Source: an uncultured virus (IMG/VR IMGVR_UViG_3300046524_000154) (taxonomy: Duplodnaviria; Heunggongvirae; Uroviricota; Caudoviricetes). From it: a DNA stretch of 24,476 nt. The first letter of the stretch is position 1. Each line of letters begins with the position of its first letter. The notes beneath the pieces are model-generated. The model did not search any database. It was not told where the DNA came from and saw only the letters and a program-made list of their open reading frames with translations. This document shows positions 1-24,476 of the stretch, piece by piece. Location: IMG/VR virus record IMGVR_UViG_3300046524_000154. The stretch is one strand, 5' to 3'. The translations under genes were made by a program, and so were the position numbers.

Positions 1-3000
1 CGTTCAGCACAGCCTCGCCGTGCGACAGACGTACAAGCGCGGTATCGTCGCGCGAGCCGCCCGGCGCCGTGACGTAGCCCTTCGAATCAATAAAGCTCGT
101 GCCGTCGGCGTGTCCGCTGTAGCCGCTGATCAGGTCATCCGGCGTACTGGTCGCTGCCGCGCCTGCATTCTCGCTGCCGGCCGCCCCACCGAACGCACTA
201 ACAGCCAGACCGACCAGCTTCTGGATTGCGTACACAGCCAGCAGCTGCTCGATCGCATACGCCGCGAAGTTCTTGAAAGCGTCCTTGCCCCCGGACGTCG
301 CCGCCACCACTCCCGTGTAAAACAGGCCGGTGAACTGGGTGGCGTTCATACCGAGCGCGCTAAACGTCTCAGTACCAGTCGCCTTGAAGGACTTAAGGCT
401 GTCGTTCGCTGCGTCGAGCTGCGCGGTAATGGAGTCGCGACCGGAGCCCTTATAGCCGCTGATCAGGTCATCAGGTGTGCTGGTGGAAGATGCGCCGAGA
501 GCCTCGCTGCCGAGGTTCGAGCTGCCCGGCAGCGCTGCGTTGCCGACTGGGCCGCTCGGCGTGATCGTGCCGTTCGCGAGGCCGATAAGCTGCCTCAGCA
601 GGTCGGGGATCGTAACGTTCAGCGCGTCCGTCATCGACTGTGTGTTCAGCGCCAGATCCTTCTGAGCCTGATCACGCGCGGCGTCAGCCTGCGACGTCGC
701 CCCGGTCGCCTTGAGCAGATCCTGGAAGGCCTTCAGCTGCGTCTCAGTCATCGACTTCGACAGCTGGCTCGTGATCGAGTCGTACAGGCCGCCGCCGATG
801 TTCGACGTGTAGTCGCGCAGCGTGTACTTGCTCGCTGCCTGCGGACTCTTGAGCGACTGGAACAGCGACTCATTGGCCTTTTGCGTGCCAGAGCTGAAGC
901 CCGACACGACCTGATCGGCCAACGTCGTGCGACCTTTCTCCAGCGATGCGATCTGCGCGTCGACCGCGTTCAACGTCTGCTGGTAGATGTTCGCGAGCGT
1001 GGTCGCGTTGTCCATCAGCAGCTTCTGGCGGTCCTGCTCGATCGCGTAGATCTGTGTCGCAAGCGACAGCACGTTGGCCTGCCGGGCGAGCGCGAGCGTC
1101 TCCTGATCGGCGCCCGACTGCACCAGCTGCTGGTACTGCACAGCCTGGTCGTACTGGGCCTTCTGAGTCACCGCGCGCTCGGCCGCGTCGTCCAGCGCGT
1201 TCTGGTCGAATGCGTTGGCCGTGCCGTACAGCGTGTTCAGATCCTTAAGGATCGTGCCGCGCGCGGCAATGATCGTGTTGATGTTCGTCAGCCGCTCGGC
1301 GATCGCACGCTGAACTTCCTGCTCTTCGTAGTCGAGTTGAATCTGCTGCAGCTTTGCCTGATGCTGTCGCTCCAGACCTCGCAGCGATGCCTCCAGCGAT
1401 GCCTTGCTGTCGGCGTTGCCGTTGCGCTGCGCGTTCTGGATTTCCTTCAGGATCTTCTGGCGCGACGCCTCGTAGCTCGACTGCTCCGCCGTAACCTGCA
1501 GCGTCTCGATCTGCGCGTATTTTTGCTCGTCGATCGCGATACCGAGGTTCTTGAGGATTGCCAAACGATCTTGGGCCGTCTTTAGGGCAGCGGCGTCCTG
1601 CTTGGCGATCTCCTGCGCGGCGTTGTAGTTGGTCGGGTCGATGTGCCCGCGCGGCGTCTTCTTATCGTGATACTTCGCGTTGGCCTTGGCGACCAGGTCG
1701 TCGACGTCCTGCTGCGAGATGCCGCCGTTGGCTACACCGAGATCGACGAGCGGCTGCAGTCCTTGGCGAAGCCGTTGCTCTTCCGCCGCGCGCTTGTCAG
1801 CCGGCGTGGCAAGTTTCTTACGCTCCGCGTCGAGCAGCTGCTGCGCGGTCACTTGCGCGCGTGTCGCCTGCGTCTGCTCGCCCTTTTGCTTGGCAATGAA
1901 CTCTTCGTACTTCAGCTGCTCCTGCAGGAAGTAGAGCTGCTTCTCCTTCTCGGACGTGTCGTTCATCTCGACGCCACCGGCGCCGTCCTGCGTCGGGCCT
2001 TGCGCCTTGTCCGATGCGATGTCTGCCTGGAGCTTGGCGATCTGCTGCCCGATCGACTGCTTGCGCCCGAGCCCTTCCAGCGCGTCGATGGTCTCGCTGA
2101 TCAGCTTCTTGACTTCCATCCAGCCGGCGATCATCAAACCCTGGTCTTCGATCACCTTCTTCGACGCTTCGTCGGTTGCGCTCGTCAGGTCGCTCATCGC
2201 GAGCGCGACTGCACCGATCCGGTCGCCGTGGCGCTCAGCCGCAGCGATCGCCTCGTACGTGGACGCGGTCAGGAAGTGATACTGCTCGTCGAGCTTGAAC
2301 ACCGCCTCGGTCGGGCTGTCCTTGATCGACTGGACCTGCTTGACGAAATTCTCGACGTTGCCGCCAGCCTGCTGTAGCAGCGCCGCAGAGGTGGCGATCG
2401 CGGCGATCTGGTCTGCCGTGTAGCGGCCCGACTGCGCCAGCTCCAGCACGACGTCCTTTGCACTGCCGATCGTGCCGCCCGCGTGCGCGGCCGACTCAGC
2501 AATCTCTTCCAGACCGGATACCGTCGTGCCGGCGATGTTGTTGGTCTGCGCCAGCGCGAGGTTGAGCGCGTTCTGTTCCTGCGCGCCCTTGATGGCGGCA
2601 GCGGCCATCACAGCCGTCGCCGTGCCTGCTGCGAACAGCGACAGCCCGAGCACGCTGAGAATGCCGTCGAACGTGCCCGAGATCGTCAGCAGGCGGGTCA
2701 CGGACGCGGCCATGCGCGACCATTCACCTGTGAACAGATCCTTCATGATCGTGGTGAACTCGCGCGCGGTACCGGCCGTCGCGTGGAACCCGATCGCGGC
2801 CTTGCCGCCAGCCTCGCCGACGGCTTCGAGATCCGCCGCCAACTGGTGCGCGGTCTTCTGCGCAGCGCCGACCACGGTGTAGTCGCCGATCGCCGCGCTC
2901 GGGAACTTGGCCGCGAGCGAGGGGTTGTTCGCTACCGTCGTGCCGCTCAGCTTCTCAGCTGCGGCGATCTCCTGCAGCGTGCGCAGCCGCGCGCCGTCTC

Positions 3001-4165
3001 TTTTGGATAGGTACGCGGCGCTCGCGACGAGGTCCGCGTTGCGCGACGCCTCGATGGCCTGCAGCTCCTTCTGCGCGGCCATCTCGCGCTTTAGCGCTTC
3101 CACCTGCTCCGCGCGTTGCGCGAGGACAGTCGAGTCACTGATTTTCGCGGAAGCTGCGGTGCGCTGAGCTTCAGACGCGGCGAGTTCTTTTTCGAGCGCC
3201 AGCGCGATCTGGTCGTTGGCGATCCGATCCGCAGCTGCCCGCGCGGCATCCTTCTCCTGCTCGGTGCGCTGCGCCAGAACCTGAGAATCGCCGATCTTCG
3301 AGGACGCTGCGGCGCGCTGCGCCTCGGAGGCCATCAGCTCTTTTTCGAGGGCGAGGGCGGTCTGGTCGTTCGCGATGCGGTCGGCGGCTGCGCGTGCGGC
3401 GGCCTTCTCCTGTTCCTCGCGCTGAGAGACGATGGACGAGTCACTGATCTTTGCCGACGCCGCGACGCGACGCGCTTCGGACGCGGCCAGCTCTTCTTCG
3501 AGCGCGAGCGCCGTCTTGTAGTTGGCGACCCGATCCGCTGCGGCGGCTTTCTCCTGCGCCTCAAGCTCCTTGGCCGCAGCCAGCTGGGCAGCTTCCTGTT
3601 CGGCGCGCTGGGAGACGATGGACGAATCGCTGATCCGGCTCGACGCGGCAGCGCGCGCCTCTGCGGACGCAGCCAGCTCCTTTTCGAGCGCCTGCGCTGT
3701 CTGGAAGTTTGCGACACGGTCTGCAGCGGCGCGGGCCTCGGCCTCGGCCTGCGACTTGGTGGCATTGGCTGCCTCAGCGGCGCGCACCTTGGCGGCGGCA
3801 CTTTGGGCCTTCTGCTGCTGCACGTACTGCGCCGCCGTCTCCTTCATCTGGTCGGAGACGAGCTTGCCAGCGGCAGCCTCTTCAGCCGACGCCTCAACGG
3901 CCACCTCCGCTGCAGCCTTTCTCGCAACCGCCATCTCGTTGATCTTGGCGATCGCGACTTCGGCTTCCTGCGCGTTGGCGTTAAGACCAGCGCCGACCTC
4001 CTGCAGCTGGTTGCCTGTGCGTTGCAGCGCCTCGGCCATTTTGCCGATGCTCGCGCCCGAGTTCTCAATCGACTGGATTGCAGCCTTGAACTTGTCGAGC
4101 GCATCCAGCGCTGGACCGTAGTCCAGCGTTGCTACGAGGGCGACGCCGCCAGCTTGTTCAGACAT
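1..4165 (-). CDS. Tail tape measure protein, 3' end beyond the window (at least 1388 codons)
   Basis: Not in the ORF track, consistent with no in-window stop. ATG at 4165 with GAGG RBS (MSEQAGGVALVATLDYG). Ala/Glu/Gln-rich helical sequence; lambda gpH-like segment LLQQAGGNVENFVKQVQSIKDSPTEAVFKLDEQYHFLT; typical TMP C-terminal GHADG...GYVTAPGGSRDD...RLSHGEAVLN; follows the chaperone gene. Confidence 0.92.
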   Translation of the reverse strand, partial: MSEQAGGVALVATLDYGPALDALDKFKAAIQSIENSGASIGKMAEALQRTGNQLQEVGAGLNANAQEAEVAIAKINEMAVARKAAAEVAVEASAEEAAAGKLVSDQMKETAAQYVQQQKAQSAAAKVRAAEAANATKSQAEAEARAAADRVANFQTAQALEKELAASAEARAAASSRISDSSIVSQRAEQEAAQLAAAKELEAQEKAAAADRVANYKTALALEEELAASEARRVAASAKISDSSIVSQREEQEKAAARAAADRIANDQTALALEKELMASEAQRAAASSKIGDSQVLAQRTEQEKDAARAAADRIANDQIALALEKELAASEAQRTAASAKISDSTVLAQRAEQVEALKREMAAQKELQAIEASRNADLVASAAYLSKRDGARLRTLQEIAAAEKLSGTTVANNPSLAAKFPSAAIGDYTVVGAAQKTAHQLAADLEAVGEAGGKAAIGFHATAGTAREFTTIMKDLFTGEWSRMAASVTRLLTISGTFDGILSVLGLSLFAAGTATAVMAAAAIKGAQEQNALNLALAQTNNIAGTTVSGLEEIAESAAHAGGTIGSAKDVVLELAQSGRYTADQIAAIATSAALLQQAGGNVENFVKQVQSIKDSPTEAVFKLDEQYHFLTASTYEAIAAAERHGDRIGAVALAMSDLTSATDEASKKVIEDQGLMIAGWMEVKKLISETIDALEGLGRKQSIGQQIAKLQADIASDKAQGPTQDGAGGVEMNDTSEKEKQLYFLQEQLKYEEFIAKQKGEQTQATRAQVTAQQLLDAERKKLATPADKRAAEEQRLRQGLQPLVDLGVANGGISQQDVDDLVAKANAKYHDKKTPRGHIDPTNYNAAQEIAKQDAAALKTAQDRLAILKNLGIAIDEQKYAQIETLQVTAEQSSYEASRQKILKEIQNAQRNGNADSKASLEASLRGLERQHQAKLQQIQLDYEEQEVQRAIAERLTNINTIIAARGTILKDLNTLYGTANAFDQNALDDAAERAVTQKAQYDQAVQYQQLVQSGADQETLALARQANVLSLATQIYAIEQDRQKLLMDNATTLANIYQQTLNAVDAQIASLEKGRTTLADQVVSGFSSGTQKANESLFQSLKSPQAASKYTLRDYTSNIGGGLYDSITSQLSKSMTETQLKAFQDLLKATGATSQADAARDQAQKDLALNTQSMTDALNVTIPDLLRQLIGLANGTITPSGPVGNAALPGSSNLGSEALGASSTSTPDDLISGYKGSGRDSITAQLDAANDSLKSFKATGTETFSALGMNATQFTGLFYTGVVAATSGGKDAFKNFAAYAIEQLLAVYAIQKLVGLAVSAFGGAAGSENAGAAATSTPDDLISGYSGHADGTSFIDSKGYVTAPGGSRDDTALVRLSHGEAVLN
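3104..3692 (-). repeat. Imperfect 153-bp (51-aa) tandem repeats in the tape measure gene, about 3.5 units
   Basis: Anchor (K/R)I(S/G)DS recurs at 3132, 3285, 3438 and 3624 (spacings 153, 153, 186); unit KISDSSIVSQREEQEKAAARAAADRIANDQTALALEKELMASEAQRAAASS. Confidence 0.9.
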
Positions 4166-4208
4166 TTAGGTATCCTCAGATGAGGCGCATTATCCGGCCT
4201 TACGTGTG

Positions 4209-4234
4209 AAAACGCCAGCCGAAAGGGCTGGCGT
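4209..4234 (-). terminator. Intrinsic terminator-like hairpin between chaperone GT and tape measure gene
   Basis: Minus strand ACGCCAGCC-CTTTC-GGCTGGCGT-TTT overlapping the GT stop codon; short U tract. Confidence 0.65.
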
Positions 4235-5003
4235 CAAGCGCTTTTGCGGTGGCCGTCTGGCTCGGGGGCGGTGCGCTTACCCTGCATCTTCTTCACCTGA
4301 TGCTCGACAAACTTTCCATCGAGCGACTGGACGATCTGCAGGACTGCCTGGCGCATGTCGAGATCCCGGATTCGCATCATCTCGCAGTACGCCAGCACCT
4401 CCGATATAGGGATTGGCTGGGGGCCGACCTCGGTGTATATCCGCGCCGAACTCAGATGGCGGAACACCGCGTACATCTCAACGTCGTCTGCGCTTAGCTC
4501 TGGCTTGTCTCGGAGCGGCTGCGGCTGCTTGCCGGTCGCTTGCCAGATCTGCGTCAGGAAGTCGATTTGTGGCCCCCACTGCAGCTCCCAGGTCAGGCGG
4601 CCGACGAGTTTTTTTCCTGCTTCTCGATCGCGTCGTAGCGGTAGTTGTCCGCATTGCGCGAGAGGTTGAACACCAGGTCGCGGAAGTCCGTCAGCTGGAG
4701 CAGGGTGACTGCGTTGCTGACCGAGTATTCGAGCGGTGCTCCATTGAATTCGATGCCTTCCCAACCCACGAGGATGTGGTTCGCCATCACTTCGACGAGG
4801 TTGTCGACCGCTGCCTTGTCGGCAATTTTGGGGTCGGTCGAGGCCAGCACGACAGCGTGGCGCTCGCGCAGCGTGCGGAAGAGGGCGTTAGCGTTGTCGT
4901 TGCCGAACCGCGCGACGACGATGGTGGTGGTGGCGTCCAGCGGGTGGCGCACGCCGTTCACTTCCTTCGCAGCGTCGGTCGCAAACTTCTTGAAGATATC
5001 CAT
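4234..5003 (-). CDS. Tail assembly chaperone, -1 frameshift product (gpGT-like, about 256 aa)
   Basis: A_AAA_AAC near the end of the 136-aa ORF opens into the -1 frame (LVGRLTWELQWGPQIDFL...PQPIPISEVLAY) ending at 4234. Confidence 0.85.
4593..5003 (-). CDS. Tail assembly chaperone (gpG-like, 136 aa)
   Basis: Position between tail tube and TMP; ILVGWEGI motif; ends EKNSSAA across the slippery site. Confidence 0.87.
   Translation of the reverse strand: MDIFKKFATDAAKEVNGVRHPLDATTTIVVARFGNDNANALFRTLRERHAVVLASTDPKIADKAAVDNLVEVMANHILVGWEGIEFNGAPLEYSVSNAVTLLQLTDFRDLVFNLSRNADNYRYDAIEKQEKNSSAA
4608..4614 (-). promoter_or_regulatory. Programmed -1 frameshift slippery heptamer A_AAA_AAC
   Basis: Minus strand CAG GAA AAA AAC TCG fits X_XXY_YYZ in the correct frame. 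Confidence 0.85.
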
Positions 5004-5029
5004 GTTGGTTCCCAGTCCTAAGTGTTATG

Positions 5030-5065
5030 AAAAACGCCCTGAAGGCGTGGTCGGCTTTCAGGGCG
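5030..5065 (-). terminator. Intrinsic terminator after tail tube gene
   Basis: Minus strand CGCCCTGAA...TTCAGGGCG followed by TTTTT. Confidence 0.75.
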
Positions 5066-5100
5066 CAGTCTACAGAGCCGCGAGACTCTGTTCAAGCGTT

Positions 5101-6327
5101 TTACAAACGGTAGATCGACAGGGAGTTGCCGCTCGTGGCACCCATGATCGCGGTCCACTTCGCGTCCATCATCACCGCCTGGCCGTCAGCCGTGGCCTGC
5201 ACCGGCATCGAGCTGAAGTCGATCTGGTCGAACACGAATGCGTAGCCGTTGCCGTCCGGGTCTTTCACGATGAACGAGAAGTTGTGCGTGACGTCGTTCA
5301 CGAAGTCGTCATACGGCAGCGTCGCGCCCGGTTCCAGATACAGCGACAGGCTGCCCGTCAGCTGGATCGTCTTCGGCATCAGCGCCACGTTGCCCAGCGT
5401 GCCGAGAGCCTGCAGGCCTTCGAGCTGGTTGTCGAACGAAACCGTGATTTCCTTCGCGTACGTGCTGTAGGTCGTGTAGATCGGCACACCGTCAAGGCGC
5501 ACGTCAGGCACGCCGGTGACCGCCGACATCGAGCGACCCGACTGCGACGCCACCGGCGAGCCCGGCAGCACCGAAGCCTGCGTGCGCTCGCCGTGACGGC
5601 CGAGGAAGTCGAACGAGCCTGTGATGAAGTTGCCGGTCGACAGCGACAGGTCCATCTTCGACACGCGCATGCCGTTGTACGAGAAGAACTGACCGACGTC
5701 GGTGAAGTTCTTTTCCAGCGTGAAGCTGGACGGCGTGGTGCCGATCTGCAGCTTCGCGCTCGACACCTTGATGCCGGCCGCAGCCTGGGCGACGATGCCG
5801 CTGCCTGTGGCGAAGCTGAGGACCGTGGCCGTGCCGTCTGCGTCCAGCTGGAAGAAGCCAGCGTTGCCTGCGTTCAGCGCCGGGCCAGCCGTCGGTGCGT
5901 CGATGCGCACGTAGTCGCCTTTCTTCAGCTTGGTCCACGCATCGTTGCCGGTCGTTGCTGCCGAAGCTGTCACGAGGTCGTGGCCGCCCGATGCCGGCGC
6001 GAACGTTGCGGTGATCGCAGCCGTCGAGCTGCCTGCTGTGCCGTACATGGCCCACGTGCCCATCAGCAGCGATGCCAGGAACGGTTCGTACTCCTTATAG
6101 ACCATCTCGAAATTAATCGCGCCCTGGGCTTGAGCGTTGGTAATCGCCAGCGCGCGGATCTGCCGCGACTGGTTGATTTCCTTCGAGCTGTCTTTGGTCA
6201 GGTTGAAGTCCAGCGTTTCGCCTGTCATACGCAGGTTCACCCCGTTGCCGGTGGTCGGCGTCGTGCCTTCCACCGTCTCCGGGATGTACCGCATCTGTGT
6301 CTGGCTGGATGCCGCAAGCGTAGTCAT
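5101..6327 (-). CDS. Major tail tube protein (408 aa)
   Basis: ETVEGTTP N-terminus, SFTLEKNF...Y.GMRVSKM.L motifs, beta/Thr/Gly-rich; AGGAG RBS; directly upstream of the chaperone. Confidence 0.88.
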   Translation of the reverse strand: MTTLAASSQTQMRYIPETVEGTTPTTGNGVNLRMTGETLDFNLTKDSSKEINQSRQIRALAITNAQAQGAINFEMVYKEYEPFLASLLMGTWAMYGTAGSSTAAITATFAPASGGHDLVTASAATTGNDAWTKLKKGDYVRIDAPTAGPALNAGNAGFFQLDADGTATVLSFATGSGIVAQAAAGIKVSSAKLQIGTTPSSFTLEKNFTDVGQFFSYNGMRVSKMDLSLSTGNFITGSFDFLGRHGERTQASVLPGSPVASQSGRSMSAVTGVPDVRLDGVPIYTTYSTYAKEITVSFDNQLEGLQALGTLGNVALMPKTIQLTGSLSLYLEPGATLPYDDFVNDVTHNFSFIVKDPDGNGYAFVFDQIDFSSMPVQATADGQAVMMDAKWTAIMGATSGNSLSIYRL

Positions 6328-6379
6328 GGCGAAGCTCCTTTATTTACTGCCGCGATTCTCGCGGATGCTTGTTAATTGG

Positions 6380-6781
6380 TCAATCAATGTCGTCGAAACT
6401 GAACAAATACTGCACGCCAGCAGGGTTCCACTGGCTGAAAGGCGCAGGTCTGAAGGATTGCGAACCATTTACGAGCGCGCTTCCGATATACCTGTTCGAT
6501 AGCGCAGCATCGAGCGCGTCCTGCACGGCGATCGTCACGCCTGTGCCCTGGCCGGCGCGCTCGAAGATGCCGAACTGCACGGCGCCGGTGAGCCGCTTGG
6601 GTGCCTCGCCGAGCCCGATCTTGAGTCGGCGGTCGATGGCGATCTCGAACACGACGAACGCGCGCTGCTGATTCGCGAAGTCAGGCTCAGGCCCGTTCTC
6701 GGTGAAAATGTCCACGGGTTGCGTGCCGAGCGCGGCGAGAACCGCAGCGCTCAGAGTCTCGATCAGCGCCTGACGGCTCAT
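6380..6781 (-). CDS. Putative tail terminator / tail completion protein (133 aa)
   Basis: Size, position directly upstream of tail tube, G.VQF.IF...GQG motif; ATGA overlap with upstream gene. Confidence 0.65.
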   Translation of the reverse strand: MSRQALIETLSAAVLAALGTQPVDIFTENGPEPDFANQQRAFVVFEIAIDRRLKIGLGEAPKRLTGAVQFGIFERAGQGTGVTIAVQDALDAALSNRYIGSALVNGSQSFRPAPFSQWNPAGVQYLFSFDDID

Positions 6782-7323
6782 TTGAATCCTGCCTTCCAGC
6801 CTTCCAGCCGGGATGTCGATGCGTTTGCAACTTCAGCGTTAAGCGCCATCGCAGCGCGCATCGCGGAGAGCGGGTAGAGGTTCTCAAGTCGGAACGTCGC
6901 GCCCTCGCCATACGGCTGATACTCCCGCAGGTACGTCGCCGTGTTGGTGATGTACACCGTCATGGACCTCGACGCGCTCTTCGGGAGCTGCTGCAGGAAC
7001 TGCCGCACGCGCGTCACCGAGATCGCCACCGCAGCCTCGCGCTGGTTTGCGTTGCCGTTGTACTCCGACGGCGGCCCCGGCCACTTCGGGTCGTTGAAGT
7101 AGGGGACAAAAGCGGTGGCAGGGGAGTTCACCGTGGGCCACCAGTTCGCGGCGGCGTTGCCCGACCATTCCGGCGTACCTGCGTACCGACCGTCGCCCGA
7201 CACCAGGTTGACGGTCGCTTCGAGCACGACGCCCTTGAAGATGGGCACTACGTCCTTCTCGATGCCGAGCAGGACTTTGCGCTTCACATCCGCCATGAAG
7301 GCGTCGAGGTTCTGGAATTTCAT
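6778..7323 (-). CDS. Putative neck / tail completion protein (HK97 gp10-like position)
   Basis: Start MKFQNL at 7323 overlaps the upstream stop (ATGA); TPEWSGNAAANW and VYITN.A.Y motifs typical of neck proteins. Confidence 0.6.
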   Translation of the reverse strand: MKFQNLDAFMADVKRKVLLGIEKDVVPIFKGVVLEATVNLVSGDGRYAGTPEWSGNAAANWWPTVNSPATAFVPYFNDPKWPGPPSEYNGNANQREAAVAISVTRVRQFLQQLPKSASRSMTVYITNTATYLREYQPYGEGATFRLENLYPLSAMRAAMALNAEVANASTSRLEGWKAGFK

Positions 7324-8168
7324 CGCGTCAGGTGGACCCACACGGTGCCGTCGGTCTGCGGACGTTGCGCGCACACCTTGAAGTCGTAGCCGTCCACCTT
7401 GAAGCCGTCACCGGCCTGCAGCGTCGGGTAGTCGGCCGGGCGCACGCGCGCGACCAGATCCCCGTCCTTGGGCTTGTCCTGCGCCTGCGCGATGACACGG
7501 CTCTGCTGGTAGTAGCGCATGACCAGCGCGGGCAGCGTCACCGGCGCGGCGGCGACCGGCTTGTTCGCGACCTTGTCGAACGCCGCGCTCGCGGTGTACA
7601 CGACCTGAGTGAGTGCGTCAGACGGCAGCTCAAGCGCCTCGATTGCGCCGATGCCAGCGCTCGTCACATACGTGTTGCGCACGCGGTGCAGTCTGCCGCT
7701 GACCAGCACAAACTCGTTCTCGCTCGCATCGAACGCAGCGCCGGTGTAGAGCGTGACCAGCGACCACACTTCCTCGGTGCCGTTGGCGTCCTTGCTGTCT
7801 TTGTCCCAGACGCAGCCCGCGAAGCTGCTCGCGCGCGGCGCCCCGTTCAGCCAGTCCATCCCGGTACCGATACTAAACGTCGTGTCGGCCATGTGCGCGA
7901 CGTACGCCGCCCGCACAGGGCTGCCTTCGAAGTCGTCAGGGGCGGTGAGCCCGAGCGCCCAGTTGCGGCCGGCGAACGACACGATGCCGTCTGCGGGCAG
8001 CGTGAATACCTGCGTCGGGTCGTAGGCCACGATCCGGCGCTGCGTCTGCAGGCCGTCGCGCTGCTGGTTCGCGAACAGTTCGAGGTTCGCCATAAACAGC
8101 GGCACGGTAGAGCCCGGCGCACAGACGGCGGTGTCGTCGAAGAAGCTCGCGCAATCGATCAGGTCCAT
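7320..8168 (-). CDS. Virion structural protein, putative head closure (282 aa)
   Basis: Phage-like codon usage, beta-rich, in the neck cluster; function inferred from position only. Confidence 0.55.
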   Translation of the reverse strand: MDLIDCASFFDDTAVCAPGSTVPLFMANLELFANQQRDGLQTQRRIVAYDPTQVFTLPADGIVSFAGRNWALGLTAPDDFEGSPVRAAYVAHMADTTFSIGTGMDWLNGAPRASSFAGCVWDKDSKDANGTEEVWSLVTLYTGAAFDASENEFVLVSGRLHRVRNTYVTSAGIGAIEALELPSDALTQVVYTASAAFDKVANKPVAAAPVTLPALVMRYYQQSRVIAQAQDKPKDGDLVARVRPADYPTLQAGDGFKVDGYDFKVCAQRPQTDGTVWVHLTR

Positions 8169-8170
8169 GA

Positions 8171-8674
8171 CTAAGTCCCCGTCACCGGGTCGCCGGATGC
8201 GCCGAACTTACCGATCGCGAACGCTGTCGTGACCTGTGAGGCTTGCGCCGGCTGGAGCACATCAATGGCCGAGACCAGCATCGGTACGATCTCGCCAATA
8301 TGCTTGTCGATGTTCGCGATCGTCGTGACGCTCGCGTCGTCGTTGCGCTGCATGATCGCCTGACCGTTTGCGATCTCCTGCGGCGAGAACTGGGGCAGGG
8401 CGATCGCTACCACGCGCGCGGCGCTCCACGCGAGGAACGTCAGGTACAGGTCACTGAAGTCAGCCTGGGCTTCGGTATAGGTCGTGGCGTCGACGGGCAG
8501 CGACTCGTAAAGGCTCCACGCGCGCTTGTCCGTGCGGTTCGAATGGACCTTCACCGACCGGAGATACACCGGCAGGTCGAGGGTGCCAGACTTCATCTCC
8601 TTCACGGCGACGCCCAGCATCGCGCGCATCTCGTCGTCGGAGACAATCTGAGAGAGGCCGGTGATGGTGGGCAT
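8171..8674 (-). CDS. Putative head-tail adaptor (167 aa)
   Basis: Helical, DEMRAMLGV N-terminal motif, two genes after the capsid gene; AAGGA RBS. Confidence 0.55.
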   Translation of the reverse strand: MPTITGLSQIVSDDEMRAMLGVAVKEMKSGTLDLPVYLRSVKVHSNRTDKRAWSLYESLPVDATTYTEAQADFSDLYLTFLAWSAARVVAIALPQFSPQEIANGQAIMQRNDDASVTTIANIDKHIGEIVPMLVSAIDVLQPAQASQVTTAFAIGKFGASGDPVTGT

Positions 8675-8686
8675 CTGCGCGGTTCC

Positions 8687-9136
8687 TTACTGGGCTGCTT
8701 TCTTGAGGATGCTGCTGGCCTTCGCGGCCGGCGCCGGTGCTTCCGGTTCCGTCGGCGCATCGGGCTCTGCCGGGGTTTCCGGCGCATCGGGCTCTGCCGG
8801 GGTTTCCGGTTGCTTGATCAGCTGCTCGACCAGCGGTGCGGCGTCGGTACGATCGACGCCGCTGCCTTCCGGCGAATCCTTGATCTCGGGGAGTTCCTGG
8901 CCCAGCTGCTTACCTTCGATGAAGGCGATCACACGGCCGGCCACCAACTGACCGAGCAGGAAACCGTCGAATTCGTGCGCGGTGAGTCTGTTCAGCTCGA
9001 ACCGCGCTTCGGTGAACGGGTGGCGAAGCGTGCCCACCAGGTTCTTGATTTCTGCGTTCTTGCCAAGGTGTTCTTCGAGTGCGGCTACGCGTGCCTTAAC
9101 GGCTTCCATGTAAGCGCCAGAGATAATCTTTGCCAT
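8687..9136 (-). CDS. Hypothetical protein with Pro/Glu/Ala-rich repetitive tail (149 aa)
   Basis: GAGG RBS, fills the gap after the capsid gene, PETPAEPDA repeats. Confidence 0.75.
   Translation of the reverse strand: MAKIISGAYMEAVKARVAALEEHLGKNAEIKNLVGTLRHPFTEARFELNRLTAHEFDGFLLGQLVAGRVIAFIEGKQLGQELPEIKDSPEGSGVDRTDAAPLVEQLIKQPETPAEPDAPETPAEPDAPTEPEAPAPAAKASSILKKAAQ
8753..8809. repeat. Perfect 27-bp tandem duplication (codes ETPAEPDAP)
   Basis: cggcgcatcgggctctgccggggtttc at 8753-8779 and 8780-8806. Confidence 0.95.
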
Positions 9137-9159
9137 GTGGTCCTCTCGATGTTGAATGT

Positions 9160-9229
9160 AAAACGGGCCGGCCGGGATCTCCCAACCGGCCCGTTTCAGG
9201 CTCGACTGGCCGGAATCTCCCAGCCAGTC
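9160..9229 (-). terminator. Twin hairpins after the major capsid gene; the distal one is terminator-like
   Basis: GACTGGCTGGG-AGAT-TCCGGCCAGTC (9204-9229) then AAACGGGCCGGTTGGG-AGAT-CCCGGCCGGCCCGTTT-T (9160-9196). Confidence 0.7.
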
Positions 9230-9238
9230 ATCCGTCGC

Positions 9239-10429
9239 TTAGACAGTCAGCGACAGAACGTCCCATGCCTGGTCGTACAGACGGTGAACCGTGTAGCCCC
9301 AGTCCCAGCGCATGCTGTTGCCCTTCTGCAGCACCATCCGCTCGATGGCCGAGTACTCAGCCTGCGCGTTGGTGACCTTGCGCATCGCGTAGCGCGTGTC
9401 GAAGCCGACAATCAGGTCATCCGGGATGACGTTGTTGTCGAAGATCATGACCTGTACGCCCGAGAGAGACAGGTTCAGCAGCGACGGGATGATGTCCGGG
9501 CGCTGTTCGAACGGCTGCGCACTCGCGTCTTCCAGCTTGGTCGGGCGACCCGTGCGGTTTTCCAGTTTGATGAACGTTGCGAGCGTCATCAGGCACACGT
9601 TGATCTGGCGGATACGGCGCTTCGACGAAAGCCACTGCAGCCACGCGAGGTGCGTGATCGTGCCGGGGGTCGTGATCGACGTGTCGTATGCCGACACCTT
9701 GTTCGTCGGGAGCGCAGCCTGACCGATGTCCACGTCGCCGTTGATCATCGCCTCCACGCACTCGTCAAGGCGGGCAGCCGCTTCGATTTCTGCCTGGCGC
9801 GTCATCGACAGCGCGACGAAGTCGAGCGTGTTTTGCTGCATCGCTTCGTCCGAGATGACCAGACCCAGCGAGAACGTCGGGATCGAGCCCGTCTTGTCCG
9901 ACGCAGTCAGGGTCATCATCAGGTTCGGCTCAGCCAGCTGCGAGATGCGCGAGCTGGTTGCCTGCGACGGGCGCGCGTAGTCCAGAACCGGCCACCAGTA
10001 GCGCGAGTTCGACACGGTCTGCTTGTCCGTGATGAACGTGTCGAACAGTGCGACTTCGCTCTGGCGGTTGCCGTACAGCTGGCTTTCGACCATCTGCAGC
10101 AGCGCAGCCGGGAACAGAATTCGCGACGCCGGCACAGCGTCGGCCGTGTTCGCCGAGCCTGCAACCTGAAACTGCGTGTCGCACGTACCATTCACGGCTT
10201 CCGCGACGGTGGTCTTCTTCAGGCCGAGCGTCTTGTCTTCCGAGAAGAAGATGCCTGCCGAGGCGAACATCTGGTTCATCGTCGAGCCGTACTTGCTCGG
10301 GTCCGTTTTGTACTTCTGCGCCAGGTAGGAATCCACCGTCATGTGCGCTTCGTGCGCCGCCTGGTACAGATTCAGAGGCAGCGTGGCTTGTTGCTGTGCG
10401 CCCGCTACGTCGAGGAAGGTAACCTTCAT
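9239..10429 (-). CDS. Major capsid protein (396 aa)
   Basis: Size, strong RBS (AAGGGG), strongly biased codons, HK97-like elements (GLVISDEAM, IVGFDTRYAM...SAIERMV), position after decoration gene. Confidence 0.88.
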   Translation of the reverse strand: MKVTFLDVAGAQQQATLPLNLYQAAHEAHMTVDSYLAQKYKTDPSKYGSTMNQMFASAGIFFSEDKTLGLKKTTVAEAVNGTCDTQFQVAGSANTADAVPASRILFPAALLQMVESQLYGNRQSEVALFDTFITDKQTVSNSRYWWPVLDYARPSQATSSRISQLAEPNLMMTLTASDKTGSIPTFSLGLVISDEAMQQNTLDFVALSMTRQAEIEAAARLDECVEAMINGDVDIGQAALPTNKVSAYDTSITTPGTITHLAWLQWLSSKRRIRQINVCLMTLATFIKLENRTGRPTKLEDASAQPFEQRPDIIPSLLNLSLSGVQVMIFDNNVIPDDLIVGFDTRYAMRKVTNAQAEYSAIERMVLQKGNSMRWDWGYTVHRLYDQAWDVLSLTV

Positions 10430-10471
10430 TTTGTGTTTCCCCTTAAGGATTTTTAATGGACGCTGCGGGCT

Positions 10472-10966
10472 TTAGGCGCGCATCAGGACAACGACAGCGT
10501 TCGCGTCGCCGATGTTGAAACCGGGCAACACACCAACGATGCGCAGCTTGAACGTCAGCGCCGCGATCGTTGCTGCGGCTTGGTCGGCGGTCAGCTTGAC
10601 CTTGGGGCGCGGGAACTGGTTCACGTCGTTGTACGTACCGCGAGCGGCCTGCGCGTCAGCCAGCACGTAGTTGCCGATGGCCCAGCCGGCCGTAGCGATC
10701 ATGGCTTCCTTTTTGTTGCCCGGCTCGATGTAGCGCACCGCGCCCACCGTCAGACCGTCGGCCGTGAAGTTCGAGATCGACGAGACGTAGCCTTCGATCT
10801 GGTCGCCAGCCGAGCAGATATCGAACTGCGCGTCGCCAGTGAGCTTCACCGGCTTGCCGCGATCGGCATCCGTCAGCGGGGTGCCCGAAGTGCCGAGCTT
10901 GACCGTGATGACGTTTTCGGTCTGGTCCGAAGACGTTTCCGACAGAATGACTTTTTTCGTTGCCAT
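10472..10966 (-). CDS. Putative head decoration / cement protein (164 aa)
   Basis: ATG at 10966 with AGGAG RBS; D.GKPVKL.GD...C.AGD.IEG motif; lambda gpD-like position before the capsid gene. Confidence 0.7.
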   Translation of the reverse strand: MATKKVILSETSSDQTENVITVKLGTSGTPLTDADRGKPVKLTGDAQFDICSAGDQIEGYVSSISNFTADGLTVGAVRYIEPGNKKEAMIATAGWAIGNYVLADAQAARGTYNDVNQFPRPKVKLTADQAAATIAALTFKLRIVGVLPGFNIGDANAVVVLMRA

Positions 10967-11025
10967 TTCAGGACTCCTGAAGAAATTGGTTTCGCCCAAG
11001 GGCGTCTTGCGTTTCGGGCAAAGCC

Positions 11026-11658
11026 TTACTTCTTCGCAGCGGTGCCGCCCGCAGCGGCTGCGACGCGCATGGTGTGGATCGCGAGAGCCTCGCGGTCACG
11101 CACCTGCGCTTCCTGATTCGTTTGGGAGTCCGTAGGAACTGCAGCAACGCCGCCGACCGGGAACTTCGCAGCGAACGTCGCAGCGGCGGAGGCGTGCTGT
11201 GCAACCAGAGCCTCGACCGACATCTTCGACACGTCGACCTTGCCGCCGCCGAGCGCGATGCTCATGCGATCCAGCGAGTCCGACACCACCGTGACCATCG
11301 CTGCGCAATTCAGCGTGAGGGCGGTGACTTCGGCTTCGAGCTTGGCGTTCGCGATCGAGACGTTCGTGACCTTCTCGACGAGCGCGGTCAGATCAGGCGC
11401 GGCGGCTGCTGCCACAGCCGCCGCATCTGCACCCTTGCCAACATCGCTGCCGGCTTCCGCCCCTTCCTTGCCCTTGGCCGCTGCGACGGCTGCCGCATCC
11501 GGCTCATTGATCTTCACAGCGCCCTCGCCGGCGCCACCTGCGGCTGCTGCCGCCGCGACTGCGATGTCCGTCTTCGCCACACCAGAAACTGCGGCTGCGT
11601 CTGCGGTCTTGGCAGCCTGGGCCTTCGCCGCTGCCGCCATCAGATCCTGGATGCTCAT
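11026..11658 (-). CDS. Putative capsid scaffolding protein (210 aa)
   Basis: ATG at 11658 with AAGGA RBS; Ala-rich low-complexity N-half and coiled coil; between protease and decoration genes. Confidence 0.6.
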   Translation of the reverse strand: MSIQDLMAAAAKAQAAKTADAAAVSGVAKTDIAVAAAAAAGGAGEGAVKINEPDAAAVAAAKGKEGAEAGSDVGKGADAAAVAAAAAPDLTALVEKVTNVSIANAKLEAEVTALTLNCAAMVTVVSDSLDRMSIALGGGKVDVSKMSVEALVAQHASAAATFAAKFPVGGVAAVPTDSQTNQEAQVRDREALAIHTMRVAAAAGGTAAKK

Positions 11659-11670
11659 TTTCAATGTCCT

Positions 11671-12672
11671 TTAAGAGGGTAGGCGAAAAATGCCATTTGT
11701 CTGTTTTGCGCGATTCTCGGCGTTTTGCTGCGATTTTGCAACAGCATCTGTTAGAGATCCTGATGAATTTGCCATTCCGAGTGAGACTGCTTCAGGAGTC
11801 CAGAACACTTTGCCCTCGCCCCAGCTGCTTTTCACGCGATCTTGCGCGACGTTCATGCCCGTCGCGACGTCGCTCGTGAACGCTTCGTAGATGTGATCCA
11901 TGTCAGCGTGAGCCTGCTCTTTGGCCTTGTCGGAGAGCGGCTCGTGCGGCGACATCAGCGCCTTGTATTCGCCTTTGCGCAGCACCGTCGCGGTGATGCC
12001 GATGTTCTCCAGCATCTTGCTGTACTCCATGTGCGTCATGATCACGCCGATGGAGCCGAGCTGGGACATCGGTGCAGCCGTGATGTCGCCCGTCTGCGAG
12101 CCGAGCCAGTAGCCGCCTGATGCCATGATGCCGTCGGCGTGCGTCGAGACCGGCTTGAACGTGTTCAGCGCGCGGATCGCGTCGCCGGTTTCCTTCACGC
12201 CCGAGACGGCTCCGCCCGGCGACTTGACCTGCAGCACGACGCTCTTCACGTCGGGACGCTTGTACGCCTCGACCAGCGAGTCCTGAATGTGCGGGTATCC
12301 AACCATGCCCATGTACTTCAGGTAGTACTTGTCGCTGTTCACCAGGCCGCCGTTGATCGAGATCACGCCGACACCGTTCGAGTCCACGGACAGCGGCGCC
12401 GAGCTGAAGCGCTTGCGCTCTTCCTCCGCGTCGTCGCCTTCATCGCCCATGTCGATGCGGAACATGGTGGAGGCGGCAGCGACCTGCTTGAACGCCATCT
12501 GGCGACGCTCGGCGATCGAGGCGCGCGCGGCGAGAAACTCGCGGCGGTCGGCGTCCGCTTCCTCGCGCGCAGTTTTGTACTCGTCCGAGACTAACGCCAG
12601 CAGGATCGATGCGAGCGAGTCGCCGTTGCCCGCCCACAGCATCTGGCCGCCGAGTAGCTGGAGGAGGTTCAT
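11671..12672 (-). CDS. Prohead maturation protease, S49 (SppA/ClpP-like) family
   Basis: VKSPGGAVSG, MASGGYWLGS, GSIGVIMTH and GEYKAL motifs; ATGA overlap with portal stop. Confidence 0.93.
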   Translation of the reverse strand: MNLLQLLGGQMLWAGNGDSLASILLALVSDEYKTAREEADADRREFLAARASIAERRQMAFKQVAAASTMFRIDMGDEGDDAEEERKRFSSAPLSVDSNGVGVISINGGLVNSDKYYLKYMGMVGYPHIQDSLVEAYKRPDVKSVVLQVKSPGGAVSGVKETGDAIRALNTFKPVSTHADGIMASGGYWLGSQTGDITAAPMSQLGSIGVIMTHMEYSKMLENIGITATVLRKGEYKALMSPHEPLSDKAKEQAHADMDHIYEAFTSDVATGMNVAQDRVKSSWGEGKVFWTPEAVSLGMANSSGSLTDAVAKSQQNAENRAKQTNGIFRLPS

Positions 12673-14405
12673 GGTTTTGCCTTCTGTGTGGTCTGTTTCG
12701 GTTGCGGCGCGGACTTCGCAGGCGCTGGCTGAGCGCCCGTCTTGCCGGATTTCGGTGTGTTCTGGAGCTGCTCGGTCTGGCTGCCGCCGCCACCGTCCTG
12801 CCCTGGCGAGCCGCCCGCGCTGGTGCCCGAGTACGGGTTCGTCGCGGCGGTCGAGACCGTGGTGGGCTCGTAGAAGCGCGTGCCCGAGAGAGGTGTGAAC
12901 GTCCCGGAAGGCAGCTGGCCGGTAAGGGTGATAGACGCCTGCTCGTCGGAGATCAGCCCGAGCGAGAGCTGCTCCATGATCCGCGCCTGGCGCTGGTTCA
13001 TGAACGCTTCCAGCTCGATCTCAGGACGCAGGTTGATGTCGGAGAGCTTGAATTCGACCACCGAGTCACTGCCCAGCATGCGCAGGATCAGCGTGAACAT
13101 GCGCGAGAGCAGCTCGTTCAGCGGCTTCTGCGTCGAGCCTTCAACCTGACGGATGAAGATCATCGACTCGACCGACGTGTTGCTCGCGTTGTTGCCGCGC
13201 CCGATGATGCCGGGCAGCACCTTGGCGCCCGAGCTGACTTTCGAGTCGGCCATGCTGGAGAGCTGATCGTATTCGGCCGAGAGCGACGAGTTGCCCCGGT
13301 CGAGGATGGCGACCTCCATCGAATCGAGAACCACCAGCGCGTCTTCCGGCTCAAGACCGTCGATCGACGTCGCGATCTGGTCGACGAAGCCGTTGTAGAA
13401 CGCCAGCAGCTTGTCGGAGTCCTGCTGTGCCTCGGGCGGGATCAGCCCCTGCAGCTCTTCCGTCTTCACGGTGATGACCGTGCGCGGGTGCAGGTTGATG
13501 CGGATCACACGGCGGATGTCGTTGAGCAGCTGCAGCCCGAAGAGGGTGGCCTGCAGCGCTGGCTCCATCGGCGACTCGGAGTACGCGGTGTAGAGCGACT
13601 GGTCGAGCGAGACGTAGAAGAACGCCGGAAAGTCCAGCGGCACGTACTGACCACCGACCTGCTGGTTCGGAATAGCCCAGCGCGCGTTGTTCGATGGAAA
13701 CCACTTGATGTCGCGCGAGCCGACCGGCTGAATCCGCGACGGCACGCGAGCCTGATCCATCACGACTTCACCGCAGGCCGAGCCGAACTGGCGCAGCTCC
13801 AGCGCCCACATCTCGCACAGTGCGCGCAGCGAGAAGTTCGGGTTGTAGCCTTGGTCGTACTGGCCGATCAGGTCGTTCTGCCGAATCCACTGCTGGATGA
13901 CGGCGGAGCCCTGCGGATCAACGGCGCCAGTCGTGCGGTCGTACGCGATCACGGTGGGGTTCGTGAGCGCGAGCCGGATGTACGCGTCGACGGCGGCGGC
14001 CAGCTCCGGGTTGACCTTCGAGAAGACCTGGATGGTCGACTTGGTCGTGCCGGTGGTGCGGAACGTCGTGAGATCGAGGTTGGCCGTGCCGCGATCGTTG
14101 TCGACCATCTGCGCGGTGGTCGCCGGCTTCGCGAGCGTGAACATCGACGGCGTTGTGACGCCGCCTTTGCCTTTGATCTTCGGATCTGCGACGTCAGGCA
14201 GGTCAGCCGCGCTGCCACCTGTGCCCTTGGCCGGGCCGAGCACCTGGTAGCCAAGCTGGCCGTTCTCGCTGTTCAGTACGACCTGGCGCTGGCCGATTTT
14301 CACCGTGTTCAGCTTGGGTTCGAGCGGGCGGCGTTGCTCCTTAGCTCGCGATCCGATCGCGAACAGCTCGCCCATCTTCTTGCCCAATTCCCGGATACCA
14401 GCCAT
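12669..14405 (-). CDS. Portal protein (578 aa)
   Basis: Likely start MAGIREL at 14405; size and position between terminase and protease; ELRQFGSACGEVV and SPMEPAL elements. Confidence 0.8.
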   Translation of the reverse strand: MAGIRELGKKMGELFAIGSRAKEQRRPLEPKLNTVKIGQRQVVLNSENGQLGYQVLGPAKGTGGSAADLPDVADPKIKGKGGVTTPSMFTLAKPATTAQMVDNDRGTANLDLTTFRTTGTTKSTIQVFSKVNPELAAAVDAYIRLALTNPTVIAYDRTTGAVDPQGSAVIQQWIRQNDLIGQYDQGYNPNFSLRALCEMWALELRQFGSACGEVVMDQARVPSRIQPVGSRDIKWFPSNNARWAIPNQQVGGQYVPLDFPAFFYVSLDQSLYTAYSESPMEPALQATLFGLQLLNDIRRVIRINLHPRTVITVKTEELQGLIPPEAQQDSDKLLAFYNGFVDQIATSIDGLEPEDALVVLDSMEVAILDRGNSSLSAEYDQLSSMADSKVSSGAKVLPGIIGRGNNASNTSVESMIFIRQVEGSTQKPLNELLSRMFTLILRMLGSDSVVEFKLSDINLRPEIELEAFMNQRQARIMEQLSLGLISDEQASITLTGQLPSGTFTPLSGTRFYEPTTVSTAATNPYSGTSAGGSPGQDGGGGSQTEQLQNTPKSGKTGAQPAPAKSAPQPKQTTQKAKP

Positions 14406-14428
14406 ATACCCCGCCTTTGTTGTGCCGA

Positions 14429-14457
14429 AATTTACTTGATTACTCAGGACTACGCAA
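14429..14457 (-). promoter_or_regulatory. Putative promoter of the head/tail operon, TTGCGT-17-TAAATT
   Basis: Sigma70-like spacing, just downstream of a terminator and 23 nt upstream of the portal ATG; similar motif at 18352-18379. Confidence 0.55.
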
Positions 14458-14473
14458 TAAATCCGCTGAAATG

Positions 14474-14504
14474 AAAAACGCCGCACACCTTTCGATGCGC
14501 GGCG
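14474..14504 (-). terminator. Intrinsic terminator with GAAA tetraloop
   Basis: Minus strand CGCCGCGCATC-GAAA-GGTGTGCGGCG-TTTTT, with G-U pairs valid on this strand. Confidence 0.85.
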
Positions 14505-14536
14505 CCGGGCCAAACATGGACAACCACTATGCCACT

Positions 14537-14689
14537 CCTGCATGCGGCAGACGGGGGATCTGCCGCACAGGCCGCCATACGTCGACGACCTTGACTTCGG
14601 TAGAGCGCCGGGGGTTGCGCTGTGCTACTAATCCGGTTTTCTGGATCTGGCGACCGGGTGGGCCAGTCGTGATGCGAACCTTAGTCGTC
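14537..14689 (-). ncRNA. Candidate structured RNA (multibranch domain plus long hairpin)
   Basis: GACGACT/GGTCGTC closes three short hairpins (14584-14689), followed by CCTG-TGCGGCAGA/TCTGCCGCA-CAGG (14537-14571); folded by eye only. Confidence 0.3.
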
Positions 14690-14702
14690 CTGACCTTGTG
14701 TG

Positions 14703-14828
14703 TCAATCATCCTCTCTCACGTCGACCCGGATATTGCTCGGCTGGCCGAACGTCCGGGGCTCGTGAGGGCGCTGTCTGCGCCGTCCGAAGACGCGGCGCA
14801 GCAAGGTCAGGAGCAGGCGCACAAGCAT
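14703..14828 (-). CDS. 41-aa peptide MLVRLLLTLLRRVFGRRRQRPHEPRTFGQPSNIRVDVREDD
   Basis: ATG directly follows the upstream TAA; shares the TFGQPS motif with the upstream protein; below ORF-track cutoff. Confidence 0.7.
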   Translation of the reverse strand: MLVRLLLTLLRRVFGRRRQRPHEPRTFGQPSNIRVDVREDD

Positions 14829-15197
14829 TTACGCGACGACTGCGTCGGCTTCGACCACCACCGACATACCGCTCGGCTGGCCGAACGTCTTCGGTACCGG
14901 GGGCGTGCCGCCCGTCTCAATCACCGCGAAGCTCAGCTCGGACGGCGAGCCCAGGTTTGCCAGACTCGCGTCGCCGGTGAGGCGCTGAGCGACGCCGATG
15001 TACGAGCCCGACGGGACGCCGGTGAACACCGCGCTCGGCACAGCCATGTCTGAGTCGTCGACGTCCTGCGTCGCCACGACGGTCGTGCGGTCGGCGCTGA
15101 GAATCGACACACGCAACTTGCCGACGACGGTGTCTTCGGGTACCGAGATCGCCGAGAGCGCGATCTGCGTGATGATCATCGAAAGAGTGACTTTCAT
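14829..15197 (-). CDS. Small all-beta (Ig/FN3-like) hypothetical protein (122 aa)
   Basis: AGGA RBS; Val/Thr/Ser-rich; FTGVPSGSY.G.AQ resembles the FN3 E-F strand motif. Confidence 0.75.
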   Translation of the reverse strand: MKVTLSMIITQIALSAISVPEDTVVGKLRVSILSADRTTVVATQDVDDSDMAVPSAVFTGVPSGSYIGVAQRLTGDASLANLGSPSELSFAVIETGGTPPVPKTFGQPSGMSVVVEADAVVA

Positions 15198-15265
15198 TTT
15201 GTTTTCCTAACTATTGGTGGGGGTGAGCCGAGGGACGGCAGCCCGGATTCTAATTCAACAGGAAG

Positions 15266-15324
15266 AAAAATGGCCGCCTTGGGAGAGCGGCCAATGAAAA
15301 AAGGTAGCGCGAGGCCGCTACCTT
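15266..15324 (-). terminator. Two tandem intrinsic terminators
   Basis: AAGGTAGCG-GCCTCG-CGCTACC-TTTTTT (15297-15324) then TGGCCGC...GCGGCCA-TTTTT (15266-15293). Confidence 0.8.
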
Positions 15325-15331
15325 CGGGGGC

Positions 15332-15553
15332 TTAGTGGTGCGAGGGTTCGCGGACGAAGTAGGCCGGGTCGTATCGCGGCTCAAGGTTGTCCTCGTGGCG
15401 CTCGGCGCGAACAATCTCCCGGACCTCGCGCAGAATGCGGCCAGCAGACGGTCGCTGGTACACCGTACGCGTGAAGTGTCCCGGCTCATCGAGTAGCGCG
15501 AGCGCGCGCCGGAACCCGTTGAGTGCGTCATCGAATCGTTCACTAGCTGACAT
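15332..15553 (-). CDS. Hypothetical protein (73 aa)
   Basis: ATG at 15553 with GGGAG RBS; stop directly followed by the terminators. Confidence 0.6.
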   Translation of the reverse strand: MSASERFDDALNGFRRALALLDEPGHFTRTVYQRPSAGRILREVREIVRAERHEDNLEPRYDPAYFVREPSHH

Positions 15554-15728
15554 GGCTGAACTCCCAGGTAGCTGAAGCGGCTCATTCTTTGCTAAACGTC
15601 TGATTTGATCCACGACTGTTACTCATGGAAACAGTTCAGGATTCCCAGGTAAATTTTACTCCGTGCGTACTCCATACAAAGCCGTCGCGGCGCCGCGTAA
15701 GCATTTAGAAAGGGTACGACGGTACTTT

Positions 15729-17459
15729 TTACAAAGTCGTCTTCATCTTCATCCTGCTCATGAACTGCAGACTCGACACCTGGATGATGGGGCGCGCGGC
15801 GAGACGCAGCTTTGCCGCGACCCATGCATAAAGTAATGCGTGGTGCATATGGTCAATCTCGATCTTCGACTTTACCCAGGCGAACTGCTCGGTGTCCGGG
15901 CTGTTCAGGTTGCTCATCTGGCGCACGCGGCGCATGTCGCGCATGTGGTCGCGGAACTCTTCACGGTCCTCTTTCGGCTGCATCGGGTCGTTGCCGACAA
16001 TGCCGGCGCGAATGTCTTCCATCAGGAAGTCGAGCGCGATGTTGCGGTTCACGTTGATCTGCCGCTCGTCGAACAGCGCGTCCACCTTGTCCTCTTCCTC
16101 GTCGAGCATCCGGTACGGGCGCATGCCCTTGGCCTTCACGTAGACGGATGCATAGAGGTTCCGGTACTTCTGCTGCAGCCGGTAGACGGTTTCCGTGTAC
16201 GGCTGGCTGTCCATCACCATCGCGATCGGCCGGCAGCGCTGCACGATCCTGTCGAGTTCCTTGTCCAGCTCCTTGTAGTTGATCCGGTGCACCTTGCGCT
16301 GCATCAGGTGGTCGCCCGCGTCGATATAGCACTCGGACACGTGGCACGTCGTGCCCATGTCGATGCCCAGCACGCAGCCGACGAGACCCGGCATGTACAC
16401 CATCTCCATCATGTCCAGGTCGGCCGGCTGGATCCCGCTCAGCTCGTCCTCGTCGGTCTGGCCGAGGCCGAAGTTGATGAAGTCGGTCAGGCGCTTGTAG
16501 CTCGTGCGCGAGATCATCAGATCCTGCACCGTGATGAACCCCGGTGCATCGAACGGGCTGAGCTGCGTGCCGTCGGCGTTGTGCTGCTCGTCGTTGTTCT
16601 CGCAGACCCACTCGCGGAAGTCGAGGCTCAGGTCGGGCCGCTTCTTGCACTTCGGGCAGGCCAGATACGCCTCGCGCCACCGCGTGCGCGGCAGCTTCGA
16701 CTTGTCCAGCGAGAAGATGTCGCCGGTGAAGCCGGGCACGACCACGTGGTCCTTGTAGCTCGGGATGAACTGGTGGTTGCAGTGGCAGCAGCGCACGAAG
16801 TTGAACCAGCGGTTGCTGTTCTTGAACTCGTCGTCGATCCCGTAGCGCGGCACGGTCGGCGTGCTCGTCTTCATCTTCCACTTCAGCTTCGAGTGCGTCA
16901 GGCGCGACTGGAAGGAGGTGAGGGCGTCCTGGTCGGAAAAGTCCACCTCGTCGTGCAGAAGCATGTCGGCCGGTACCGAGATGGCCGCGTTCTGCGTGAA
17001 CGTGCCGCGAATGTAGAGCAGGGACGAGCCGATCTGCTTCAGCTCCGAGCTGTCGTTGTTGCCGACGACCGCCTCCCGTAAAGGCTCACTCTCGCGGATC
17101 ACCGGATCGATCCGGGTCTTCGCGAACATCGAGGCGAAGCTCGCCGTCGGCAGCGTCAGGATTGCGCTGAAGTGCGGGATCATGTAGCACAGCGCGAGCA
17201 CGCGGCGCACCTTCAGCTCGGAGATGCCCAGCTGGGAGCACTTCTTCGTGTACTGCTCGGGCTTTTTCGATGCGAGGATCTTCAGCTGGTACTCGTGGTC
17301 GACGAAGCTGTACTTGTTGCCGTTGATGTACGTCTTTTCCGAGATCCACTTCGGCACCGCCTCGTGCGAGAAGCTGGTGCCGACCGCCATGTTCATGCGG
17401 TCGAACATGCTGTTTTCATCGAGACGCCATTCGACGTCAGGTTTGCGGCCAGCAGGCAT
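15729..17459 (-). CDS. terL: Terminase large subunit, lambda GpA-like (576 aa)
   Basis: Walker A-like KCSQLGISE, Walker B MLLHDEVD, coupling motif STP, Zn-finger CCHC...CPKC, nuclease GIDMG and C-terminal DHMHHA; AAGGA RBS. Confidence 0.93.
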   Translation of the reverse strand: MPAGRKPDVEWRLDENSMFDRMNMAVGTSFSHEAVPKWISEKTYINGNKYSFVDHEYQLKILASKKPEQYTKKCSQLGISELKVRRVLALCYMIPHFSAILTLPTASFASMFAKTRIDPVIRESEPLREAVVGNNDSSELKQIGSSLLYIRGTFTQNAAISVPADMLLHDEVDFSDQDALTSFQSRLTHSKLKWKMKTSTPTVPRYGIDDEFKNSNRWFNFVRCCHCNHQFIPSYKDHVVVPGFTGDIFSLDKSKLPRTRWREAYLACPKCKKRPDLSLDFREWVCENNDEQHNADGTQLSPFDAPGFITVQDLMISRTSYKRLTDFINFGLGQTDEDELSGIQPADLDMMEMVYMPGLVGCVLGIDMGTTCHVSECYIDAGDHLMQRKVHRINYKELDKELDRIVQRCRPIAMVMDSQPYTETVYRLQQKYRNLYASVYVKAKGMRPYRMLDEEEDKVDALFDERQINVNRNIALDFLMEDIRAGIVGNDPMQPKEDREEFRDHMRDMRRVRQMSNLNSPDTEQFAWVKSKIEIDHMHHALLYAWVAAKLRLAARPIIQVSSLQFMSRMKMKTTL

Positions 17460-17548
17460 CAGGAGTCCTTAACTTCGCGCTTGTCAGAAGGCGCTCGCGG
17501 CTTGAGAAAGATCGAGCACCAGAACCACCACACGAGCACCGGGTTCAT
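17459..17548 (-). CDS. 29-aa peptide MNPVLVWWFWCSIFLKPRAPSDKREVKDS
   Basis: GGAG RBS; ATGA overlap with the upstream stop and TGATG overlap with the terL start. Confidence 0.6.
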   Translation of the reverse strand: MNPVLVWWFWCSIFLKPRAPSDKREVKDS

Positions 17549-18231
17549 TGTGCGGCTCCCCGGATGGCGAGTGCGTCCTTGAAAATGTCCCAGCGCGAGT
17601 CGGCGTCGTCGTTGATCCAGCGCACGAGCAGATTGTCGCGCACCGAGAGCGCCATCCAGTCGGCGATCGCCTGTGACTGCTGGCTCGGCGTCAGATCGAG
17701 GAACGCCTTGCCGCGCCACGTGCGGTCTTCGACCGGTGTGTCTTTCAGGTCATGGATCGGCATCTTGGGCTTGGGCATCGGCGGGGGAGGCATCTTGACG
17801 CCCGACAGCGGCACGTGGCCGACTATCTCACGGTTCGGCAGGTGGGTGCCCATATGCCCGAAGCGCAATTTGCACGATTCCAGTGTCTTGCCGTCCTGAT
17901 CTGGCGCCTTGCAGGGGCTCGACGTGAACGAGTGATCCTTGACCTCAAAGTGAGTGCCGCTGCTCGGCTTGGCCTCCATCCGCCACGGCAGCGGCGCCAG
18001 CACGACCCGAGCGTGGACGATTCGCGCGTGCAGGTGGACGAAGGTGTCTTCCGCGTCGCTCAGCGCCTCGGCGAACGCTTCAGGGTGGCCGACGCGGGTG
18101 CCGAGAATACGCACGAGCGCGTCCTCCAGCTTCCTGACGTGGCGCTCGCGGCCCAGCGCCGACAGCGCAAACAGCACACCCAGCACTATCAGTGCAATAA
18201 ACAGCGCTTGCGCAGTGGTCTGCAGGTCCAT
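17545..18231 (-). CDS. Hypothetical protein with N-terminal transmembrane helix (228 aa)
   Basis: ATG at 18231 with GGAG RBS; ALFIALIVLGVLFALSAL hydrophobic segment; Pro-rich linker. Confidence 0.7.
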   Translation of the reverse strand: MDLQTTAQALFIALIVLGVLFALSALGRERHVRKLEDALVRILGTRVGHPEAFAEALSDAEDTFVHLHARIVHARVVLAPLPWRMEAKPSSGTHFEVKDHSFTSSPCKAPDQDGKTLESCKLRFGHMGTHLPNREIVGHVPLSGVKMPPPPMPKPKMPIHDLKDTPVEDRTWRGKAFLDLTPSQQSQAIADWMALSVRDNLLVRWINDDADSRWDIFKDALAIRGAAQ

Positions 18232-18319
18232 ATTGATCTCCGGGAGTTCTGGCAAATGGGCGCAGTCTACCGGGTTCTGACGCGGATAGTAAGGAGTGCT
18301 GAAGTCTGCTGAGTCAGTG

Positions 18320-18347
18320 ATTTGACATAATGCAAATTATCAACGGA
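18320..18347 (-). other. XerC/XerD dif-like recombination site
   Basis: 11-6-11 layout TCCGTTGATAA-TTTGCA-TTATGTCAAAT; XerD arm differs by one base from E. coli TTATGTTAAAT; intergenic next to rep. Confidence 0.85.
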
Positions 18348-18351
18348 ACTG

Positions 18352-18379
18352 AATTTCTGCAGTACTGAGGAAAACGCAA
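18352..18379 (-). promoter_or_regulatory. Second copy of the portal-promoter motif, upstream of the terL operon
   Basis: TTGCGTTTTCCTCAGTACTGCAGAAATT versus TTGCGTAGTCCTGAGTAATCAAGTAAATT. Confidence 0.4.
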
Positions 18380-18447
18380 CTAGCGGTCTGCCGGCCGTGC
18401 GCCGGCGCGGCTGACTGGTAGTTGCGTTTTAAGGCGGGCTTTGCAGA

Positions 18448-19329
18448 CTATCGGCGCCAGCGCGGGTCGGCGTCGATCTCTTTGAGCGTCCGGTTGATGA
18501 CGCTGACGTTGTACGCGGGCGGCGGGCCGATCGACCACGAGGCGATAAAGCCGACCTCCTGCAACTCGTCGAGCGCGCGCTTTAGCGATTGCCGCCAGGA
18601 CGCCATATTCGCGCGTTTGCTGCGGCACAGCCTGTGCAGAGTCTCCGCCTTGAACACCGCAGGCGCCTCGGTCGTGTCGTGCGTAGCGAAGAACCTGTGC
18701 AGCCAGTTTGCGAGCGGCGACATCTTCTGCTCGGCCGCCCACTTGATCAGCGTCGTCTCGCTACCTGTCAGCAGGTTCGCGAGTTCTAGGTTGAGCTTGA
18801 TGGTCCAATTCGTCTGCACCGAGTCGAGGCCGAGCGTGTTGGCCGCATCAGCCTTGACGGACCCGAAAAGGTGGGTGCCGTAGATCTGCGTGTAGTTCTT
18901 GGCGCCGGGCTTCCTGACTGACAGCCACACAGTGCCTTCAAGCATGCGCCGGTACGAGGACCGCAGGCGCTCATAGTCCTCCTGCGAGTCGCTCCACTTC
19001 AGGCCCGCGAGCGCCTGTGCGCCGGTGATGCGGATCTCGCTGCCGATGTTCTCATCGCGCGCCAGATGGCACAGCTGCATGAACACGGTGTGGTCGTCCT
19101 GATCCAGCTGCGCGCCGGTGTAACGGATCTCAATGCCGTCGACGGACGCGAGCAGCGCGTTGTCGTACTGCTCTCGATCCTTGCCCTTCTCCCGCAGCCC
19201 GAACAACGCCGTCCGTGCCAGGTTCTTGGACATCGCGCGTTTGTCCTCGCTCCACGACGGAGATAGCTTCAGCGACATCTGAGAGCGTTGTTCGAGCTTC
19301 TGTGCGATTTCAAGCGCTTTGATGGACAT
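18448..19329 (-). CDS. trfA: Plasmid replication initiator, TrfA family (293 aa)
   Basis: ATG at 19329 with GGAGG RBS; W...RAM...ARTALF, YTGAQL..DD..V..Q, SPLA.WL..FF.TH, ETL..LC.S and WR...AL.EL...G match the RK2 TrfA motifs I recall; adjacent iterons. Confidence 0.9.
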   Translation of the reverse strand: MSIKALEIAQKLEQRSQMSLKLSPSWSEDKRAMSKNLARTALFGLREKGKDREQYDNALLASVDGIEIRYTGAQLDQDDHTVFMQLCHLARDENIGSEIRITGAQALAGLKWSDSQEDYERLRSSYRRMLEGTVWLSVRKPGAKNYTQIYGTHLFGSVKADAANTLGLDSVQTNWTIKLNLELANLLTGSETTLIKWAAEQKMSPLANWLHRFFATHDTTEAPAVFKAETLHRLCRSKRANMASWRQSLKRALDELQEVGFIASWSIGPPPAYNVSVINRTLKEIDADPRWRR

Positions 19330-19376
19330 GGCTGGCAGGCCTCCGACTAGACCGGGAAACGGTAGCACGACACCTC

Positions 19377-19542
19377 TCCGGGGTATCGAATATCTTTCCG
19401 GGGTTTCGCATATATTTTCCGGGGTTTCGTATAGGGTTTCCGGTGTTTCGCATATTTCCCTCCGGGGTATCGAATATCGGCTCCGGGGTATCGCATAGGG
19501 TTTTCCGGTGTTTCGGATATGGTTTGCCGGGGTATCGTATAT
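19377..19542. repeat. Replication origin iterons: eight 17-bp direct repeats, consensus TCCGGKGTWTCGNATAK
   Basis: Starts at 19377, 19397, 19418, 19439, 19461, 19482, 19504, 19526 (20-22 bp period, about two helical turns). Confidence 0.93.
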
Positions 19543-19571
19543 GCGGTACCCGGAAAAACGCCAATCAAAAC

Positions 19572-19630
19572 AAAGGCTTATAGCACGTATCCACAAGCTA
19601 TAAGCCTTTCATAAGCCTTTATAATCCTAA
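19572..19630. promoter_or_regulatory. Origin accessory region: near-consensus DnaA box inside a 13-bp inverted repeat, plus AT-rich 10-mers
   Basis: AAAGGCTTATAGC / GCTATAAGCCTTT flank GTATCCACA (19587-19595); ATAAGCCTTT x2 and ATAATCCTAA. Confidence 0.65.
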
Positions 19631-19643
19631 AACCGTCAGCGCC

Positions 19644-19931
19644 CTACCCGTGGTGCTTCTTACGCCGCGCCAGCTCCGCGATCGTGCCGGCCACGATGAC
19701 GTCGGTCATGGGCACGTCCGTCAGCTTCCAGTAATCGCGCAGCTCGTCGTAGATCTCCTTGGGCATGTTCACGCTCATCGACTTGGTCGAGGCCTTCACC
19801 GGGAGCTTGAACTGAGCGGCGGCCGGTTGTGGGGCCGGCGCGGGTGCGTTCTCGGGCGTGGCGCCGGGCGCGTCAGCAGCCATCTTCGCCACGAAGTCCG
19901 GTACCGGCGCAAAGGATCGTTTCGCGTTCAT
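19644..19931 (-). CDS. Putative ribbon-helix-helix centromere-binding partition protein (ParG-like, 95 aa)
   Basis: ATGA overlap with parA stop; disordered N-terminus then SMSVNMPKEIYDELR...MTDVIVA RHH pattern. Confidence 0.75.
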   Translation of the reverse strand: MNAKRSFAPVPDFVAKMAADAPGATPENAPAPAPQPAAAQFKLPVKASTKSMSVNMPKEIYDELRDYWKLTDVPMTDVIVAGTIAELARRKKHHG

Positions 19932-20575
19932 TGAAAGACCCTCCCGTACAGTTCCTCGAACTCGTCCTGTGCGTGCGCCGTGTCGCGGTTGCGCGGCATC
20001 TCCAGCACGCCCTTCCCTTCGGACGCGGCCCACGAGAACGCGTTGCGCCTGGCCATCTTCACCGGCTCGTCGCCGAAAAATTCCTTCAGTCTCTCGAACT
20101 CGTCCTGCAGGCCCGCCGTCAATGTGCTGCGGTCGTCGGGCGAGATCTTGTTCATGACCGGGATGACGCGGAACGTCTTGCCCCCTGCCCTCATCTCGGC
20201 GATCACCTCCGACATCTTCTTCAGCGACCACACGTCGAACTGCCCGGCCTCGGCAGGGATGATCAGCACGTCGCACGCGCCGACCGCGTAGATCAGCTCG
20301 GGGGACTTCTTGCCGCCGACGTCGACGATCACCGTGTCGATAGCGTCACGCTCGGCGATCAGGTCGGAGTAGATGTTCCCCGTCATTTTGGACAGCAGGA
20401 TGTTCGGCTGGACGCCCTTCCCCCGGCGCAGCATTCCCCACATGTAGAGGTATTCGTCCGGGTCGGCGTCGATGGCCTTGACCGTGTGGCCGCGCGCGGC
20501 GTGGCCTGCGGCGAGGTTGGTGGATATGGTGGTCTTCCCCACTCCACCCTTGGTGTTGGCAACAGCTATGAGCAT
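19928..20575 (-). CDS. parA: ParA-family partition ATPase, short type Ib (215 aa)
   Basis: Deviant Walker A KGGVGKTT, IDADP, VIVDVG, VMNK; no N-terminal HTH; GGAG RBS. Confidence 0.95.
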   Translation of the reverse strand: MLIAVANTKGGVGKTTISTNLAAGHAARGHTVKAIDADPDEYLYMWGMLRRGKGVQPNILLSKMTGNIYSDLIAERDAIDTVIVDVGGKKSPELIYAVGACDVLIIPAEAGQFDVWSLKKMSEVIAEMRAGGKTFRVIPVMNKISPDDRSTLTAGLQDEFERLKEFFGDEPVKMARRNAFSWAASEGKGVLEMPRNRDTAHAQDEFEELYGRVFQ

Positions 20576-20648
20576 GGCAGGCTCCGTTAGCAGGGTTGTA
20601 GAGTACTACACCACTAACTATATGCCATTTGCCGTGTTAACGCACCTC

Positions 20649-20701
20649 TACATATGTGTATAGGCGCACATATGCACGTACATACGTATGGGCGCATATG
20701 T
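20649..20701. promoter_or_regulatory. Putative centromere/operator: clustered CATATG/CATACG palindromes upstream of parA
   Basis: CATATG at 20651, 20669, 20695 and CATACGTATG at 20681 in alternating purine-pyrimidine sequence. Confidence 0.5.
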
Positions 20702-21038
20702 CTCAGTGCATCAGGCAGTATGTGACCGCGACCAGAAGGTAGCCTGTACAGATAGCAGCGAGCATCGATTTACTCATGGGCCGACGTAAAGGCAGGTGTC
20801 CGAGCGGGTTGACGCGGCTATGGCAGCCACAAGGGCAGGGTGTAAGGGCGGGTTTGCGTGTGGACATGGCTGCACCTGCGGAAGTGGGATTCCGTGCGTT
20901 TTGGGGTGTTTACGTGCGGTTTCGCGGGCATATGGTGCACCGCACGTGCATTCTGACGTAAAAACGCGAGGTTATGGCCGAAACCGGGCGGCTTTACGCA
21001 GAAATAGTTGGATTTTGAATCGGCAGATCTGCGGTTAT

Positions 21039-21290
21039 TCAGGGCCACAGCGCGATGAGCGCGAGCAGGTCTTCCTTCGTGAAGTGCCCATCGAGCGTCA
21101 CTTCACCATCGTCCGCATCCCGCTCGCTCACATAGACGTTCAGCACGCCGGCTTCCTTGTCCCAGTCTACGTACGGGCTGGTCGTGCGTTGCTCGGCAGC
21201 CAGAATCTGCGCGACGGCAGCGGTGCGGGACATGCCGCCGAACATGTCGAGCTGCTCGGGCGCGGCGCGCTGGGCGAGTTTTCGACTCAC
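21039..21290 (-). CDS. Hypothetical protein with QLDMF beta-clamp-binding-like motif (83 aa)
   Basis: GTG start overlaps upstream stop (GTGA); phage-like codons. Confidence 0.7.
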   Translation of the reverse strand: MSRKLAQRAAPEQLDMFGGMSRTAAVAQILAAEQRTTSPYVDWDKEAGVLNVYVSERDADDGEVTLDGHFTKEDLLALIALWP

Positions 21291-21406
21291 AACCAGATGC
21301 CTGTGTAGGCGTACAGGCTGGCCCGTACGCGGCTGCGGTGGATGAAGTGATGGTACGAGAAGGCCAGCGCACGATCGGCGCGGGAAGGGCGGGGAAAGCG
21401 TCTCAT
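21287..21406 (-). CDS. 39-aa basic peptide MRRFPRPSRADRALAFSYHHFIHRSRVRASLYAYTGIWL
   Basis: Exactly bridges its neighbours through ATGA and GTGA overlaps. Confidence 0.6.
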   Translation of the reverse strand: MRRFPRPSRADRALAFSYHHFIHRSRVRASLYAYTGIWL

Positions 21407-21723
21407 TGGTCAGGCTCCGGTTCAGAAACAGACTTCAGCACCAGCCGGCGCCGCGTCGGGAAGGTGATCGGTGTGTCGGGGTCGCTCGGCATCGCTCGCG
21501 TCGTGCCCTTGTAGGTGGTCGACTGGAACGTGCCGAAGTTGCGGATGGTCACGCGCGTCGTGCGCGCGGCGGTCTTGATCTCTTCAAGCGCGATGATGAG
21601 CACCTTGCGCACGATCTCTTCGGGCACGTCCGTGCGCTCCGCGACGTTGCGCACGAGGAACACGGGCAGGCTGATCACGCCGACGGCGCGCTGAGGGTAC
21701 TTTCCTTTTTTCTTCTTGGTCAT
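21403..21723 (-). CDS. HU/IHF-family DNA-binding protein (106 aa)
   Basis: VAERTDVP helix, VTIRNFGTF, R..P.....ITFPTRR arm motif. Confidence 0.85.
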   Translation of the reverse strand: MTKKKKGKYPQRAVGVISLPVFLVRNVAERTDVPEEIVRKVLIIALEEIKTAARTTRVTIRNFGTFQSTTYKGTTRAMPSDPDTPITFPTRRRLVLKSVSEPEPDQ

Positions 21724-22205
21724 GTTCTGTAGTCTGGCTGGATGTCGGTGATGATCACCACATCGTCAGGGCCGCGCGCCGCGACGCATATGCCGTCCTC
21801 GTTGTCGAGGATCTTGACGGGGATGCCGTTGCGTGTCGCTGCGACAAGCTCGCGGCCGAGCGAAACCTGCTCGCGCAGGTGACGTTGCAGATCCCACACG
21901 CCCCCGATGATCTTCAGGTTGTACTCGGCGTCCCGCAACCGGCCCCTGAGCCGCAGCTCCCAGCGCGTCTTGAGGGGGTCACTCATCGTCTGCTCGCGTA
22001 CTGCAGCGCTATCAAACACCCACTTGCAGGGCGGCTGCGCGTATTCACGCATCTTCACGCGGTATGTGCCGTTGATCCAGCCATATCTCGGCAACGGTTC
22101 GTGACGCTCCTGCCACGGCTCGAAGCTGGGGTCGATCGTCGGTACAGTGCCGCGATCTCGCTCCACGTAGTTGTCCCGCTGCGCGTCGGTGTATGGGTGG
22201 CTCAA
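21720..22205 (-). CDS. Hypothetical protein (161 aa), C-half paralogous to the upstream gene
   Basis: TTG start with GGGAG RBS and TTGA overlap; DLQRHLRE...GRELVAATRNGIPVKI. Confidence 0.7.
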   Translation of the reverse strand: MSHPYTDAQRDNYVERDRGTVPTIDPSFEPWQERHEPLPRYGWINGTYRVKMREYAQPPCKWVFDSAAVREQTMSDPLKTRWELRLRGRLRDAEYNLKIIGGVWDLQRHLREQVSLGRELVAATRNGIPVKILDNEDGICVAARGPDDVVIITDIQPDYRT

Positions 22206-22474
22206 GACTCACTCCCTGACTCTTGCGTAACAGCAGCGACATTGGTGCGCTGGCCGTCGCTGAAAATCTTGACCGGCTTGCCGTCACGGAATGCGTGAGC
22301 GAGTGTGCGGCCTTCGTCGGCGTTCTCGCGTAGGTGTCGCTGCAGGTCGAACAGCGAGCCGTTGAACTGGATCGTCCAGAGGTCCGTAAAGCATAGGCGG
22401 TAGTGGGGCCACGTGGGCATACCGACGCGTCCTACGCAGTCGTCAAAGGGTCGTTTGGTGGATGGGTCGCTCAT
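22202..22474 (-). CDS. Hypothetical protein (90 aa)
   Basis: ATG at 22474 with AAGGAGG RBS and ATGA overlap; DLQRHLRE...GRTLAHAFRDGKPVKI. Confidence 0.75.
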   Translation of the reverse strand: MSDPSTKRPFDDCVGRVGMPTWPHYRLCFTDLWTIQFNGSLFDLQRHLRENADEGRTLAHAFRDGKPVKIFSDGQRTNVAAVTQESGSES

Positions 22475-22794
22475 ATTCCTGCCTCCTTTATGACGACGGG
22501 TGCGGGGTTGATGAGCGGGCTCCACGTGCCCTGCAGACGGCGAAAGAACGCGTCACCGAGCAGGAGGCGGTAGTGGTTCGAGGCTTGGTGCACCCACGCG
22601 GCGTTGCGGCCGGCGTGATGGTCCATAGCGGCCTGCCATGCCTCGCGTGGGCCTTTGTCGAGGTCTGCGCGGGTGTGCTGCTCCATGTCGGGGTTAATCA
22701 CGCGGTTAGGGCCGTCGCCGCCGCACCAGTCGCATCGTCCGTCGATGAGGGTCGCGAGGCAGTCCGGGCAGCAGTTTTCTGGTACGTCGCTCAT
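22471..22794 (-). CDS. Hypothetical Zn-ribbon protein (107 aa)
   Basis: ATG at 22794 with AGGAG RBS and ATGA overlap; CPDC...CDWC. Confidence 0.72.
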   Translation of the reverse strand: MSDVPENCCPDCLATLIDGRCDWCGGDGPNRVINPDMEQHTRADLDKGPREAWQAAMDHHAGRNAAWVHQASNHYRLLLGDAFFRRLQGTWSPLINPAPVVIKEAGI

Positions 22795-23237
22795 GCGCCA
22801 CTCCTGATCATGCGCTGGAACGTCTCGCGCCACTGGGCCAGCAGCGACTCACCGTCGGCATGACCATGCAGCGTCGTCGTGAGCGCCTTCTCCAGCGCGC
22901 GGATACGGTTGATGTTGTAGGTCTTCGCCTGCAGGTCCGTGAGCTGGCGTATGGCCCCCGAGACGGCCTTGATGGCACCGGTCTTCTGTGTGGTATTGGC
23001 GCGGCCGACGAGCACCTCAGTCATCAGGTATTGCGCGGCACGCAGCTGCTCGGCGATTTCCTGTTCGAGGTTGATGTCCTCGACGTTCACCTGCGCCATG
23101 CTGCGCACCGCCATGAGCACCAGCAGCTGGTCCTCGGCGGAGAGTTCGCGGATCTGGTCGATGACCTCTTTTGCCCGCGAATCGGCGCGGTGCATCTGTG
23201 GTTCTTCATCGAACAGGTTGTCGTCATTGTATTTCAT
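22791..23237 (-). CDS. Helical protein, possible terminase small subunit (148 aa)
   Basis: Coding is likely; function inferred from size, coiled-coil pattern, first position in the leftward unit next to the candidate cos, and no other TerS candidate beside terL. Confidence 0.45.
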   Translation of the reverse strand: MKYNDDNLFDEEPQMHRADSRAKEVIDQIRELSAEDQLLVLMAVRSMAQVNVEDINLEQEIAEQLRAAQYLMTEVLVGRANTTQKTGAIKAVSGAIRQLTDLQAKTYNINRIRALEKALTTTLHGHADGESLLAQWRETFQRMIRSGA

Positions 23238-23244
23238 GGTTGAG

Positions 23245-23273
23245 AGGGTAGATATCTGGGGACTGATTGTCAA
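23245..23273 (-). promoter_or_regulatory. Putative leftward promoter TTGACA-17-TACCCT
   Basis: Perfect -35, 17-bp spacer, -10 with conserved TA...T, 7 nt before ATG 23237. Confidence 0.55.
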
Positions 23274-23330
23274 GTGTAATGGAGTTGTAAGGCATCGATT
23301 TCGAACTAGAAGGAAAATTTTCGAGGGGGG

Positions 23331-23359
23331 AGGTTACGGGGGCGCGCGTCGCTGCGGGG
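23331..23359. other. Candidate cos / genome terminus
   Basis: AGGTTACGGGG matches the lambda cosN junction as I recall it; lies at the strand switch; GpA-like terminase. Confidence 0.3.
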
Positions 23360-23637
23360 AATAACGCCAGGGTACTCCACGCGGTGCGCGCGTGCCGATC
23401 GGCGATATTGAAAGCGTAGAGGTGCGGCGCTTCAATGGTCCGCTTAGCTCGCTACACGACATTACGCCTATAATGTCGTTTAGAGTGTTTCCTCTACAAA
23501 ACTATAGGTATATCCGCACCTAAAACTAACAATGTGCTATTATTCGTGCTGTAGTACTTGTGTTGTGTAGTTCGGTAGTGCAGCGCCATAAGGCGCGACG
23601 CCTTGGGGACGTTTCCCCTAATGCCTGGAGTCTCACC

Positions 23638-24381
23638 ATGAAAACCCTTTCGCAAGCTGTTATCGCTAAATCCGAATCCGCTTTCCTCTCGTTCGGCAAA
23701 GTCGCTGCACAGCACACTGTTAGCGCCGATCACGCAGTAATCGCTGAAGTGCGCGCCGCATTGCCGCGCGACGCGCGCGCACACTACAGCGCTTTGTCGC
23801 CTGTAGGTCGCGTGGCAATGTTGATGCAAGACGACGTTACCGCGCGCGATATCTTCATTGCCGACGGTAACGCCTTTGAAGTGTCACAGGGTCGGTTCTT
23901 CCTGTCGTCCGTTGCTCTGTTCCTTCGCATGGGTGACGAGAGCGCACGCGGCGTAGTGCGCGACGCTTGGGCAGACTCGAAAGATAAGCGCCGTGAATAT
24001 GCGCTCAAGATTTTCCGCATGTGCGCAAAAGCCATTGAAGCGGGCCAGGTGGACGGTCTGCGCGCGGTTACTGGCTTTGCATCCCTGCAAGCTCTTTTGC
24101 CCAAGAAAGACGCCGCAGAGAAAGCGCCTATCGAGTCCACGCCCGTAGGCGCGCCTACGCTCACAGGTGCACCGTCTGACGCTGAGCAAGCGGCGCGCGC
24201 GGAACAGGTAGCGGGCGCACAATCGCGCGCCGCAGAGATAGCCGCTCAATTGGCGCGCATCGCTGAAGTGTCCGAAGCGCTCAGCAGTCTTGCCGCGTCC
24301 GATAGCGCGCTCGCATCGCTTGCCGCACTTGCCGCAGACTTGAACGTTTCGCGCGCGTCCCTGGAGTCCCTGACCGCCTAA
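23638..24381 (+). CDS. Hypothetical protein, first gene of the divergent (early-type) unit (247 aa)
   Basis: ATG at 23638 with GGAG RBS; AT-rich upstream with TATAAT (23469-23474) and TGcTATTAT (23535-23543); Ala-rich coiled-coil C-terminus. Confidence 0.8.
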   Translation: MKTLSQAVIAKSESAFLSFGKVAAQHTVSADHAVIAEVRAALPRDARAHYSALSPVGRVAMLMQDDVTARDIFIADGNAFEVSQGRFFLSSVALFLRMGDESARGVVRDAWADSKDKRREYALKIFRMCAKAIEAGQVDGLRAVTGFASLQALLPKKDAAEKAPIESTPVGAPTLTGAPSDAEQAARAEQVAGAQSRAAEIAAQLARIAEVSEALSSLAASDSALASLAALAADLNVSRASLESLTA

Positions 24382-24385
24382 GCGG

Positions 24386-24460
24386 CGCACATGTCGCGCC
24401 CTGGTAGCAGGGCGCACACGTAAGCGTTTGCCGATAGCGAGCGCTTACGCGTTATGTGCG
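24386..24460 (+). other. Three-stem intergenic RNA structure
   Basis: CGCACAT/ATGTGCG encloses hairpins at 24396-24415 and 24419-24449. Confidence 0.5.
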
Positions 24461-24476
24461 GGGGGCTTATGGACGA

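Follow-up and report, generated by a model that had tools for sequence, protein, structure and literature searches.

A putative two-gene phage module that pairs a small FN3-like protein with a micro-protein repeating its C-terminal strand motif

Introduction

Decoration proteins of the Hoc type, which are Ig-like, have C-terminal capsid-binding parts, and in phage lambda the N-terminal strand of gpD augments the E-loop of gpE. Terminal strands are also used in pili, which assemble by donor-strand complementation and exchange in the chaperone–usher systems and by exchange of a C-terminal strand in type V pili. Genes that form independent promoter–gene–terminator units between structural genes are known as morons, a term that describes gene layout and not mechanism. 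Phage ORFs of fewer than 50 codons are mostly unannotated and have rarely been shown to be under selection, and we know of no decoration protein that is accompanied by a micro-protein repeating its anchor.

The locus examined here encodes a small FN3-like protein and, directly behind it, a micro-protein with the same C-terminal motif. The article text returned by a full-text literature search contained no account of an Ig-like phage protein accompanied by a peptide that shares its motif; Hoc is given in that text as an example of an Ig-like phage decoration protein (PMC10385173). As far as these article excerpts extend, both the protein family and the gene pair appear to be so far undescribed, although akin in kind to the phage Ig-like accessory proteins.

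Results

Organization of the locus

The window, by which is meant the whole stretch of DNA analyzed (24,476 bases), is present in runs from rhizosphere and soil metagenomes, with no RNA run among them. Gene 1 (14829..15197, minus strand), taken from the ORF list, encodes 122 amino acids and is preceded by the ribosome-binding site AGGA (15208-15205, minus strand), whereas gene 2 (14703..14828, minus strand), delimited by the ORF list together with conservation, encodes a micro-protein of 41 amino acids. The ORF coordinates bear out what a sequence-only reading of this DNA had described, namely that the two lie in the same frame and abut as TAA-ATG. That reading had also quoted both C-termini, a few residues short, the protein ending in ...VVVEADAVVA and the peptide in ...VREDD.

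The order on the minus strand is a gpA-type large terminase (TerL, 17459-15729, minus strand), a 93-aa ORF, the pair, the portal (phrog_3753), an S49 head protease, the capsid protein, and neck and tail genes, with TrfA-like and ParA-like genes upstream. A Pfam and PHROGs scan covered 22 proteins of the window, and those that could be annotated belong to phage head, tail, partition, or replication functions. Another candidate for a small virion protein lies next to the capsid gene at 10472-10999. It was also noted that the portal ORF as listed (start 14543) crosses a terminator; its true start is probably the ATG at 14405, which lies behind a conserved TTGCGT-N17-TAAATT element.

Terminators were found on both sides of the pair, as had been claimed earlier, all of them on the minus strand. 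Two tandem terminator-like hairpins (15325-15300 and 15293-15271), with stems of 13 pairs and 8-10 pairs and T runs behind them, close the TerL/orf93 unit upstream of the cassette, and the hairpin scan placed a third at 14506-14477, about 200 nt past the peptide stop; six terminator-like sites were counted in the scanned region against 1.3 expected. The alignment of the window with the L004/L007 lineage shows a conserved ATTAGAAT block ~50 nt upstream of the gene 1 start codon, and the -10-like hexamer TAGAAT within it (15247..15252, minus strand) is a weak candidate for the cassette's own promoter. It is treated as a lead only, because a sigma-70-type consensus scan of the region gave 0 full sites.

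Between the peptide stop and the portal, alignment and folding delineate a conserved, structured non-coding stretch (14470..14702, minus strand) that the earlier reading had not mentioned. It holds several hairpins as well as the downstream terminator, and a promoter-like TTGACA-N17-TAAGGT overlaps the peptide stop. Compensatory changes occur in 4 of its 57 predicted pairs, and its nucleotide identity to L004 is 76%, above the values of gene 1 (71%) and the peptide ORF (60%). Rfam has no family for this stretch; it could belong to the cassette as a 3' UTR or represent a small RNA of its own.

A phage-only family of FN3-like proteins

The gene 1 product consists of an FN3-like sandwich (~residues 1-95, nt 14913-15197), a Gly/Pro-rich linker, and a C-terminal putative docking-strand motif, TFGQPSGMSVVVEAD, which was located by alignment at residues 104-118 (14844..14888, minus strand). 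The gene has a GC content by codon position of 0.62/0.49/0.85. A word-index search found only three close relatives, with 60-74% identity. An exhaustive profile search gave 18 proteins at E<=1e-3, all without annotation, of which 16 have 99-160 aa and two are long proteins (860 and 1104 aa) with partial matches only; the latter, P0016 and P0020, were uninformative. A later profile search added four more members. The family comprises ~30 proteins of 97-160 aa and is found in phages only. The sequence-only reading had placed the strand motif at the C-termini of this one protein and of the peptide, and for the protein the feature proved to be family-wide, in that a Pro-rich linker followed by a C-terminal [FY]xxPxx[LIVM][ST]VxV strand is present in 19/19 aligned sequences (A2), usually with acidic residues behind the strand. 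The only invariant positions in this alignment are F58, Y66, and V92, and nearly so are G26, D45, L82, G83, and P108.

Neither the protein nor the peptide has a family in Pfam, PHROGs, NCBIfam, or PADLOC. In Pfam at E<=0.01, 0 families were returned for the 122-aa protein and none of relevance for the L009 and L011 homologues, and the family profile gave only chance-level rows against the PDB sequences (E 0.019 or worse). Neither the region nor three family proteins had a match among GenBank phages by blastn or tblastn, and PLSDB plasmids were likewise without a match by tblastn. Metagenome scans yielded no relative, and viral scans with A4, A8, P0011, and P0028 came back empty. The ESM Atlas returned unnamed viral clusters at 0.83-0.85 and Ig_J clusters, usable as leads only, at 0.79 or lower. 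Several candidate loci were discarded: L008, from the genome scan, was a spurious, out-of-frame match, and L012 and L013, from the viral scan with P0029, are false loci that encode an unrelated protein. G001, L001, and L002 are the window sequence itself or 99% identical to it and add no independent evidence. An N-terminal signal peptide on gene 1 was considered and rejected, the short forms starting MSKVT... with charged and proline residues among the first 20.

The micro-protein gene recurs behind gene 1 in four lineages

DNA was available for four lineages, one comprising the window and its 66%-identical relatives L003-L007 and the others being the distant L009, L010, and L011, which have ~35-45% identity to family members. 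In 4/4 of these a small ORF of 30-43 aa lies directly behind the gene 1 homologue, so the downstream peptide is not an accident of the window. The gap between the genes is 0 nt in the window, L004, L006, and L007 (43-aa peptide in L004/L007, junction TAA-ATG or TGA-ATG), 3 nt in L010 (40 aa), and 2 nt in L009 (30 aa); in L011 the peptide has 35 or 41 aa, depending on whether it begins at an ATG 17 nt downstream or at a GTG that overlaps the stop by 4 nt as GTGA.

In the window, residues 1-14 of the micro-protein make up a Leu/Arg helix and residues 15-25 a basic patch; behind these comes a strand motif paralogous to that of gene 1, TFGQPSNIRVDVRED, assigned by alignment to 14753-14709 on the minus strand. 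The amphipathic Leu/Arg N-terminus that had been pointed out earlier is predicted to be helical, and the layout recurs in 4/4 lineages: in every peptide, 12-14 hydrophobic or amphipathic residues are followed by a basic patch and then by a Pro-centered strand. The hydrophobic stretch is of Leu/Arg type in the window and of Trp/Leu type in L009 and L010.

Gene 2 is very probably translated, because its GC content by codon position is coding-like and dN/dS is ~0.3. The former is 0.71/0.43/0.79, like that of neighboring genes, whereas the adjacent non-coding DNA is flat at 0.52-0.62; dN/dS between the window and L004 is 0.31 for the peptide, compared with 0.41 for gene 1, 0.18 for TerL, and 0.22 for the portal. 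With the stop included, the ORF has 126 nt in the window and 132 nt in L004, and the 6 nt between them correspond to two whole codons. A 41-aa protein 91% identical to the peptide (P0005) has been called as a gene in another data set. Since the pair recurs in distantly related phages, it is very likely a real, conserved, and translationally coupled two-part module.

Genomic context and the putative acceptor

Both ORFs share a TFGQPS-x-[IM]-x-V-x-V tail. The reading favored here, to which we give a probability of about 0.45, takes these tails to be copies of one docking strand. Gene 1 would yield a complete FN3-like sandwich of ~95 residues, a Pro-rich linker, and a putative C-terminal docking strand; both genes would be expressed, and each strand would add by β-sheet augmentation to one common acceptor site, so that the peptide and the FN3-like protein would be co-anchored on that acceptor or would compete for it. 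A phage head component is the likeliest candidate for the acceptor, because of the contexts in L011 and the window and by analogy to Ig-like decoration proteins, and this would make the pair a minimal module of the decoration-like or head-accessory type; second in line is the edge of the FN3 domain itself. A search for an obvious acceptor in the 24-kb window and the other loci found none, and a motif search of the same sequences found no third carrier of the C-terminal motif.

In the window and in L004 the pair is found after the large terminase and before the portal. In L011 it is part of a head operon with the order MuF-like head-morphogenesis gene, FN3-like gene, peptide, InPase-domain protein, protease/scaffold, and capsid, in which overlaps occur at the FN3-like gene (ATGA) and at the InPase-domain protein (GTGA). 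In L009 the surroundings comprise a ParB gene with small ORFs, three tRNAs, an HNH-type endonuclease, and the small terminase, the last of these 2.4 kb downstream of the pair, and the neighbors in L010 are small genes without assigned function. As the setting is moron-like in the window, early-type in L009, and made up of small unassigned genes in L010, an association with head genes is clear in two lineages of the four.

This distribution bears on the alternative of a host-directed moron pair, in which the peptide helix would lie in or on the inner membrane and its strand would recruit the FN3-like protein there, with superinfection exclusion, lysis timing, or some other host-cell effect as the putative role. 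Such a pair might well be flanked by terminators and preceded by an element like the conserved TAGAAT, as the window's cassette is, and might be found among ParB, small genes, and tRNAs, as in L009, whereas the L011 pair is embedded in a head operon with overlapping stops and starts. The helices of L009 and L010, rich in Trp and Leu and followed by a basic cluster, would suit a membrane location, but Arg residues break up the hydrophobic run in the window, L004, and L011, and at ~12-14 residues the run is probably too short for a classical membrane span. The PADLOC defense models gave 0 families at E<=0.1 for eight proteins of the cassette and its relatives, and the short-form family members appear from the alignment to lack a signal peptide. 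A host-directed function is on this evidence unlikely.

Possible co-variation of the two tails

The tails of protein and peptide were compared by BLOSUM62 over 13 residues anchored on the invariant Pro. The cognate assignment summed to 149 against a mean of 104 and ranked 4th of 120 assignments when five loci were used, or 2nd of 24 when the window and L004 were counted as one and four lineages were used. The cognate partner is the best match in 3/4 lineages, namely window/L004, L010 (VTVSVEPD/VTVQVEPE), and L011 (VDVPSA/VDVPAS); the exception is L009, where the cognate scores 15 compared with 25 for the peptide of the window. Co-variation of the motifs in co-occurring pairs, which the earlier reading had named as a check, can be seen as a tendency in these ranks with L009 as the failing case, and across four lineages the co-variation is suggestive.

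A second alternative to the common docking strand is a natural strand-sharing system of phages. The co-evolving strand copies could pair mutually or with the edge of the domain, which would build oligomers or else tether the domain to a site that is anchored by the helix, either at the membrane or at the surface or interior of the capsid. The pair would then be a cytoplasmic, chaperone-free counterpart of the donor-strand complementation of pili. We regard such strand sharing as unlikely.

Predicted structure of the FN3-like protein

The AlphaFold2 monomer model, which rests on the 19-sequence alignment, has a pLDDT of 79 and six DSSP strands between residues 2 and 92; the N-terminal strand and loop are of low confidence (strand A, pLDDT 57-64), and the tail (93-122) is coil at a pLDDT of ~70-76. 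In an exhaustive structural search (VIA), FN3 domains came out on top with a Z of 7.8 and an rmsd of 2.9-3.0 over 83-86 aligned residues (model residues 1-97), an assignment that is soft because Z <8 is common for unrelated sandwiches. Foldseek returned generic Ig-like, FN3, and CopC rows from the PDB (E 0.01 or worse) and uncharacterized phage proteins from BFVD (E 0.003 or worse). The label "Ig-like" given by the sequence-only reading is supported at the level of the predicted fold, with FN3 as the best match, but not at that of the sequence family, as no curated FN3, Big, or Ig profile in Pfam matched the 122-aa protein above threshold.

The same reading had assumed an incomplete Ig fold. 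The sandwich looks complete without the tail, as far as prediction shows, in that the model aligns over whole FN3 domains without it and the tail stays coil, which weakens that premise. A single-chain model in which the in-frame TAA was read as Gln served as a rough stand-in for the complex. In it the protein's own tail forms a 6-residue strand (111-116, pLDDT 51-66), the N-terminus of the peptide forms a helix (120-137, pLDDT 75-82), and the peptide tail is coil, undocked, at a pLDDT of 58-64. The undocked tail gives no support for docking and, because few sequences cover this part, no strong counter-evidence either.

These models are also what bears on a donor-strand exchange polymer, the arrangement proposed by the sequence-only reading, in which the C-terminal strand would be given to the next subunit to form fibers or rings and the peptide would serve as a cap, a nucleator, or an anchor. 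The tail, which is set behind a long flexible linker, is similar to the A-strand of FN3 domains, confidence in the model is lowest for strand A (pLDDT 57-64), and a strand does form in the single-chain model, but no vacant groove is evident in a domain that aligns over complete FN3 domains without its tail (83-86 residues, Z 7.8, a value at which even the assignment of the fold is soft). In the monomer the tail remains coil, and that of the peptide is undocked in the single-chain model, whereas the co-variation of the tails would be in keeping with such exchange. Polymerization of this kind is accordingly given little credence.

Origin of the shared motif and the DNA repeat

An exact 19-bp direct repeat, which extends to 24 nt at 92% identity, is common to the two genes, as the sequence-only reading had claimed, and underlies the motif. 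The repeat search located the upstream copy in gene 1 (14871-14889, minus strand) and the downstream copy in the peptide (14736-14754, minus strand), both covering the TFGQPS codons and lying 135 nt, or 45 codons, apart. The repeat is unique in the window: an 18-mer search with <=3 mismatches over the 24,476 bases found only these two sites against 0.06 expected, and 1/100 shuffles reached two sites. The likeness of the motif continues beyond it, again as claimed, with SGMSVVVEAD in the protein facing SNIRVDVRED in the peptide. With the codon usage of the window, six identical residues would share six identical codons by chance at P ~0.03, and the repeat is therefore mostly a consequence of the shared motif in a codon-biased genome, to which a measure of gene conversion may have contributed. 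Its Thr codon is alike within each genome (ACG/ACG in the window, ACC/ACC in L004 and L007). The core of the repeat, TCGGC-CA-GCCGA, is partly palindromic. Identical codons at identical tail residues number 3/7 in L010, 0/4 in L011, and 0/3 in L009, and this likeness through different codons in the distant lineages points to selection on the peptide sequence and not on the DNA repeat. The most probable origin of gene 2 is a partial duplication that copied the 3' end of gene 1.

It is very unlikely that the small ORF is only the decaying remnant of a tandem duplication that was partial, or owes its likeness to gene 1 to gene conversion, with a DNA or RNA element conserved in place of the peptide. 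The Thr codon shared by both 19-bp copies within each genome and the P of ~0.03 hint at homogenization at the DNA level, and the partly palindromic core and the promoter-like TTGACA over the peptide stop might belong to such an element, but L009, L010, and L011 have no DNA repeat and their tails use other codons. A relic would also sit poorly with an ORF that is open in 4/4 lineages with the same layout, next to partner proteins ~40% identical, and with its coding-like GC by codon position and dN/dS of 0.31. Strain variants of the peptide ORF are seen in the contigs of four rhizosphere-metagenome runs, and no joint in these contigs indicates a deletion between the two repeat copies; the latter is a weak argument, as contigs drop rare forms.

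Stop-codon read-through, in which the TAA would be partly read to give a 164-aa protein with two strand copies separated by a helix, is most improbable, because the ORFs are in frame in only 2/4 lineages (the window with L004/L007, and L010) and out of frame in L009 and L011, each small ORF is provided with a start codon of its own that coincides with the stop or adjoins it, as fits termination–reinitiation coupling, the stop codons (TAA or TGA) stand in no known read-through context, and the model extension gains no confident structure beyond the helix. Three further candidates were rejected, namely isopeptide tag/catcher chemistry (no conserved Lys/Asp/Glu triad), repeats of a diversity-generating retroelement (a 19-bp repeat is far too short), and translational bypass from one repeat copy to the other (the first copy is not followed by a stop, and the DNA repeat is unconserved in other lineages).

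Discussion

The analysis describes a micro-protein that appears to be tied to its neighbor by a co-varying strand across phages sharing only ~40% identity. A portable docking strand, if that is what the shared tail represents, would account for the attachment of minimal Ig-like proteins to phage particles in the absence of a dedicated binding domain and could serve as a natural peptide tag for phage display; a self-complementing system, if such proved to be the case, would extend donor-strand assembly beyond secreted pili. Even if no mechanism proposed here holds, the pair is a new, recognizable phage gene pair for annotation.

Compared with T4 Hoc, T5 pb10, and the appended Ig-like domains, the cassette protein is likewise predicted to be a small Ig/FN3-type sandwich and is encoded, in the window and L011, in or beside a head module. 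It differs from Hoc and pb10 in having no sequence relation to Pfam or PHROG families and in that its putative anchor is a single strand of 12-15 residues and not a domain. A parallel for such an anchor is lambda gpD, where a short terminal strand on a small accessory protein is added to the capsid sheet, as is putatively the case here, and the head genes of the window follow a lambda-like order (gpA-type terminase, portal, S49 protease, capsid). The two proteins differ, however, in fold, in which terminus would be used, and in gene position.

The donor-strand pili also combine an Ig-like subunit with a terminal β-strand extension of alternating hydrophobic residues. The second molecule with an equivalent strand is a peptide here and a chaperone there, the predicted fold is not visibly incomplete here, and the short forms are without signal peptide. 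No chaperone, usher, lipoprotein, or protease partner gene lies nearby, and the context is that of a cytoplasmic phage product. In engineered split Ig-like tag/catcher pairs, a short strand peptide likewise completes or extends an Ig-like domain in trans, as it putatively would here, whereas the present genes are natural and lack the conserved Lys/Asp/Glu triad for an isopeptide bond.

With regard to gene layout, the pair in the window resembles a moron, being flanked by terminators and placed behind a conserved -10-like element between terminase and portal, whereas the pair in L011 is an integral, translationally coupled part of a head operon.

Sequence conservation and variation in and around the cassette

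The cassette on the minus strand comprises gene 1, which encodes a 122-aa FN3-like protein (14829–15197), and a 41-aa peptide ORF (14703–14828), and the latter is its most variable part in natural populations, as follows from two rhizosphere-metagenome sequencing runs. Run X4 contained two alternative 127-nt contig pieces over the peptide ORF region (14729–14855), with 0 and 9 differences, and in run X7 a relative carried 137 unlike letters in place of 14714–14841, with flanks that still align.

Behind the peptide ORF, a conserved and structured non-coding stretch of ~230 nt (14470–14702, minus strand) lies between the peptide stop and a terminator. When the window was compared with its close relative L004, this stretch showed 76% nucleotide identity, the same value as the portal gene, and was better conserved than either part of the cassette (gene 1, 71%; peptide ORF, 60%). 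The stretch is opened by a conserved promoter-like element (TTGACA-N17-TAA..T), which overlaps the peptide stop, and closed by the terminator (14506–14477, minus strand). Several hairpins were predicted within it, with compensatory changes in 4 of the 57 predicted pairs. The stretch matched no family in Rfam and could represent either a structured 3′ UTR or a small RNA.

The portal ORF as listed is 624 aa long, with a start at 14543 (minus strand), upstream of this terminator. A conserved TTGCGT-N17-TAAATT element (about 14457–14429, minus strand), together with the alignment with L004 and a second close relative, L007, indicates that the portal gene probably begins at the ATG at 14405 instead.

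Genomic neighborhood of the cassette

L011 and L009 are two of the distant lineages that carry the homologous gene pair. In L011, an InPase-domain gene (4410–4982; PF18823, E = 7e-43), coupled through a GTGA overlap, stands directly behind the cassette and is flanked by a MuF-like gene and a protease/scaffold gene, a site that often encodes packaged or ejected proteins. In L009, a distance of about 1 kb separates the cassette from three tRNA genes downstream (4256–4832), beyond which an HNH-type endonuclease gene and the small terminase gene follow.

In the window, the packaging genes are adjoined by a gene for a TrfA-like replication initiator (18448–19596, minus strand; Pfam TrfA, E = 1.6e-19) as well as one for a ParA-like ATPase (19928–20575, minus strand), an arrangement suggestive of a phage-plasmid. 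The terminase is followed, ahead of the cassette, by a 93-aa ORF (15332–15613, minus strand) for which family searches gave no match; its DNA is only about 59% identical to the L004 counterpart, and its third-codon-position GC is only 0.65. Lambda gpW occupies the same position, but none of the analyses here supported a correspondence between the two. Among the tail genes, two overlapping tail-assembly-chaperone ORFs (4593–5003 and 4234–4764, minus strand) lie upstream of a 1388-aa ORF, the presumed tape measure (2–4165), and have the same layout as the usual G/GT programmed-frameshift pair.
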